Shown here: positions 1-64,000 of the stretch, piece by piece
Layout of the letters: the number at the start of each line of letters is the position of its first letter
How positions within the stretch are numbered: the stretch's first letter is position 1
Assembly: GCA_964599405.1 (NCBI GenBank)
Contig: CAZRED010000001.1
Location: 11,528 to 75,527, forward strand
Direction: 5' to 3'
Origin: an uncultured Candidatus Saccharibacteria bacterium
GTDB taxonomy: Bacteria > Patescibacteriota > UBA1384 > 2-12-FULL-50-11
DNA length: 64,000 bases
Program-made: the position numbers and the translations under genes
The notes under the pieces: generated by a model
Databases searched by the model: none
The model's input: the letters and a program-made list of their open reading frames with translations, nothing else
What the model was told of the DNA's origin: nothing

Positions 1-39
1 TGCTAAACTTCACCAAAACCGTTACAATCGAGATACTTC

Positions 40-426
40 ATGACAAAAAACGACGCCTTACCGTTTCCGAACATCCTGCTAATTGACTGCGCCGAGCGGC
101 AACACAGTGCGATCGCCTTACTGCAGGTAAGGCAAAGGCCGCTAGTTGACGAGCGGGATGTCCAAGCCCAAGAGTTGCCAAAGATGATTGAAGAACTTCT
201 GGCCGCCGCGAAAATCCTGCCGGCCCAGCTAAAAGGGGTTGCCCTAGTGAAACGCGACGGTTCGGTAACGGCTATTCGCATCGGCACGGCTACAGCCAAC
301 ACCCTGGCCTGGCTGGAACGATTGCCGATTCTGGAAGTAGAAGCCGAATCAATCAACGAGGCAATTAAGCTTTTGCAGGCCGGCCGATACAGCGCCGCCG
401 TCAAAACCAGCTTGCCCGGCGCCTAA
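40..426 (+). CDS. tsaB: tRNA threonylcarbamoyladenosine biosynthesis protein TsaB-like (short, inactive Kae1/YeaZ homolog)
   Basis: N-terminal LLIDCA...GSVTAIRIGTATANTLAW resembles YeaZ/TsaB actin-like fold; only 128 aa so possibly truncated form. Confidence 0.55.
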   Translation: MTKNDALPFPNILLIDCAERQHSAIALLQVRQRPLVDERDVQAQELPKMIEELLAAAKILPAQLKGVALVKRDGSVTAIRIGTATANTLAWLERLPILEVEAESINEAIKLLQAGRYSAAVKTSLPGA

Positions 427-463
427 ACGCCCTACTTACCTAGCCTGCAGTTGTTGTGTTAAA

Positions 464-1837
464 GTGGTGAAGCGAATGCTATTTCGAAAAACATCACTAT
501 ACGACCGGCCAATTACCCAAATTAAGCCAAGACGCAGTAAAAATCTGCGCATCTTTTTTTGGATACTGGCTCTAATCGTCGTTGGGGTTGTCAGCTGGAT
601 CGGCGTTACTGGAATTGTTGCCTTCAACAACATTACTGACAAAAACGACTCTGATGACCCGTCCTTTTTCAAGTTCGGTGACGAAGTTAATCCGGACAAT
701 CTCAAAGAAGGCGAAACCAGGATTAATGTTTTGTTGATAGGTTTGGCCGATCAGGGTGGTACAGACACAATTCAGATAGCTTCGATTGACCCCTTCAACA
801 AACAGATGTCACTGCTCTCGGTCCCACGCGACCTACACGTGAAGAGTCCTTTGGGCGGCAATTCTAGGATAAACGCAGTCTACGGTGAAGGTATTACCAA
901 GTGTAATCAAACTAGAGTCTGTGACAAAAGTGTTAATGCCGGTGCCGCCGCCCTTAAATCTACCTTACGAGAAGTGCTGGGTACCGACATCCACTACTAT
1001 GCCTTTGTAGATTTTGAAGGATTCAAAGATGTCGTTGACGCAATCGGTGGTGTTAGTATCTACGTTGAAAAGGCGCTCAGTGACCCCGATTACCCTTGCG
1101 ATAACGATCCCCTTAAGATCTGTGGCTACTCGCAGAAAGCCGGGACGGTGACAATGAGCGGTACCCAAGCACTCAAATACGCCCGTTGCCGCGGTGGCAC
1201 CTGCGGCAGTGATTTCGGCCGTTCCCAGCGCCAACAGCAGGTAATTGAGGCGATTCGCCAGAAAACCTTGAGCTTAGGCGTTCTGAGTAACCCGAAAAAA
1301 ATTACTGATTTAATGACAGCGTTGGGCAATCACTTCAAAACCGATATGAAGTTGGACGAGATGCTTAAAACCTTTGAGCTCGTCCAAGCCGTTGATAAGA
1401 CCAAAACCGTTACCGCAACTTTAGATACGAGCGCTGAAGGACCTCTTAAGGTTCTTAGTAGCAACCCATATTTAATCACCCCTAAGGCAGGCCAAAACGA
1501 TTGGAGCGGCGTTCACGACTTTGTTTTGTCGGCGATGCCGGAGCCGTATGTGATTAAAGAAGCCGCCAAGGTGCTTATAGTTGACGCTTCCGGTAAAAAG
1601 TCCGCTGCGGCGCTGGAAAAGAAGCTAACCGCCCTGGGTTACAATATTGTTGGCAGCGAAACGGCCACAATTGTTCAAACCGCCACCAGCCTGTGGGGCA
1701 ATAAAGATATGAAGTATACCTTGGCACTGCTGAAAAAACGTTTCAGTGCTAATCTCACCAACAACAAACCGACTGCTACCTCTATCCAGCCAGCCGATAT
1801 CATCTTGGTAATTGGCAGCAATTACTCTACAAAGTAG
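464..1837 (+). CDS. LytR-CpsA-Psr (LCP) family cell-envelope polymer transferase
   Basis: N-terminal TM then LCP core motifs (INVLLIGLADQGG...DTIQIASID...SVPRDLHV...INAVYGEG...HYYAFVDFEGFKDVVDAIGGV) and C-terminal LytR_C-like region. Confidence 0.8.
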   Translation: MVKRMLFRKTSLYDRPITQIKPRRSKNLRIFFWILALIVVGVVSWIGVTGIVAFNNITDKNDSDDPSFFKFGDEVNPDNLKEGETRINVLLIGLADQGGTDTIQIASIDPFNKQMSLLSVPRDLHVKSPLGGNSRINAVYGEGITKCNQTRVCDKSVNAGAAALKSTLREVLGTDIHYYAFVDFEGFKDVVDAIGGVSIYVEKALSDPDYPCDNDPLKICGYSQKAGTVTMSGTQALKYARCRGGTCGSDFGRSQRQQQVIEAIRQKTLSLGVLSNPKKITDLMTALGNHFKTDMKLDEMLKTFELVQAVDKTKTVTATLDTSAEGPLKVLSSNPYLITPKAGQNDWSGVHDFVLSAMPEPYVIKEAAKVLIVDASGKKSAAALEKKLTALGYNIVGSETATIVQTATSLWGNKDMKYTLALLKKRFSANLTNNKPTATSIQPADIILVIGSNYSTK

Positions 1838-1839
1838 CT

Positions 1840-2412
1840 ATGCGACGACTCCGTTCTCTCCCGCCAGTTGGCCTACTCGCCTGCTGGCTATTAACGTTAG
1901 TTGGTATTGTGGTGATGTGGCGGTTACTACCAACCGGGCTATCGCAGCTGGGAATATTAATTCTAGTGGTTACCTCGTTTTTGTCTGGGATGCGCGGCAA
2001 CATGCTACCAACTATTTATGCTACCGCCCTGCTTGGCCTGTCGTTAATCAATTACACCCAAGCCTCGCTGCAGTGGCCGGCCATCAGCGCCACCGTCGCC
2101 GTTTTTGCGTTAATGTTGTTAATTACTACCGTGAAAAACCGCTTTCACGATGGTCGGGTCGGGCAGCTGGAACAGATCCTCCTCGCCTTCTTTGTTACCC
2201 AGGTAAATAGCATCACTAGCCTCTGGCCAATTTCGTCGTTCAACCGCTCGCTGCTTACCGGCATCGCGTTCTACGTGCTCTGGCACATTTTCGAGGAGCG
2301 CGAGGGCGAGGCCGTCGGATTGGGTAAGCACTTCGTCTTTGCCGTTTTGGCTGCTATCCTGGTGATAGGAAGCATCATATGGGCAAACTTTCCTCAATTA
2401 CTGTCGTTTTAA
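1840..2412 (+). CDS. hypothetical polytopic membrane protein
   Basis: 190 aa, 5-6 hydrophobic helices, no recognisable motif. Confidence 0.45.
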   Translation: MRRLRSLPPVGLLACWLLTLVGIVVMWRLLPTGLSQLGILILVVTSFLSGMRGNMLPTIYATALLGLSLINYTQASLQWPAISATVAVFALMLLITTVKNRFHDGRVGQLEQILLAFFVTQVNSITSLWPISSFNRSLLTGIAFYVLWHIFEEREGEAVGLGKHFVFAVLAAILVIGSIIWANFPQLLSF

Positions 2413-3425
2413 ATTGGCTGCGCGACGCCCTGGCTTTGGCTTGGAAATACCTGAAAATCGGTTTTTCATTTGTTGCTAGTGGCACCAGCCGGATCCGCAA
2501 CTGGCTACGCCTGCACGTGCCGTTTATCGAGGCGGTTGTTCAGCGCCACATTCATAATCCGGCCACAATTTTTATCGATATCGCCGTTTTTGTTCTAGGG
2601 CTATATCTAGTCTTTGGCGTTACCGGCTATATCAACGTCTACAACCAAAAATCCGAGAGTCGGTTTTCCGAAGTATTAATGGGCCTCTACCCTTTGCCGG
2701 CTGCCAAAGTCGATAGCTCTTACGTCTGGAGCCACCGTTTTCTGCAGCGACTGCGGTTTTTGAATACCTTTAATTCCCAAGCGCCGGCCGAGGTGAGAGA
2801 CAAGCTGCCAACGGAAGTCGAACTGCGGGAAAAAATTATGGCCGGACTAATTGAAGATCAAGTCGTGTTATTGGAGGCAACTGAATTGGGGGTGCGAGTA
2901 ACGAAAGAAGAGCTGGACGCCGCCTTTGAAGAGCAGAAAAAGCAGACGGAGAATTTCGAGGCCACTTTGAAAGCCCTTTACGGCATGAGCGCCCAAGAAT
3001 TCAAGCAAGTTATTGCCGAACGAATTTTGAAAGAAAAACTCAAGAGCGTGGTACTGCTGCGGGTGAAAGTTCGCCATATTTTAACCGCCACTGAGGGCGC
3101 CGCCCGGGAGGCGCGGACGAAAATCGAGCAGGGTGGAACGTTTGAGGATGTTGCTAAAGAGTACAGCCAGGATACCCAGACTAAAGAGGTCGGCGGCAAT
3201 TTGGGCTACTGGACCACCGGGGAACTAGCCGCCCAGGTATCGACAAACTTTGAGGAGGTCGCCTTTTCTCTGCCAATTAGCCAATTATCTGACCCCATTC
3301 AAACCAAATTCGGTTTTCACGTTATTCAAATCACCGAGCGTAACGAGGGCGAGCCAAAAACCTACGCTGACTGGTACGCCGAAGTTCAGAAAAACCATAC
3401 CGCCAAAGTATATATTCCCTACTAG
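2379..3425 (+). CDS. membrane-anchored PpiC/parvulin-type peptidyl-prolyl isomerase (PrsA/SurA-like)
   Basis: N-terminal TM; C-terminal parvulin domain (VRHILTATEG...GGNLGYWTTGEL...FGFHVIQITER). Confidence 0.75.
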   Translation: MGKLSSITVVLNWLRDALALAWKYLKIGFSFVASGTSRIRNWLRLHVPFIEAVVQRHIHNPATIFIDIAVFVLGLYLVFGVTGYINVYNQKSESRFSEVLMGLYPLPAAKVDSSYVWSHRFLQRLRFLNTFNSQAPAEVRDKLPTEVELREKIMAGLIEDQVVLLEATELGVRVTKEELDAAFEEQKKQTENFEATLKALYGMSAQEFKQVIAERILKEKLKSVVLLRVKVRHILTATEGAAREARTKIEQGGTFEDVAKEYSQDTQTKEVGGNLGYWTTGELAAQVSTNFEEVAFSLPISQLSDPIQTKFGFHVIQITERNEGEPKTYADWYAEVQKNHTAKVYIPY

Positions 3426-3473
3426 CGCCTTTCTTGAAGGACGAAAAATTGGTAAAATACGGGGGTGCTATAT

Positions 3474-3549
3474 GCGTCCGTAGCTTAGCCTGGTTTAAAG
3501 CGCCTCCCTGTCACGGAGGAGATCGCCGGTTCGAATCCGGTCGGACGCG
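3474..3549 (+). tRNA. tRNA-Asp (GTC)
   Basis: Cloverleaf: acceptor GCGTCCG/CGGACGC, anticodon stem CCTCC/GGAGG, loop CTGTCAC, T-loop GGTTCGAATCC; CCA not encoded. Confidence 0.85.
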
Positions 3550-3591
3550 CAAAATATTGACACCTTTTCCCGTTTCGGCCACGCTGGCCGT

Positions 3592-3747
3592 ATGGAAGAC
3601 CAAAAAGGTTACGGCAGTAATTGGAAGAAGTGGCTGTGGATATATCTGGTAATCGCGGTCGTGCTTTACGGCGGGTATTACTTATACAAGGTAAACCAGA
3701 ACAGCGACAGCTCTGACAGCTCTACTCCTTCAAACAGCCTCTACTAA
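3592..3747 (+). CDS. small membrane protein (51 aa), absent from ORF track
   Basis: ATG at 3592, MEDQKGYGSNWKKWLWIYLVIAVVLYGGYYLYKVNQNSDSSDSSTPSNSLY, single TM helix; fills gap between tRNA-Asp and next gene. Confidence 0.35.
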   Translation: MEDQKGYGSNWKKWLWIYLVIAVVLYGGYYLYKVNQNSDSSDSSTPSNSLY

Positions 3748-3753
3748 ACGAGC

Positions 3754-4431
3754 GTGAGCGAGTTAGCCAACATTAAGGTTAAGCGTTACCGCGCTTCGCG
3801 CAGTATTAAATTACGTGTTAGCGAAGATGGGAGCGTTACTGTCACAGCTCCGCCAAACGTGAGCGAGCGGCAGATCAACAAATTTGTCGAGCAAAATAAA
3901 GATTGGTTGGCCGAAAAGTTGTCGCACGTTCGAGCAAAACAGCAGCATCTGACCGCCGAGCGAGATTTGTTGCCGTTTCGGGGAAAAGATTATCAATTCC
4001 GGTTGGCAATTGCTCCAAAAAAACCCGGCGTTACCTTAGCAGAAAAAACCATCACCGTATCTGCACCGAGCGAAGACGACAAAGCGGTTCGGCAGATACT
4101 AGAGAAGTGGTACAAAACCCAAGCTAAAAATTATTTTGAAACCCGTGTTCCCCTACTGGCCGATCTGGTTAACTACGATGTCCATAACGTTACCATTCGC
4201 TCCCAAAAAACCCGCTGGGGATCGTGTTCCAGCCGCCAAACGATTTCACTCAATTGGCGGCTAATCCTTTGCCCGGATTGGGTCAGCGACTACGTTATTT
4301 ACCACGAACTAGCCCATTTGAAACATATGAACCACTCAAAAGCGTTTTGGAGCTTAACTGCCGATTACTTTCCAAAGTATAAAGAAGCCGAAAAGTGGCT
4401 CAAGCAAAATAGCCAGCTGCTACGCTTCTAG
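3754..4431 (+). CDS. YgjP/DUF45 family (SprT-like) zinc metallohydrolase
   Basis: C-terminal ILCPDWVSDYVIYHELAHLKHMNHSKAFW (HExxH) typical of DUF45/M48-like. Confidence 0.7.
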   Translation: MSELANIKVKRYRASRSIKLRVSEDGSVTVTAPPNVSERQINKFVEQNKDWLAEKLSHVRAKQQHLTAERDLLPFRGKDYQFRLAIAPKKPGVTLAEKTITVSAPSEDDKAVRQILEKWYKTQAKNYFETRVPLLADLVNYDVHNVTIRSQKTRWGSCSSRQTISLNWRLILCPDWVSDYVIYHELAHLKHMNHSKAFWSLTADYFPKYKEAEKWLKQNSQLLRF

Positions 4432-5489
4432 ACGTTAAAAAGAAACTCCACGACATCGCCGTCTTGGACAGTGTAATCTTTGCCTTCGCTGCGCATTTTG
4501 CCAGCTTCTTTGATCGCTTTTTCGCTGCCGAACTTTTCTAAGTCGGAAACGCTGAATACCTGGGCGCGAATAAAGCCCTTTTCAAAATCGGTGTGGATTT
4601 TTCCGGCGGCCTGCGGCGCTTTGGTACCCTTAGAGATAGTCCAAGCGTGGGATTCTGTCGGCCCGGCGGTAAAAAAGGTAATTAAATTCAGCAATTCGTA
4701 GCCGGCTATGATCATTTCGCCCAGCCCACTCTTTAGCCCCAGCCCTTGGCGATATTCCTGCTGATCAGCTTCCGGCAGTTCCACAATTTCCACTTCCGTT
4801 TTTACCGAGATTGCCACTAACGCAGCACTTTCGCTGGCGGCATGCTTTTGGACGGCTGAAATATCACTGTTTTCATCGTCAATATTTGCCACATACATCA
4901 AAGGTTTGGCTGTGAGAAATTGAAAAGTTCGTAACTCCTCCGCCAGCTCTGGCTTTGTGCGTAGCGGCGTATCATCGTTCAATAGTGTGATTACTTGCTC
5001 TAGAGCGGTGCCGATTTTTACAGCTTCTTTTTCGCCTTTTTTAACTTTTTCTTGATTGTTAGCATATGCTTTTTGAGCTTGCTCCAAATCAGCCAACATC
5101 AGTTCGGTATTAATTGTGGCGATATCGCTATCCGGATCAACCTTGCCGTGAACATGAGTGATATTTGGTTCCTGAAAGCAGCGCACTACTTCGGCAATCG
5201 CATCCACCGAACGAATGTGGCTCAAAAATTTATTTCCCAACCCCTCGCCCTGCGCAGCTCCTTTGACTAACCCGGCAATATCAACAAATTTCATTGTGGC
5301 CGGGACAGTTTTAGCTGCAGCGTATGTTTTTGTTAGAAATTCCAAACGCTCATCCGGCACGTCAACAATCCCGACATTTGGCTCGATAGTGGTAAATGGA
5401 AAATTAGACGCTTGCGCGCCAGCTTTGGTTAAGGCATTAAACAACGACGACTTTCCAACGTTTGGGAGTCCGACAATTCCTATTTCCAT
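4428..5489 (-). CDS. ychF: redox-regulated ribosome-binding ATPase YchF
   Basis: GIVGLPNVGKSSLFNALT G1 motif, C-terminal TGS domain; start moved to MEIGIVGLP (ORF track start 5564 is an upstream extension). Confidence 0.9.
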   Translation of the reverse strand: MEIGIVGLPNVGKSSLFNALTKAGAQASNFPFTTIEPNVGIVDVPDERLEFLTKTYAAAKTVPATMKFVDIAGLVKGAAQGEGLGNKFLSHIRSVDAIAEVVRCFQEPNITHVHGKVDPDSDIATINTELMLADLEQAQKAYANNQEKVKKGEKEAVKIGTALEQVITLLNDDTPLRTKPELAEELRTFQFLTAKPLMYVANIDDENSDISAVQKHAASESAALVAISVKTEVEIVELPEADQQEYRQGLGLKSGLGEMIIAGYELLNLITFFTAGPTESHAWTISKGTKAPQAAGKIHTDFEKGFIRAQVFSVSDLEKFGSEKAIKEAGKMRSEGKDYTVQDGDVVEFLFNV

Positions 5490-5823
5490 CAGGAGAGCGG
5501 TTCGCCGCTCGACTGACGAGCAAAATATCTTTGCGACATAGTGTGATTTTACCGGGAAAACCACTTTCTTGACAGTAGGTTATTCAGGCGATATACATAG
5601 CTAGCACACTGACATGTTAATCCAATAGCAACTAGAACATTGCTTAGTGAGCGTATCCCGCTCACTATTGGTGAAGGCCGTGAGATTCGGCCGCTGTGCC
5701 GCAACGGTTTACTTCGAGCGTAGTCGAGAAGTGAAAGCCCGATCCCAGCTGGATATATTTGTTCCGAGCAGAATATTAATTGTTTCCCCGGTTGCTTGGC
5801 GAGGATTTTTTAGAAAGGGTTTC

Positions 5824-6186
5824 ATGAAACAACGCACCAGCTTTTACGTAGTAGCAGCGATTATTTTCATTTTCGGATTATTTTTAATTATTCCGAACGG
5901 CATTATTGGCGAAACTTCCCAAGACAGCAGCCAGGTTAATACTATTAGCTACCAGGGCGTTGAAGGCCAAACGGCGCTAGCTTTGTTGAAGGCTGGACAC
6001 GTTGTTGAGAGCACCACCTACGACTTTGGTGATTTCGTGACGTCAATTGATGGCCAAGCCTCTGACAGCGCCACCAACTTCTGGGCATTTTACGTCAACG
6101 GAACACAATCGACCGTTGGCGCTGGCGACTACATTACCAAAAACGGCGACGTGATTGAGTGGCGGTTGGAAGCGTTTGAGCTGTAA
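5824..6186 (+). CDS. DUF4430 (transcobalamin-like) domain secreted protein
   Basis: N-terminal TM/signal; C-terminal FWAFYVNGTQSTVGAGDYITKNGDVIEWRLEAF matches DUF4430 signature; start chosen at MKQRTSF. Confidence 0.6.
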   Translation: MKQRTSFYVVAAIIFIFGLFLIIPNGIIGETSQDSSQVNTISYQGVEGQTALALLKAGHVVESTTYDFGDFVTSIDGQASDSATNFWAFYVNGTQSTVGAGDYITKNGDVIEWRLEAFEL

Positions 6187-6229
6187 ACTCCCGACTTGAT
6201 ATTTTCCGGCAGTTTGGCACCATGAATAC

Positions 6230-6502
6230 ATGGACGATCAAACCCAGGTAGAAGAACCGGGCAAGGTAATTTACTGGCTACTAGCGGTGTTTGTGATTGT
6301 GGTGATGGTTGGGCTGGCGGTTTTCTACTACGTTAGCGGTACCGATAAGGCTGATACCAACGTTGACGCTACCCAGTCCGAAGTGGCCACCACCACCGAG
6401 GACGACGCCACAATCGATAGCTCAATTAACGAGCTTGATCAGGATTTAAAAGCGATTGATGATGAAATTAACTCCACAGAAGATGACACGACTGATATAT
6501 AG
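6230..6502 (+). CDS. small acidic membrane protein
   Basis: One TM helix then Asp/Glu/Thr-rich tail. Confidence 0.4.
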   Translation: MDDQTQVEEPGKVIYWLLAVFVIVVMVGLAVFYYVSGTDKADTNVDATQSEVATTTEDDATIDSSINELDQDLKAIDDEINSTEDDTTDI

Positions 6503-7226
6503 CTTACTTGCGGCAGCAATATTGCTGCCGGGTTTAGTCCTAGCCCAAAGCAGCAGATTTGATGTAAACACCCAGTTCAAGGCTGATTTGGAGGCCCTAA
6601 AAACCGAAAGGGAAAGCTACCGGGCGTCAAAACTGCAAGAACGCCAAGACATTCAAAAAACCCGAACCCTGGCATTGGCCCAAAAAATGGTTGATGTGCG
6701 AATTCGGGTGTTGGAAGCCCAGAAAAACCGGATCTTGAACGGGCGTTGCAGCAATATTAAAGCGATCGACGTGGCAACTCCGGTTAATGCGGCGATTAAT
6801 AGCCTGTCGGCAGATTTAAAGACATATCTCACCACCATTGAGGCACTCACCGACCTGGCAGCCATCCGCACCGAACTGAAAGAGGCTGTTGACACGACCC
6901 GAGTATTCTCGGTGTTAAACCCGGCAATTTCCGGACTATGTGCTAGTGGGCGGATTCTGGACCGAATTACCGACAAAATAGACCCCGCAGTAGACGAAGC
7001 AAAGGCGGCCGGCACCGATACGACAGCAATTGAGGCGTTGATTGCATCAGCTAAAACCAAAGTTAACGAGGCGGTCGTCTTATTTACTAAAGCCCTGAAC
7101 AAGCCGAGTGCCAGCGACGCTAAAGCCACCATCAAAGCCGGACGTGACAAACTAAAGGCCGCTCACCAGGATTTAGTTAGCGCTGTTCAAGCACTCCGCG
7201 GCGCAGAAACCAAGACACCGCTTTAG
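6483..7226 (+). CDS. secreted coiled-coil protein of unknown function
   Basis: Signal peptide MTRLIYSLLAAAILLPGLVLAQSS then helical Ala/Lys-rich sequence. Confidence 0.45.
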   Translation: MTRLIYSLLAAAILLPGLVLAQSSRFDVNTQFKADLEALKTERESYRASKLQERQDIQKTRTLALAQKMVDVRIRVLEAQKNRILNGRCSNIKAIDVATPVNAAINSLSADLKTYLTTIEALTDLAAIRTELKEAVDTTRVFSVLNPAISGLCASGRILDRITDKIDPAVDEAKAAGTDTTAIEALIASAKTKVNEAVVLFTKALNKPSASDAKATIKAGRDKLKAAHQDLVSAVQALRGAETKTPL

Positions 7227-7675
7227 TTTCCCTGTTTTTTCTGCCGAATTTCTTCACGAAGGGCCTTGTCGATATCCCGTTTTTTCAGGATTTCTCGTTT
7301 GTCTTTTTTGTTTTTACGGCTGGCCAGACCAATTTTTAGCTTAGCCATGCCTTTTTTCAGGTATAGATCGAGCGGTAGCACTGTGTGATTGCCGCTAGCC
7401 AACTTACCAACGATTCGATTAATTTCGGTGCGATGCAGTAACAATTTGCGGGAGCGATCCGGCTCGACAGCAGCGGCGAAGTTGCCGCCCAACCACCAAA
7501 GTTCAGCTTGGCCGTTAGCAATAAATGGTTTGACGTAGCTGCCGTTAATGTTCACTCGGCGTGCCCGAATCGCTTTAATTTCATCGCCATGCAACGCCAA
7601 ACCCGCCTCCCAGTCCTCATGGATCTGGTAGTCGAATTTCCCCCGTTTGTTTTCAGCGATCGGTTTCATCCCCAA
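7223..7675 (-). CDS. smpB: SsrA-binding protein SmpB
   Basis: Whole-length similarity to SmpB (KPIAENKRGKFDY...GLALHGDEIKAIRARRVN...LLLHRTEI). Confidence 0.9.
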   Translation of the reverse strand: MGMKPIAENKRGKFDYQIHEDWEAGLALHGDEIKAIRARRVNINGSYVKPFIANGQAELWWLGGNFAAAVEPDRSRKLLLHRTEINRIVGKLASGNHTVLPLDLYLKKGMAKLKIGLASRKNKKDKREILKKRDIDKALREEIRQKKQGN

Positions 7676-7692
7676 TAGTATAGCTGATACAA

Positions 7693-8838
7693 TTGGTCGA
7701 GATGATTTCTGAACTAATCAAGGAAGAGGAAAAACGTCAGTCCGAAACGATCAACCTAATTGCGTCGGAAAATTACGTCTCGGATGCCGTTCGCGGTGCC
7801 TTGGGCTCAGTTTTAACGAATAAATACGCCGAAGGCTACCCGGAAAAACGCTACTATAGCGGCACGAAAATTGTTGACCAAGTTGAGTTGGCGGTACAGG
7901 AATTAGCCCGGAAAGTTTTCCAAACCGACTACCACGTTAATGTCCAGCCGTACTCCGGCTCCGTCGCCAATTTGGCAATTTATTTATCGTTCATGCAACC
8001 CGGCGACCCGATTATGTCGCTGGACTTGGCCCACGGCGGGCATCTGAGCCACGGCCACAAAGTGAATTTTGTCGGCAAACTCTTTGACCGTTACGCCTAC
8101 TTTGTTGATGCCGATACCCACCTACTCAACTACGAAGAGATTGAAGAAGAAGCTAAAGAAGTAAAACCCAAAATTATCGTCTCCGGCGCCTCCGCCTATT
8201 CGCGCCAAATTGATTTTAAGAGGATTTCCCAAATCGCTCACAACGTCGGGACGCGGCATCTGGCGGACATATCTCATATCTCCGGACTGGTCGCAACGGG
8301 TTTGCACCCAACGCCTTTCGGTAATGCTGACTACGTAATGACCACCACCCACAAGATTCTGCGCGGGCCACGGGGCGCGCTGATTTTTGGCAAACCGGAG
8401 TTTGCCAAAGAAATTGATAAAACGGTTTTTCCGGGGCTGCAAGGCGGGCCACATATGCACACCATTGCCGCTATCGGCGTTTGCCTGGAAGAGGCACTGC
8501 TGCCCAGTTATAAACAATACTGCCAACAGGTTGTTATTAATGCCCAGCTCCTGGCCGCCGAGCTGCAGAAGCTCGGCGTAAGCATTATCACGAGCGGCAC
8601 CGACAACCACCTTTTCTTGATTGACTTGCGCCCATTGAAAATTAGCGGTCAAGACGCCCAGGATCGGTTGGAAGCAGTTGGGGTTACGGTTAATAAAAAT
8701 GCTATTCCATACGACGAAGCGCCTCCACAGAACCCCTCCGGAATTAGGCTTGGCACACCAGCCATCACTACCCGCGGTATGACCGAAAAAGAAATGCCGG
8801 CGTTAGCACAAAAAATTGCCACGGCTTTGAATAAATAG
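7693..8838 (+). CDS. glyA: serine hydroxymethyltransferase
   Basis: LIASENYVS, PLP-lysine region TTTHKILRGPRGALI. Confidence 0.95.
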   Translation: MVEMISELIKEEEKRQSETINLIASENYVSDAVRGALGSVLTNKYAEGYPEKRYYSGTKIVDQVELAVQELARKVFQTDYHVNVQPYSGSVANLAIYLSFMQPGDPIMSLDLAHGGHLSHGHKVNFVGKLFDRYAYFVDADTHLLNYEEIEEEAKEVKPKIIVSGASAYSRQIDFKRISQIAHNVGTRHLADISHISGLVATGLHPTPFGNADYVMTTTHKILRGPRGALIFGKPEFAKEIDKTVFPGLQGGPHMHTIAAIGVCLEEALLPSYKQYCQQVVINAQLLAAELQKLGVSIITSGTDNHLFLIDLRPLKISGQDAQDRLEAVGVTVNKNAIPYDEAPPQNPSGIRLGTPAITTRGMTEKEMPALAQKIATALNK

Positions 8839-8865
8839 TTTCCCCGCCAACCAGGTTGGGCTACA

Positions 8866-10626
8866 ATGGGTGGGTTGATGAAACAGGAAAACTACGAAAA
8901 TTCGCCGCTCTACAAACTGCGCCACACCGCTGCTCATGTTTTGGCGATGGCCGCTCGGGAGTTTGATCCGGAGGTAAAATTAGCGATCGGGCCGCCAATT
9001 GAAACCGGGTTTTACTACGATTTTCAGTTTTCCCGCCCAGTTTCCGACTCTGACTTAGAAAAACTGGAAAAATCGATGGTAAAAATCATCGCCAAAGATA
9101 TTCCGGTGGTGAAAAAAACGATGTCGCACGCTGAGGCCGTTAAACTGTTGAAAAAAGAACAGCAGCCCTACAAGTTAGAGTTAGCCGAAGAGCTAAAAGA
9201 CGAGGAATTGAGTTTCTACGGCATCGACACTTTCTGGGATCTCTGCAAGGGACCGCACGTTGAATCTACGAGTGAAATAAAGGCCTTTAAACTACTCTCT
9301 GTTGCCGGAGCCTACTGGCGCGGCGACGAGCATCAGCCGATGCTGACTCGTATCTACGGAACGGCCTTTGCCAGCCAAAAAGCCCTGGATGAACATTTGG
9401 TAGCACTGGAAGAAGCCAAAAAGCGGGATCATCGCAAACTTGGCAAAGAGCTGGGAATTTTTATGATCTCCCCAGAGATTGGTAGCGGTTTGCCGCTCTG
9501 GCTGCCTAAAGGTGCCACGCTTTACCGCTTGCTGCGGGAATATTTAACGAAGCTGGAAGTTGAAGCCGGCTATCAACACGTGATTACCAGCGAATTGGGT
9601 AAAAAAGAACTTTACGAAAAGTCTGGCCACCTCTCCCACTACGCCGACAGTATGTATCCGCCGCTGGATCTAGACGGCGAAACATTTTACTTGCGGCCAA
9701 TGAACTGCCCGCATCACATCGCCATTTTCTCCCATGAGCTACACTCCTACCGCGACCTACCGATTCGTATTGCCGAGTTCGGTGAGGTGTTCCGTTTGGA
9801 AAAATCCGGCGAACTCTCCGGCTTACAGAGGGTACGCAGCTTCACCATTAACGACGCCCACATTTTCTGCCGGGAAGATCAGATCAAACAAGAGTTCCGA
9901 CAAGTGGTGGAGATGGTACAGTTTGTTTATAAAAGTCTCGACCTTAATGATTGGTGGTTCCGCCTGTCGCTCCACGATCCAGCTAACAAGAAAAAATACT
10001 CCGACAATATTCTACTGTGGGAAAAGTCGGAAAAAATATTGCGGGAAACGCTGGTGGAAATGAACGTTGACTTTACGGAAGCTAAAGACGAAGCAGCCTA
10101 TTACGGACCAAAACTCGATATCCAGATGAAAAACGTTAACGGTAAAGAAGAAACCATTGCCACTGTTCAACTGGATTTTTACCTGCCAAAACAGTTCGGG
10201 ATTGAGTATATCGACGAGAAAGGCCAAAAACAGCAACCAGTAATGATTCATCGAGCGATTTTTGGCTCGATGGAGCGCTTTATTGGCTTTTATTTGGAGA
10301 AAACCGGTGGAGAATTCCCGCTCTGGCTCTCGCCGATACAAGTGCGAATCTTGCCGATTTCCGAAAAAACCTCAAAGTACGCCGCCGATGTAAAGTGCGA
10401 ATTAACAACGGCTGGTTTCCGAGCCGAAGTTGACGAAAGTGCCGAAACTCTAGGTAAACGGATTCGCCAAGCAGAGTTGGAAAAAATCCCGCTGACATTA
10501 ATCCTCGGTGAAAAAGAAATGGCCGGTAAAACCGTGACGGTCCGGGTTCGCCATACTGCCGATCAAGCAACGCTCAAACTGGCCGATTTCGTTTCGAGCT
10601 ATCTTGCTGGAGCTCTGAAGAGCTAA
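8866..10626 (+). CDS. thrS: threonine--tRNA ligase
   Basis: Class II aaRS motifs, HTAAHVLAMA editing/second domain, anticodon-binding C-terminus. Confidence 0.95.
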   Translation: MGGLMKQENYENSPLYKLRHTAAHVLAMAAREFDPEVKLAIGPPIETGFYYDFQFSRPVSDSDLEKLEKSMVKIIAKDIPVVKKTMSHAEAVKLLKKEQQPYKLELAEELKDEELSFYGIDTFWDLCKGPHVESTSEIKAFKLLSVAGAYWRGDEHQPMLTRIYGTAFASQKALDEHLVALEEAKKRDHRKLGKELGIFMISPEIGSGLPLWLPKGATLYRLLREYLTKLEVEAGYQHVITSELGKKELYEKSGHLSHYADSMYPPLDLDGETFYLRPMNCPHHIAIFSHELHSYRDLPIRIAEFGEVFRLEKSGELSGLQRVRSFTINDAHIFCREDQIKQEFRQVVEMVQFVYKSLDLNDWWFRLSLHDPANKKKYSDNILLWEKSEKILRETLVEMNVDFTEAKDEAAYYGPKLDIQMKNVNGKEETIATVQLDFYLPKQFGIEYIDEKGQKQQPVMIHRAIFGSMERFIGFYLEKTGGEFPLWLSPIQVRILPISEKTSKYAADVKCELTTAGFRAEVDESAETLGKRIRQAELEKIPLTLILGEKEMAGKTVTVRVRHTADQATLKLADFVSSYLAGALKS

Positions 10627-11371
10627 CGACGTTTTTCAGCAACAGTAAGACTGTCAGTGGCCCGACGGCACCGCGCTTTGGCGTAATTAATTTAACCGCT
10701 TTTTCGACTGACTCGAAGTCCACATCAACCCCGGAAGCGTCGACAACCGTCATGTTTTCGGTAACAAAATCGGCCGTGACTAATTTTTCTACGCCGGTAG
10801 CAGTAATTAAAATATCGAAAGTTTTAATTTTTGCGGTTTCGTTTTCAGCCTTGCTGACAATCTGTTCATAGGGCCAGCTGTTGCGCTGAAACATTTCTGC
10901 CAACGGCTTACCAACCAATCGGCCAGCGCCTAAAATTACTGTATTGGATTTTTTTAAATTCAGGCCGTTACGCTCCAGCAGCATCACAATGCCGGTAGGT
11001 GTGGGAGGGGGAAAATTTTCCGAAATTAGCCCGTCGACATCTTTACTTGGCTCTATTTGCGAGAGAATTCGCTCGGTCTTAACATTTTTTGGCAGCGGTA
11101 GCTGCACAACAATTCCATCAATTTTTTTGTTTTCGTTCAAGCTGGCAATTAACGCTGATAGCTGGCGTTCGGCGGCGCGTTCGAAATGGTGGAGCTGGAA
11201 TTCAATCCCCAGCTCCAGTGCTTTTTTCTGTTTGGCACGGACAAACTTTTCCGTTTGTTTGTCGTTACCCACCCAAATCAACGACAGTTGTGGTGCGCGC
11301 TCCAAATTCTGGCGCGTTAGCAGAATTTCTTCTGTTAGCACGTCTAGTGCTTCCGTTGCGGACAGCAACAT
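10574..11371 (-). CDS. folD: bifunctional methylenetetrahydrofolate dehydrogenase/cyclohydrolase
   Basis: VGNDKQTEKFVRAKQK...DGIVVQLPLPKNV...ILGAGRLVGKPLA; 3' end overlaps thrS 3' end by 53 nt on the opposite strand. Confidence 0.85.
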   Translation of the reverse strand: MLLSATEALDVLTEEILLTRQNLERAPQLSLIWVGNDKQTEKFVRAKQKKALELGIEFQLHHFERAAERQLSALIASLNENKKIDGIVVQLPLPKNVKTERILSQIEPSKDVDGLISENFPPPTPTGIVMLLERNGLNLKKSNTVILGAGRLVGKPLAEMFQRNSWPYEQIVSKAENETAKIKTFDILITATGVEKLVTADFVTENMTVVDASGVDVDFESVEKAVKLITPKRGAVGPLTVLLLLKNVVSSSELQQDSSKRNRPV

Positions 11372-12012
11372 CAGCTAGTTGGAGTAAGCTCGGCAAGTTT
11401 GCGGTTGATAATTTCCTGCCACTGATCCATGGACTGTGCCCCAACGATTCGCTCACCGTTGACAAAAAAGGTTGGGGTTGATGAAACTCCGACGCGATCA
11501 GCTTCAGCCTTGTCTCGCCCGATGGCATCAGCCACGGCGGACGAACCGTAATCGTTGCCGAATTTATCCACGTCCATGCCTAATGATTGGGCATAGGCAA
11601 CAAATTGCGCTTTCGGATCGGCCAAACCACTCCACGTTTCCTGTTCAGCAAATAGAATATCGTACATCTCCCAAAATTTGCCTTGTAATCCCGCTGCTTC
11701 TGCCGCTTGGGCAGATTCGTCGGCATTCGGATGGATTGGCAATGGAATGTGGCGGTAAATTAACTGAACGTTTTGTTTGTTATTCTCAAAGCTTTGTTTT
11801 AGGGGCGCCGCGGCCGCTCGACAGGCCGGGCACTGGAAATCGCCGAATTCAACAATTTTAATTGGAGCCTCGTCGCTACCAAGTTTTTGACCAACTGTTG
11901 TATCAATTGTTGCGTTACCGTCAGAAGATTTGCCGCCAAAGACGACAAAACCAACCACTGCCAAAATCGCTACTGCAATCACTCCAACGAAAAACTTTCC
12001 GTCACCGCTCAT
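11371..12012 (-). CDS. DsbA-family thiol:disulfide oxidoreductase (membrane-anchored)
   Basis: N-terminal TM; thioredoxin-fold active site FGDFQCPACR; stop overlaps folD start by 1 nt. Confidence 0.8.
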   Translation of the reverse strand: MSGDGKFFVGVIAVAILAVVGFVVFGGKSSDGNATIDTTVGQKLGSDEAPIKIVEFGDFQCPACRAAAAPLKQSFENNKQNVQLIYRHIPLPIHPNADESAQAAEAAGLQGKFWEMYDILFAEQETWSGLADPKAQFVAYAQSLGMDVDKFGNDYGSSAVADAIGRDKAEADRVGVSSTPTFFVNGERIVGAQSMDQWQEIINRKLAELTPTS

Positions 12013-12424
12013 ATTGAACTCCTTTCAAGTTAGGTAAAAATAGCAAAATTATGGTGATTGTGACAATCGTCAGTGAAACCAAACACCAGGTGCAGTAGGC
12101 GTGGATGAAGAAAACTTCGGCGGCTAGTAGATACAGGCTGAAGGCCAAGCCCAACATTGCCCAGATACGCAGCTCTTTGATTCCAAACCGCTTTCGGAAA
12201 ACAATCATGTATAGCAACCCTAATTGAATAATGTACCAGGCAATCCCGTAAATCGAGACAGGGATGCCAAAGAAATAGGCGTATTTACTGGAAAGGACAG
12301 TTTCGCAGCCACCACCAATTGAGCAAGCCACCGAACTGGGGTCGTAGGTTTTGAAAGTTAAATATATTGATACCGCCAAGCCTAGTGCTGCAAGAATAGT
12401 CAGTATCCGGCCGGAGTTGTTCAT
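12002..12424 (-). CDS. vitamin K epoxide reductase (VKOR) family protein
   Basis: 4-5 TM helices, CSIGGGCETV and HAYCTWC motifs typical of bacterial VKOR; overlaps dsbA-like start by 11 nt. Confidence 0.75.
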   Translation of the reverse strand: MNNSGRILTILAALGLAVSIYLTFKTYDPSSVACSIGGGCETVLSSKYAYFFGIPVSIYGIAWYIIQLGLLYMIVFRKRFGIKELRIWAMLGLAFSLYLLAAEVFFIHAYCTWCLVSLTIVTITIILLFLPNLKGVQYER

Positions 12425-12544
12425 CGGTTTTACTCTATCATCCTTGTTAGCGATAAAAAAGGATGAAGCGAAGCTATCACCGGTTGCCTTCCGATGCGAG
12501 GGGTGGCATAAATGATATAAGCAATGAATCGTTTATAAGACTAA

Positions 12545-13222
12545 ATGAGACTAAACAAATTTATTGCGGCTTCTGGTTTCTGCTCCCGCCGCAAAGCCGA
12601 CGAACTGATTGCTGCCGGTCAGGTGAAAATTAATGGCCAATCCGTTACGACACTTGCTACAATTGTCGACCCCAAAACTGACGAAGTAACCATCAACGGC
12701 CAGAAAATTTCTCACGAAGAAAAAAAAGTTCTGTATTTGCTGAATAAGCCGCGCGGTGTTGTCACTACTGCCGACGATCCGGAAGGACGCAAAACAGTCT
12801 TGGATTTCGTGCCGACGGAGCCGCGAGTTTTCCCATGTGGGCGATTGGACGTGGAGACAATGGGTTTGGTAGTTTTAACCAACGACGGCAACCTCTGCTA
12901 CCAACTAACCCATCCGAAATTCGAGCACAAAAAGGAGTACTTTGTTCAGGGCGTTAGCCGCAACCCGCAGTTCTCTTGGGAGAAGTTACAAAAACCGCGC
13001 ATTCGGGTTGGTTTCGGCCAAGTGGCGATTGACGATCGGAAACTGAAGAAAATGTTTGAGAAAAAAATTGATTTTTGGCTAACCGTGCACGAAGGGAAGT
13101 ACCACATTGTCCGTAAACTCTGCAGTTCGGTTGGTATTGATGTCGTTCACCTTACCCGCACCAAGCTTGGCCAGTACGAACTGGGCGATATCGAGCCAGG
13201 ACACTACCAAGAAGTTTTGTAA
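12545..13222 (+). CDS. S4-domain pseudouridine synthase (RsuA/RluB family)
   Basis: N-terminal S4 domain (MRLNKFIAASGFCSRRKADELIAAGQVKING), catalytic GRLD motif (CGRLDVETMGLVVLTNDG). Confidence 0.85.
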   Translation: MRLNKFIAASGFCSRRKADELIAAGQVKINGQSVTTLATIVDPKTDEVTINGQKISHEEKKVLYLLNKPRGVVTTADDPEGRKTVLDFVPTEPRVFPCGRLDVETMGLVVLTNDGNLCYQLTHPKFEHKKEYFVQGVSRNPQFSWEKLQKPRIRVGFGQVAIDDRKLKKMFEKKIDFWLTVHEGKYHIVRKLCSSVGIDVVHLTRTKLGQYELGDIEPGHYQEVL

Positions 13223-13291
13223 AAATTCACGCGATTACAAATAATACTAATCGAACGAATATGTGTTTAAACACATATTCGTCTAAGATTG

Positions 13292-13363
13292 TGGGGCATG
13301 CTGGAATCGAACCAGCGACACACGGATTAAGAGTCCGTTGTTCTACCGCTGAACTAATGCCCC
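13292..13363 (-). tRNA. tRNA-Lys (CTT)
   Basis: Reverse complement folds as cloverleaf: acceptor GGGGCAT/ATGCCCC, anticodon stem ACGGA/TCCGT, loop CTCTTAA, T-loop GGTTCGATTCC. Confidence 0.85.
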
Positions 13364-13491
13364 GATTAACGTATTAAATTATATCTTTTATCCTTGCGAA
13401 AATGAATAAGGTGGGTACAATTAGCCTGCCTTGTCCGTCCAACGACAAGGGCTAGCCGGACTTTCCTACTGGTCAGTCTCGGTTTTCGATT

Positions 13492-13530
13492 GCGGGGTGA
13501 GGTGCTAGCCTCCCCCGCTTATTCTTTATT
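13492..13530 (+). terminator. GC-rich hairpin plus U-tract; possible terminator of an unannotated small RNA
   Basis: GCGGGGTGAGG-TGCTAG-CCTCCCCCGC then TTATTCTTTATTC; no + strand CDS ends nearby. Confidence 0.3.
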
Positions 13531-13556
13531 CACAACATTTACAGTATCCTTAACGC

Positions 13557-14171
13557 ATGGAATTTTGGGAATGGGTCAAGGGAATTGCTTCGCAGGAAAC
13601 ACTCCAGCATCTCGGGCATATTGGCATCTGGGCGATAATTTTTGCCGAGTCGGGGATTTTAGCCGGGTTCTTTTTGCCGGGTGACAGTTTGCTTTTTACC
13701 GCCGGACTACTGGCCTGGGCCGGGCATCTCAATATTTACTATCTTATTATTGGTGGAATAATTGCCGCCATTGCTGGCGATAGCTTTGGATATTATTTAG
13801 GGCGGCGGTTTGGACCCAGGGTGTTTAGTAAAGAGAATTCAAGAATTTTTCACAAAGACCATATTGAGCGCGCCAAGCAGTATTTCGCCAAATATGGCCC
13901 AATCACGATCTTTTTAGCCCGGTTTACACCGTTTATCCGCACGTTTGCCCCGGTTTTAGCGGGCGTTGGCGGCATGGAGTACGGCACGTTTGTTTTCTAT
14001 AATATTTTTGGCGGTATTTTTTGGGTACTATCAATGACGCTGCTCGGTTACTTTTTGGGCTCGGTGATCCCCGACGTAGACCGCTATGTCTTGCCGATTG
14101 TCGGCGGAATAATCTTACTTTCGGTTATTCCAGCAGTAGTGAGTATTGTTAGACGAAAACCTAAGGCCTAA
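13557..14171 (+). CDS. DedA/SNARE-associated family membrane protein
   Basis: LPGDSLLFTAG...YFAKYGPITIFLARFTPFIRTFAPVLAGV signature. Confidence 0.85.
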   Translation: MEFWEWVKGIASQETLQHLGHIGIWAIIFAESGILAGFFLPGDSLLFTAGLLAWAGHLNIYYLIIGGIIAAIAGDSFGYYLGRRFGPRVFSKENSRIFHKDHIERAKQYFAKYGPITIFLARFTPFIRTFAPVLAGVGGMEYGTFVFYNIFGGIFWVLSMTLLGYFLGSVIPDVDRYVLPIVGGIILLSVIPAVVSIVRRKPKA

Positions 14172-14401
14172 TACGGCAAGGATTGGTCAATTTTTTGCAA
14201 TATTTCACCGATAAACGGGATTGTGCCCAGCTTGCTGACTAAAAATCCCAACAATATTATTATCAGTGCCGCGCCAAGCACACCGCCGATACCGGAAGCA
14301 AAACCGACCAAAAAACCGCGCTTAATTGCATGTGATGATTTGCCGTAGAACTTATCGAGAGCGTGGATCAGTCGCTCAATCTGCTGGTTGTTGTGCTCCA
14401 T
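14168..14401 (-). CDS. small membrane protein
   Basis: 77 aa with C-terminal TM helix. Confidence 0.35.
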   Translation of the reverse strand: MEHNNQQIERLIHALDKFYGKSSHAIKRGFLVGFASGIGGVLGAALIIILLGFLVSKLGTIPFIGEILQKIDQSLPY

Positions 14402-14424
14402 TTATTTAGTGTAGCAGAAGCTAG

Positions 14425-14500
14425 TGGCGCGCCCGGAGGGATTTGAACCCCCGACCCTCTGTTCCGAAGACAGATACTCTATCCACTGAGCTACGGGCGC
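14425..14500 (-). tRNA. tRNA-Arg (TCG), CCA encoded
   Basis: Reverse complement: acceptor GCGCCCG/CGGGCGC, D-arm GCTCAGTGGATAGAGT, anticodon stem TCTGT/ACAGA loop CTTCGGA, T-loop GGTTCAAATCC, 3' GCCA. Confidence 0.8.
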
Positions 14501-14520
14501 GAGCCTACATTTGTAGGTAT

Positions 14521-14683
14521 AAATTACTGGCGAGTGCCAGTAGGTCAGGGGACAAACGCAGGTTTGATCCACTGAGCTACGGGCGCTGGTTGCGAGTTGT
14601 GCTCGCGGCTCGGAGGACAATCGGAAGTTTGATCCACGAAGTGGAACGAGACTTCAGTCGAGTATCCGCTGAGCTACGGGCGC
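14521..14683 (-). repeat. two degenerate copies of the 5' end of the adjacent tRNA-Arg; pseudo-tRNA/remnant repeats
   Basis: Each copy carries acceptor plus D-arm and a shared ~30-nt core (GTGGATCAAACYTSCGWTTGTCCYCYGASCC); copies end at 14586 and 14683; neither folds as a complete cloverleaf. Confidence 0.6.
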
Positions 14684-14767
14684 ATGTTATGTGTTAATTT
14701 TACGATATTTCAGGGGTAAAAGGAATGGCGATGGGCGCAAAAGCGCCCATCGCCTGGATAATGAAAA

Positions 14768-15205
14768 TTACAGAATCTCCGTCACACACCCGTCAAGCGA
14801 GTAATGTTCGGAGTTGTAGACGCTCACCTGTGCCCCCGCTGACACCGAAAGGAAATTTTTTCCCATTTTTCTTTCGGTTGAGCAGAAAACGACGTCAGTA
14901 AGATCGAACTCTTCGGCAATTTTTCCCAACTGATGGTCAATTGAGCTGTGCGATACCGGTTCACCGTAAGACAGATCCCCACAGTTGTAGAGGATAATTG
15001 CCATCTCCCCTTCAGCGGTGGCAACCACAACAATTCTCCCCTCACCGCCCGGCTGCACGAAATTGTCGCGCAGATACGCCCGCAGACTTCTTGTTTCGAT
15101 AGACTTTCCGCAAGCCTCACAAAGTTTCCCGACGAGAGATTGCCGATTCAGACCGGCTCTTTTTCCTGTTAACGTTCCCAGTAACATCCGATGAATCTCC
15201 AACAC
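14768..15205 (-). CDS. hypothetical Cys-containing cytoplasmic protein
   Basis: 145 aa ORF, no family recognised by eye. Confidence 0.4.
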   Translation of the reverse strand: MLEIHRMLLGTLTGKRAGLNRQSLVGKLCEACGKSIETRSLRAYLRDNFVQPGGEGRIVVVATAEGEMAIILYNCGDLSYGEPVSHSSIDHQLGKIAEEFDLTDVVFCSTERKMGKNFLSVSAGAQVSVYNSEHYSLDGCVTEIL

Positions 15206-15261
15206 AGCAAAAGGCCGTGGATGATAAAGATACCAAATATTAAATAGTAAATAAAGGTAAA

Positions 15262-16233
15262 TTAACGGATTTCTTTGGCCTGAATTTTATGATTATCGTT
15301 TAGCGACTCGGTCATTTCGTCTTTGGTCAGCAGTCCTTGCTCCGGACCGATTTTTTCCAGTACCGCAGCCGAGTTGGCCATACCCCAACGCATCGCTTCA
15401 CCGATGTCTTCGCCTTGCAGTAGCGCGGCGGTGAAGGCGGCGGAGAAGGCGTCGCCACAACCAGTTCGCTCCACCACCTTGGCCGGAAAGATGTCGCAAA
15501 ATAACAGCTGGTTGCCGTTGAAAACATAAGCGCCGTTAGGACCGTCAGTGACAATTACTAATTTCGGGCCTAGATCAAAGAGCTGTTCGGAGATCTCTCT
15601 AATGGTGGCCTTGATAGATAGCTCGGTTAATAGCCTGGCTTCCTCAAGATTAACAAACAGACACTCGGTAACTGCCATGACCGGCTTTAATGCTTGTACT
15701 CCGGCTTTAATCTGATGGGTACCGGGGTTAAAGCTAAGTTTAATTTTGTGCTGTAACACAAACCGGACAACTTTTTCGTAAGCTCCAGAAAAAGCCTTAC
15801 CCATGGCTGTCAGGTAAACCCAATCAACCGGCTCAAAATCTGGCAACTGGTATTCGCGCGGGACGTGGTAGACCACGAGAGTGCGCTCGCCCTGGAAAAC
15901 CAGGGCAGTAGCGTAGCTGGTCGGGCCTTTTTCGATAACAACATAACGAGGATCAACGCCTTCTGTGGCAAGTTGTTGGTCGACTAGCTTACCGATCCAA
16001 TCGTCGCCATGCACGCTATAGAGATCGGCTTTGACGCCAAGGCGAGCAAAGGAAACGGCCGTATTAACGGCATTACCGCCAACGTGAAACTGGACATCAT
16101 CGGCCATGATTTTACTGGCATAATTAATGCAGAATTCGCACTTACTTTTATCAATATTGCAGTGGACGTTAGCATCGCTGACAAAAACAAACGAATCAAC
16201 TGTGGCTTCCCCGACCGACAAGACATTCTTCAT
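15262..16233 (-). CDS. PfkB-family carbohydrate kinase (ribokinase-like)
   Basis: C-terminal TGCGDAFSAAF anion-hole motif, GG dipeptide region; start set at MKNVLSVGEA. Confidence 0.8.
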   Translation of the reverse strand: MKNVLSVGEATVDSFVFVSDANVHCNIDKSKCEFCINYASKIMADDVQFHVGGNAVNTAVSFARLGVKADLYSVHGDDWIGKLVDQQLATEGVDPRYVVIEKGPTSYATALVFQGERTLVVYHVPREYQLPDFEPVDWVYLTAMGKAFSGAYEKVVRFVLQHKIKLSFNPGTHQIKAGVQALKPVMAVTECLFVNLEEARLLTELSIKATIREISEQLFDLGPKLVIVTDGPNGAYVFNGNQLLFCDIFPAKVVERTGCGDAFSAAFTAALLQGEDIGEAMRWGMANSAAVLEKIGPEQGLLTKDEMTESLNDNHKIQAKEIR

Positions 16234-16294
16234 CTCTAATAACCGTAGCACAAACCTGTCAGTTGGCTAAGTTATTTGGTAAAATTAGCACCAT

Positions 16295-16367
16295 GGTGCT
16301 AGTAGCTCAGTGGTAGAGCAACCGGTTGTGGTCCGGTTGGCCGCAGGTTCGATCCCTGTCTAGCACC
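16295..16367 (+). tRNA. tRNA-His (GTG) with G-1
   Basis: G-1 + GTGCTAG acceptor, anticodon stem ACCGG/CCGGT loop TTGTGGT, T-loop GGTTCGATCC. Confidence 0.85.
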
Positions 16368-16375
16368 CTAAGGAA

Positions 16376-16864
16376 ATGAGAAAACCGTTAGTAGGCATTA
16401 TTATGGGCTCGAAATCAGATTTAGCAGTGATGGAAAAAGCTGCTGAAGTTTTCCAAAATTTTGGAGTTCTATATGAATTAGATATCGTTTCCGCTCACCG
16501 TACTCCAAAGAAAATGTACGAATATGCTTCTGCAGCTGAAAATCGAGGTATCCAGGTAATTATTGCCGGGGCTGGTGGAGCCGCACATTTACCTGGCATG
16601 ACTGCCGCACTAACAAAATTGCCGGTAATCGGTGTGCCGGTGGAGACAAAAACTATGAAGGGTCTAGACTCATTACTCTCAATTGCCCAAATGCCCTTCG
16701 GTGTTCCTGTTGCAACAGTTGCAATTAACGCTGCTGATAACGCTGCATTACTAGCAGTGAAAATTCTCGCTTTGCAAGACGGTAAGCTTTCTCAAAAATT
16801 GGCCGATTTTTATGAAAATCAAAAAGAAAAAGTCATGGAAGATTCGAAAGTACTGAATAGATAA
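16376..16864 (+). CDS. purE: N5-carboxyaminoimidazole ribonucleotide mutase
   Basis: [11 protein letters not shown]...HRTP...[14 protein letters not shown] signature. Confidence 0.9.
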
Positions 16865-16896
16865 GTATTAACATCGCTCATTATCTGACCGACAAT

Positions 16897-17187
16897 ATGT
16901 TTGAAAAGGCAAAGTACGAGAACTTCTCCGAAGCAAAAATAATAGAAGATCTGGAATCCCATGGTTATCAACCGGTTTCTTTTACAGAAAAACCAAACGA
17001 CTATCTAGCTCCGCATTCTCACAGGGAAAACCATATCCTCGTCGTAATAATGGGGGAGATGAAACTTAAGCTAACCGATGGCGAGAAAGTAATGAAACCC
17101 GGGGACAAGATTACCTTACTATCTGGCACTGAACACGAAGTATGGTTCGGCAACCAAGGCTGCACATATCTCTGGGCTGAGTATTGA
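16897..17187 (+). CDS. cupin-domain protein
   Basis: 96 aa, HSHxxxH..E..G double-strand beta-helix motifs. Confidence 0.55.
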   Translation: MFEKAKYENFSEAKIIEDLESHGYQPVSFTEKPNDYLAPHSHRENHILVVIMGEMKLKLTDGEKVMKPGDKITLLSGTEHEVWFGNQGCTYLWAEY

Positions 17188-17194
17188 ATTAGCT

Positions 17195-19012
17195 TTACTT
17201 CTTAGATTTTGCTCGGAGTGAGCCGTTGAGGATCTTTTTGCGCAGACGCAAAGACTTCGGTGTGGCTTCTAGCATCTCGTCATCTTCCAGGAAGTCGATT
17301 GATTGCTCCAAGCTCAAAACCGTTGCCGGGGTTAGCGTAATCGCGTCGTCGTTACCAGCCGAGCGGACATTGGTCTGTTTTTTCTCTTTAGTAATGTTAA
17401 CTTCCAAATCGTTATCACGTGAATGCAGACCGACAATCATCCCTTCGTAAACTGGTGTTTGTGGTTGAATAAAGGTAATACCCCGTTCTTGAGCATTATT
17501 AAGGCCATAAGACACCGCTTTACCACCAACTGATGCAACTAAAACACCATTACGAAGCTTAGGAATAGCGCTGCCCAGCGGAGCGAAACGCAAAAAGTTT
17601 GTGCCCATCACCGCTGTGCCACGAGAAATTGTAAGTAAAACGTTACGCAAGCCCAAAAGTCCGCGGGTAGTAATTTCAAAAAGTAAGCGGGTAGTGCCGT
17701 CTTCGTTTTCGGTTTGTAGCATTAAGATGCCCTTGCGCTTGCCAACTTCGCCGTTGACGGCGTTGGCAAATTCGCTTTTAACGTCAATTGTTAATTCTTC
17801 CACCGGCTCTTGGACTTGCCCGTCAATCACTTTGGTAATAACTTGCGGTTTACCGACCTGCATCTCGAAACCTTCGCGGCGGAGATTTTCAATAAAAACC
17901 GACAAGTGCAGTTCACCACGGCCCCACAGGATATATTCGTTATTTTCGCCGGATGTCATTTTCAGCGAAACATTCACTTCCAGCTCTTTGATAATTCGTT
18001 CGTAAATTTTTTGGCTGGTAAGCTGGGTGCCTTCTTTGCCGACAAACGGCGAAGTATTGGCCGAAATGGCCATTTTCAGCGTTGGCTCAGCAATCTGGAG
18101 CGTTGGTAAGGCAACGGGCGTAGCGGCATCGGCAATGGTGTCGCCAATTCGACAGTTCTTAATACCAGTAATCGCCACAATGTCGCCGGCATCAGCGAAA
18201 GCCACTTGTGAGCGGGTTAACCCATGCGTGCTATAAACTCGATCAATTTTAGCGTTTTCGCGAAAACCGTCCGGCGTACCGATCGATACGGCTAGACCTG
18301 GTTTAGCAATGCCGCGAGTCACTTTACCGATGGCGTACTTGCCTTGGAAGTTGTCCCAATCCAGGGCGGTGACCAACATTTGGAACGGCTGATCTTTCTG
18401 CGATTGGGGGGCGGGAATATGTTTTAAAATTGCGTCAAAAATCGGCGTTAGGTCGGTGTCCGCGCTGATCTGTTCGCTGGTGGGCAGGTTTTCCCATGAC
18501 TTGCCGTCGCGGCCAACGGCGTAGTAAACCGGGAAATCCAATTGAGCCTCGTCGGTCGCTAGATCCAAAAATAAATCCGAGGTGTCGCGGAGGACTTTAG
18601 CAATCTGGGAGTCATGTTTATCAATTTTGTTAATCACCACAATTGGTCGTAAGCCTAGCTCCAGCGCTTTTTTAAGCACAAATTTGGTTTGGGGCATTGG
18701 ACCTTCTTTGGCATCAATAATTAGCAAGGCGCCGTCAGTCATGGTTAGTGTGCGCTCTACTTCACCACCAAAATCGGCGTGGCCGGGGGTGTCGATAATA
18801 TTTATCTTCACGCCTTTGTAGGTAACCGCTGTGTTTTTAGCAAGAATCGTAATGCCGCGCTCCCGTTCCTGATCGTTAGAGTCCATAATCAGGGTTTGGT
18901 TCATCTCCGCCTCGTTATCGCGGAAGGTGTGCGACTGCTTCAATAGCCCATCCACCAGGGTAGTTTTACCGTGGTCAACGTGGGCGATGATGGCGACGTT
19001 GCGAATAGGCAT
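17195..19012 (-). CDS. typA: translational GTPase TypA/BipA
   Basis: [22 protein letters not shown]-like domain order. Confidence 0.95.
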
Positions 19013-19021
19013 TAGTTTTTC

Positions 19022-20200
19022 TTAGGCGCCAATACCAACAAAGGTCAGGGCTTTACCCTTTTTGTCGGCCCGGCCGGTGCGGCCGATGCGGTGAATATAG
19101 TCGGAATAGTTTTCCGGCGCTTCAAAGTTAACAACATGGCTAACGTTAGGAATATCCAAACCACGAGCGGCCACATCGGTGGCAACCATAATCTGGACGC
19201 GATTTTGTTTGAAGTCGTTCAAGGCTCGTTGGCGCTGGGCTTGGGTTTTATTGCCATGAATGGAAACAGCGCTAAAGCCACGTTCCATCAGAGTTTTCAT
19301 CAGTTTTTCCACACCGTGTTTGGTCCGGCCAAAAATCAGCACTTTGGTGGATTCCGGTTCAGTCAAAAGGTTATGGAGCAAGCTCATTTTGTGAAAGTTG
19401 TCGGTGTAGCGAATCACGTCTTGGTCAACGTTCTGGGCAGTTTCACGTCGTTTAACGGAAACTGACTGCGGATTTTGGGTGAAGTCAGCAATTAAGGTCC
19501 GGACTTCTGGGGTGATGGTAGCAGAGAAAAACAGCGATTGACGTTGTCGCGGTAGCTCACGAATCAGTTTGCGGACGTCATCAATAAAGCCCATCTCCAC
19601 CATCCGGTCGGCCTCATCAAGAACTAGATTATTCACATCAAATAGCCGCATTGTCCGACGATTCAAATGATCAAGCAGGCGACCGGGAGTGCCGATAATA
19701 AACTGGGGATTGCGGCGCAGAGCCTGAATTTGGGAACCAAAGCCGTTACCACCGATGCAAAGCGCAGAATACAGCTGCATGCCCTGCGAGAAACTACGCA
19801 GTTCTTCTTCGATCTGCACGGCTAATTCGCGGGTTGGGACGATAATTAAGGCCTTTTGCGAACGGTCTTTCATGAATTTATGCATTAATGGCAGCAAAAA
19901 CGCGGCCGTTTTACCGGTACCGGTTTCGGCGATGCCGATAACATCTTGGCCGCTCATGACTAGCGGAATGGATTTATCCTGAATTGGTGTTGGTGTAACG
20001 TAGCCGCGAGCGTTTACGCGCTCCACAATTCGGTTGTCCAGCGAAAAATCGCTGAAGCGATGGATAATTGGTTCCGGAGTTGTTTCGCCAACCTCAACCG
20101 CTTTATTAATATAGCGGTCCGGGTGAATCGAACTGGATCGTGGGGAACGTCGTTGTCGACGTCCAAAGCCACCACGGTGGCTTCGTACATTGTTATACAT
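19022..20200 (-). CDS. DEAD-box ATP-dependent RNA helicase with Arg-rich N-terminus
   Basis: Q-motif, GTGKT (motif I), [15 protein letters not shown] motifs. Confidence 0.9.
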
Positions 20201-20501
20201 TTTCTAAAAACAGCCTTTCTACTGTCTACTCCCAGACAGTAGTGCCGCCTTAGAAGGGGCCACGATCCGAAAGTAATTATTTAATTACTTCTTCGCACTC
20301 ATTTCCCTGCGAGTGCGGTTAAAGCTCAACTAGCTTAGCACGAATATTGGTAAATTACTAGGGAGTCACCCCTAAACCCTTGACAGGAGATTTGGTTGGG
20401 TTACACTTGTTCTCGTCTATTTTGTAAGGAGGTTCATTAGAACAACCATCAATATTCTTAGACAAAAATTAGAGAATCTATCAAATAAAGTAAAAAAATC
20501 T

Positions 20502-21437
20502 TTGGCCCCGGTTGAGCGGTATTTTCAGAAAATATCTGTCCGTACCAACCACTTGGCCAATGCGATAATCGTTTCGCCCCAATATAAGCGGGGGATGCGG
20601 TTCTTCAAGCGGTACTCCACCCAAACTAGCTTTGGGTTTGTGATTGCCGTCTTTTTGACGGTGACTGTCGGCGAAGGCCAAGCCTTTATTGTCTCCACCC
20701 CCACCGTGGCTGCCCAACTGGAAAGCCAAAACGACGGCTTTGTTAGTAAGCCGCAACTTTTTGCCGGCCAAACCATTTTAACTGGTGAGGTACAGCAATC
20801 GGCGGCGATTATTTATACGGTGGAAACCGGTGACAATTTGGTGGCGATTGCCGCTCGTTATAATATTAGCGTCGGTTCGATATTGGATGCTAACGACATT
20901 GAGCCAATTAAAGCTGAAACGATTCGCCCGGGTACTGATTTAATTATTCCGGCTGAAGATACGAATACTTCGCTCGCCTGGCTGGATTCAATCAATAAAG
21001 CCAAAGCCGAGCAAGCCCGCTTAGCGGAAGCAGCCCGCCTGCGCGATCTGGCCCGCTCGCGCACCACTTCTACCCGTGTCACTAACATCGGTGGCCATAC
21101 CATTCTTGGTACGATGCGCGGCGGTTACAACGGTGGCTACCCAGGACAGTGCACTTGGTACGCTAACTACAAACGTTCCGACCTGCCAAATGGCATGGGT
21201 AACGGTGGCCAATACGTAGCCAGTGCTCGAAAGTTTGGATTACCAACTGGCACCACCCCCCGTGTCGGTTCGCTAGTGGTTACTAACGAAGCGGCCTACT
21301 ACGGCCACGTTGCTTACGTTGAATCAGTCAGCGGCAGCTCTATCACGATAACTGAGATGAACTACGTCGGCCCGTACGTCGTCAGCCGCCGAACAATTTC
21401 GATCAACTCTCCAGCCATCAAAGGCTACGTTTACTAA
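20502..21437 (+). CDS. membrane-anchored LysM + CHAP domain peptidoglycan hydrolase
   Basis: Signal anchor, LysM (YTVETGDNLVAIAARYNISVGSILDAND), C-terminal CHAP (GQCTWYA...GHVAYVESV); alternative start at 20595. Confidence 0.75.
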   Translation: MAPVERYFQKISVRTNHLANAIIVSPQYKRGMRFFKRYSTQTSFGFVIAVFLTVTVGEGQAFIVSTPTVAAQLESQNDGFVSKPQLFAGQTILTGEVQQSAAIIYTVETGDNLVAIAARYNISVGSILDANDIEPIKAETIRPGTDLIIPAEDTNTSLAWLDSINKAKAEQARLAEAARLRDLARSRTTSTRVTNIGGHTILGTMRGGYNGGYPGQCTWYANYKRSDLPNGMGNGGQYVASARKFGLPTGTTPRVGSLVVTNEAAYYGHVAYVESVSGSSITITEMNYVGPYVVSRRTISINSPAIKGYVY

Positions 21438-21458
21438 TTCTGCTACGCTGAAATCATC

Positions 21459-21950
21459 ATGGAGGGGCAACGCAAAGGATTTTTGCGCAATACCATTTTT
21501 GGCGCTGAAGACAGTTTGGTTTCGACTGTTGGGTTACTTTCCGGCGTCAGTTTTGCCGGGCTAAGTAGCCGGGAGATAGTTATTAGCGGTGTTGTCTTGA
21601 TTGTTGTTGAAGCCCTATCGATGGGTGCTGGCACTTACATTGCTGACGACTCAACCAATCAGCTGGTGCGGCTAAAATCCGAACGGGAAAACCAGCTTTA
21701 TAACGCCGTTGTGATGTTCCTATCTTATATAATGGTTGGACTAATCCCGCTTGGTCCGTACTTATTTAGCGCCGATACCCGCGTGGCTTTCTATTATTCC
21801 TTGGGGGCAACGCTGTTTGCCCTGTTTTGTTTAGGGCTTTTCCGGGGATTTTATGTCGGTCAATCGCTCTGGAAGTCGGCGGTTAAAATTACGATAATTG
21901 GTTCGATTACGGCCGGAATTGGCGTAATGGTTGGGTATTTGTTGCGTTAA
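21459..21950 (+). CDS. VIT1/CCC1-family (DUF125) membrane protein
   Basis: GAEDSLVSTVGLLSGVS...ALSMGAGTYIA motifs. Confidence 0.65.
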   Translation: MEGQRKGFLRNTIFGAEDSLVSTVGLLSGVSFAGLSSREIVISGVVLIVVEALSMGAGTYIADDSTNQLVRLKSERENQLYNAVVMFLSYIMVGLIPLGPYLFSADTRVAFYYSLGATLFALFCLGLFRGFYVGQSLWKSAVKITIIGSITAGIGVMVGYLLR

Positions 21951-22024
21951 TCCATTGATTTACCGCAATATGTAGTTATACTTTCGTTCACGCACCAAGC
22001 ACCTAGAAATCACGGACGAGAAAA

Positions 22025-22735
22025 ATGAACACACTGCTTCTTATCTCCGCACTCTTCACCAGCCAAGCGGCCGGTGCCCAGACCCCACAGACGTTCCTCG
22101 AACGTTTCGACGATCAGGTTGGTATCCGTAATTCCGTTCAAGTGCTGCTAGAAGCAGCTTCAGCAAACGGGTGGACCGGCGTACGTGACGTTGCCACGAA
22201 AAGTGCCAATGTGCCAGGCCTGTCAGAAAGCGATCGGATCGGCGCCATGCTGGATCTGTTCGATGGGGTCAAGTACATGATCGGGTTCTCTAAGGAGAAT
22301 GAGGCTAAAGGAAAGTTCCCTATTGGCACAACCGCCAAAGAACTGATCGTCTCCGAATTACGTTACGGTCTCGACGACATTAAGAAAATCGTCGAGTCCC
22401 CCGATTACGAGAAGAACCTGAGAAGGGGGCCCAGCCAGCACCGGTTCTACGAATCCTTCAAGACATATGTCTCAATGGAGCCGGAAAACTCGCCGCCACA
22501 TATTATTGCCGTTCGCTTTCGGACGGTCCCACGTGCGGGAGATGTCATTCAGTTTTTCCTCTGTTTCAGAACGGTGGAAATTGACGGGCAAAAGAAATCG
22601 CGCCTGGAATTCATCGTCCCCGAAGTCCGTCTTTCCGTTACCCCGGCATCCGCCGGGGATTTTTTTATCTTTGCGCCCCGGGAGAGATTCGAACTCCCGA
22701 CCTTGACGATAGAAGCGTCCTGCTCTAACCGCTGA
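22025..22735 (+). CDS. secreted hypothetical protein (3' end runs through a terminator and into tRNA-Arg on the opposite strand)
   Basis: Signal peptide MNTLLLISALFTSQAAGAQT; no known domain. Confidence 0.45.
   Translation: MNTLLLISALFTSQAAGAQTPQTFLERFDDQVGIRNSVQVLLEAASANGWTGVRDVATKSANVPGLSESDRIGAMLDLFDGVKYMIGFSKENEAKGKFPIGTTAKELIVSELRYGLDDIKKIVESPDYEKNLRRGPSQHRFYESFKTYVSMEPENSPPHIIAVRFRTVPRAGDVIQFFLCFRTVEIDGQKKSRLEFIVPEVRLSVTPASAGDFFIFAPRERFELPTLTIEASCSNR
22641..22667 (+). terminator. rho-independent terminator
   Basis: CCCCGGC-ATCC-GCCGGGG followed by ATTTTTTTA. Confidence 0.7.
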
Positions 22736-22746
22736 GCTACCGGGGC
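22674..22746 (-). tRNA. tRNA-Arg (TCT)
   Basis: Reverse complement: acceptor GCCCCGG/CCGGGGC, anticodon stem GGACG/CGTCA loop CTTCTAT, T-loop AGTTCGAATCT; CCA not encoded. Confidence 0.8.
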
Positions 22747-22810
22747 AATTGAGCTGTATTTTACCCGAATTCTGGTTGCTAATACAGGGATATCGGCTAT
22801 ATTTTACCTT

Positions 22811-23377
22811 ATGTTGACCCGCGATGATGCCTACAAGCTTTTAACCGAACATGTCGCTGGAGAAAATCTCATTCGCCACTGTTTGGCCGTGGAAGCGGCG
22901 ATGCGCGGACTAGCCAATCACTTCCAGGAGGATCAGGAGTCTTGGGGTATCGCTGGGCTGTTACACGACGCCGACTGGGAAATCACCCGCGACACGCCAG
23001 AAACTCACGCTAAAGTGGTCGCCGAATGGCTGGAGGATTGGGATTTGGGCGACGAAGGTATTAAAGAAGCGATTTTAGCCCACAACCACTTTCATAACGG
23101 CCACGAGCCGCCGCAGAACCAAATGGAGTGGTCGCTTTACTGCTGCGACGAGCTGACCGGCTTGATTGTCGCTTGTGCATTGGTTCAGCCGAATAAGAAC
23201 TTGGAAACCGTGACGGTGGAATCGGTAATGCGCAAATTCCCGGAAAAAGCCTTTGCCGCCGGGGTGGATCGCTCAAAGATTCAGCACTGCCAAGCCGAAT
23301 TGGGAATTGAACTGGAAGACTTTGTGGGGATTGTGCTGGAAGCAATGCAGAATATCTCCACCGAACTCGGTCTTTAG
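22811..23377 (+). CDS. HD-domain phosphohydrolase
   Basis: H...HD...H...D metal-binding pattern (HCLAVEAAMRGL...GLLHDADWE). Confidence 0.7.
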   Translation: MLTRDDAYKLLTEHVAGENLIRHCLAVEAAMRGLANHFQEDQESWGIAGLLHDADWEITRDTPETHAKVVAEWLEDWDLGDEGIKEAILAHNHFHNGHEPPQNQMEWSLYCCDELTGLIVACALVQPNKNLETVTVESVMRKFPEKAFAAGVDRSKIQHCQAELGIELEDFVGIVLEAMQNISTELGL

Positions 23378-23379
23378 CT

Positions 23380-23406
23380 TGTTTTTACCCTAGAAAAGTA
23401 TATACT
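23380..23406 (+). promoter_or_regulatory. conserved promoter-like motif CCCTAGAAAAGTATATACTTTT (copy 1, upstream of deacetylase)
   Basis: Nearly identical motif recurs at 25559-25588 upstream of the small ORF/GT2; contains TATACT -10-like hexamer. Confidence 0.45.
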
Positions 23407-23413
23407 TTTTCTG

Positions 23414-25552
23414 ATGAAATTTTTGAAAGGTCTCCTGGCTGTTGTGCTGGCTGCTACGCCGCTTCTGACTATTGCACCGCAAACGGCATCGGCCCACGAA
23501 AACCTTATCCCTAATCCCTCCGTAGAAACTCCAGCAACTGGCGAAAATCGTCCGGAGAATTGGCAGCCCGGTTTTATTTGGGGTGAATTAAAGCCGTCGT
23601 TTTCATATGAAAACGACGGATTACAAGGCAATCGCTCGGTTAAAGTAGCTGTTAGTAACTACAGCTCCGGCGATGCTAAGTGGTACTTCGACCACGTTAA
23701 TGTTGCGCCAAACCAAGAATATACTTACAGTGATTACTACAAATCCGATGTTGGCACCGAGCTGGTCGCTGAAACTCTCGATTCAGCCGGTAGCGCCTCC
23801 TACCAGTGGCTATCCTGGACTAGCCCGAGCGACCAGTGGAAACCGGTCATTGTCGACTTCACTACCCCTTCTAACGCTGTGAAAGTCTCCGTTTTCCACC
23901 TATTACTTAGTAACGGCTACCTCCAAACTGACGCTTTTTCGCTAACTGACAAACACCCGCCAGGTGGCAACATTCTTAACCCTGGCCTTGAATCAGCCGA
24001 TCCGAACAATGCCAACCAGCCATTTGCCTGGAAAACCGGCTCCTGGGGTAATAATCAACCAACCTATACCTACCAAAACACTGGCTATCAATCCAATCGT
24101 AGTGGCAAGGTTAGTATTGCTAATTTCCAATCGGGCGATGCTAAGTGGTACTTCGAGCCAATTACCGTAGCACCAAGCACCAGCTACCTCTTCGAGGACT
24201 ACTACCGATCAGACATTCTAACCTCGGTAGTTGCCCGGGTTGAGTCAGCCAGTGGTGCTATCTCCTATCTGTGGCTTGGCGACGTAGCGGCTAGCGCAGT
24301 TTGGAAGCAAGCATCCCTACCGATTACGACACCTGCCGACATCAAACAGCTAACTGTTTTTCACCTGTTAGCTGGCAACGGCTATCTAGAAACTGATAGT
24401 TTCAGTTTTTCTGAAATTCAACAGGGGTTAGTGCCAAACCCATCATTTGAAACTGCCGATGCCGGCAACCCGAACATGCCTGCTCAATGGCAAACAAATA
24501 ACTGGGGTAATAACGTCGCCTCATTTGAATACTTAAACAACGGCCACACCGGCAATCACAGCGCCAAGGTTACAGTTAGTAATTACAGCTCCGGCGATGC
24601 TAAATGGTGGTACGAACCGACAGTAATCGAACCTGAAGAAGAATATGCTTTCTCTAATTTTTATCAATCAAATACCTCCACCCGAGTAGTCGTGTGGGTG
24701 GTCACTACTGGCGGCGTTAACCAGTACATCGGCCTGGGGAGTGCTCCAGCCAGCTCGACCTGGACGGAGTTTCACGATACCTTCACGATGCCCGTTAACG
24801 CTGCCCGTGCCGCAATACTCCATATTGTTGAGGGTAACGGTTTCTTAATAGTTGATGACTACTCGCTTGCAATCGGTGAAATTCAAGGATTCAACCGCGG
24901 CCTCGTCACACTAACCTTCGACGACGGCTGGGAAGCCAACGTTTCCACTGCCCTACCAATTATGCAGCAGTACGGCTTCCTCTCTACCCAATTCTACGCC
25001 ACCGGCTTTTTGAACGGCGAAGATTATCAGTCTCTAGCTAACGTTTGGAAATTTATTGACGCTGATCACGAGATTGGTTCGCACTCGGTTACCCACCCCG
25101 ATTTAACGACACTTTCACCAGAAGCACTAGACTATGAGCTGCGCGAATCAAGACGGTTCCTTGAAGATACGTTCGGCGTTAAAATAAAGAACTTCGCTTC
25201 ACCGTTTGGCGCTTACAACAATAATGTTATCCAGGCAATTCAAGGTTATTACGAATCACACCGGAGCGTTGACGTCGGTTACAACAGTAAAGACAACTAC
25301 GATCAGTGGCGTTTCAAGGTTCAGAACATGACTCCTACCACTACTTTGGCCGAATATCAGGCCTGGCTCCAACACGCCAAGAGCAAAAAATTATGGCTGA
25401 TTTTGGTTTATCACAAGGTTGAAAATAGTAATGTTGGCCCGTACGACAGCACGACGGACCAATTTGCTGCTCAAATGGCCGCGCTATCAACCAGCGCTAT
25501 AGTTGTTGCCACCATGCAGCAGGCGATCGAAGAGCTGACACCACAGCTCTAG
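23414..25552 (+). CDS. secreted polysaccharide deacetylase (CE4/NodB homology domain) with three N-terminal CBM4/9-like carbohydrate-binding repeats
   Basis: Signal peptide; three ~150-aa repeats each with NPSxE...W...SGDAKWY(F/Y)...Y; C-terminal TFDDGW, HSVTHPDL, FASPFG motifs of CE4. Confidence 0.8.
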   Translation: MKFLKGLLAVVLAATPLLTIAPQTASAHENLIPNPSVETPATGENRPENWQPGFIWGELKPSFSYENDGLQGNRSVKVAVSNYSSGDAKWYFDHVNVAPNQEYTYSDYYKSDVGTELVAETLDSAGSASYQWLSWTSPSDQWKPVIVDFTTPSNAVKVSVFHLLLSNGYLQTDAFSLTDKHPPGGNILNPGLESADPNNANQPFAWKTGSWGNNQPTYTYQNTGYQSNRSGKVSIANFQSGDAKWYFEPITVAPSTSYLFEDYYRSDILTSVVARVESASGAISYLWLGDVAASAVWKQASLPITTPADIKQLTVFHLLAGNGYLETDSFSFSEIQQGLVPNPSFETADAGNPNMPAQWQTNNWGNNVASFEYLNNGHTGNHSAKVTVSNYSSGDAKWWYEPTVIEPEEEYAFSNFYQSNTSTRVVVWVVTTGGVNQYIGLGSAPASSTWTEFHDTFTMPVNAARAAILHIVEGNGFLIVDDYSLAIGEIQGFNRGLVTLTFDDGWEANVSTALPIMQQYGFLSTQFYATGFLNGEDYQSLANVWKFIDADHEIGSHSVTHPDLTTLSPEALDYELRESRRFLEDTFGVKIKNFASPFGAYNNNVIQAIQGYYESHRSVDVGYNSKDNYDQWRFKVQNMTPTTTLAEYQAWLQHAKSKKLWLILVYHKVENSNVGPYDSTTDQFAAQMAALSTSAIVVATMQQAIEELTPQL
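23495..24866 (+). repeat. three tandem ~450-nt coding repeats (CBM-like modules) inside the deacetylase gene
   Basis: Protein repeats approx aa 28-180, 183-338, 339-485 share NPxxE(T/S)...NxSxKV(x)(V/I)xN(Y/F)xSGDAKW(Y/W)(F/Y). Confidence 0.75.
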
Positions 25553-25558
25553 CTTGTT

Positions 25559-25588
25559 GCATTTTCCCTTACAAAAGCATATACTATT
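25559..25588 (+). promoter_or_regulatory. conserved promoter-like motif CCCTTACAAAAGCATATACTATT (copy 2)
   Basis: Matches copy 1 over ~20 nt; followed by GGGGGG SD-like run and ATG 25621. Confidence 0.45.
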
Positions 25589-25620
25589 GTTCGTAAAAGC
25601 GGGGGGCTAGAAAGTAGCCA

Positions 25621-25740
25621 ATGTATACACTTCCAAAAGCTGGTCCAAGCACCTTCGTTCACTTAATTGCCCTAGTGGTTGCGACTGCTATTGTTTTCGG
25701 TAAATCCGCTTACAAAGCCGTAGTCAAAAGCGCTAAGTAA
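25621..25740 (+). CDS. 39-aa single-TM peptide between deacetylase and GT2 (not in ORF track)
   Basis: MYTLPKAGPSTFVHLIALVVATAIVFGKSAYKAVVKSAK; position matches small IcaD/PgaD-type subunits. Confidence 0.35.
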   Translation: MYTLPKAGPSTFVHLIALVVATAIVFGKSAYKAVVKSAK

Positions 25741-25760
25741 TTTGGCTACATTTTTATTTA

Positions 25761-26780
25761 ATGAATAAAACTACCATTGCGGTAGTGGTTCCTGCATACA
25801 ACGAAGAGAAAGTGATTGGCGCGTCTCTCGCTTCACTGCGCCGTTGTATTGATATGAAGCATGTTTACGTTGCTAGCGACGGTTCGACAGATACAACTGC
25901 CAGTATTGCCCGTAGCTATACTAAAAACGTCTTAAGCCTGCGGAAAAACCGCGGCAAGGCCGGAGCGCTTCAGGCCTTGATTAAAAAGTTCTCCCTCACA
26001 GAAAGCTATAAATACGTCTTCTTTTTTGACGCCGACACCAAGATTGATCGAAACTTTTTACCAGAAATTAAAAAAGTAGTTGCTGCACAGCGCCCCGCCT
26101 GTGTCGTCGGTACCGTTACCAGCACTAAAAACAAGTTAATCAGCGCTTTTCGGGTGTTTGAGTACGGTTTTTCTCATAAATTCTTTAAAAACGCCCAGAA
26201 TTTCATGGGAACTATCGTGATCGCCCCCGGTTGTGCTTCCGTTTACCGGGCGGATGTGTTGGCTAAGCTGGATTTTAGCCGTAGAACCCTAACGGAAGAC
26301 TTGGATTTCACCATTCAAATTCAAAAATACCGCTACGGCAAGGTTGTTTATTGTCCGCGAGCCCGAGTTCTTACCCAAGACCCAATGAGTTTTAGTGACT
26401 TTTGGAATCAAATCACTCGCTGGAATACCGGTTTTTGGCAAAACTTCTTTATCCATCGTCTTTACCAACCAAACCGCAAGCTAAACTTCGAAGTACTGCT
26501 GTTGCTAAGCGACTTCCTGCTTTGGGGTGGATTGCTAGTGTTTGCTCTGTTTGAACCAATCTACTTTTTAGAGCTGTATGCCACGTCTCTATTGATCTTA
26601 ACTGCCATCGCTAGCGGAACGATCGTTGCCGAGAAACAGTATTGGGCCCTGCCGTACGTGCCGTTGTTCAACTTTTTCCAGATCGTTAACACGGTTTCGT
26701 TTGTTTACTCCTTTTTCCGAGCAGTTATTGGCTCTGGCAAACAGTTGTCCTGGCAAAAAGTTTCTCGCTACGCCAACTAA
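25761..26780 (+). CDS. processive family-2 glycosyltransferase (IcaA/PgaC/NodC-like polysaccharide synthase)
   Basis: VVVPAYNEE, DGSTD, FFDADT, TED, QITRW (QxxRW) motifs; two C-terminal TM helices. Confidence 0.8.
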   Translation: MNKTTIAVVVPAYNEEKVIGASLASLRRCIDMKHVYVASDGSTDTTASIARSYTKNVLSLRKNRGKAGALQALIKKFSLTESYKYVFFFDADTKIDRNFLPEIKKVVAAQRPACVVGTVTSTKNKLISAFRVFEYGFSHKFFKNAQNFMGTIVIAPGCASVYRADVLAKLDFSRRTLTEDLDFTIQIQKYRYGKVVYCPRARVLTQDPMSFSDFWNQITRWNTGFWQNFFIHRLYQPNRKLNFEVLLLLSDFLLWGGLLVFALFEPIYFLELYATSLLILTAIASGTIVAEKQYWALPYVPLFNFFQIVNTVSFVYSFFRAVIGSGKQLSWQKVSRYAN

Positions 26781-26858
26781 TCGCTTGTCATATTGCCCGT
26801 GACAGGCAATAAGCAATCTACCGGTTGCTATCAAGAGCTCGCCTGGTAGTATCAAGCC

Positions 26859-28223
26859 ATGCGGCCGGGAGGGTTCACCCTTATCTTGCTAGTAATTGGC
26901 TTATGTTTTTCTGCCTTATTTTCGGTGTTTCCAGCTCAAGCAAAAACCCGGGTTGAGGTAAATATTTTTTTCCCCGGCGCAGCTTGGAATACCAATCTTC
27001 TGAATAACTTCCAAGCTGACTTGGGAATTAAGTTCACCGCCGCCAAGTGGTATATGGACTGGGCCACCGCTTTTGATACCGGCGTGGCTAACCGTTTGAA
27101 CAATAACGGCTACATCCCAGAAATGACTTGGGAGCCGTCGCTAAATAGCAACGGCGTATCCTACGACGACGTTGTTAACGGCATTTACGATCCCTACATT
27201 ATTCAAACCGCCCAGACTGTGAAGAACCTGGGCTTCCCAATTCGGATTGCGTTGGCGCCGGAGATGAACGCTACCTGGACGCCGTGGGGAGGGCTGTCCG
27301 GTAATAATCCTGATAATTTCAAAGCTTTTTGGCAGCACACTGTCCAAATTTTTGACAACCAGGGCGCCAACAACATTACTTGGATTTGGTCGCCGAACGT
27401 CATTCCTTACGGCCCAGAGAGAGTGGGGTCGTACGGGGAAATGTACCCAGGTAATAGCTACGTCGATTACATGGGGCTGGATGGCTATAACTGGGGCACC
27501 AGCCAACCATGGTCGGTTTGGCAGAGCTTCCGGGAGGTATTTTTAGACTCGTATAACGAACTCCTTGGAGTTTCCTCCAAAGATATTTTAATCATGGAGA
27601 TGGCTTCAACGGAGCTGGGCGGCAGCAAGGCGGCCTGGATTACCGATATGTACAACGAACTCCAAAACAGCTTCCCGCGTATCAAGGGCTTCACCTGGTT
27701 TCATATTAATAAAGAAACCGACTGGCGAATTGATTCCAGTGCTAGCGCCAAAGCCAGCTTTGCCGCCGGCTACCACGGTACTGCCGTCGTAACTGCACCA
27801 CCACCAAACACCGCTCCAGCTGGTACCACCAAAACCACCCAACCCAAATCTAACGGCACCGCCCCGGTTGTCGCTACTAATGAGTTGGTCCCAGAAGTGA
27901 CAAATGAACCCCAGCCGAGTCCAGCAGACTACGCCGTGACAACGCCGATTCGGCCAAAAATTGCCGGAACAATTTTAGTGGCAGAGCGAACGTCGATGCG
28001 TTCGCCGGAAAAGCTTCGCCTGCTCGGCGGTATTCTACTTGGCGGCTTAATCGTCGGCGGGTTATTTATTCGTCGGATGCTGTTAATTCATAGTTACGCC
28101 GTCGAGCCTATCCAACCGACTTCGCCCGTTGTGGTTGCGTTGCCAAAGAAACCTGCCGCAAAAAAGATGGACGGCGTTGGAAAAACCAAACCAAAAAAGA
28201 AGAAAAACCAGACGACCAAGTAG
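26859..28223 (+). CDS. membrane-anchored extracellular clan GH-A glycoside hydrolase (GH26-like)
   Basis: Signal peptide, PEMN (acid/base) and STELGG (nucleophile) motifs, YPGNSYVDYMGLDGYNW; Pro/Thr linker, C-terminal TM and Lys-rich tail. Confidence 0.65.
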   Translation: MRPGGFTLILLVIGLCFSALFSVFPAQAKTRVEVNIFFPGAAWNTNLLNNFQADLGIKFTAAKWYMDWATAFDTGVANRLNNNGYIPEMTWEPSLNSNGVSYDDVVNGIYDPYIIQTAQTVKNLGFPIRIALAPEMNATWTPWGGLSGNNPDNFKAFWQHTVQIFDNQGANNITWIWSPNVIPYGPERVGSYGEMYPGNSYVDYMGLDGYNWGTSQPWSVWQSFREVFLDSYNELLGVSSKDILIMEMASTELGGSKAAWITDMYNELQNSFPRIKGFTWFHINKETDWRIDSSASAKASFAAGYHGTAVVTAPPPNTAPAGTTKTTQPKSNGTAPVVATNELVPEVTNEPQPSPADYAVTTPIRPKIAGTILVAERTSMRSPEKLRLLGGILLGGLIVGGLFIRRMLLIHSYAVEPIQPTSPVVVALPKKPAAKKMDGVGKTKPKKKKNQTTK

Positions 28224-29429
28224 CTACTCGTAGCGTAGCGCTCGAACCGGATGTTTGCGGGCGGCGCGGAAGGCGGGGAAAAGACCAAAAACAATTCCGG
28301 TTAATGCCCCCATGCCGATAGCTAGCATAATTGTTGAGTTAGTTAACGCTGGCACCAAAGGCGTGAATTTAGCAACAAGAATGGTCGTTCCCCAGGCCAA
28401 CCCCAACCCAATTAACGCACCAACAATCGTCAGCATGATTGATTCAATCAAAAACTGCAGCATGATCGCCCATTCGGTAGCCCCAACGGCCTTCCGAATA
28501 CCGATTTCCCGGGTGCGCTCGGTGACAGTTACTAACATAATATTGGAGATTCCAATACCGCCAACCAGCAGGGAAATAGCGGCAATGCCAACTACGGCGT
28601 ATTTCAATATGTCGGTAATTTGGGTCACGGAGCCAAGCAGGTCGCTAGATAGTAGAACTGTAAAGTCTGTCGTGCCATGTTTTTTTGTTAATAAGCCAGT
28701 AACTTCGATTTTGGCGGCCTCGACATTGTCGATGTCTTTAGCCTGAACCAGGATCCGACTAACTTGGTTGGATTGGTTGATCTCGCTAGCTAATGTTGCT
28801 GGAATAATTGCCATCTCACCGCTATCGCCAAAGTTCAGCCCGCCGTTTTCCGGCGCGGCGTAAATACCTGCAACGGTAAACTTTTCCGTTCCCAGTTCAA
28901 CTTCAGAACCAATCTCTACTCCTAGCTTTGTGGCGGACGCGGCAGTGATGAAAATCACTTTTTCATTGTCGGCAACGTCGGCTTCAGTCATCTCTCGTCC
29001 ACTTTGCAGATTTTTCAACCCCAGGTTTTCTGGTAGCCCCGGTGTCACGCCCATCGGCAAAACAGTAACTTTTTTATCGCCGTGGCGCAGAATACCGCCC
29101 AAAATCACGGCGTAATCAACCTGGTCTTCGATGGTGGTAGCGTTGGCTTTGAGGTAACCCACATCCTCCACAAAGATCGTTGATGGGGCGAATTGGGCAG
29201 TGAAATTCGGGGTTGAAGCGCCTTCCTCTGTTTCGCCCGGCAAAACAAATATCGCTCGCGGACCGAGGCCTTCGACTTGGTCGGCAATCTGTGCCTGGAT
29301 ACCCTGGGCCAGCGATAGCAGTGTGACAACGGCATAAATGCCAATGACCATACCCAGTAAGGTTAGAAAGCTGCGCATTTTATTAGACCACAAAGATTTT
29401 GAGGCGGTTTTGAAAGCTTCGTACCACAT
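28224..29429 (-). CDS. MacB/FtsX-type ABC transporter permease with large extracytoplasmic domain
   Basis: N-terminal TM, ~250-aa external domain, C-terminal three TM FtsX-like core. Confidence 0.8.
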   Translation of the reverse strand: MWYEAFKTASKSLWSNKMRSFLTLLGMVIGIYAVVTLLSLAQGIQAQIADQVEGLGPRAIFVLPGETEEGASTPNFTAQFAPSTIFVEDVGYLKANATTIEDQVDYAVILGGILRHGDKKVTVLPMGVTPGLPENLGLKNLQSGREMTEADVADNEKVIFITAASATKLGVEIGSEVELGTEKFTVAGIYAAPENGGLNFGDSGEMAIIPATLASEINQSNQVSRILVQAKDIDNVEAAKIEVTGLLTKKHGTTDFTVLLSSDLLGSVTQITDILKYAVVGIAAISLLVGGIGISNIMLVTVTERTREIGIRKAVGATEWAIMLQFLIESIMLTIVGALIGLGLAWGTTILVAKFTPLVPALTNSTIMLAIGMGALTGIVFGLFPAFRAARKHPVRALRYE

Positions 29430-30088
29430 TACTTGTCCCCCACAATTACGCCGTCACGCATTAAGATAGTCCGGCTGGCGTAGCTAAGCAGCTCGTTATT
29501 ATGTGTCACAAACAAAATAGTTTTGCCCTTTTGGTTGATACCTTTGAGGATTTCCATAATTTCCGTGCCGGTTTTAGTGTCCAAGTTGCCGGTCGGTTCA
29601 TCGGCCAAAATTACTTCTGGCTCGGCTACTAAGGCTCGGGCAATTGCCACGCGTTGCTGCTGGCCGCCGGAGAGTTGGTTGGGCGCTTGTTTAATTTTGT
29701 CGCTTAAACCCACTTCTCCGAGCATTTTCAAAACCCGTTCGTGCTTGCCACTGCCGCCACGATAGTTGAGTGGAAGCATGACGTTGTCAAAGGCGGATGT
29801 GCGCGGCAGCAGGTTGAACGATTGGAAAACAAAACCGAAATGCTGGTTACGCAATTTTGCGCGCTCTTTGCCGGAGGTTTCATTAACTTTTTTATCGTTC
29901 AGCAAATATTCACCACTGTCTGGCACGTCCAGCAATCCTAAAATGTTGAGAAGCGTAGATTTACCGCAGCCGCTCGGACCCATAATCGCTACAAACTCGC
30001 CATCGGCAATTTTTAAATTAATGTCTTTGAGGGCGGTGGTTTCTTCACCATCAGTATAGACCCGGGAAATGTTTTTCAGCTCCAGCAT
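29429..30088 (-). CDS. ABC transporter ATP-binding protein (MacB/LolD-like)
   Basis: Walker [10 protein letters not shown], signature [15 protein letters not shown], Walker [12 protein letters not shown]. Confidence 0.9.
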
Positions 30089-30230
30089 ATCTAACTAATA
30101 CTACTAGATTGCCATAGTACCTTCTAGGCACTTGATTGCGAGTATTTTCAGAAATACGAGCAACAAGGCACGAGATAATATGCTGCTCGTGCCTTGACTT
30201 TTACAGGTTTATGTGCTAGCATTCCGACAT

Positions 30231-30613
30231 GGGCCTGACTGGCTTCGACGAGAACATTTACAACCAAATTGGCAAGCGGAAGTGGCCGGCCTTAGAGCCA
30301 CACCCAAATACGTGCAAACGCATTTGAAAAAGCAAAAGCTGGTATCGCTAACTTGTTTAGCGCGCCTACCTTTGCGCCAGCAGTAGCTTAAACACTCACT
30401 GCCGTTTTACTTGATGATTCTACTAATCGGGTAAAGCGCCATATTCGTAGATTGGCCGAGCTGTCCGTGATGCAGTTCGTGCTGAAAATACTTCACTGCT
30501 GTCGTTGGTATTCTGACTGTCTCAAGCCAACGATTTAAGATTTAGACAATCTATGCTTGTAGAAGATTTGGTTAGTAGGTTTTCGGACCCGAGTTCAATT
30601 CTCGGCAGGTCCA
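30231..30613 (+). ncRNA. ssrA: tmRNA (ssrA)
   Basis: 5' GGGCCUGACUGGCUUCGACGAG and 3' UUUCGGACCCGAGUUCAAUUCUCGGCAGGUCCA parallel E. coli GGGGCUGAUUCUGGAUUCGACGGG / UUUCGGACGCGGGUUCAACUCCCGCCAGCUCCA; ends pair; tag ORF GCT at 30347 to TAA at 30389-30391 encodes ANLFSAPTFAPAVA; resume context UAUC-GCU-AAC vs E. coli UAGUC-GCA-AAC; CCA not encoded. Confidence 0.85.
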
Positions 30614-30739
30614 CTTCTCGACTCGTTACACTCGCTCGAAGTAAACCACTTCGGACTCAAGCGGATGACGAATCGACAACTAACTAACAGCACGAGAAAC
30701 CCCGAGCAACGTCGAGGGGCTCTTGCTGTATGATTTTTT

Positions 30740-30997
30740 ATGATGCCCTGGTTTCTATATATAGCTAAAACTCGAACGAAAAAGTTTTATACAGGGATAA
30801 CAATTGACCCACAAAAAAGAATGCGTGATCACAATGCAGGCAGGGGTGCAATGATGGCAATCGAACACGGCCCATTTGAGTTGGTTTACGTTTCTCCTCC
30901 GTTCCCCAATAAATCACTTGCCAGAAAAAGGGAAATTCAAGTTAAAGACTGGTCTCAAGCCAAAAAACTCAAACTAATTTCCGGTGAGATAAAGTAG
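30740..30997 (+). CDS. GIY-YIG nuclease family protein (UPF0213-like)
   Basis: WFLYIAKTRTKKFYTGITIDPQKRMRDHNAG matches GIY-YIG signature. Confidence 0.7.
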   Translation: MMPWFLYIAKTRTKKFYTGITIDPQKRMRDHNAGRGAMMAIEHGPFELVYVSPPFPNKSLARKREIQVKDWSQAKKLKLISGEIK

Positions 30998-31053
30998 GAA
31001 AGGTGGTTTTTTCTTTTGCTCGACAATTCTTGGTCAATAGTTAGGATGAAACT

Positions 31054-31338
31054 ATGAGCCACGAGCTAAAAGCCGGCATTTACCGGCACTACACCGGATT
31101 GATGGTAATAGTCCTGGGTGTAGCTCGGCACAGCGAAACGGAAGAAAAGTTTGTTTGTTATATTCCCCTTGGGCCAAAAGCCGGGCCGCGAATCACGATT
31201 CGGCCATATGAAATGTTTTTTGAAAAAGTTACGAAGGACGGCAAAGAGATCCCCCGTTTTGAATTTATTGATTACGAAATGCCTAAAGATTTAGCCGAAA
31301 GCTACAAAGATATGAAAAACTGGGGTCAACCGGGCTAA
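31054..31338 (+). CDS. DUF1653 domain protein
   Basis: GIYRHYTG...HSETEEKFVCY pattern. Confidence 0.6.
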   Translation: MSHELKAGIYRHYTGLMVIVLGVARHSETEEKFVCYIPLGPKAGPRITIRPYEMFFEKVTKDGKEIPRFEFIDYEMPKDLAESYKDMKNWGQPG

Positions 31339-31375
31339 AAACAAGCCCCGACCTAGTAAAGGTCGGGGCGGGGAG

Positions 31376-31828
31376 TCATGAACAGAGCCTAATCGCGCCT
31401 CCAGGTGGGGGCGGAAGCTCTACTTGATTGAGTAGCGAGTCTGCAAGGACCGCGCAAAAAGAACGAAGAACCAAGAGTCTCTGTTCATCAATCCGTTCTC
31501 CCGCGATCAGGTTGATTAAGTCCGCAACCACTCCTTTTAGGAGTTCAGCACATCCGGTAGAGAGGTTGGCTTTTTCAAGATCGTCGGTTAACCCCTGACA
31601 GGCCGTTGCGATTGAGCACATGGTTTCATTTGGGAATTCTAACCAATACGAACTTTCCATACTCTCAATTGAGTATTTTAGTACCTCAACGAACTCGGAA
31701 AGCCCCGTTCCCTGTATCGCCTCTGGCCCTTTTAACCTTGCTGCATCAAGAGCCCCCGACGCACGGATAGCAATTCCCGTAAGCGTTAGCGGCTCAAGTG
31801 AGAATCGGTCAGCTGTGAACTTTTCCAT
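31376..31828 (-). CDS. hypothetical protein
   Basis: 150 aa, no recognisable motif; start lies at left edge of the AT-rich patch (31850-32650). Confidence 0.4.
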   Translation of the reverse strand: MEKFTADRFSLEPLTLTGIAIRASGALDAARLKGPEAIQGTGLSEFVEVLKYSIESMESSYWLEFPNETMCSIATACQGLTDDLEKANLSTGCAELLKGVVADLINLIAGERIDEQRLLVLRSFCAVLADSLLNQVELPPPPGGAIRLCS

Positions 31829-31901
31829 TATGTTAACCTGCTTGTCTAATTCTTATATATATTTTGGGAGCTCTATTGTCTACAGTACTGAAGTAAGTTC
31901 A

Positions 31902-32642
31902 ATGAAAAATCCAAACTTCTCTAAATTACTAGGACGATTTGAGGGAGACTATCAGTTCAAAAAGTTCATTACCCGCTACGACCTTTCGTGGGATATGTTT
32001 GTGTATGAAATCGAAACAAATCATGGCCGCTGCGCGATTTTCGAGATCGACTTTATAAGCAACTTTAGCGAAGTAAAAAAAGAAATTAAACGAACGGGTA
32101 GTTTTTCTCAATTTATAGAAGTAAAGAAACCCCTAGAGTTCAGACAGGCTATTCCTGTGCGTAAAGCCGTTAAATACACTAAGCCGAGAGTTTGGGAGAA
32201 GATTAGGCTATACGCAAACGAAAAATATGGCTCGTATGATATTTACTTTAATTTTCTCGTGAATGGTTTCAAAGTAAAAAAGAAAATAGAATACGACGAA
32301 TACCATCCGATTTATTACCGGGCAGAGACTTGGAACTACATCCTTCAAAAATTGGGTGGAGATGCAGCGAAAAATTACAATAACAACAAGCCTGGGAAAA
32401 TTGCATTTACAGCTGGTTTGCTTAAAGAACCTGGCTTGCTTCAAGATACTGTTATCGACCTGGATGATGGTGTTGACTACCTGATCGATAAGAGGGTGGC
32501 TAATGAATTAGCGAGTGGAGGGAGATTGATTACTTTGACCCGGCTTTTCGATAAAAAGCAAAAAGAATTTTCTTCCAAAAAAATAATAAACGCTATCAAG
32601 AATGGACCGACGTTTGACCAGATAACGATAAAGCAAGTGTGA
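31902..32642 (+). CDS. hypothetical Lys-rich protein in AT-rich (low-GC) segment
   Basis: Start set at MKNPNFSKLL; local GC far below window average; no known domain. Confidence 0.5.
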   Translation: MKNPNFSKLLGRFEGDYQFKKFITRYDLSWDMFVYEIETNHGRCAIFEIDFISNFSEVKKEIKRTGSFSQFIEVKKPLEFRQAIPVRKAVKYTKPRVWEKIRLYANEKYGSYDIYFNFLVNGFKVKKKIEYDEYHPIYYRAETWNYILQKLGGDAAKNYNNNKPGKIAFTAGLLKEPGLLQDTVIDLDDGVDYLIDKRVANELASGGRLITLTRLFDKKQKEFSSKKIINAIKNGPTFDQITIKQV

Positions 32643-32689
32643 AATCATACCTGCACCCCTAAATCAGAAGGTATTTAAAAGGGAGCGCT

Positions 32690-32887
32690 TTACACGCTCC
32701 CAATGACCATGTTCAACACTTCTGCGGTTATTCTTTGTGATTCCTCTAGCATCTCAAGGCTTTGCTTAAGTTGAGTACTGCGTCCGCTCTTCTTCCATTG
32801 CTCAATCATTTCTTCAGCGGTCGTGATCTCAAAAAGTATGCCCTCACAAGGATCAGCTTTCTTTGGTTGTTTTTCTTTCTTTGGCAT
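32690..32887 (-). CDS. small charged hypothetical protein (65 aa)
   Basis: MPKKEKQPKKADPCEGILFEITTAEEMIEQWKK...; longer ORF-track version overlaps next gene. Confidence 0.25.
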   Translation of the reverse strand: MPKKEKQPKKADPCEGILFEITTAEEMIEQWKKSGRSTQLKQSLEMLEESQRITAEVLNMVIGSV

Positions 32888-33017
32888 GTGCGCATCTCCA
32901 AGGGATGTTGGCATGATTATTGCTCTTTTCGGATTGATTTTCCAGACATCGCAGGTATCATGAGCGAAGCAATCCACCCCCTGGGAGTGGCTGCACATTC
33001 CCAGTTTGGAGAAATCT

Positions 33018-33632
33018 ATGAACGAAGCAGAAGTACTTACAATTTTCAATGAAGTTGGGACGATTATCACCGGCCACTACATCTTCACTTCTGGAATGCA
33101 CGGCAAGACCTACGTTAACAAAGACGCGATCTACCCGTACACGGCTAAAGTTTCGCGACTCTGCTTGAGCTTGGCTGGGGAGTTCACGAGTAGTAAGGTC
33201 GACACTATCGTCGCTCCGGCCATTGGTGCCATTGTTCTGTCGCAGTGGACAGCTCACCACTTAAGCGGCTTAATCGGCCGGGAAATACTAGCAGCCTACG
33301 CCGAGAAGGATGAAGACGGCTTTATGGCCATTAATCGCGGTTACGATAAGCTCGTCACCGGCAAAAACGTCCTGGTAGTGGAGGATGTCCTCAACACCGG
33401 CGGCTCGGCAAGGAGAGTGGTTGAAGCGGTTCGAGCGATTGGTGGTAATGTGGTTGGCGTCGGCGCGCTCTGCAATCGCGGCGGAGTGACTGTAGAAATG
33501 ATTGGAGACGTTCCAAAACTTATCAGTCTCACTAACCTAAACTTTGAAAAGTGGGAAAGAGACGACTGCCCGCTCTGCAAACAAAACATCCCAATTAACG
33601 AATACTTCGGAAAAGGCTGCAAGTTTGCGTAA
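33018..33632 (+). CDS. type I phosphoribosyltransferase (orotate PRTase-like) with extra C-terminal CxxC
   Basis: PRPP-binding loop VLVVEDVLNTGGSA; N-terminal GHYIFTSGMHGKTYVNKDAIY like PyrE; C-terminal DDCPLCKQ not typical of PyrE. Confidence 0.65.
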   Translation: MNEAEVLTIFNEVGTIITGHYIFTSGMHGKTYVNKDAIYPYTAKVSRLCLSLAGEFTSSKVDTIVAPAIGAIVLSQWTAHHLSGLIGREILAAYAEKDEDGFMAINRGYDKLVTGKNVLVVEDVLNTGGSARRVVEAVRAIGGNVVGVGALCNRGGVTVEMIGDVPKLISLTNLNFEKWERDDCPLCKQNIPINEYFGKGCKFA

Positions 33633-33670
33633 TGTCAGCAACAGCAAGCACTCTGAGGTTAGTTTCTATC

Positions 33671-33700
33671 GGCCGTCATCGCAAGATGACGGCCTTTTTT
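33671..33700 (+). terminator. rho-independent terminator
   Basis: GGCCGTCATC-GCAA-GATGACGGCC then TTTTTT. Confidence 0.85.
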
Positions 33701-33710
33701 CTTTTGCCTA

Positions 33711-33744
33711 AAAAATGCCCCGCCGGTTGGAAAGCGGCGGGGCT
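33711..33744 (-). terminator. rho-independent terminator for the minus-strand gene ending at 33780
   Basis: GCCCCGCCG-loop-CGGCGGGGC followed by TTTTTT on the minus strand. Confidence 0.7.
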
Positions 33745-33779
33745 ATTCGTTAGACTAGTACGTTGCGGTAGTAAAAGTG

Positions 33780-34379
33780 CTATGCCTGGGGCGGGGTGGG
33801 TGGGTCGCTCTTGCGGCCGTGCTGCAAATCTATCACCCGACGACGGGTGTCGTAGAGCATGATCAGAATTAAAATCAGTAAGAAAAAAGACGGGATGACA
33901 AAATAAGTTAGTAAGGCGCTAGTTTCGCCACTGGTACCGGAGAAGAATTCAAAGACGCCCCGGTCAGTATCGTCGGTAGTAACTGGCGTGGTTTTGGTTG
34001 GGTCAGTACTGTTAGTTGCTTGATCGGCATCCGTAGCCGTTGTACTAGCCGTCCCATCGGCTGAACTGGTACCGCCGCCGGTTGAGGTGGTGCCGCTACC
34101 AGAGCCACTCGTGCCGCCGCTTTCAGTGGTTCCCTCACCGGTCGAGGTAGTGCCGCCGCTTTCAGTTTCGGGAGTAACGTCAGGGTCGGGTGTTGGTTCG
34201 GGGTCAGGAGTTGGATCGGGAGTTGGCTCGGGCTCTTCGGTAGGTGGCGGTTCACTCTGGGAGGCCGCAAAGAAGTATTGGCGCATTCCGATAGCACCGT
34301 AAAGCAAGGCAATAACGACGATAATTGATAGAACAACGGCGGTAGCACGGCCAGATTGGACAAGTGGCTTGTTCAGCAT
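33780..34379 (-). CDS. bitopic membrane protein with Pro/Thr/Asp and Gly/Thr/Ser low-complexity extracellular region
   Basis: N-terminal and C-terminal TM helices flanking PEPTPDPTPDPEPTPDP and GTTSTGEGTTESGG repeats. Confidence 0.5.
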   Translation of the reverse strand: MLNKPLVQSGRATAVVLSIIVVIALLYGAIGMRQYFFAASQSEPPPTEEPEPTPDPTPDPEPTPDPDVTPETESGGTTSTGEGTTESGGTSGSGSGTTSTGGGTSSADGTASTTATDADQATNSTDPTKTTPVTTDDTDRGVFEFFSGTSGETSALLTYFVIPSFFLLILILIMLYDTRRRVIDLQHGRKSDPPTPPQA

Positions 34380-34455
34380 CTATTAACACTCTGCGCTGGA
34401 TGTTTTTCGTCGTCAACCCTTCGACAGTGCTCAGGTTGACCTTGAGCTTGTCGAA

Positions 34456-34523
34456 AGGTCAAGTTTTAATCAAGCGTTAGCATTAGCGCTTCTCATCTTG
34501 ACTCGGTGTAAAGCTTGCTTTAC
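34456..34523 (+). promoter_or_regulatory. operator-like palindromes in the promoter of the HTH-Hsp20 gene
   Basis: TTGACCTT(12 nt)AAGGTCAA at 34456-34482 and perfect GTAAAGC-TT-GCTTTAC at 34508-34523, 11 nt before the ATG. Confidence 0.5.
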
Positions 34524-34534
34524 ATTACTGTCAA

Positions 34535-35239
34535 ATGACTAAGATCCGATTACTGCTTCGCGAGCTGCGCCAAGCCAACGAATTAAGCCAAGAAGAACTG
34601 GCCCAGGCGCTACAAGTATCGCGTCAATCGATTATTTCGCTGGAACACGGTGAGTATCTGCCAAGTACACCGGTATTGCTGGCAATGATGGACTTTTTTG
34701 GCTGTCCCGTTGACCAGCTTTTCACTGGCTACGAGTTCAAAATTCGCCAAATAACTAACGATCAACCGGAGGAAGGGGTTGAGCAGACAATGCAACAAAC
34801 ACCAACCAATAATCCATTCAGCCAATTGGACCACCTGCATGAAGAAATGAACGACATGGTGGAAAAGACGTTCGGCCGCGGCGATTGGTCGCGCTCACTG
34901 GGCAATGTGGCAGGAGCAATGAACATCCATGAGACAGCCAAAGACTACGAAGTTCAGTTTCAGGTGCCTGGCTACGCTGATGAGGAACTAAATATTGAGA
35001 TCTCTGATAATACCCTGACCGTAACGGGGGCCAAAAAAGCCGCCGAAGAAGAAAAAAGCAAAAACCTGGTTCGCCGAGAGTGGCAACACAGTGAGTTTTC
35101 CCGATCCGTTCGCTTTGCCGCGCCAATCAAAGAAGACAAAGTGGAGGCCAAGCTGGAACACGGGACGTTGACGATTACCGCGCCAAAAGTAGAGCCGGTC
35201 AAACCAAAAATTAAGAAGATTTCAGTGAAAAAGAAGTAA
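34535..35239 (+). CDS. HTH (XRE/Cro-C1 type) domain fused to Hsp20/alpha-crystallin domain
   Basis: N-term LRELRQANELSQEELAQALQVSRQSIISLEHGEYLPS; C-term ACD (DYEVQFQVPGYADEELNIEISDNTLTVTG...REWQHSEFSRSVRFAAPI...AKLEHGTLTITAPK). Confidence 0.75.
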   Translation: MTKIRLLLRELRQANELSQEELAQALQVSRQSIISLEHGEYLPSTPVLLAMMDFFGCPVDQLFTGYEFKIRQITNDQPEEGVEQTMQQTPTNNPFSQLDHLHEEMNDMVEKTFGRGDWSRSLGNVAGAMNIHETAKDYEVQFQVPGYADEELNIEISDNTLTVTGAKKAAEEEKSKNLVRREWQHSEFSRSVRFAAPIKEDKVEAKLEHGTLTITAPKVEPVKPKIKKISVKKK

Positions 35240-35245
35240 TAACTT

Positions 35246-35539
35246 CTATTTTGGAGCGTCTTCTTCGAACTGTTTTTTGTAGGCGTCAGGGTCGGTGATG
35301 TTGCCGATGCCAGGGATGAAGTTGGATTCAAATTGGTAGGTGGTTTGGCCGTTTTTAAGGGCTTCCTGGATGGCGATGTTGCGCTGGGTGTTACTGGAAA
35401 TTGGAAGTGGCACCCCTGTTTCACTGGAGCTGAAATGGGCGGAAGCAAAATTAAAACCACCCAGTAGGGCGATTAGCGCCCCAAGGGCAAAAACCGCTTC
35501 GGGTAAATTACTGCGAGATTTCGATTTTGGTGATTTCAT
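35246..35539 (-). CDS. small secreted hypothetical protein
   Basis: Signal-like N-terminus; unknown. Confidence 0.35.
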
Positions 35540-36107
35540 CGCCGACACGAATGGATTGTACCACGTCCACGCCAACAGTTACTTTGCCAAAAATGGTGTA
35601 ACTTTTCGGCAAAGAATCGTTGTCGCCCAACATAATAAAGAACTGGCTGGAGTTAGTGTTGGGACCACGGTTGGCCATTGCCAAGACACCCGTTTTGTAC
35701 CCAGCTTGGTAAGAGGCGGTGTCAGCGTTGAGTTCGTCTTCGAACTCCGGCCCGTATATAGATTCACCACCAGTGCCGTTGCCGCTTGGGTCGCCGCCCT
35801 GAATTACAAACCCGGGCTCCACACGGTGAAATGTCAGGCAGTCGTAAAATCCGTTCTTGGCTAGGGTGGCAAAGTTAGTAACGGTTTTCGGTGCATCGTT
35901 TGGATAAAGCTCTAATTCGATATCGCCCTTGGGTGTTTTTATTACGGCTTTGGTCGCGGAAACTGGTTCATACTTCATGGGTGGGACCTCCTTATTGGGG
36001 TTAGGTTGGCAAGTGATGGCAGTGCTAGACGTATCGCTTCCAGGAGTAAAAATAAATATTCCGGCGATGACGGCCACAACAACAATAATACCAAACCAAT
36101 TTTTCAT
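35508..36107 (-). CDS. cyclophilin-type peptidyl-prolyl isomerase with N-terminal membrane anchor
   Basis: [14 protein letters not shown]...[13 protein letters not shown] motifs. Confidence 0.9.
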
Positions 36108-36108
36108 G

Positions 36109-36180
36109 TGCGCCCACTTGGACTCGAACCAAGGGCCCCTTCCACGTCAAGGAAGTGCTCTACCGCTGAGCTATAGGCGC
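36109..36180 (-). tRNA. tRNA-Val (GAC)
   Basis: Reverse complement: acceptor GCGCCTA/TGGGCGC, anticodon stem CTTCC/GGAAG loop TTGACGT, T-loop GGTTCGAGTCC. Confidence 0.85.
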
Positions 36181-36350
36181 TGGCTGCGCTCGCACCTTCT
36201 TCAAATCGTAGATTTGAATATGAGCGCGCTAGGAAATATTATACCTGGATTAGCGTCCTCGATAAAGATTCTATTGATTTTTTCGTGGGCAGGAATATTG
36301 TCTAGGTAGAACCACTAGCTGCGGCACTGCTGCGGGTGGAGGCACTTAAC

Positions 36351-36920
36351 ATGAATAAAGCATACTTTTTCGTCGTCGTACTCGTTCTCATGCTTCTGTC
36401 TGGTTGTGGCGGAAACAAGGGAACAACCGGGAACCTGTTTAGTCCGTTCGCGGGCAAGTACAGCGGCACCCTCGACTGCACCATTACGGGAAGCCAAAGC
36501 CACCAAACCAGCATCCATAAGTTCGATTTCGTTCTCGAGATCGCCCTTCAACAAGGAGGCTGGGTAGTTGTCTACTCAAAAGTCATCTACCGGCCGACAG
36601 GTGAATTCGTTGAAGGGGTCTTCACGCAAGTGGACTTCGACGACGACATGGGTCCGCACCATGTTAAATACTTCTGGTTTGAGATGTTGAACCCACCAGG
36701 AAAATCCTTGCACGGCATTGACAAAATCTACCAGAACACCCAGCTCAACCAAGACCCCAACAACCCAGGCGGGCTACTTCTTGAGGACGGCACGTATGAA
36801 GGCCCAATCAGTGCTGACATGATCGGCAGCGAGCACGGAACCGGGCCGAACTTCCCACAAGGATCGGGCGGTGTCGTAGGCGCTGACTACCGGCTCGAGA
36901 TGCAAAAGGTTATGCCATAA
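36351..36920 (+). CDS. lipoprotein of unknown function
   Basis: Lipobox LLSGC after signal peptide. Confidence 0.55.
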   Translation: MNKAYFFVVVLVLMLLSGCGGNKGTTGNLFSPFAGKYSGTLDCTITGSQSHQTSIHKFDFVLEIALQQGGWVVVYSKVIYRPTGEFVEGVFTQVDFDDDMGPHHVKYFWFEMLNPPGKSLHGIDKIYQNTQLNQDPNNPGGLLLEDGTYEGPISADMIGSEHGTGPNFPQGSGGVVGADYRLEMQKVMP

Positions 36921-36944
36921 ACTGGCAAGATCGTTACATACAAC

Positions 36945-36978
36945 GGGACCCTGAAATAATGGGTCCTTTTCTTTTTTT
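36945..36978 (+). terminator. rho-independent terminator
   Basis: GGGACCC-TGAAATAAT-GGGTCC then TTTTCTTTTTTT. Confidence 0.75.
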
Positions 36979-36983
36979 AATAA

Positions 36984-37676
36984 TTAGTTAACTGTTCCGA
37001 CAACGGTCCACTGGAGCGGCATCATCAGCCCCGTCCAATGAACCGTATCCGCTCCCCCGTTACCGTTAGGCTGCTCGTAGTAGCTAAACCCGTACGCTCC
37101 AGTCGTTGCGATGCAATCACCGAGAAAGTTTTCTAGCACCCCGAAGAAACAACTTGCAGCACCGCCCGAGTATCCTTGTGGGCCCTCAAAGTATACCGAG
37201 CTTGACGGAGCGCTTTTTAACATTATATCCAGTCCGGTGTTGGTATGAGAGCCATTAGTAAAACACATGTGACCAAGAAGCCAGAGTGACCGTTCATACC
37301 CGTTAGTTCTGCAGAATGGCTCTCCAAACTCCGAGTGATTCGTCAGCTTCGCCGAAGTCGGGTCCGGACCAGTCCAGGTTTCTGTAAAAGTCGGTCCGTT
37401 GGTAAAAGATCCGTTAACAACCCATTTATAGACACCAATCGCAATTGAGTTAGCACGAACGTTGGTGCTTCGATTACGCATTTCCAATTGGTAGAGCTCG
37501 GTTGCCTCCCAGTGTGTCGTGTATCCTCCTGTCACTTGAGCACCGGTTTTTGGCGGGGTTTGGCCAAGATTAAAGAAAGCCAACCCTGCTGCAGCTAAAA
37601 CCAGGCCGGCAACAGTTAGAAATACTTTTCCCCTCATCATTTTTACCAGCATCACTGTTTGGGAAAAATTTGTCAA
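36984..37676 (-). CDS. secreted Cys-containing hypothetical protein
   Basis: N-terminal hydrophobic anchor/signal; no known domain. Confidence 0.45.
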   Translation of the reverse strand: MTNFSQTVMLVKMMRGKVFLTVAGLVLAAAGLAFFNLGQTPPKTGAQVTGGYTTHWEATELYQLEMRNRSTNVRANSIAIGVYKWVVNGSFTNGPTFTETWTGPDPTSAKLTNHSEFGEPFCRTNGYERSLWLLGHMCFTNGSHTNTGLDIMLKSAPSSSVYFEGPQGYSGGAASCFFGVLENFLGDCIATTGAYGFSYYEQPNGNGGADTVHWTGLMMPLQWTVVGTVN

Positions 37677-37725
37677 CAGCGGCTTTTTTCTCCCCGTTAA
37701 TTATCGTATAATTGCTAAAGTACTT

Positions 37726-37799
37726 GGTCCCATCGTCTAGTGGCCTAGGACGCCTGGTTTTCATCCAGGAAATCACGGGTTCGACTCCCGTTGGGACCG
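37726..37799 (+). tRNA. tRNA-Glu (TTC)
   Basis: Acceptor GGTCCCA/TGGGACC, anticodon stem CCTGG/CCAGG loop TTTTCAT, T-loop GGTTCGACTCC. Confidence 0.85.
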
Positions 37800-37804
37800 C
37801 TCGT

Positions 37805-37836
37805 CAAATATACCCGCATTTTTGCGGGTATATTTG
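37805..37836. repeat. perfect 13-bp inverted repeat hairpin immediately after tRNA-Glu
   Basis: CAAATATACCCGC-ATTTTT-GCGGGTATATTTG. Confidence 0.7.
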
Positions 37837-37932
37837 GTGAACAGTGCCGGGATAGAACCCGTTTGCGTTAGCAAAACGGGTGCGACTGCGACTGAGTGAA
37901 GCGAAGGAGAAGCAGGCGGCCGAAGGCCGACT

Positions 37933-37950
37933 ACTCCCGCTGGGACCGCC
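37933..37950 (+). repeat. direct repeat of tRNA-Glu 3' end (att-like)
   Basis: ACTCCCGCTGGGACCGCC vs tRNA 3' ACTCCCGTTGGGACCGC (37783-37799). Confidence 0.55.
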
Positions 37951-38017
37951 AACCTTCGCTGAAGCTACGGCTGGCGAGCAGATTGCAAGTACGGGTTAAC
38001 TTCGGCAAGATAAGAAT

Positions 38018-38704
38018 ATGAGGAGAGGCTTCACCCTTATCAGGCGAAAAGCGAAACGCAGAGCGTTTACGCTTATTGAAGTACTGACAACTATCGTCAT
38101 TTTCGGAATTCTAATTTCGATTACCGGCTACGTTTACGGTGTGTCATTGGCCCGCTCCCGGGATAATCAACGGCTAGTTGACGTGGCGACGATCAAAAAC
38201 GCCCTGGAGCAGTACTACTTAGACGAACGCTCCTACCCGCAAAATAGTTTTTATACAAACCCAGGCCGGCCATGGGTGGCAAAATACGAATTGGAACGCT
38301 ACAAAACCGATGGTTGCGACAATGTAGACCCAGGCAAGACTAAATACTTGGCGCCCACCTACATAACTTCGTTACCGGAAGACCCTCGCTACCAAATGGT
38401 GTTGAATACTTCGTGCGACCTGGCTACCCCGCCCACCCCCGTCGGCTACGGACAGTATCTCTATGTCAGTCTGGTTGCAGACGAAACAGAGCTCAAACCC
38501 AAAGAATACTACCTGATGGCGCGGCTAGAACGGGTTACTCATGTTTCCGATGAGATACCGACGGTTGGCAACATATATGACTTCACTCTTAATGAAATAT
38601 TCCCGACAAATAACCCCTGGGGATACAATTACTGCGCCGGTGTTGATTCAACTGTTGCCACCTGTAGCTACAATTACTACGTGAAGAATAGTAATAATGA
38701 CTAA
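38018..38704 (+). CDS. type IV pilin-like / pseudopilin protein
   Basis: Prepilin leader and N-methylation motif KRRAFTLIEVLTTIVIFGILISI. Confidence 0.75.
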   Translation: MRRGFTLIRRKAKRRAFTLIEVLTTIVIFGILISITGYVYGVSLARSRDNQRLVDVATIKNALEQYYLDERSYPQNSFYTNPGRPWVAKYELERYKTDGCDNVDPGKTKYLAPTYITSLPEDPRYQMVLNTSCDLATPPTPVGYGQYLYVSLVADETELKPKEYYLMARLERVTHVSDEIPTVGNIYDFTLNEIFPTNNPWGYNYCAGVDSTVATCSYNYYVKNSNND

Positions 38705-38731
38705 CCCTTCGACTACGCTCAGGGCAAGCGA

Positions 38732-40249
38732 CTAGTTTTCGCTATCGCGCTTAATTCCCGATTCTACAGCGATCTTCTTGGTGACATTAAATACGGTAAA
38801 TGGTTTATTCATTAGTAGCCGGGTTTGCGAATCGATGGCCGGTACGGCTGAAAAGAAAATGCCGCTGATTGGCAAAATAATCGGTGCCAAAAGCCATTCT
38901 TTCACCATCGTCAATAGGTAAACCGACTGGCTGCCCGGACGCGGTGGAACTAGCAGGGTAGCCACTAACATATTGGCGATCATGCCGAGCCAAGCGGTGT
39001 AGAAAAACGTCCGGTAGACAATCGGAAAGCTGTAACCGGTGACCGAGTCGCGAAAGACCGGGTCAATAAGGATCGGCAACCAACCAATCAATAGCACGAA
39101 CGACTGGGTGGAAAGAGAGTAGTGCGACTCAAACAGGCGCAGGAACTGCAGCCACTTGTAGAAAAAGGGGATTTTACCGTTGCCGTAGGAGTGCTCAAAG
39201 ACAAACGGCACGTCCGAAACCCCCCAAAACCAGCGGCGACGCTGGAGATACTGCTCGCGAAAAGTATCAAGCAGATTGTCGCCCTGGACGGCATCCATGT
39301 AGACCGGCACGAAAATCGGCACGACGTGGTGATTACCATCAAACTTAAAGTACGACCGCCAATACTGGTGGCCATCCTCAACGATAGTAGTGACCGACCA
39401 AAAATCCGTTTCTACTAACGCTGCCAGGCTTTGAGCGTGAGCCGAGAAATTGCGCGAATAGTGCGGCCGCATCGCTTGGATGATCTGCCAAAAGCTTGAG
39501 CCCATGGCGGTTAGTTTCACTGGCAACGGAACCTTCCAGATGTTGTTGAAAAACATCGGGATCGGCTGGAAACTTTTGTGAACTGGATCGGGAGTGCGCA
39601 GATAATTCCAGGTGAGATTAGCAAAATAATCGCGGTCAACCCGGTTGTCAGCGTCCAGGGTGGTAACAATCACGTCTTCATACGGAATCACCTGCTTGTC
39701 GATATATTGCAGCGACTGCCGGCCGGCCCAGGTAATGTTTGGCCCTTTGCCGCGGACTTCGCCGGGAATATCGGTCGGGTGATAGGTGACTAAAAAGCCG
39801 CCGAAAGAATTAACGTACTCTTCTTCCAAAATTGGGCCGTATTTTGGCGCCAGCTCCTTGTCGCGCGCCTCGAACGCTACCACGACAATTAATTTGTTTT
39901 TCGGGTAGTTGCTTAAGTGAATAGCGTCCAGGGTGTGACGAATTATCGAAATATCCTCTTTGTAGCTGGGGACAATTGCTAGGTGGTAGAAACGGCTATG
40001 CTCGTCGGGAAATTCCTGACTCAAACGTGAAAACCAATCAATTTCCCGGGCTTGGCGGTAGCGTAAAAAACCCCCGACCAAAAAGTAGGTAATAATAAAC
40101 ACCCGGACTAACCAGTAAATGGCAAATAGCAGCACAATCAGCGTCAACAGTTCGGGATTAACCACTGCCAGAGTGATTAAAAAAACAAAAGTTCCCCAGG
40201 TGGCCAAGCCCGGAATAATTTCCCACAACCGCACTAAAGAAGGCTTCAT
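38732..40249 (-). CDS. polytopic membrane family-2 glycosyltransferase, processive synthase type
   Basis: TLDADNRVD (DxD) and LQRRRW (QxxRW) motifs, multiple N- and C-terminal TM helices. Confidence 0.75.
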   Translation of the reverse strand: MKPSLVRLWEIIPGLATWGTFVFLITLAVVNPELLTLIVLLFAIYWLVRVFIITYFLVGGFLRYRQAREIDWFSRLSQEFPDEHSRFYHLAIVPSYKEDISIIRHTLDAIHLSNYPKNKLIVVVAFEARDKELAPKYGPILEEEYVNSFGGFLVTYHPTDIPGEVRGKGPNITWAGRQSLQYIDKQVIPYEDVIVTTLDADNRVDRDYFANLTWNYLRTPDPVHKSFQPIPMFFNNIWKVPLPVKLTAMGSSFWQIIQAMRPHYSRNFSAHAQSLAALVETDFWSVTTIVEDGHQYWRSYFKFDGNHHVVPIFVPVYMDAVQGDNLLDTFREQYLQRRRWFWGVSDVPFVFEHSYGNGKIPFFYKWLQFLRLFESHYSLSTQSFVLLIGWLPILIDPVFRDSVTGYSFPIVYRTFFYTAWLGMIANMLVATLLVPPRPGSQSVYLLTMVKEWLLAPIILPISGIFFSAVPAIDSQTRLLMNKPFTVFNVTKKIAVESGIKRDSEN

Positions 40250-40546
40250 CTAGACTAGGATACTAATTGACGAAAAGTAATAATAGCCAAAGGTCACGGC
40301 ATTAAGGATGGTCATGACGGCCAAAATCGCCGTCACTAGCCGAGTAATCCCCCCGCGCAGCGAAAAAAGTATTGCTGAATTAATCAGCATTAAGACCGCG
40401 ACCATCAGGTAAGTCCCCCATTCCCCCTTGCTGGAAATCACAAACAGACCAATCAACAGGAAAAGGCCCAGGTTAAACAGCCAGAATCGGAAATTACGCT
40501 GATCAAGTCCAAAATTGCCGCGCCAAGCCAGAAGAAATCGCTGCCA
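40250..40546 (-). CDS. small membrane protein co-transcribed upstream of the GT2
   Basis: Start set at MWQRFLLAW to avoid 5' overlap with divergent gene. Confidence 0.4.
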   Translation of the reverse strand, partial: WQRFLLAWRGNFGLDQRNFRFWLFNLGLFLLIGLFVISSKGEWGTYLMVAVLMLINSAILFSLRGGITRLVTAILAVMTILNAVTFGYYYFSSISILV

Positions 40547-40658
40547 CATTGACCCGATTGTAGCGGGTTTCAACCTGGGAAAACAGAGGGGGTAATTGAC
40601 TTTCGAACGAAAAAGGGATAGTATTTGAAGTCGCTGGAATCCTCCGGCAGGGAAAGTC

Positions 40659-41015
40659 ATGGAGGAATTGATCATTTTACAGATTGTTTGTTTCGCCAAC
40701 CGCTCACCAGAAGCAATTGTTGATACGCTAAGGTATTTTGCCGAAGCACCCAACAATAAAGAAATGGAAGATCTTTACGCCGGGTTGGGGGAAAGATTGA
40801 AGGATCATCAGACGATGCCAACCTCAAGCTTTGCCACAATTCTTCGCGAAGAAATCACCTCCTTCGTTGAGAAGTCACCGCGCGATCGTCGCTACGCTGA
40901 AGAAACTCTTACGGAAGCGATAGTCCGCGCGCTTATTGGCAACGGCCCGGAGCACGACCAGACTCTCGAGTTTTTTCGGAAAGTTAAGCCGAGGGAGTTA
41001 ACCTCTTGCAACTGA
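40659..41015 (+). CDS. hypothetical cytoplasmic protein
   Basis: 118 aa, no motif. Confidence 0.4.
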   Translation: MEELIILQIVCFANRSPEAIVDTLRYFAEAPNNKEMEDLYAGLGERLKDHQTMPTSSFATILREEITSFVEKSPRDRRYAEETLTEAIVRALIGNGPEHDQTLEFFRKVKPRELTSCN

Positions 41016-41056
41016 CCAACTTTTGTCCGCGCCCAGGTTTTCAACCTGGGCGCTTT

Positions 41057-43114
41057 TCAATTACTTTGAAAATATTTTTGTAAGCGACGGCCGCGGATAA
41101 TTAGGGCGCCGGCCAGCAGACCGGCGGCAAACACCAGGCTGTCAGGCAATGACTGATTACTTTGGACACCGGCTACTTTTGTGGAGTCGGTAACTTTTGT
41201 CGCATCAATAGGACGCGACGCGCTCGGAACAGCTGAAGCGACTGGAGCGACATTGCTCGAGCTAACCGATGTACCGCCAGACGATTTAGCGCTTGTGGTT
41301 TTGGCAACGGTTTCAGTTTCTTCGTCCGTTTTTGGCGCGGCCGTAATTAATTTGGCCGTGCCGCCGGCAAACCACGCCTCTACTTGGTCGGTCGAAGAGT
41401 TATCGTCAACCACTGTTCGAACTAAAATGACGTCGCCATTTTGGAATTGGGTTTTTATCCCGTCGAAATGCAGTTTGATCGATCCACTAGAATCGGTGAG
41501 CGTACCGGAGTCGGTGGCCAGTGCAGAAAGGCTGCCGCGCACCAGCGCTGTTTGGCCACGACGATTTTTTGCTTGGGTAATAGCATATTCTTTATCAGTT
41601 ACCGCCGCCGGCGCACCTACAATTATCGTGTTAGCGGCGTCCAGCAGGATTCGCCCAACGGCGCTAGAGCTAATTTTGCCGATGGCCGAAGCGGTCGAAA
41701 AAGTTGTTAACGAATACTCGCCTTTGGATTGGCTTAAAAATAGTTGGATGCCGGCCAAGCCTTCTTCCAAGTAAACTATCTCATCGCCAGCCAGGCCTGG
41801 TAAAACTGTCACGGTTCCCTCTACTTCCACGGCAGTGTTCTCCGGCAAGGCTCGGGCTTCGCCGATGGTCACCAAATGGGTAGCAGCCGTGGGCATAGTA
41901 ACGCGCTGCCAGCTGCGATAGTCGGCAGAGCGATAAACATTCGGGTTGTTTGAAGAATTGCGCAGCACCAGCAGCAAGCCTTGTGGCGTGTCAGCAAAGG
42001 TTTTAATGCGCGAGCTGACCGCCCAGGAGCTGTCCATTTCGCTAAACACCCCGGGGACGCCTTCGTAGAAAGCGCCGCTGCCTTCCGGTAAGTAGGCAAT
42101 TAACCCACTCGCTGAAGAATGTAGCTGATACGTCCCCGTAAGATTGGTTTCAGTCCAGCTGGTAAACGATTTCGAATAGTAAACTTTTGACGCAGTCTGC
42201 AGTATGACTTTTTTATTCTCGTCGGTGCTGTGTAGTACCCCTGGCTCGGGCAAGGCCGCAATTTCCACGTTGGATAGCCGCCAAGCTACTTCAAAAAGCC
42301 CAGTCGCTTTGCGGTAAAAAAGTCGGTCCCCAACTACTTCCAGGGTATCGCCGGGTTGCCAGTCGGAAAATGTGAGGGCGGTGAGCGCTCCGTCATAAAG
42401 ATAAAAATCGCTAGTGGCGCTGGACTGCCACAGCCGCAGCTGCTCGCTGCCGGAGAGATAGTTAACGGCGTTTAATATTTCTACAAACGCCCCGTTTTGG
42501 TAGCGCCAGACAGTATTGTCGCACTGGATTAGTAGCTCCGGCGTTCGGTACTGGGCAGCGGTAGCGCAGCTAAGGCTCCAGCGCGGCGAGGTGGTGGACG
42601 AGCTCAAAAGGTATATGTCAATGCGGCCGTTAGCGATGACGGAAAAAATAACCCCGAGATTTGTTTGGGCAAAGTATTCTTGCGGGTTGGCATAGGGATG
42701 ACTTGGCAAGTTAAAGACGGTTTGGCCAGTACCAGTGAAAAGAACGGCTTGGTCGGTGGTTGCCCCAATTAGCACATTATCAAGCCGCGCCAGGGCGATT
42801 GGTTGCTGGCTGGAAAAACGATCAACAAATCGCAAACCGTCCACAGACGAAATAATTCGGTAGTCGTTGATGCCTATTTCGACGACGTAATAAATTGTGT
42901 CAGCCAACTTTTCGGCAGCACTCACTAATGACTGTTGATGAACCGAGCGCTGCCAAATACCGGGAATGGTTCGGTAGCGAAAAAGTGCTAAATCATCGTC
43001 GACAACTGTGTTGCTGTTAAGGCTGAAAATTGACGAGGCAAAGGCACTGGATAAGGGCAGGAGTAGTAAGGCAACAAGAACGGGGAGTAACTTAAGGAAG
43101 TTTTTTGTCTTCAT
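41057..43114 (-). CDS. large secreted surface protein with C-terminal sorting-signal-like anchor
   Basis: Signal peptide; C-terminus LPDSL + hydrophobic stretch + RGRR. Confidence 0.55.
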   Translation of the reverse strand: MKTKNFLKLLPVLVALLLLPLSSAFASSIFSLNSNTVVDDDLALFRYRTIPGIWQRSVHQQSLVSAAEKLADTIYYVVEIGINDYRIISSVDGLRFVDRFSSQQPIALARLDNVLIGATTDQAVLFTGTGQTVFNLPSHPYANPQEYFAQTNLGVIFSVIANGRIDIYLLSSSTTSPRWSLSCATAAQYRTPELLIQCDNTVWRYQNGAFVEILNAVNYLSGSEQLRLWQSSATSDFYLYDGALTALTFSDWQPGDTLEVVGDRLFYRKATGLFEVAWRLSNVEIAALPEPGVLHSTDENKKVILQTASKVYYSKSFTSWTETNLTGTYQLHSSASGLIAYLPEGSGAFYEGVPGVFSEMDSSWAVSSRIKTFADTPQGLLLVLRNSSNNPNVYRSADYRSWQRVTMPTAATHLVTIGEARALPENTAVEVEGTVTVLPGLAGDEIVYLEEGLAGIQLFLSQSKGEYSLTTFSTASAIGKISSSAVGRILLDAANTIIVGAPAAVTDKEYAITQAKNRRGQTALVRGSLSALATDSGTLTDSSGSIKLHFDGIKTQFQNGDVILVRTVVDDNSSTDQVEAWFAGGTAKLITAAPKTDEETETVAKTTSAKSSGGTSVSSSNVAPVASAVPSASRPIDATKVTDSTKVAGVQSNQSLPDSLVFAAGLLAGALIIRGRRLQKYFQSN

Positions 43115-43691
43115 TCTCGCGATGCAAGTCCAAAATCAGCCGAGCGATGCGGTTGGGGTCGGGCACATCAACAATGGTGAAATAGCCCTGTTTCCCGGGC
43201 TTGTGCGGGTCGTCGCTGGTGCCACCGCCAGCCGTTTCCACTACCAGCACGCCGTAATCAAAGATGCTTCGTAAGAAACCGGCAACATCAGCCGAAACGT
43301 TTTGAACTTGGTTTAAAGATAGCTCTGATGTTTTACGAGCCAGTAAGCCTTCTTGATCAACATTAATAATTCGCTCGGTGGTGATGAAAATAATGTCGTA
43401 GTAAAAATTTATCCAGGCCCCAAACAGAAATGTCAGCAGGAAAACAATATAGCCGGAAAAAAGTACAACAATTAGGCCCCGGAACTGGTCGATAGAGGCG
43501 GTGAAGGCAATATTTAGGCCAAATAGCAAAAACAGCGGCACTAAACCCATGGCCAACACAATCCCAATCATCGGTAGAAAGCCGGCCCAATGGTGGCGAA
43601 TAATCATCTTAATCTCCTCTTTTTCGTGAAGATCCAGATACAGAAACGCTGGGTCGTTGTGGTCTATATTGGTTTGGATAAGGTGTGGCAT
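43092..43691 (-). CDS. bacterial PH-domain (bPH_2/YdbT-like) membrane protein
   Basis: Two TM helices then PH-like domain. Confidence 0.55.
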   Translation of the reverse strand: MPHLIQTNIDHNDPAFLYLDLHEKEEIKMIIRHHWAGFLPMIGIVLAMGLVPLFLLFGLNIAFTASIDQFRGLIVVLFSGYIVFLLTFLFGAWINFYYDIIFITTERIINVDQEGLLARKTSELSLNQVQNVSADVAGFLRSIFDYGVLVVETAGGGTSDDPHKPGKQGYFTIVDVPDPNRIARLILDLHRENEDKKLP

Positions 43692-43882
43692 TAGAGAATT
43701 AGCAAGCTACTTACTACTAAAGTGCCAGCGATTAGCAGGATATGAAACGCCAATATGCCCAACGAGGCGTCGCCCGGCAAGCGGTACTTAAAGACCTGAA
43801 AAAAGTAGAGGAGGTTGATAACGAGCATGATAAACAGAAAGACGGCGTAACCGATTAAGACTGCGTTGGGGACGGTCATCAC
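43691..43882 (-). CDS. small two-TM membrane protein (YdbS-like partner?)
   Basis: 63 aa hydrophobic. Confidence 0.35.
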   Translation of the reverse strand: MMTVPNAVLIGYAVFLFIMLVINLLYFFQVFKYRLPGDASLGILAFHILLIAGTLVVSSLLIL

Positions 43883-43883
43883 T

Positions 43884-45092
43884 TTAGCGAATTATTTTCA
43901 TTGATCGGACGTTACCAAGTGCGTAGCTTCGTCCAGGACCCAGTGGATCGTGCATAAAGTACTTGCCACCTGCTCGACCATATATCACGACAAAGTGATG
44001 GGAGCCGTCCTGATTCCATGGAGCACCAAGACTTGGTATGTAGATGCTGGCGATAATGGGGTGCCCCAAATCAACTTCAGAGTTAACCCTTGACCAGTTA
44101 ACGGGACTGGTGGAAACCGAAGATAAGCCGGTGGGAAGCGGCGGCTGTTTGATTAAAAAACCATTCGAGCTGAAGTTATCGGATGAGTATTGGGCGATGT
44201 CTAACGGCGTCACCCTAGTGCCGTGATAGGTTGAAACCATAGCATATGAGGTAATTAAGCAGCCATATTTAGCAATCGTGCAGTCGTAGCAATTCGGGTT
44301 TGGTTGAACGTAATATTGCGGGTAATCGAGTTGTCGGTAATACCAGCTTGGGTCTTGTACGGACACGATGTCACTACCCCAAGATGCTTGTGCGATCAAT
44401 AAACTTAGTCGCTTCTCTACGTCGGCTATTTTACTTTGGATTTCTGCGCTTAGGTTAGCGTAGCTAGCCGCATCCCTTTTTGCACCAGCAAGTAAGTATG
44501 ATTGTTGAGATTTTTTTGTTGCCAGAGAGGATCGTTCTTCTTCTAGCCCAGCAATAAGCTCTTCTAGGCTCTTTCTTTGCTGCTCTTGGTCGGTTTTAGA
44601 TTGTTGCAAATTACCAATTTCTTTTTGAAGTTGGGTTTGAATTGCTTGGATATATTGCGCTCTGGTGATTGTGTCATTCAACGATGTCTGCAGTATTGTC
44701 TCGCTTGTTGATGCGCGGGAGAGTTCGTACAGGCCGACGTATGCGGAAGATAGTTTTGCTTCAAGCCCGGAAATATCAGAAGAAAGTTGCTGCAATATGG
44801 CGTTAGTAATGGTTATTTGCTGTTCGGTATTATCAATTCTGCCTTCTGTATAGCTGATATCTGATTGGATATCACTGATTAGACCTTGAATATTCTGAGC
44901 CTGTTTCTTACTGGCGTCACGCCTAGCTTCAGCATCTTGTCTTTGCTTTTTTAGATTTAGTAGCTCAGCGTTACAGGTAGAGGTAGAGTTGCACGATTTA
45001 GTATTTTGTGGACTTATAAAAAGTCCCCCTAGCAGTAGCGCAAAGGCTAGAATCACTACAATAGACATGTGCATTGTTTTCTCCCTCACCAT
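43884..45092 (-). CDS. coiled-coil protein with C-terminal C39-like cysteine peptidase domain (PcsB/CwlO/EnvC analogue)
   Basis: N-terminal signal/TM, ~250 aa coiled coil, C-terminal CYDCTIAKYGCLITSYAMVSTYHG papain-like motif; directly downstream of ftsEX. Confidence 0.65.
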   Translation of the reverse strand: MVREKTMHMSIVVILAFALLLGGLFISPQNTKSCNSTSTCNAELLNLKKQRQDAEARRDASKKQAQNIQGLISDIQSDISYTEGRIDNTEQQITITNAILQQLSSDISGLEAKLSSAYVGLYELSRASTSETILQTSLNDTITRAQYIQAIQTQLQKEIGNLQQSKTDQEQQRKSLEELIAGLEEERSSLATKKSQQSYLLAGAKRDAASYANLSAEIQSKIADVEKRLSLLIAQASWGSDIVSVQDPSWYYRQLDYPQYYVQPNPNCYDCTIAKYGCLITSYAMVSTYHGTRVTPLDIAQYSSDNFSSNGFLIKQPPLPTGLSSVSTSPVNWSRVNSEVDLGHPIIASIYIPSLGAPWNQDGSHHFVVIYGRAGGKYFMHDPLGPGRSYALGNVRSMKIIR

Positions 45093-45119
45093 CGAAAAAA
45101 TAATAACAGATTTCGCTTC

Positions 45120-46052
45120 TTATGCACGCAGATATTTTCTAATTGACATTGTGCTAACTAAAATCCCCAAGCCCAAACCAATAACCAGCTGTACCGTTAT
45201 CAGTACTGGTAGGTGGGCAGCAACATAGCTAAACATATCGGTGCCAATTAATGCAAATGCGCCACCAATACTTCCTCCGGCATTAGTTAAAGAAAATATT
45301 TTTGTAACCAACGGCAATGCCAGAGTCGTAATGAAAGTTGCAAAAAACCCATACAGTATCCCCTCAACAATGAATGGCCCCCTAACAAACGAGTTAGAGG
45401 CTCCAACGAAGCGCATTACCTCTATTTCATCCGAACGTGCTGTTATGGTAATTCGGATAATGTTGAAAATGTTGAAGAGGGCGATAATCCCGAAGAATAT
45501 ACTAAGCAACCATCCGGCTTGCTGAAAAGCTTTCGTACCACTAATTATACGATCAATTATTTCCTGATTTCTTTTTAGCGAGAAACAATCATTACAGATA
45601 ATTTTTTCGGAATCCGCCACAACAATTTCCCCCTGTAGTTGCTCCAATCTCTCGACATCGGCTGTTTTTATTTCCAAACTTCGAGGCAATGGATTGAACT
45701 CGGCCGTAATTGGTTCTTTAATATTTTCGTCAATAGGAAATTGCCCGAAAATTTCACGAGCTTTATCTTTACTAACAAAATCGATACTTTGCACGCCGCT
45801 AATATTTTTTATCCTATCGGACAGTGTAGTAATTTTATCATCGGGTACGGCATCGTCACGAAAATAAATTGTTAGACTGATTTTATCTCTAATAACTAAG
45901 GTCGCATCACTAACTACATAGGTGACTAGCAACGAAAAGCTAATCATCATAAGTGTTAAGGTCATAAGTAAGGTTGCTCCGAAGGTTAACCAGCGGTTTC
46001 GCCAAAAGTTGTTTAGACCTAATTTCACTATTCTTAGAAATTGTTCCGACAT
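45120..46052 (-). CDS. ftsX: cell division permease FtsX
   Basis: FtsX topology and motifs. Confidence 0.85.
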   Translation of the reverse strand: MSEQFLRIVKLGLNNFWRNRWLTFGATLLMTLTLMMISFSLLVTYVVSDATLVIRDKISLTIYFRDDAVPDDKITTLSDRIKNISGVQSIDFVSKDKAREIFGQFPIDENIKEPITAEFNPLPRSLEIKTADVERLEQLQGEIVVADSEKIICNDCFSLKRNQEIIDRIISGTKAFQQAGWLLSIFFGIIALFNIFNIIRITITARSDEIEVMRFVGASNSFVRGPFIVEGILYGFFATFITTLALPLVTKIFSLTNAGGSIGGAFALIGTDMFSYVAAHLPVLITVQLVIGLGLGILVSTMSIRKYLRA

Positions 46053-46053
46053 C

Positions 46054-46800
46054 TTAGATAACGTACTTTCCGCCGCGCTGGTCGCTGATGACTTTGCCGG
46101 ATTTCATTAAAATTACCCGTTTTTGAATGCGATCAACCACCTGACGGTTGTGGGTAGCCAGAATCACCGTCGTACCTTTTTGATTAATCCGATAAAGTAG
46201 CTCGATAATCTCCCAAGTGTTCACCGGGTCAAGGTTACCGGTCGGCTCGTCGGCAATTAAGAGTTTTGGTGAGTGAACCAGCGCCCGGGCAATGGCGGCG
46301 CGCTGCCGCTCGCCGCCAGAGAGCTCGTGAGGATAGGCATTTTTGCGCCGGCCCATATTGACCAAATCAATCACTTTTTCGGCCCGGCGTTCAATATCAG
46401 CTTGGGAGAAGCCACAGACTTCTAGCGCAAAGGCGACGTTTTCCCAAACAGTTTTTTGGGGTAGGAGCTTAAAATCTTGGAACACCACGCCGATTTTGCG
46501 ACGGTAAAACGGCACTTCACTGTCGCGCAAGTCCGATAAATTACGACCAGCCACATATACCTCACCTCTTGATGGACGCTCTTGGAGCGATAAAAGTTTA
46601 ATTAAAGTGGTTTTACCGACACCGCTCTGACCCACTAGAGTGATAAACTCACCTTCGTTAATCACCAAACTGATGTCGCGCACCGCCGCCCGCTTGGCAT
46701 ACTCCTTGCTGGCGTGCTTAAACTCAATCAACGGAATGTTGGTTGGCTTAGACTGGGCGGAGACGAGAGGATTTTGGCCAATCCGAATTACTTCATTCAT
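46054..46800 (-). CDS. ftsE: cell division ATP-binding protein FtsE
   Basis: Walker [35 protein letters not shown]. Confidence 0.9.
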   Translation of the reverse strand: MNEVIRIGQNPLVSAQSKPTNIPLIEFKHASKEYAKRAAVRDISLVINEGEFITLVGQSGVGKTTLIKLLSLQERPSRGEVYVAGRNLSDLRDSEVPFYRRKIGVVFQDFKLLPQKTVWENVAFALEVCGFSQADIERRAEKVIDLVNMGRRKNAYPHELSGGERQRAAIARALVHSPKLLIADEPTGNLDPVNTWEIIELLYRINQKGTTVILATHNRQVVDRIQKRVILMKSGKVISDQRGGKYVI

Positions 46801-46821
46801 CTGTTATATACTACGGCAATT

Positions 46822-48069
46822 TCAGAGAACGAACAGCAACACCATTGCGATCGACATGATCGCAAATGTCGCGTAGCCCAGCACATTGCTTAAGCGGGAA
46901 TTAGTATAGCGGCCCATTAATTTTTTATTGTTGGCGACATGAAGAATAACGTAAATTAAAATTGGCGAAGTGACACCGTAGAATATTCCGGTATATATGA
47001 GGGCTTTAATCGGATGAATACCCAAAAGCGGAATCATCAATCCAATGATAGTCGAGACAATAATTACCCAGTAGAATTGTTTGGCTTGGTAGAACTTACG
47101 CTCCAAGCCTTCCTTCCAATCGAAAGTTTCGGAAAGAGCGTAGGAGCTGGCACCAGCCAACACCGGGATAGCTAGAAAACCAACACTTATAATACCAATT
47201 GCAAAAATAGCATATGCTAAATCTCCGGCAATTGGCCGGAGTGCTTCGGCCGCGTCGCGTACAGTTTCAATATTGGTAACACCGTTAGCGTTTAGTGTGA
47301 CGGCAGCAGCCACAATAATAAACCACATCACTAAATTAGATAAGAACATTCCCGTTGTGACATCTTGTTCCATGTCTTTTAACTCATGTTTTGTGACTAG
47401 CCAGCGGGAGAAAAAACGCTTTACCTTTGAAAGCTTATCTTCTACTTCCATCGAGGTCTGCCAGAAAAATAAGTAAGGCGAGATGGTTGTTCCGAAGATT
47501 GCCACAATTAGAGCGATCGAATCTTTATTAAATGTAAGATTAGGCACAATTGTGGCCTGTAGTGCAGCAGACCAGTCGGTTTTAGTGATAAATGGTATAA
47601 CCAAGTACGCAAGGAGCACTAAAGCAATCCATTTCAACGTATTGGCGATCGCTCGGTAGGAGAAGATGATTAAACAGACCATAATTAGAGCGGCAAAAAT
47701 AATAGCGTAAAACCACTGGGGCAGTGCAGGAATTAGTAGCTCGGTTACTGCTGCCATTGCCGCCAGATCGGCTCCAATATTTAATGCGTTGCCAGCAAAA
47801 ACCAGCCCAACCAACAGTAGCAGTAGCGGACGCGGGTAATGTTTTTTTAGATTTCCCGCCAAGCCATGCCCGGTAACCAAACCGATCCGGGCGCACATCT
47901 CCTGAATTGCCACCATCAACGGAAAAGTTAGTAGCGATGTCCAGAGCAGTTGGAAGCCTGTTTGGGCACCAACTTGAGAATAAATCGTGATGCCGGCAGC
48001 GTCGTCATCACTTAGCCCGGTGACTATCCCGGGACCAACTTTGCGCCAAAACGACCCCAATCGAGACAT
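46822..48069 (-). CDS. mntH: NRAMP-family divalent metal (Mn2+/Fe2+) transporter
   Basis: GPGIVTGLSDDDAAG and TGHGLAGNL motifs, 11 TM. Confidence 0.85.
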   Translation of the reverse strand: MSRLGSFWRKVGPGIVTGLSDDDAAGITIYSQVGAQTGFQLLWTSLLTFPLMVAIQEMCARIGLVTGHGLAGNLKKHYPRPLLLLLVGLVFAGNALNIGADLAAMAAVTELLIPALPQWFYAIIFAALIMVCLIIFSYRAIANTLKWIALVLLAYLVIPFITKTDWSAALQATIVPNLTFNKDSIALIVAIFGTTISPYLFFWQTSMEVEDKLSKVKRFFSRWLVTKHELKDMEQDVTTGMFLSNLVMWFIIVAAAVTLNANGVTNIETVRDAAEALRPIAGDLAYAIFAIGIISVGFLAIPVLAGASSYALSETFDWKEGLERKFYQAKQFYWVIIVSTIIGLMIPLLGIHPIKALIYTGIFYGVTSPILIYVILHVANNKKLMGRYTNSRLSNVLGYATFAIMSIAMVLLFVL

Positions 48070-48085
48070 TCCCCTCCTTACGCTC

Positions 48086-48640
48086 TTAACGCAATTGTCG
48101 CAAAACTTCGACCGAACGCAAAAACAGCGTCGTCAGTTCGGTAATCCGTTGATTAACTTTTTCGTCAGTTACCCGCTCGTCGCCGTCGATAATTTTATCG
48201 CCCCGGGGGATGAACAGTTCGTGCGGCAGTAGCCAAGCTTTGTAGGTGCGCAGAATTGGGTAGATAGAGTGTTGAGCTTGGAGAGTACCAAACTGGCCGG
48301 TCGAGGCGCCAAACAGTAAAACCGGCTTGTTTTCGAGCCCATTACTGCCGTCGAGATGTTCAAAAGCGTTTTTCAGCACCGCTGGTAGGGCATGGTCGTA
48401 CTCTGGCGTCGCCAGAACAAAGCCATCGGCTTCTTCAACCGCTGCTCGCCACTTCTCTACTGCTTGACCGCGCGACGTCTCGTAACCAAGAAACAACGGC
48501 AAGTCCAGGGTGCGTAGCCGGATGGTTTTTGGTTCAAAGCCGGGGTTGGCGCCAATCAGCCGTTCAAAGACTGCCAAGAAACGCTCGTTTAACGATTCGT
48601 GTTGGGCGGAGCCAGAGATTAACAGGATTTTTTGTTTCAT
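48086..48640 (-). CDS. NADPH-dependent FMN reductase family protein
   Basis: KILLISGSAQHESLN flavodoxin-like N-terminus. Confidence 0.8.
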   Translation of the reverse strand: MKQKILLISGSAQHESLNERFLAVFERLIGANPGFEPKTIRLRTLDLPLFLGYETSRGQAVEKWRAAVEEADGFVLATPEYDHALPAVLKNAFEHLDGSNGLENKPVLLFGASTGQFGTLQAQHSIYPILRTYKAWLLPHELFIPRGDKIIDGDERVTDEKVNQRITELTTLFLRSVEVLRQLR

Positions 48641-48656
48641 TTACGTAGTAAACAAT

Positions 48657-49454
48657 TCATAGGATTACTTCTTCCAAATCATGACGGAGTACGCGGCCCG
48701 CTTCAATGTCGAACTCCCGAACTAACTTTTCGAACTGTTGCGCCGACTCGTGGGCTTTTTTGTCTTCACCGAGCTGGTCATAAAGAATTGAAAGCAACCC
48801 GTAGAGCTGGGCGCGACGCCGATCGTAGTGCTCGTCGCCGTGATCAGCTTCGTACCAGCTCAAACTCTGGGTAGCCCAATCCATTGCCTCAAGATACTGG
48901 CCTTTTTTAGCCAACACCCGCGCTAAGTCGAGCATAGCGGTAGCTTGAAAAAAGCCGCTTCCCCGGTCCCTTCTGAATAGTTCCATCGCTCGATTGATAT
49001 AATCGGTCGCTGCGTCGAGATCGTTTTTCTTAAAAAAATGTAGCCCGAGTTTGTCATAGGTGATTGCTAACTCTGAAATAGCGTCGGTTTTTTCCAGCAG
49101 CTCAATACTTTTTTGGAAATACGGCAACGCCTGGGTTGTTAGCGCGGTATGATCATGGAGCATGGCGATGTCGCGGTAGAGATTTCCTAAATCTCTAAGC
49201 GACCGTTCCTGGCTAAACATTTGCTCGGCGGCTCGAAAATATTTTAGGGCATCGCGAAATTTCGTTGAGTCGCTACTCATTACCGACTGCATTGCCGATA
49301 CCCCAGCCAAATGGACGGCCCGAGCTGCTAAAGGCATAGCGCCGTCTGCTTCGGCAAGGCGGGCAATCTCTAAATATTCAGTAATTGCATCATCAACCTT
49401 AGCGTTGTTGCGTAGATTGTCAGCCCGTTGAAAACGCCCCTCCCACGCTGGCAT
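48657..49454 (-). CDS. TPR-repeat protein
   Basis: Repeated TPR-like helices; start set at MPAWEG one nt after secA stop. Confidence 0.5.
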   Translation of the reverse strand: MPAWEGRFQRADNLRNNAKVDDAITEYLEIARLAEADGAMPLAARAVHLAGVSAMQSVMSSDSTKFRDALKYFRAAEQMFSQERSLRDLGNLYRDIAMLHDHTALTTQALPYFQKSIELLEKTDAISELAITYDKLGLHFFKKNDLDAATDYINRAMELFRRDRGSGFFQATAMLDLARVLAKKGQYLEAMDWATQSLSWYEADHGDEHYDRRRAQLYGLLSILYDQLGEDKKAHESAQQFEKLVREFDIEAGRVLRHDLEEVIL

Positions 49455-49455
49455 C

Positions 49456-52044
49456 TTAGGCCCGGTGATGCGGCGCGTTAACCAGCCCGCATTTTTTGTA
49501 TTTGTAAACTTTACCGGTCGCCGGATCGACAGCGCCGCATGGACAAGAATCGTTGCGGCCAATCTTTTTCGAGTCCAGTTTTTTATTGTCAGTGGCTTCA
49601 CGATTAGTCACTTGTTTTTGTTGCGGCGTCACTGTTGTTACTGCTGGCTGATTGACTTGCACCTCCACCCGTTGGAGCATGTCGGTAACTTGGCGATTAA
49701 TCGCTTCATTTAGTTCGTTAAAGAGTCGGTAAGCCTCCTGCTTATACTCCACTAGCGGGTCGCGCTGGCCGTAACCCCGCAGGCCGGTGGAGTCGCGTAA
49801 ATCCTCTAAATTCTTCAGGTGCTCAATCCAGAGTAGGTCGATAGCCCGGAGAAACACCGTCCGCTCCACTTGGGCACGTAGTTCATCGCTCCACTGCTCG
49901 CTCTTTTTTTGGTAGGCGGCCGGTTGGGACTCGGTGAAATAGCTTAAAATTTCTTGATGAATCGCTGCGAAGTGGTCGGGGGTTTTGGCGCTGACCACCG
50001 TGAAACGACGACGGTAGATGGCTTGGCGGTGCTTATTCATTACGTCGTCGTACTCAACCAACTGTTTGCGCATATCGAAGTTGTGCGTCTCCACTTTGCC
50101 TTGGGCTTGCTCAATTGCACGGGAGAGTAGTTTGTTATTGATACTCATATCGTCAGGGATATTCAGGCGCTCCATGATGGCTTTCATCCGGTCACCGCCG
50201 AAGATTCGCATCAGGTCATCTTCCATCGAAACAAAGAACCGGCTGACACCAGGATCGCCTTGCCGGCCGGCTCGGCCACGCAGCTGGTTATCAATGCGAC
50301 GAGACTCGTGCCGCTCGGTACCAACAACGTAGAGTCCCCCCAATTCCAGTACTTGCTGATGACAGGTCTCCCAAGCTTTGAAGGCACTTTTGTCTTCACC
50401 CTCTTGCGGGGTCGCCCCACCCAACACAATATCGACGCCGCGCCCGGCCATATTGGTCGCTACCGTTACTGCGCCCGGTGAACCCGCTTGGGCCACTACT
50501 TCGCCTTCTTTTTGGTGAAGTTTGGCGTTTAAAACATTATGGGGGATGTTGGCGGCTTTCAGCAGCCGAGCTAATTTCTCCGATTTGGCAATCGAAGCAG
50601 TTCCGATTAGCACTGGCTGGCCGATGGTTTGGCGCTCCTTGACTAAGTTAACTACTGCCTGAAACTTGGCCTGCTCATTTTTGTAAATTTCATCAGCGGC
50701 ATCGGTTCGCTGGCTTGGTCGGTTAGTGGGAATTGAGACAACTTCCAAGTGATAAATTTTCGAAAACTCCTCGGCTTCCGTAGCCGCCGTACCGGTCATG
50801 CCGGCTAGTTTCCAATATTGGCGAAAGTAATTTTGGAAGGTGATGGTGGCTAACGTTACCGATTCTTCTCGCACCGCCACTGCCTCTTTAGCCTCGATGG
50901 CTTGATGAAGGCCGCCGTTGTAACGCCGCCCGTGGAGCATTCGGCCAGTGAACTCGTCAATAATTATTACTTCCCCACCCTTCACAACGTAGTCTTTGTT
51001 CTTGCGGTAAAGGGCATGGGCCCGGAGCGCCACATCGGCGTGATGAACCAGCCGGGTATTCTCCGGATCGTACATATTGGTAACTCCCAGCAGCGTCTCC
51101 AACTTTTTTATGCCACTTTCTTGCAATGACGCCCGCTTGGCTTTTTCATCGATAATGTAATCTTGTTCGACCGCCAGCTTCCCGACCAGGGCAGCAAATG
51201 TCTGATAAAGATCGGCTGATTCGTTGGAGGGAGAAGAGATAATCAACGGCGTCCGAGCCTCATCGATTAAAATTGAGTCAACTTCGTCAACAATGGCGAA
51301 TACATGGGGACGCTGTTTCATTTCGTTGGCCGATGAAACCATATTGTCGCGCAAGTAATCAAAGCCAAACTCGTTATTGGTGCCGTAGGTAACGTCGGCT
51401 TGATAGGCTTCCTGGCGGGTAGCGGCTCGGAGATGTTGCAGCCGCCAGTCGTGCTGGTCGTTGGTTTGGTGTGGGTCGTAAATAAAAGAAAAGTCCGGCC
51501 CAATTACCCCGATCGACAGCCCTAAGAAGTGGTAAATTCTGCCCATCCAACCAGCGTCGCGTCGGGCTAAGTAATCATTAACGGTGACGAGGTGTGCTCC
51601 TAAGCCAGTTAGAGCGTTAAGGTACAGCGGCAGGGTGGCCACTAACGTTTTCCCTTCGCCGGTTTGCATTTCGGCAATTTGGCCGCGGTGCAGTACCGAG
51701 CCACCAATAATTTGGACGTCGTAATGGCGCAGTCCTAATGTTCGTTTGGCCGCTTCCCGAACTAAAGCAAAGGCTAACGGCAAATGCGGCGCTAATAAGT
51801 TTACAATCGCTTCTTTGCGCTGCTTATTCTGGAGGATCGAATCGTCAATAGCGCTAGTTTCGGCAACGATTTTTTCGGCCTGGTCGCTGATGGTTTTTTT
51901 TAGCTGCAGCGATCGCTCTTGAAGCTGTTGATTTGTAGCTTTCTCCAATTCCGGCTCCAGTGCTGCCACCGCCGCCGCTGTGTCATCGTAGCGCGAAACC
52001 TCTTTGGCGTTGGCATCGCCAAAGAGCCTAGAAAGTAAACCCAT
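49456..52044 (-). CDS. secA: preprotein translocase ATPase SecA
   Basis: DEAD-like motor motifs, C-terminal zinc finger CPCG...KKCG; start set at MGLLSRLFG. Confidence 0.95.
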   Translation of the reverse strand: MGLLSRLFGDANAKEVSRYDDTAAAVAALEPELEKATNQQLQERSLQLKKTISDQAEKIVAETSAIDDSILQNKQRKEAIVNLLAPHLPLAFALVREAAKRTLGLRHYDVQIIGGSVLHRGQIAEMQTGEGKTLVATLPLYLNALTGLGAHLVTVNDYLARRDAGWMGRIYHFLGLSIGVIGPDFSFIYDPHQTNDQHDWRLQHLRAATRQEAYQADVTYGTNNEFGFDYLRDNMVSSANEMKQRPHVFAIVDEVDSILIDEARTPLIISSPSNESADLYQTFAALVGKLAVEQDYIIDEKAKRASLQESGIKKLETLLGVTNMYDPENTRLVHHADVALRAHALYRKNKDYVVKGGEVIIIDEFTGRMLHGRRYNGGLHQAIEAKEAVAVREESVTLATITFQNYFRQYWKLAGMTGTAATEAEEFSKIYHLEVVSIPTNRPSQRTDAADEIYKNEQAKFQAVVNLVKERQTIGQPVLIGTASIAKSEKLARLLKAANIPHNVLNAKLHQKEGEVVAQAGSPGAVTVATNMAGRGVDIVLGGATPQEGEDKSAFKAWETCHQQVLELGGLYVVGTERHESRRIDNQLRGRAGRQGDPGVSRFFVSMEDDLMRIFGGDRMKAIMERLNIPDDMSINNKLLSRAIEQAQGKVETHNFDMRKQLVEYDDVMNKHRQAIYRRRFTVVSAKTPDHFAAIHQEILSYFTESQPAAYQKKSEQWSDELRAQVERTVFLRAIDLLWIEHLKNLEDLRDSTGLRGYGQRDPLVEYKQEAYRLFNELNEAINRQVTDMLQRVEVQVNQPAVTTVTPQQKQVTNREATDNKKLDSKKIGRNDSCPCGAVDPATGKVYKYKKCGLVNAPHHRA

Positions 52045-53252
52045 TACTTTTGGAGCTCCTCCGGCCAATTGACTTCGCCATTTTGTCCGGAGTGATTTTC
52101 AATAATTGCCAGTAATAGGCGCTCTGTTGCTAGCGTTGCATTCAAAGTATGAGCTAGCTCGTTGCCCGATTGGGAGCTAACTTTAATTTTGAGTAACCGC
52201 GACTGATAGTCAGTGCAATTGCTGGCCGAGTGAGTTTCGCGATAGCGCTGCTGTGAGGGGAACCAACACTCTAAATCCACTTGCTTGGCCGATGTTTGAC
52301 TTTGATCACCGGCGGCGAGCAGTACTGTTTGGTAAGGTAGCTCAAACATTTCGACGAATTTTTTCTGTAATGAAATTAGGAACTGATGTTCTTTTTCAGA
52401 GTCTTCGGGACTAACAATTGAAACTAGCTCCACTTTGTCGAACTGGTGAAGGCGAAACATTCCCCGAACATCTTTGCCGTAGGAGCCAGCCTCTTTGCGG
52501 AAACAGGTTGAAAATCCGACATAACGCCTTGGTAGCTGGTTTTTGGTAATTTTTTGGTTGGCGACCAGTGCTAAGAGTAACGGTTCGGAAGTACCAGAAA
52601 GATACTGGCCATCACCAAGTGAAAATGTATCGTCCTTACCGGCCGGGAAGAAACCAGCGGCTGTGAGCAGTTCTTCTTTGGCAACCACCGGCGGTAGCAC
52701 AAACTGAAAACCATTTTCTTGTGCTAGTGCAATCGCCTTATCCATCAGCCGTCGCTCCATCAGTGCCGCCTCGCCGATCAGGTAGCGGTAGCGGCTACCG
52801 GAAAACTCGGCCGCAATCGGCAGATTTAACTGTCCAGATTTTGTTAAGAGCTGCTCGTGCGCCGGTTTGGCTGAACTATTCGCGTCACCAACTTGATCTA
52901 GAACCTTATTTTTATCGGCCGAGCCGGCTGGAACATCGTCGGTCACCACGTTTGGCAGTTTCAGTAAAGCAACGTGAAGACGCTGCTGGGTTTCGGCGGC
53001 TTTCTTCTTGGCGTTGGTAAGTTCGTCTTTTAGTTTGTTTAGCTCTTCCCTATGACTAACCGCCGACTCTTTAGTTTTAGAAAGTCGGTTACTTTCGCCT
53101 TGGAATAGCTCTAGTTTCTGAATGGTTTTACGAGCCAGTTCGTCCAGAGCCAGTAGCTCGTCAACGGCTTTTTCGCTTAAGCCGCGCTTGGCTAAAGATT
53201 GGCGAACAGTGTCTGATTGTTGGCGAATTAGACCGATGTCAAGCATGGTCAA
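52044..53252 (-). CDS. serS: serine--tRNA ligase
   Basis: N-terminal coiled-coil arm, class II motifs; stop overlaps secA start by 1 nt. Confidence 0.9.
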   Translation of the reverse strand: MTMLDIGLIRQQSDTVRQSLAKRGLSEKAVDELLALDELARKTIQKLELFQGESNRLSKTKESAVSHREELNKLKDELTNAKKKAAETQQRLHVALLKLPNVVTDDVPAGSADKNKVLDQVGDANSSAKPAHEQLLTKSGQLNLPIAAEFSGSRYRYLIGEAALMERRLMDKAIALAQENGFQFVLPPVVAKEELLTAAGFFPAGKDDTFSLGDGQYLSGTSEPLLLALVANQKITKNQLPRRYVGFSTCFRKEAGSYGKDVRGMFRLHQFDKVELVSIVSPEDSEKEHQFLISLQKKFVEMFELPYQTVLLAAGDQSQTSAKQVDLECWFPSQQRYRETHSASNCTDYQSRLLKIKVSSQSGNELAHTLNATLATERLLLAIIENHSGQNGEVNWPEELQK

Positions 53253-53282
53253 AGTGTAGCAAACCCCTGGGAAAGTTCCAGG

Positions 53283-53744
53283 TTAATCTACCGACAGAAC
53301 TTCGTAGGTAATGGCGCCGTCCGGGGTTTCTACCTTGATCTTGTCTTTGGCAATATGCCCAAGCAGGGCCAGTCCCACCGGTGAATCGACAGAAATTTTG
53401 CCGTTCTCTGGATCGGATTCGGTTTGACCAACCAGCTCAAATGTTTCCTTATCGCCCTCAACCAGTACTGTGACCTGGCAGCCGATACTGATAGCGCCAG
53501 TATGCGACTCGGAGACCACTTTGGCGTGCTTTAGGGTTTGTTCAATCTCTTGGATTCGCCCTTCGATAAACGACTGGTCTTCTTTGGCAGACGTATATTC
53601 GGCATTCTCACTTAAATCGCCCAATTCCTTGGCCGTTTTAATGCGGTTAACCACTTCGGGCCGGCGGACTTTGATAAGTTCGTCGAGCTCGTTCTGTAAT
53701 TTATCAAGCCCTTCCTGTGTTACAAGTATATCTTTCTTCGCCAT
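53283..53744 (-). CDS. greA: transcription elongation factor GreA
   Basis: Full-length similarity (LTQEGLDKLQNELDEL...GDLSENAEY). Confidence 0.9.
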   Translation of the reverse strand: MAKKDILVTQEGLDKLQNELDELIKVRRPEVVNRIKTAKELGDLSENAEYTSAKEDQSFIEGRIQEIEQTLKHAKVVSESHTGAISIGCQVTVLVEGDKETFELVGQTESDPENGKISVDSPVGLALLGHIAKDKIKVETPDGAITYEVLSVD

Positions 53745-53939
53745 ATTCCTCGGTTGTCATCGTAGTAGAAATAAAAAAATACGCCGGATGACTATTAATT
53801 TAGTGACAGAAAAATCTTAACAACCCCACCCGAATTGTCAAGTCTAATTGCCCTTGTAGGATTATCTAAAATTACTCAGCAATGTTAGGGGAAAATAGCA
53901 ACTGGGTTAAGGCTAAGTAAAAGGAAAAGGTGTAACCTG

Positions 53940-55562
53940 ATGCCGATGAAGCAAATAAAGTCTCGACCATCGCAGCTGTGGGAGCAATGGTTGGCGCGCT
54001 TACATGGCGCCGAAGTTCCCCAAAAAAACTACTATCGTCTCGAGCTACTGCAGTTAATATCTAGCTGCGACCCTACTGACCATCAACGTTTTTTTCCCCG
54101 TTTTGGCACAATCTTAGCCCGCTCCCTAAAGAGTGGGGTAGTAAAAATTATCGAGCCGGGCAACGGTACCATTCTCTATACCAGCAAATCACCATCCAAT
54201 AAAAAAGTTAACAGAGTCTTAATGAAACAGCTGGCAGATAAACCGGTCGGTTTAATTATTCGGCAGTTTCCCCGCCCACTACGGATAAGCAATAACCGCC
54301 CAGCCATTAAGTCAATTTGCCAGCTTCGGATAGCTATTTCCCCCGAGACACCGGTAGATTTACTAATTCTATCTCCAGAATCACTCGATGATGAAGATCG
54401 CCGTTTCCTGCACTTTGTCGCCGGTATTATTGGACTGTTGGAACAACAGCTGGAAGTATCGCGACAATTAGCGCGTGAGCAAAAATTAATCCAATCGTTA
54501 ACTCAAAATTTGAGCGAAGGGTTAGCACTTTTCTCCGCCGAAGGACGGGTGGTTATTTGGAATCGGCCTCTCCAACGAATGACCGGGTTTGCGCCCAAGG
54601 ACGCCCAAGGAAAAACTTACGATCAAGTTCTCCGCTTTGTTGATCGGCCGAATTGGCTCCAAGAGTTAATTGACACCCACCAAAGTAACCCCAATCAAAG
54701 CGGTTTTTTAGTAGATGGACAAGTAACAACACCTTCCAAGCAATTGCGCTGGCTAGCCGTTTCTGGTTCATTTCTGCGTGACGAACAGGGAACAATTGAG
54801 CAGGTGATTATCCTGGTCCGGGACATCTCCCACAGTAAAGAATTGGAGCAGCGCAAAAACGAGTTTATCTCCATTGCCACCCACGAGCTGCGCACCCCAA
54901 TTACCGCCGTCAAAGGGTACTTGAGCCTCTTGGACAAAGCCCTCGACACGCCGAGCGAAAAACAACAGCTCTACCTAGCCAATGCGTCTTTAGCGACCGA
55001 ACGACTGGTACGGTTAGCCGAAGACCTGCTGCAAGTCATTCGACTCGATGAGGACCGAATGCAGTTTGCCCTGCAACCAATGCAACTAACCAACGTCATT
55101 GAAAAAGTCTGCCACGACTTTAAAGAAAAGGCCCAAAAGAAAAACCTGACCATCCAGTTGACACTACCACCCTTTACAACCACAGTTATTGCCGACCCGA
55201 TAAGATTAGAACAGGTTTTTGCCAATCTCGTTGATAACGCCATTAAGTACACCGACAAAGGGTCAATTAGTATCGGTTTCGAACACTTTTCCGAGAAGCT
55301 GACTAAAGAAGATAAGGTAACTGTTGTTATAAAAGACACGGGAATCGGTATTGACGGTCGGGATTTGGGCGGCGTTTTTGAAAAATTCCATCGCACCAAC
55401 CGGGCAGCTAATACTCGAGAGCCGGGTGCTGGTTTGGGGCTATACATTGTTAAGTCGTTCGTAGAAAAACAGGGCGGTAAGATCAACGTTAAGAGCCGCC
55501 CAAAGCGTGGTAGTGCCTTTGCCATTACCTTCCCTGTCGCCGCCGGCAGAGAACGAATGTAG
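53940..55562 (+). CDS. cytoplasmic PAS-domain sensor histidine kinase
   Basis: PAS region, H-box ATHELRTPITAV, HATPase_c N/G boxes; no TM helices seen. Confidence 0.85.
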   Translation: MPMKQIKSRPSQLWEQWLARLHGAEVPQKNYYRLELLQLISSCDPTDHQRFFPRFGTILARSLKSGVVKIIEPGNGTILYTSKSPSNKKVNRVLMKQLADKPVGLIIRQFPRPLRISNNRPAIKSICQLRIAISPETPVDLLILSPESLDDEDRRFLHFVAGIIGLLEQQLEVSRQLAREQKLIQSLTQNLSEGLALFSAEGRVVIWNRPLQRMTGFAPKDAQGKTYDQVLRFVDRPNWLQELIDTHQSNPNQSGFLVDGQVTTPSKQLRWLAVSGSFLRDEQGTIEQVIILVRDISHSKELEQRKNEFISIATHELRTPITAVKGYLSLLDKALDTPSEKQQLYLANASLATERLVRLAEDLLQVIRLDEDRMQFALQPMQLTNVIEKVCHDFKEKAQKKNLTIQLTLPPFTTTVIADPIRLEQVFANLVDNAIKYTDKGSISIGFEHFSEKLTKEDKVTVVIKDTGIGIDGRDLGGVFEKFHRTNRAANTREPGAGLGLYIVKSFVEKQGGKINVKSRPKRGSAFAITFPVAAGRERM

Positions 55563-55598
55563 TAACTCACAAATTTGCTCTTGATGTAATAATGACAA

Positions 55599-55997
55599 TT
55601 GTTAATATGCCTTCAGATGATCCGGAAAAAAATATTGTTAGTTGAAGACGAGCCGTTATTGGTTAGTTTATACAAAGAAGCTTTTTTGGAGGAGCCGCTG
55701 GCGTTGGATGTGGCTGAAACCGGCAACGATGCTCTGGAGCAAGTCAGGAAAAATCGTCCTGATTTAATCCTGCTCGATATTCTCCTGCCTGGAATGAATG
55801 GATTCGAGGTGTTGCGAAAGCTCAAAGCCTCATCGAAAACCCGTGATATCCCGGTGATTGTTCTAACTAACTTGGGCAGCGAAGAGACCGATAAGGACCG
55901 CCAGCTAGCATTGTCGTTGGGAGCGGTTGATTACCTGGTTAAGTCGTACCACACGCCAGGTGAGATGATTAAAATTGTCTCCAAACGTCTGACTTAG
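55599..55997 (+). CDS. single-domain response regulator (CheY-like receiver)
   Basis: KILLVEDEP...DLILLDILLPGMNGFEV...K motifs; start may be at 55617. Confidence 0.85.
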   Translation: MLICLQMIRKKILLVEDEPLLVSLYKEAFLEEPLALDVAETGNDALEQVRKNRPDLILLDILLPGMNGFEVLRKLKASSKTRDIPVIVLTNLGSEETDKDRQLALSLGAVDYLVKSYHTPGEMIKIVSKRLT

Positions 55998-57157
55998 CTT
56001 TTTGGTTTGTCACCGAAAACTCGGCGGAAGAGTAGCGCCAGATGCAGCTCGACAGCGTCGGAAAATTGACGGGGATCGCGGTTAATTTTTTCGGCAATTT
56101 TGTCGAGTCGGTAAATGACGGTGTTGCGATGAACTTTCAAATTTTCGGCTGTTTTAGTTAAGTTTAAGCTATCCTGCAGAAACATCTCTAGTGTTTCAGT
56201 GAGTTCGGCGTCTAAGTTGGCTAAAACTTTATCGGCATAGTCACGTTTTTGTTTAGGGTTACTAGAAACGAGCAGTGGCAACACGCCCAGCTCACCAATC
56301 CGGTAGACGTGGCTTTGGGAGTTGAGGTTTTTACCGATCTCCAATACTTGGAGCGCTTCTTTAGCAGAGCCAATTAGCTCGTCTGGGGAGTTGGCTGGTG
56401 AGCCAATGCCAATGGAAACATTAGTGATATAAACGTTTTTTAGCGAGTCGGTAATGTCGCGGTAATGGGTGGTAACTAGGTGACAGAAACGTTCGTAGTC
56501 GGTAGTGGAGAGGTCTTTCAGAACCAAGAAAGTATCGTTCCCAATATAGCCAACGACATTATCGGGATTTTTGGTGAAAAAGCTGCGCAACCCCAGTTCA
56601 ATGTCGCGTTTCTTGGAAGCAATCAGGCTGTCTTTCTCGCCCAAGGGCTCGCCGGCCGTGTGGAGATAATTATCCCAAAACCCGGTTAGCTCAAATACGA
56701 CAACCGTGCGCTGAACATCGAGACGGTATCCGAGAGCGGCCATCTGCTGCTCCAGCTCGTCTTCGTCAATGGATTCTGGACGGTAGGCCAGGCGGGTTAA
56801 GAGTAAGTCAACGGCGTCGGGTCGGGGCTTATTGGCCGAGATAAACTGCTGAACCACCAGTTGGGCCATGGAGATAATGATTTGAGTGGTTTGGATATCT
56901 TCGAGTGTTAGTTCAGTAACCACCACCCCGAAAAAGTTACCCTCCCAGTAGACTGGTAATCCCAGTAGGTGGTCGTGGCTATCAATCCGGACTGAGTCTT
57001 TAGCTTGACTAATCCCTTCCGAAAAATGGAAACTACTAATCTTCGAGAAGTCACTACAACCACCAATAATGTGGCCGTCTTTGTCGACAATGGCAAAGGT
57101 TTTGGCAAAAACCTGTTTTAGTTGACTATGTAGTTGTTTAGCAAGAATTGGTGACAT
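55994..57157 (-). CDS. PucR/CdaR-family transcriptional regulator
   Basis: C-terminal PucR-type HTH (HRNTVIYRLDKIAEKINRDPRQ). Confidence 0.65.
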   Translation of the reverse strand: MSPILAKQLHSQLKQVFAKTFAIVDKDGHIIGGCSDFSKISSFHFSEGISQAKDSVRIDSHDHLLGLPVYWEGNFFGVVVTELTLEDIQTTQIIISMAQLVVQQFISANKPRPDAVDLLLTRLAYRPESIDEDELEQQMAALGYRLDVQRTVVVFELTGFWDNYLHTAGEPLGEKDSLIASKKRDIELGLRSFFTKNPDNVVGYIGNDTFLVLKDLSTTDYERFCHLVTTHYRDITDSLKNVYITNVSIGIGSPANSPDELIGSAKEALQVLEIGKNLNSQSHVYRIGELGVLPLLVSSNPKQKRDYADKVLANLDAELTETLEMFLQDSLNLTKTAENLKVHRNTVIYRLDKIAEKINRDPRQFSDAVELHLALLFRRVFGDKPKS

Positions 57158-57264
57158 TATTTACTCCCCCACTTTTTAATGTTTATACAAAAATACAAAA
57201 AATAACAGCCCCTTGGCCGTATAAATACTGCCACTTCTTAATATTTTTTAGATAAATACACAAA

Positions 57265-59313
57265 CTACTCGATGATAACCGCTGGAACGATGGGGGTGAG
57301 CGGCAAATGGAAGTACTGCTCAATAATATTCTTTACCACTGGCGCAGCGACGGAGAACCCCTCTCCACCGCCTTCAATAATCACCGAAACCGCAATCTCC
57401 GGATTTTGATATGGTGCAAATGCCGTAAACCAAGAGTGTGTGCGATCCTTAGCCACGGTAAATTGAGCCGTTCCGGTCTTGGCGGCCACTTCGATTGGTA
57501 AATTCAGAAACGATCGGGCTGAGCCGTTTTCAACGGCTCGACGCATCCCTTCCCGAACAATCCGTAAAACATTAGGGTTGATGAAATTGTCCCGGATTAC
57601 CCGGTTAGCGATATCTTCCGTATTGGCTTGATCGGTGGCTAAGTACTTCTTTACAACTTTTGGCTCAAATAAGGTCCCTCCATTAGCAATGGCGGCCGTG
57701 GCAGCGGTCAGCTGCAAGGGTGTTACCAGTAAGTCCCCTTGGCCGATTGCCAAGTTGTAGGTATCACCAATGTACCAGCGCTCCTTCTTGGTCTGTTCTT
57801 TCCAATCTGGTGTTGGCACTAAGCCTTTAGCCTCTCCGGAGATATCAATCCGCAGACGTTCACCAAAACCGAACAAGCGCAGGTATTGCCCTAACCGAGT
57901 CGCCCCTAGACCAGCGATATTGCCGTGGCCGCCGCCCACTGTGTAGAAGAAAATATTATTACTTTCGGCGATCGCCTGACGAACATCCGACAAGCCATGT
58001 ACCCGCCAGTCCGGAAAAGTCCATGGACCAACGGTAATTTTTCCTTCGGAAGTGTCAATTTTCGTTTGCTCGGAGATTACCCCCTCCTGCAATGCAGCGG
58101 CGGCCACGACCGGCTTAATCGTCGAGCCGGAGGGGTACTGGCCGGACACTGCCCGATTTAATAGTGGTGACTGGGGATCGGCCAGAACTGCTTGGCGTAG
58201 TAGCGGATCGCTGTTGGGTGAAAAGACGTTGTTGTCAAAATATGGGGCACTAACCATGGCCAGCACGTCGCCAGTACGAACATCCAGCACCACCGCAGCG
58301 CCGCTCGTGGCTTTATTCTTAACGATTGAATCTAACAGCGCTGTCGCAGCCAGCTGCTGGAGTGGAGCATCAATAGTTAACAATAGCGATCGACCAACTT
58401 GCGCTGGTTGAACACCAATCGACCGGATGGCCCGACCTGCTGAGTCAACTTCTAGTGTCTCAACTCCCGGGATTCCCTGAAGAACCCAATCGTAATTCTT
58501 TTCTACGCCCGTTTTACCAATATAAGAAATCGGTAGTAGCTCCCGGCGCTGCTCAAGCTCTTCAACGGTAATTTTACCCACATAGCCGACAATATGGCTA
58601 AGGCTGGTGATTGTGGCGTAGTTACGCACTGGTGTAGTCGCCAACTCAATGCCAGATACCCCCTCCAACTGCAGCTCGCTAATTAAAGCTTCATCTCGGG
58701 TCAAACCATCTTTCAAGATTACGCTTTCTCGAGTCTTGTTTTGCTCAACGGTCTTTTGGAGTTCGTCCAGCGGTAGGCCCAATTCGTTACTAATTTTTTG
58801 AATGGCTTGTTGGCGCTCTTCACTTTGACGGGGTAGCTCGCTCGGTCGCAATACTAGCGAAAAACTCGGCACATTTTGCACTAGCGCTACCCCGTTACGG
58901 TCGTAAAGCAGACCCCGAGCCGACAGTACCGGGGTGGTTTTTAGGCGGTTACCTTCTGCCAGCAGAAAATTCTCTTGTCCTTGGGTAATCTGCAACAATA
59001 CCAACCGAAACGCTAGCACCCCAACGGTTAGCAGTACCGCTAACTTGAAAACGGTGAATCCCCGCTTTGGTTCGGCCACGTCTTCAAACGACGACTGGTT
59101 AATGTCGCTGCTCGGTGAGAGCTCTGGCTGAAATTCGTTACCGACCTGCCGGAGCGATCCCAGCGGGACGTAGGGATCAAAAATACCAGTATCACTGGAT
59201 CGTGGCCGACCGGCAGCAACGACAGCTTTAACTAAGCTAATAAACCAGAAGTAAAGTTGTTGGATGTAACCGAATAGTTTTTTTCCCATCACGACAGTTG
59301 CTGCCCCCGCCAC
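57265..59313 (-). CDS. mrdA: penicillin-binding protein 2 (class B transpeptidase)
   Basis: SGSTIKP (SxxK), SNN, KTGTAQ motifs; position after mreBCD. Confidence 0.9.
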   Translation of the reverse strand: MAGAATVVMGKKLFGYIQQLYFWFISLVKAVVAAGRPRSSDTGIFDPYVPLGSLRQVGNEFQPELSPSSDINQSSFEDVAEPKRGFTVFKLAVLLTVGVLAFRLVLLQITQGQENFLLAEGNRLKTTPVLSARGLLYDRNGVALVQNVPSFSLVLRPSELPRQSEERQQAIQKISNELGLPLDELQKTVEQNKTRESVILKDGLTRDEALISELQLEGVSGIELATTPVRNYATITSLSHIVGYVGKITVEELEQRRELLPISYIGKTGVEKNYDWVLQGIPGVETLEVDSAGRAIRSIGVQPAQVGRSLLLTIDAPLQQLAATALLDSIVKNKATSGAAVVLDVRTGDVLAMVSAPYFDNNVFSPNSDPLLRQAVLADPQSPLLNRAVSGQYPSGSTIKPVVAAAALQEGVISEQTKIDTSEGKITVGPWTFPDWRVHGLSDVRQAIAESNNIFFYTVGGGHGNIAGLGATRLGQYLRLFGFGERLRIDISGEAKGLVPTPDWKEQTKKERWYIGDTYNLAIGQGDLLVTPLQLTAATAAIANGGTLFEPKVVKKYLATDQANTEDIANRVIRDNFINPNVLRIVREGMRRAVENGSARSFLNLPIEVAAKTGTAQFTVAKDRTHSWFTAFAPYQNPEIAVSVIIEGGGEGFSVAAPVVKNIIEQYFHLPLTPIVPAVIIE

Positions 59314-59774
59314 CGCTGAAGAAACCGAAAACGGATGACTAGCAAGTAGTATAGTAGGGAACCAACAACGACATTCAATAGCACACTGACCAACACTTGG
59401 TAGGGATAGAAGGCTTGAATGATTATTCCAACGACTAAGTGGTAGAACAGTGTCCCTCCCGCTAGAGTCAGAATGGCTTGCCAGAGTGAGGAAACGGTCA
59501 GATAGCGTTCGCGCAACCAGTTAATCCCCAGGACCATTGCGCAAAACACGGCCGTCCAAATACCGAACGGCAAAAACGACACAAAATCTAGTGCCACTCC
59601 GGCAGTTAAGGCAAAAAGTAGCGCCAACTCCAGGTTGGTTAGCCAACAGTAGAGCCAAAGGACGATAACAATAATATCTAGCGAGTATTGGTGGTCGATA
59701 GCTAACCGACCGGAAAGGCCAAGCGTTAAGATGGCACTAGCCACGGCAATAAGGTAGAGAAAGAACCGGTTCAT
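59289..59774 (-). CDS. mreD: rod shape-determining protein MreD
   Basis: 161 aa polytopic membrane protein after mreC. Confidence 0.7.
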   Translation of the reverse strand: MNRFFLYLIAVASAILTLGLSGRLAIDHQYSLDIIVIVLWLYCWLTNLELALLFALTAGVALDFVSFLPFGIWTAVFCAMVLGINWLRERYLTVSSLWQAILTLAGGTLFYHLVVGIIIQAFYPYQVLVSVLLNVVVGSLLYYLLVIRFRFLQRWRGQQLS

Positions 59775-59849
59775 TTAGTGAACATTGTGAACGAAAGAGT
59801 TGGTGAATTCATTTCGTGAGCGTAGCGAACGAAAGAGATAGTAACTTAC

Positions 59850-60632
59850 TCATCTAACTATGAAGACTGTCCGGATATTGGCAACGTTGACCGGCGAGCT
59901 AATCCGTAGCGCGATAAAAATTTCCTCTTTTTGGGAGATTGTTTCCTCAACTTGGCCGATCGCTAAACCGGCCGGGTAAAGACCCTCAAGTGAAGAAGAA
60001 ACGACGATCTCACCGGAAGTAGTTACTGTATCAACTGGGATGTTATCAACCACTAGCCCGCGTATTCCGCCTTTGAGAATTCCTGTAACCTGGCTACCCG
60101 TCAGGGTGACTGGCGTCGCCAGATTACGATTGGTCAGCAGCCAAACCTCGGCAGTGGATTCAGCCACATTCTTAACCTTGCCAATCAGAAATCCGGACGA
60201 AACGACCGCCTGATTTTCTTTAATACCATCACGGCTACCTTTATCGATAGTTAGCGCTTGATAGGAACCAATCGGCGAGTAGTTGATAATCGAGGCCGGC
60301 AGTAGCGACAGCTCTGGATGGAGGTTGCTAAAATTGAGATCTTCCCGTAACTGTCGGTTTTCATTCTTGACGTTAGTTAACTCGGCAATTTCCGCTAGTT
60401 GGGTAATTGTTTGCTCGCGAAGTTGGGAGTTTTCTCTTGAGAGCTGGCGAATGGCACCAATAAGTGCCAATGTGTCGCTGAACTTTTGACCAATGCCGGC
60501 AACGATCATTACTGGCTTAGCAACCACCTGTCGGGCTAACTCGCGAGTTGGCGTAAAAAACGCAAATTGAGCCAAAATAAACAGGGTGATAAGGCCAACA
60601 ATTACCCAAAATCGCTGACGTCGACGCGACAT
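59850..60632 (-). CDS. mreC: rod shape-determining protein MreC
   Basis: N-terminal TM, coiled coil, beta-rich C-terminal domain. Confidence 0.85.
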   Translation of the reverse strand: MSRRRQRFWVIVGLITLFILAQFAFFTPTRELARQVVAKPVMIVAGIGQKFSDTLALIGAIRQLSRENSQLREQTITQLAEIAELTNVKNENRQLREDLNFSNLHPELSLLPASIINYSPIGSYQALTIDKGSRDGIKENQAVVSSGFLIGKVKNVAESTAEVWLLTNRNLATPVTLTGSQVTGILKGGIRGLVVDNIPVDTVTTSGEIVVSSSLEGLYPAGLAIGQVEETISQKEEIFIALRISSPVNVANIRTVFIVR

Positions 60633-61675
60633 TACTTTCGCAAGGCGCTACTTAGTAGGACACTTTCCAGAGTTTCTAAATCTTCCAGAACTACGCCGGT
60701 GCCCCGCGCCACAGCGGTCAGGGGGTCGTCACAAATATAAACTTTTGTTTGGGTGGCTTGGGAAATAAGTAAGTCTAAATCGCGCAACAACGCCCCACCG
60801 CCAGCTAAGACAATACCGCGCTCCATTATATCGGCCACCAACTCGGGTGGGGTTTCTTCAATTGTTGCCTTAACTGCTTCAATAATCGCCCCAACCGAGC
60901 GATTAATTGCTTGGCGGACTTGTTCGTCGTTAATAATCACTTCCCTCGGTAAGCCGGTAACTAAGTCGCGTCCGCGCATTGGTCGTTCTAACTTTTCTTT
61001 CTGGGGAAAGGCCGAGCCAATCTCCATTTTTATTCGCTCAGCCGTGCGCTCGCCCAACAGCATATTAAAGTTGTCGCGAGCAAAATCGATGATATCTTGG
61101 TTCATTTCATCGCCGGCAATTCGCAGCGACCGCGAAGCGACAATTCCCCCCATCGAGATAACTGCCACTTCAGTTGTCCCACCGCCGATGTCGATAATCA
61201 TGTTGCCGGTTGCTTCTTGGATTGGCAGTTTTGAACCAATCGCCGCAGCGACCGGCTCTTCAATAAGAAAGGCTTGGCGGGCACCGGCGTTAATAGTTGC
61301 TTCCTCGACCGCCCGACGCTCTACTTCGGTAACGCCGTATGGAATGGCTACGAGCACCCGGGGACGGGGCAATAAGGAAAAGCCTTCTTTGTGAACGCGG
61401 TCTATAAAGTGTCGGAGCATTTGCTCGGTTACCTCGAAATCACTCACCACGCCGTTCACTAACGGCCGAGTAGCGACGATATGCCCGGGGGTTTTGCCCA
61501 CCATAATTTGGGCGTCATGCCCGATGGCTAACACCTGCTTGGTTTTCTGGTTAATGGCCACCACTGACGGCTCGTTAATCACTACTCCCTTACCGCGAAC
61601 GTAAACTAAGGTATTAGCAGTCCCTAAATCAATTCCAATGTCATGCGAAAAGGCTCCAAATAGGCGATTAAGCAT
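60632..61675 (-). CDS. mreB: rod shape-determining actin homologue MreB
   Basis: [26 protein letters not shown] aligns with E. coli [26 protein letters not shown]; start set at that Met. Confidence 0.95.
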   Translation of the reverse strand: [347 protein letters not shown]

Positions 61676-61766
61676 CGCCACCACCAAATGTTTTTTCGCT
61701 AGAGCTAACAACGGCCAGAGCCGTTGTTACATCATGCGAAAAGGCTCCAAAAAGTCGATTTAACAT
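61668..61766 (-). CDS. 32-aa leader ORF duplicating the first 12 codons of mreB
   Basis: [32 protein letters not shown]; stop TAA overlaps mreB codons 2-3. Confidence 0.3.
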   Translation of the reverse strand: [32 protein letters not shown]

Positions 61767-61840
61767 TGTGTTTGAATATTAGGGTAAGGCTTCGAGAAAA
61801 TCAATCACAAAAGTGACGATTAGAGTATATCTCTAATCGA

Positions 61841-62572
61841 TTACTGGTTGTATACCATCACTGCCACCTCTCCTGAAAGAATATTATCTTGGTTCCAGTT
61901 ATGGATAGCGTTCATTAAATTATCCTCACGATAGTAAAAATCGGCACCACTACGGGTTCCCGGGTCATTTGTAATAAATCCTTCCGGGTCATAGCCCTTA
62001 ATTACTACCATATGGTAGAGCGGTCCGGGCGGGGTAAAATTCGGGTTAGCTAGTAGTCGGCCGGCTGCTGGAACAATTACCGGCGTCCCAGCGGCAATTA
62101 GTTGCTTAATTTGCTCAACTGTCGGGTCGCTGATAATTTCGGCGCCGCTAAACTGATAATAAGCGCTGGAGGCCTCGGACAGTTGTTGGAGCGTGATGCT
62201 GTATTTATAGCCACGCTCGGTTTGCCAGGCAACAAATTTTTGCAACTCCACTTCTAGCTGTTCTTTAGTGAGGCTCTGCTTCAAGTAGTAGTCGCGAATC
62301 ATTAAAATCACCGCTTCTTCGCAAGTTTCATTGTGAATAGCGTCCCAAATACCGTTTGGTGCTTGGACATAGAAGGGCACATCTAAAACAATCCGATCAG
62401 GTAGGGTAGCAATTGGTGCCGGCTCAGGCTTAACAACCGGTGGAGGAGTTACGGAAATCGTCGGCTCGGGCTCGGGAATGGCCTGGCTGTTTGCTAGCAC
62501 AAAAACGTAGCTAACTCCGGCACAGAGGCCGAGTGTCACAACCAATAAAAAAATAATGGCCGGATTTCGCAT
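61841..62572 (-). CDS. secreted C39-like (papain-fold) peptidase
   Basis: Signal peptide, Pro-rich linker, VPFYVQAPNGIWDAIHNETCEEAVILMIRDYY motif. Confidence 0.6.
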   Translation of the reverse strand: MRNPAIIFLLVVTLGLCAGVSYVFVLANSQAIPEPEPTISVTPPPVVKPEPAPIATLPDRIVLDVPFYVQAPNGIWDAIHNETCEEAVILMIRDYYLKQSLTKEQLEVELQKFVAWQTERGYKYSITLQQLSEASSAYYQFSGAEIISDPTVEQIKQLIAAGTPVIVPAAGRLLANPNFTPPGPLYHMVVIKGYDPEGFITNDPGTRSGADFYYREDNLMNAIHNWNQDNILSGEVAVMVYNQ

Positions 62573-62575
62573 CTA

Positions 62576-63907
62576 TTAGTAGACTACCACGCCGCTGTTA
62601 TTAAATTTTGACCAATCCGCTAAAAGTTTGGCGGTTGACCAAGTTAGGCGGCCGCTGATTGGGTCGTTAATAATAAACGAGGTTGGATTTGTAGGGGAGC
62701 CAGTATAACCAATAACCGTTCGAGCATGTTCACCCTTCCACGCGGCAATGTAGCGACCCGATGGTGTAGTCCAAGGGTCAAAGTAGGCGCCACCCAACAC
62801 TCCCCAAACAATCACTGGGTTACCCGCTTCAATTTCCCAAGCTAGTTGTGTTGCACTCCAGTTACTGAACGCTGTCGCGTTGCGCCAGGTTCGAGCGGCG
62901 CGGGCCACCGGGTCCCAGTGGACACCGTAACCAGTGGAGTTTTGGCTGCCATCAATATTGCCGACAAACGCTTGGTCGGGATCACCCCAAGTACCGCCAC
63001 TTTTAATTGTTGGATCGTAGCCAATTAGTGCCATAATGTCGCCCTCACTGACCGTAATCCCTCGGTAGGCCAACGCCATCTTCAAGGCAGCCGCCTCGCA
63101 GGAGAGTGGCCGGTCTTGGTAGTCAAGTTTGATGTTCAAGACCCGACGAATCTGTTCGCTCGTAAAGCGCAGGCTATAATCACCGCTCATCAGCCGGCCG
63201 TACTGCGGCTTGGCTCCGGCGGCAATACGGACTTGATAGCCAGTGTAGTACGCCAAAGGACTGCTCAGCGACAGTCTAAGAGTACTGCCCGACCAACTGG
63301 CCTGGTAGTCAATCGCCGGAGCTATCGACAGCGCTGCTAAAACACTCTCTTGAATAACCGGCTGGTCGAAGGTAATTTCGATTAAACTGTTAATTGAAAT
63401 ACCGCTGGCGGTGTTTTTCGGTGAAGAGCTAACGACGTGGAGTGCCCCGACGGTGGAAAATGAAAATACCTGGTCACTCTCCACGAAACTGCCGCTTTGA
63501 GCCCGAGCACCAGTCGCAATTGTTAGGGTATATTTCGTATCAATCGGCAGTAACTCGCTGATTTGGTAGGTCAGCGTTTGGTCGTCGGTCCATTGCCACT
63601 CGCCAACCGGCGCCGGATTGATTGCGGGCGTCACGGAAGCCCTCTCCATCGCCTCGCTAAAGACAACTTTTACCTGTTCAGTCGTCGGTAGTACGGAGCT
63701 GCCTTGAGGAATAACGCTGGAGACTAATACTGGGCTGACGGTGGTAAAATCGGTCTGGAAAACCGGCTCTTTCTCCAGGCGGTTTTGGATTTCTTCGGTC
63801 GCGGGGTTATAGTCGATTACTTGTCGCTCCACGGCCAGCGTGTAAGTTGAACCTTGAGGGAGCGGCTGGTCAAAGGTTAGTTGGTATTCGGCGCCATTCT
63901 GGAGCAC
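62576..63907 (-). CDS. secreted Ig-like-repeat protein with C-terminal C39-like peptidase domain (N-terminus may extend beyond window)
   Basis: Ig-like beta-rich repeats then DRPLSCEAAALKMALAYRG peptidase-like motif. Confidence 0.55.
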   Translation of the reverse strand: MLQNGAEYQLTFDQPLPQGSTYTLAVERQVIDYNPATEEIQNRLEKEPVFQTDFTTVSPVLVSSVIPQGSSVLPTTEQVKVVFSEAMERASVTPAINPAPVGEWQWTDDQTLTYQISELLPIDTKYTLTIATGARAQSGSFVESDQVFSFSTVGALHVVSSSPKNTASGISINSLIEITFDQPVIQESVLAALSIAPAIDYQASWSGSTLRLSLSSPLAYYTGYQVRIAAGAKPQYGRLMSGDYSLRFTSEQIRRVLNIKLDYQDRPLSCEAAALKMALAYRGITVSEGDIMALIGYDPTIKSGGTWGDPDQAFVGNIDGSQNSTGYGVHWDPVARAARTWRNATAFSNWSATQLAWEIEAGNPVIVWGVLGGAYFDPWTTPSGRYIAAWKGEHARTVIGYTGSPTNPTSFIINDPISGRLTWSTAKLLADWSKFNNSGVVVY

Positions 63908-64000
63908 GGTGTGCTCAACTGGGGGCGTGAAGAGAAAGAAAAACTCGGCAATTTCGCCGGGATCTTGGCTAAGCTTAACAGTGATTGGCTCGTCGGGACG

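Follow-up and report, generated by a model that had tools for sequence, protein, structure and literature searches.

A short open reading frame repeating the MreB N-terminus as a putative translational leader of the mreBCD-pbp2 operon in a Candidatus Saccharibacteria genome

In leader-peptide attenuation, whether translational (erm/cat) or transcriptional (trp-type), a short leader open reading frame (ORF) and a hairpin are located upstream of the regulated gene. In mycobacteria, leaderless short ORFs serve as the first cistrons of operons, where they lie upstream of, and control, the first annotated gene (Shell et al. 2015, PMC4633059; Canestrari et al. 2020, bioRxiv 10.1101/834739). In E. 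coli, translational coupling through the overlap of a stop codon with the following start codon is established, both for the iraD upstream ORF (uORF; PMC5574718) and in terms of the requirements for re-initiation (PMC2268962), while the coat-lysis coupling of phage GA operates in the absence of a Shine-Dalgarno sequence (PMC9955659). Furthermore, membrane binding is conferred on E. coli MreB by a nine-residue helix at its N-terminus (Salje et al. 2011, PMC3163269).

In the 64,000-nucleotide stretch of DNA analyzed here (the window), mreB is preceded by a short uORF which begins with a second copy of the first codons of mreB. We suggest, with a probability of roughly 0.55, that this element represents a functional leader cistron of the mreBCD-pbp2 operon, which would feed ribosomes to mreB by termination and re-initiation. 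As with the mycobacterial short ORFs, the uORF is unannotated, is predicted to lie at or near the 5′ end of the transcript, lacks a Shine-Dalgarno sequence and is associated with structured leader RNA. The mycobacterial systems, however, make use of a polycysteine sensor and of a structure which sequesters the downstream ribosome-binding site, whereas the window leader has no evident stall codons, 17 nt separate its hairpin from the mreB AUG, which is left uncovered, its N-terminus copies that of the regulated protein, and it is found in Patescibacteria and not in Actinobacteria. In common with termination-reinitiation systems, the uORF stop is located a few nucleotides away from the AUG of the downstream gene and one lineage has no Shine-Dalgarno sequence before mreB; in the window, however, coupling is a prediction, and the uORF also contains a strong hairpin and a peptide segment, both of them conserved. 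The similarity to the E. coli helix resides in uORF residues 1-12, which are those of the N-terminus of the organism's own MreB and have a similar hydrophobic moment by a crude measure, while the differences are that the window encodes this segment twice, the second time at the head of a separate 32-amino acid peptide, and that binding was shown for the E. coli protein. Attenuators differ in that the window and the second lineage carrying the element share no alternative pairing that sequesters a ribosome-binding site, no U-tract and no recognizable stall or regulatory codons.

The features of the leader and mreB itself are all encoded on the minus strand of the window (Table 1). The 32-codon ORF described in the earlier note was recovered ahead of mreB, with a measured start-to-start distance of 91 nt where a spacing of 92 nt had been claimed. 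The two copies, said to match at about 31 of 38 nt, do share 31 identities, over a length of 36 nt. Their differences are exclusively silent, as had been noted (5/5 synonymous: TTA/CTT, CGA/CGC, CTT/CTA, GAT/GAC), and the probability that the peptide would remain unchanged after five random substitutions is 4e-4. As such, residues 1-12 of the uORF are identical (12/12) to the MreB N-terminus of the same genome. The placement of the uORF stop in mreB codons 2-3 likewise holds, with the TAA located inside ATG-CTT-AAT. The stop/start overlap, ATGCTTAA, is 8 nt in length and contains the uORF TAA, with the mreB AUG 5 nt upstream of the stop, and this overlap of a stop with a downstream start on the same strand is the arrangement expected of a coupled uORF.

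Table 1. Leader features and mreB in the window (positions in the window; L084 is the second carrier lineage)
Feature	Position	Strand	Remarks
Terminator-like palindrome	61817..61839	-	GATTAGAG-ATATA-CTCTAATC; also written CGATTAGAG-ATATA-CTCTAATCG, then TCACTTTTGT
Promoter-like element	61776..61804	-	-35 TTGATT (61804-61799), 17-nt spacer, -10 TAATAT (61781-61776); read from sequence
uORF	61668..61766	-	ATG 61766; TAA 61670-61668; 32 codons + stop
Upstream copy of mreB codons 1-12	61731..61766	-	31/36 nt identical to 61675-61640
RNA hairpin	61693..61742	-	50 nt, inside uORF codons 9-25; inverted repeat; -26.1 kcal/mol, z -6.7
Shine-Dalgarno-like GGTGGTGG before mreB ATG	61678..61685	-	L084 has TTTAAAAACG there, so not conserved
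Small hairpin GGCGAU-GCUUA-AUCGCC	61663..61679	-	mreB AUG in stem; uORF UAA in loop/stem; spans overlap ATGCTTAA
mreB	60632..61675	-	347 aa; ATG 61675; PF06723 MreB_Mbl match; first 36 nt (61675-61640) = downstream copy

No match to either uORF peptide, that of the window or that of the second lineage, was obtained by exact look-up and a Pfam scan. Residues 1-11 of the window uORF have a hydrophobic moment of 0.54, a value reached by 4% of shuffles and comparable to the 0.51 of the E. coli segment, although an estimate over 11 residues is crude. The uORF is missing from every gene call. The annotated start of mreB also differs among assemblies, with a GTG called in the related locus L088 and a TTG-extended ORF from position 61711 in the window. 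Five longer or shorter MreB calls (P0021, P0034, P0036, P0044 and P0062) were considered as hidden carriers of the insertion, and proved to differ only in their start calls or C-termini.

When the first 39 nt of each gene were compared with its own 300-nt upstream region, the best self-match scored 27 in the window and at most 13 in 80 related mreB loci, while no such upstream self-copy was found for the other long ORFs of the window, so that the repeat is not a chance match. The window is identical to an independently built Logan assembly of SRR6868922 (L081), and a second species, GCA_040881265.1, shows the same architecture both in its NCBI metagenome-assembled genome and in a Logan assembly (L084/L085; L numbers denote related loci), so that the leader is not an assembly artefact.

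The uORF ATG is preceded by a promoter-like element whose -10 box is separated from the start codon by 9 nt, and this interval contains no Shine-Dalgarno sequence. This spacing lies within the ~6-9 nt, with no Shine-Dalgarno sequence, that is typical of the leaderless and near-leaderless geometry, and therefore suggests that the mRNA begins at or just before the uORF, with the transcription start predicted from the position of the -10 box. The element agrees with the consensus at 8/12 positions, and a promoter scanner made no call. The pattern TTGnTT-17-TAnTAT/TAGAAT-8/9 nt-ATG is retained in ten loci, namely the window, L084, L082, L083, L086, L089, L090, L094, L001 and L095. In the eight of these which contain a single copy, the conserved promoter-adjacent ATG is that of mreB itself, while in the window and L084 it is that of the uORF. 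It is thus the upstream copy, and not the downstream one, which occupies the putative ancestral mreB start next to the promoter. The same promoter-ATG geometry is found at five other genes of the window (22811, 23414, 26859, 34535 and 55617), and leaderless-type starts are, on this pattern, common in this genome.

Comparison of mreB upstream regions among relatives, a check proposed in the earlier note, showed the uORF to be conserved in one further lineage only. The MreB protein of this lineage (L084/L085) shares 95% amino acid identity with that of the window, while nucleotide identity is 80.5% for mreB, 65% for the C39 peptidase gene and 74% for mreC. Between the window and L084 mreB genes pS is 0.71, i.e. 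synonymous sites are saturated, and pN is 0.026. The orthologous uORF of L084 comprises 31 codons, a 3-nt indel relative to the window preserving the frame, and ends at the same stop, while the overlap string ATGCTTAATCG is identical in both; frame and stop are thus conserved, as in a coupled uORF, across two lineages at this pS. The two upstream copies differ at 6/36 nt with no amino acid changes (P = 5.5e-5 for random substitutions), and five silent differences are located in codons 2-8, outside the hairpin (P = 6e-4), while codons 22-30 are poorly conserved. All of these selection statistics derive from a single pairwise comparison of the two carrier lineages.

A second conserved component is the hairpin inside the uORF, which is composed of an outer UUUUCGC/GCGAAAA stem, a 2-bp GA/UC step, a 10-bp inner stem (UAACAACGGC/GCCGUUGUUA) and a UCUG loop. 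That of L084 has the same architecture (-28.4 kcal/mol, z -6.9), and all 19/19 pairs are kept in both lineages, three of them through changes on both sides. The residues encoded under the hairpin differ (VTTALAVV vs VTAVTTAV), with the pairing retained. Such apparent RNA covariation could also arise from symmetric changes in a palindrome of the DNA. A function of the hairpin as a terminator or attenuator was rejected, as no U-tract follows it and no terminator was called there, nor does it sequester a ribosome-binding site as the hairpin of a leader-peptide attenuator would. An Rfam 15 scan of positions 61400-62000, at E-values up to 10, yielded no relevant family and no match near a gathering score at the leader; the sole match, DUF3800-XI, is located inside mreB and is at chance level (14.5 bits vs 37.8, E = 1.1). 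Within the 64-kb window the hairpin occurs once, even when up to three mismatches are allowed, which speaks against a mobile or repeated element. A covariance model of the leader matched only the window, L084 and L085 among 91 sources and 634 kb of related loci, while a pattern scan of JGI metagenomes (TTTTCGCAYGAYGTN{14,40}CTNGCGAAAA) returned only three unrelated chance matches (L091-L093).

The sequence immediately before the mreB start is less constant. A conserved Shine-Dalgarno sequence for mreB was rejected, as GGTGGTGG is missing from L084, and the small hairpin over the mreB AUG, with a folding energy of -9.6 kcal/mol in the window, is reduced to a 4-bp stem of -2.8 kcal/mol in L084.

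The palindrome noted earlier between the stop of the C39 peptidase gene and the leader is indeed present (61838-61818) and directly follows that stop (61841-61843). It folds at -13.7 kcal/mol (z -4.4) and is the only terminator-like site in positions 61300-62100. It occurs once in the window, which speaks against a repeated or mobile element, and is absent from relatives, in which the C39 stop adjoins the -35 box. Most simply, it represents the terminator of the upstream C39 gene, a genome-specific feature outside the conserved leader.

The insertion is absent from five close relatives (L082, L083, L086, L089 and L095), and the closest single-copy relatives share 96-98% MreB identity. Among these are the nearest relatives of both carriers, L095 having 98% MreB identity to the window and L082 a C39 gene 82% identical to that of L084. 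The absence of the duplicate from close relatives, which the earlier note had named, together with a lack of ribosome occupancy, as the sign of a neutral duplication scar, is thus real for these five, but the more distant GCA_040881265.1 retains the element. Since close relatives do without it, the element is dispensable, and the insertion has either been lost repeatedly or been moved by recombination. Gain could not be told from loss by phylogeny, as the flanking genes group in conflict and with weak support. A simple 91-nt tandem duplication was rejected as the origin, as the spacer has no significant similarity to mreB nt 37-91 (20/55 in the window, rank 56 of 900 offsets; 13/52 in L084). 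Native mreB codons 9-11 could pair with the outer 3′ arm of the hairpin, to which they are complementary, and an origin by template switching is conceivable.

Under the leader cistron proposal, mreB in this clade would normally be expressed from a promoter whose -10 box ends 8-9 nt ahead of its start codon, on a leaderless or near-leaderless mRNA. In a history shared by the window organism and GCA_040881265.1, ~90 nt would have been inserted or duplicated after codon 12, splitting off the original start, so that the ancestral ATG would now open a uORF of 31-32 codons, with an intact mreB 88-91 nt downstream in the +1 frame. Ribosomes would initiate at the 5′-proximal uORF AUG, unwind the conserved -26 kcal/mol hairpin, terminate at the UAA within AUGCUUAA and re-initiate at the mreB AUG 5 nt upstream of this stop. 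The hairpin may set the number of ribosomes which reach mreB, or may stabilize the 5′ end of the mRNA. As there is no Shine-Dalgarno sequence before mreB in L084, coupling is proposed to be the principal way of reaching mreB in that lineage. A further function is probable for the peptide or nascent chain itself, for example in membrane binding, although this is less certain; it is suggested by the conservation of residues 1-12, the amphipathic segment at the MreB N-terminus, at the amino acid rather than the nucleotide level.

The comparison of the two lineages shows purifying selection on the uORF frame and the site of its stop codon, as well as on the hairpin and residues 1-12, and this bears on whether the element is merely a scar. 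A neutral remnant of a 5′ duplication or insertion would fit its absence from five close relatives, and recombination between the 36-nt repeats would remove the insertion cleanly, but at pS 0.71 a neutral 36-nt copy is expected to be largely randomized, where 30/36 nt and every amino acid are retained. Three compensatory pairs with no broken pairs, together with the preserved frame and stop, further count against it, and the divergence of the loop and tail argues against a very recent transfer between the window and L084 lineages. Because frame, overlap and 12 residues have been kept at this distance, a translated and selected uORF is favored and the functionless scar is strongly disfavored, to the point of being highly improbable; the element is very likely a working translational leader. 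In principle, the purely synonymous pattern could also have come from recombination with functional single-copy mreB alleles. The leader would then be tolerated and not selected as coding, its upstream copy being overwritten by such alleles through a recombining tract formed by the promoter and first 36 nt, while the hairpin would act as an mRNA stabilizer or a DNA palindrome, such as a protein-binding site. Recombination near the 5′ end of mreB is suggested by the discordant similarity on its two sides, as L084 groups with L082 by C39 (82%) and with the window and L095 by MreC/MreD. In addition, the presence of the insertion is patchy, and each upstream copy shows 3-4 differences from single-copy alleles of other lineages, which makes it about as similar to these as to the other upstream copy. 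Such conversion tracts would, however, have to end within a 36-nt target at ~20% nucleotide divergence, neither genome shows homogenization of its upstream copy with its downstream one (5 and 8 differences), and the frame-preserving indel and conserved ATGCTTAA overlap are left unexplained, so that we regard overwriting as improbable.

Other explanations accept selection on the peptide and assign it a different purpose. The uORF may encode a free-standing micro-protein with the MreB amphipathic segment, which acts in trans, for instance as a competitor or modulator of MreB at the membrane, or co-translationally takes the mre mRNA and its ribosome to the membrane, the overlap merely reflecting operon packing. 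The retention of codons 1-12 as amino acids despite six silent differences would agree with this, as would the absence from the uORF of MreB residues 13-30, which are the best conserved in the real MreB. The nine-residue helix of E. coli also binds the membrane by itself, fully as two copies but weakly as one (PMC3163269), and the weak binding of a single helix counts against this explanation. The remainder of the peptide is, moreover, poorly conserved, its sequence reflecting the demands of the RNA hairpin rather than those of its residues, close relatives manage without it and no such peptide is annotated anywhere. This explanation is hence possible but doubtful. A more specific version, in which a micro-protein derived from MreB's own anchor modulates the assembly of MreB on the membrane or tethers the mre mRNA, with the hairpin and overlap setting the stoichiometry, appears unlikely from the sequence features at hand. 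Recoding, i.e. a +1 frameshift or a gene 60-like hop from the upstream AUG which produces MreB or a two-helix isoform, would directly explain MreB-like amino acid selection on the upstream copy. It would also accommodate the location of mreB in the +1 frame, the fact that this frame is free of stops between the junction TAA and the start of mreB in the two lineages, the AAA-A site in the 3′ part of each uORF and the strong hairpin which comes directly after the repeated codons. Frames of 16-17 codons are, however, expected to stay open by chance, no conserved slippery or stall motif is present, and in the downstream copy both the ATG and the N-terminus are intact. There would be no precedent for a hop as long as 91 nt. 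Of the features of T4 gene 60-type bypass, matched codons exist trivially through the repeat and a hairpin comes after them, but no in-frame stop follows any repeated codon that could serve for take-off. We consider recoding extremely unlikely.

The leader cistron favored here has simpler counterparts within the phylum. At 11/48 mreB starts of Patescibacteria, a promoter-proximal short uORF is found whose stop overlaps the start of mreB, as compared with 1.4% of all ATGs. Six of the eleven are Saccharimonadia loci (L031-L033, L037, L045 and L048) with a constant six-codon uORF, of which literature searches found no description. These resemble the window leader in the gene concerned, the phylum, the promoter-ATG geometry and the stop overlapping the mreB start. 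They differ in being 17 nt in length, in having no hairpin and in encoding unconserved peptides (MKALAL, MKVKHL, MNLCAK and others) which are not copies of the MreB N-terminus.

The locus would illustrate an evolutionary route by which a leaderless gene gains a regulatory leader through an insertion just after its start, the old start becoming that of a uORF, after which selection keeps the frame, the stop/start overlap and the RNA hairpin. If the peptide is active, it would represent a rare case of a micro-protein which both originates from the membrane anchor of its parent and acts on this anchor, and if tethering of the mRNA holds true, MreB, MreC, MreD and PBP2 would be made in place at the membrane. 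More widely, mreB in several Patescibacteria lineages may routinely make use of promoter-proximal mini-uORFs, and these would offer a testable clue as to how uncultivated, small-genome CPR bacteria, without initiation led by a Shine-Dalgarno sequence, set the level of a cytoskeletal protein that is sensitive to dosage.

The genes for a Big_5/C39 protein, a C39-like peptidase, MreB, MreC, MreD and PBP2 follow one another in this order on the minus strand of the window, whose host belongs to the Patescibacteria (CPR) and has a nearest GTDB species representative with 88% MreB identity. The short upstream ORF (uORF) preceding mreB opens with a diverged copy of the mreB start, which shares 31 of its first 36 nt with mreB and differs by five substitutions, all synonymous. 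The two ATG codons lie 91 nt apart, rather than the 92 nt of the earlier note, while the uORF stop falls within mreB codons 2-3, inside ATGCTTAAT. The observation made in that note is confirmed. A chance repeat is ruled out by the lack of a comparable copy in 80 related mreB loci (best score 13 versus 27 in the window), and no other gene of the window has an upstream self-copy. An assembly artefact was rejected as the source of the repeat, as independent assemblies agree.

Closer relatives were identified by protein search and their contigs retrieved. One further lineage, represented by L084 (GCA_040881265.1) and the independent Logan assembly L085, has the same architecture and a MreB 95% identical to that of the window. 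The insertion is missing from five close single-copy loci, among them L095 (ENA ERZ1823574, HLJ_farmland_Scaff2852689), with the closest MreB found (98% identity), and L082 (97%). L095 was absent among the 120 proteins listed by the protein search and was reached only via a C39 search; since close relatives can thus escape such searches, more leader carriers may exist. The L084 uORF has 31 codons, a hairpin as in the window and an identical junction, ATGCTTAATCG, although the loci share only 80.5% (mreB), 65% (C39) and 74% (mreC) nucleotide identity, and synonymous divergence in mreB is saturated (pS 0.71; pN 0.026). The upstream copies differ at 6/36 nt without an amino acid change (P = 5.5e-5 under random substitutions), with five silent differences in codons 2-8, outside the hairpin (P = 6e-4). 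The uORF tail contains a 3-nt indel which leaves the frame intact, and the stop/start overlap is the same in both carriers. As randomisation would be expected at this divergence, the neutral duplication scar considered in the earlier note is effectively excluded, on selection statistics drawn from this single pair of lineages. Furthermore, L084 has TTTAAAAACG where the window carries the SD-like GGTGGTGG, suggesting that the conserved leader features are independent of a Shine-Dalgarno sequence.

In eight single-copy relatives (L082, L083, L086, L089, L090, L094, L001 and L095), a TTGnTT-17-TAnTAT/TAGAAT box is followed after 8-9 nt by the mreB ATG, with no Shine-Dalgarno sequence in between. 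In the window this promoter-ATG unit stands before the uORF, and the upstream copy is thus at the ancestral mreB start. The geometry implies an mRNA that is leaderless or has a 1-3-nt leader, and since the unit now precedes the uORF in this geometry, the event would have been a ~91-nt insertion following codon 12, which turned the old start of a leaderless mreB into the uORF. A similarity search against mreB yielded no source for the 55-nt spacer. Leaderless-type starts seem common in this genome, as five further window gene starts have a TTGnnn-16/18-TAnnnT box 6-9 nt before the ATG and no Shine-Dalgarno sequence; clear Shine-Dalgarno sequences occur in a minority of genes. Two ORFs adjoin tRNA genes, one beginning at the base right after the 3′ end of tRNA-Val and the other 7 nt past tRNA-His, where leaderless mRNA could arise from tRNA 3′ processing.

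Coordinates of features at the mreB locus, elsewhere in the window and in related loci
Feature	Locus	Position	Strand	Remark
C39-like peptidase	window	62572-61841	minus	
Palindrome	window	61839-61817	minus	CGATTAGAG-ATATA-CTCTAATCG, then T-rich tail
uORF	window	ATG 61766 to TAA 61670-61668	minus	32 codons
Hairpin	window	61742-61693	minus	50 nt, uORF codons 9-25
Junction AUG-UAA	window	61731-61736	minus	AUGAUGUAA
Junction AUG-UAA	L084	1943-1948		ACGAUGUAA
mreB	window	61675-60632	minus	
Rfam DUF3800-XI match	window	61487-61523	minus	rejected
Leaderless-type starts	window	22811, 23414, 26859, 34535, 55617	plus	
Genes with Shine-Dalgarno	window	46822-48069; 11371-12012		AAGGAGG; AAGGAG
tRNA-Val	window	36108-36180	minus	
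ORF next to tRNA-Val	window	35508-36107	minus	199 aa
tRNA-His	window	16296-16368	plus	
ORF next to tRNA-His	window	from 16376	plus	
tmRNA	window	30231-30614	plus	
mreB	L095	2444-3487		
6-codon uORF	L031, L032, L033, L037, L045, L048	~17 nt before mreB at 3001 (1081 in L037)		Saccharimonadia
7-codon uORF	L002	2981-3004		MISRASP

The nearest relative of each carrier, L095 for the window and L082 for L084, lacks the insertion. Recombination at the 36-nt direct repeats would remove it exactly and give back a leaderless mreB, which makes repeated loss plausible; the alternative is transfer by homologous recombination, and the phylogeny does not decide between the two. The C39 and upstream Big_5 proteins group L084 with L082 (82-83%), while its MreC, MreD and PBP2 are nearer those of the window and L095, and this discordance suggests a recombination breakpoint near the mreB 5′ end. 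Such hints lend something to the unlikely explanation that the amino acid signature arose through recombination with single-copy alleles, importing synonymous variants. A +1 frameshift or bypass joining the upstream N-terminus to MreB, which would account for that signature too, is likewise improbable, as conserved recoding signals are absent. Residues 1-12 of the uORF correspond to the MreB N-terminal amphipathic segment (hydrophobic moment 0.54), whose equivalent in E. coli confers the ability to bind membranes (PMC3163269). These residues are kept while MreB residues 13-30, the best-conserved part of the protein, are missing, suggesting a function for the uORF peptide or nascent chain.

The uORF hairpin (-26.1 kcal/mol predicted, z = -6.7 in the window) comprises a 7-bp outer stem, UUUUCGC/GCGAAAA, with a 5′ arm from the mreB-derived codons 9-11, then a step of 2 bp and an inner stem of 10 bp without mismatch. 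The window and L084 share all 19 pairs, three of them through two-sided changes (A-U to G-C in two pairs, C-G to U-A in one), but differ in the loop and encoded residues. As such, codons 13-21 appear to be selected for RNA structure rather than peptide. Where copy and spacer meet, at the foot of the inner stem, AUG-UAA forms a minimal start-stop ORF in both lineages, in the mreB (+1) frame, which may simply be a by-product of the conserved GATGTAAC. The palindrome reported upstream of the leader is real and unique in the window. It is the sole terminator-like site of the region (-13.7 kcal/mol), and is absent from relatives, in which the C39 stop codon adjoins the -35 box; it is most simply read as a C39 terminator outside the conserved leader. 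The Rfam match within mreB is attributed to chance (14.5 bits versus gathering 37.8; E = 1.1). Elsewhere in the window, the tmRNA gene is predicted to encode a long tag peptide of 25 aa, ANAFEKAKAGIANLFSAPTFAPAVA.

Termination-reinitiation coupling of the uORF and mreB is the best-supported model for these sequences. Ribosomes would start at the 5′-proximal uORF AUG, melt the hairpin, terminate at the UAA and re-initiate at the mreB AUG, 5 nt upstream of that stop. The mreB AUG of the window lies inside a 6-bp hairpin (-9.6 kcal/mol; the L084 counterpart is weak, -2.8 kcal/mol), which the terminating ribosome would open, in keeping with the model. The regulatory, coupled uORF proposed earlier is supported in part, as a selected and almost certainly translated leader ORF laid out for coupling, with frame, stop position, stop/start overlap, hairpin and peptide head conserved between the carriers; the transcription start, uORF translation, the coupling and a tuning role of the hairpin we infer.

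A promoter-proximal short uORF with a stop overlapping the mreB start occurs at 11/48 Patescibacteria mreB starts, versus a rate of 1.4% among all ATGs of these loci, and this recurrence within the phylum supports the coupling model. Six Saccharimonadia uORFs overlap mreB through ATGA and are constant in length, with unconserved peptides (MKALAL, MKMLAL, MKVKHL, MNLCAK, MMMVAR and, from a GTG start, VTSACP), whereas the window uORF keeps its first 12 residues. In the sister loci L051 and L061 the leaderless position is held by mreB itself, and in L002 the uORF lies at the conserved leaderless ATG; L028 and L061 are also listed among the mini-uORF loci. The arrangement also has precedents that favour the model: leaderless short ORFs are found at the head of mycobacterial operons (PMC4633059; 10.1101/834739), and stop/start coupling is much-studied (PMC5574718, PMC2268962, PMC9955659). 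The window leader would be alike in kind to these leaderless coupled uORFs, but is set apart by its apparent origin as a copy of the membrane anchor of the protein it may regulate, and by its mixture of peptide-level and RNA-level constraints.
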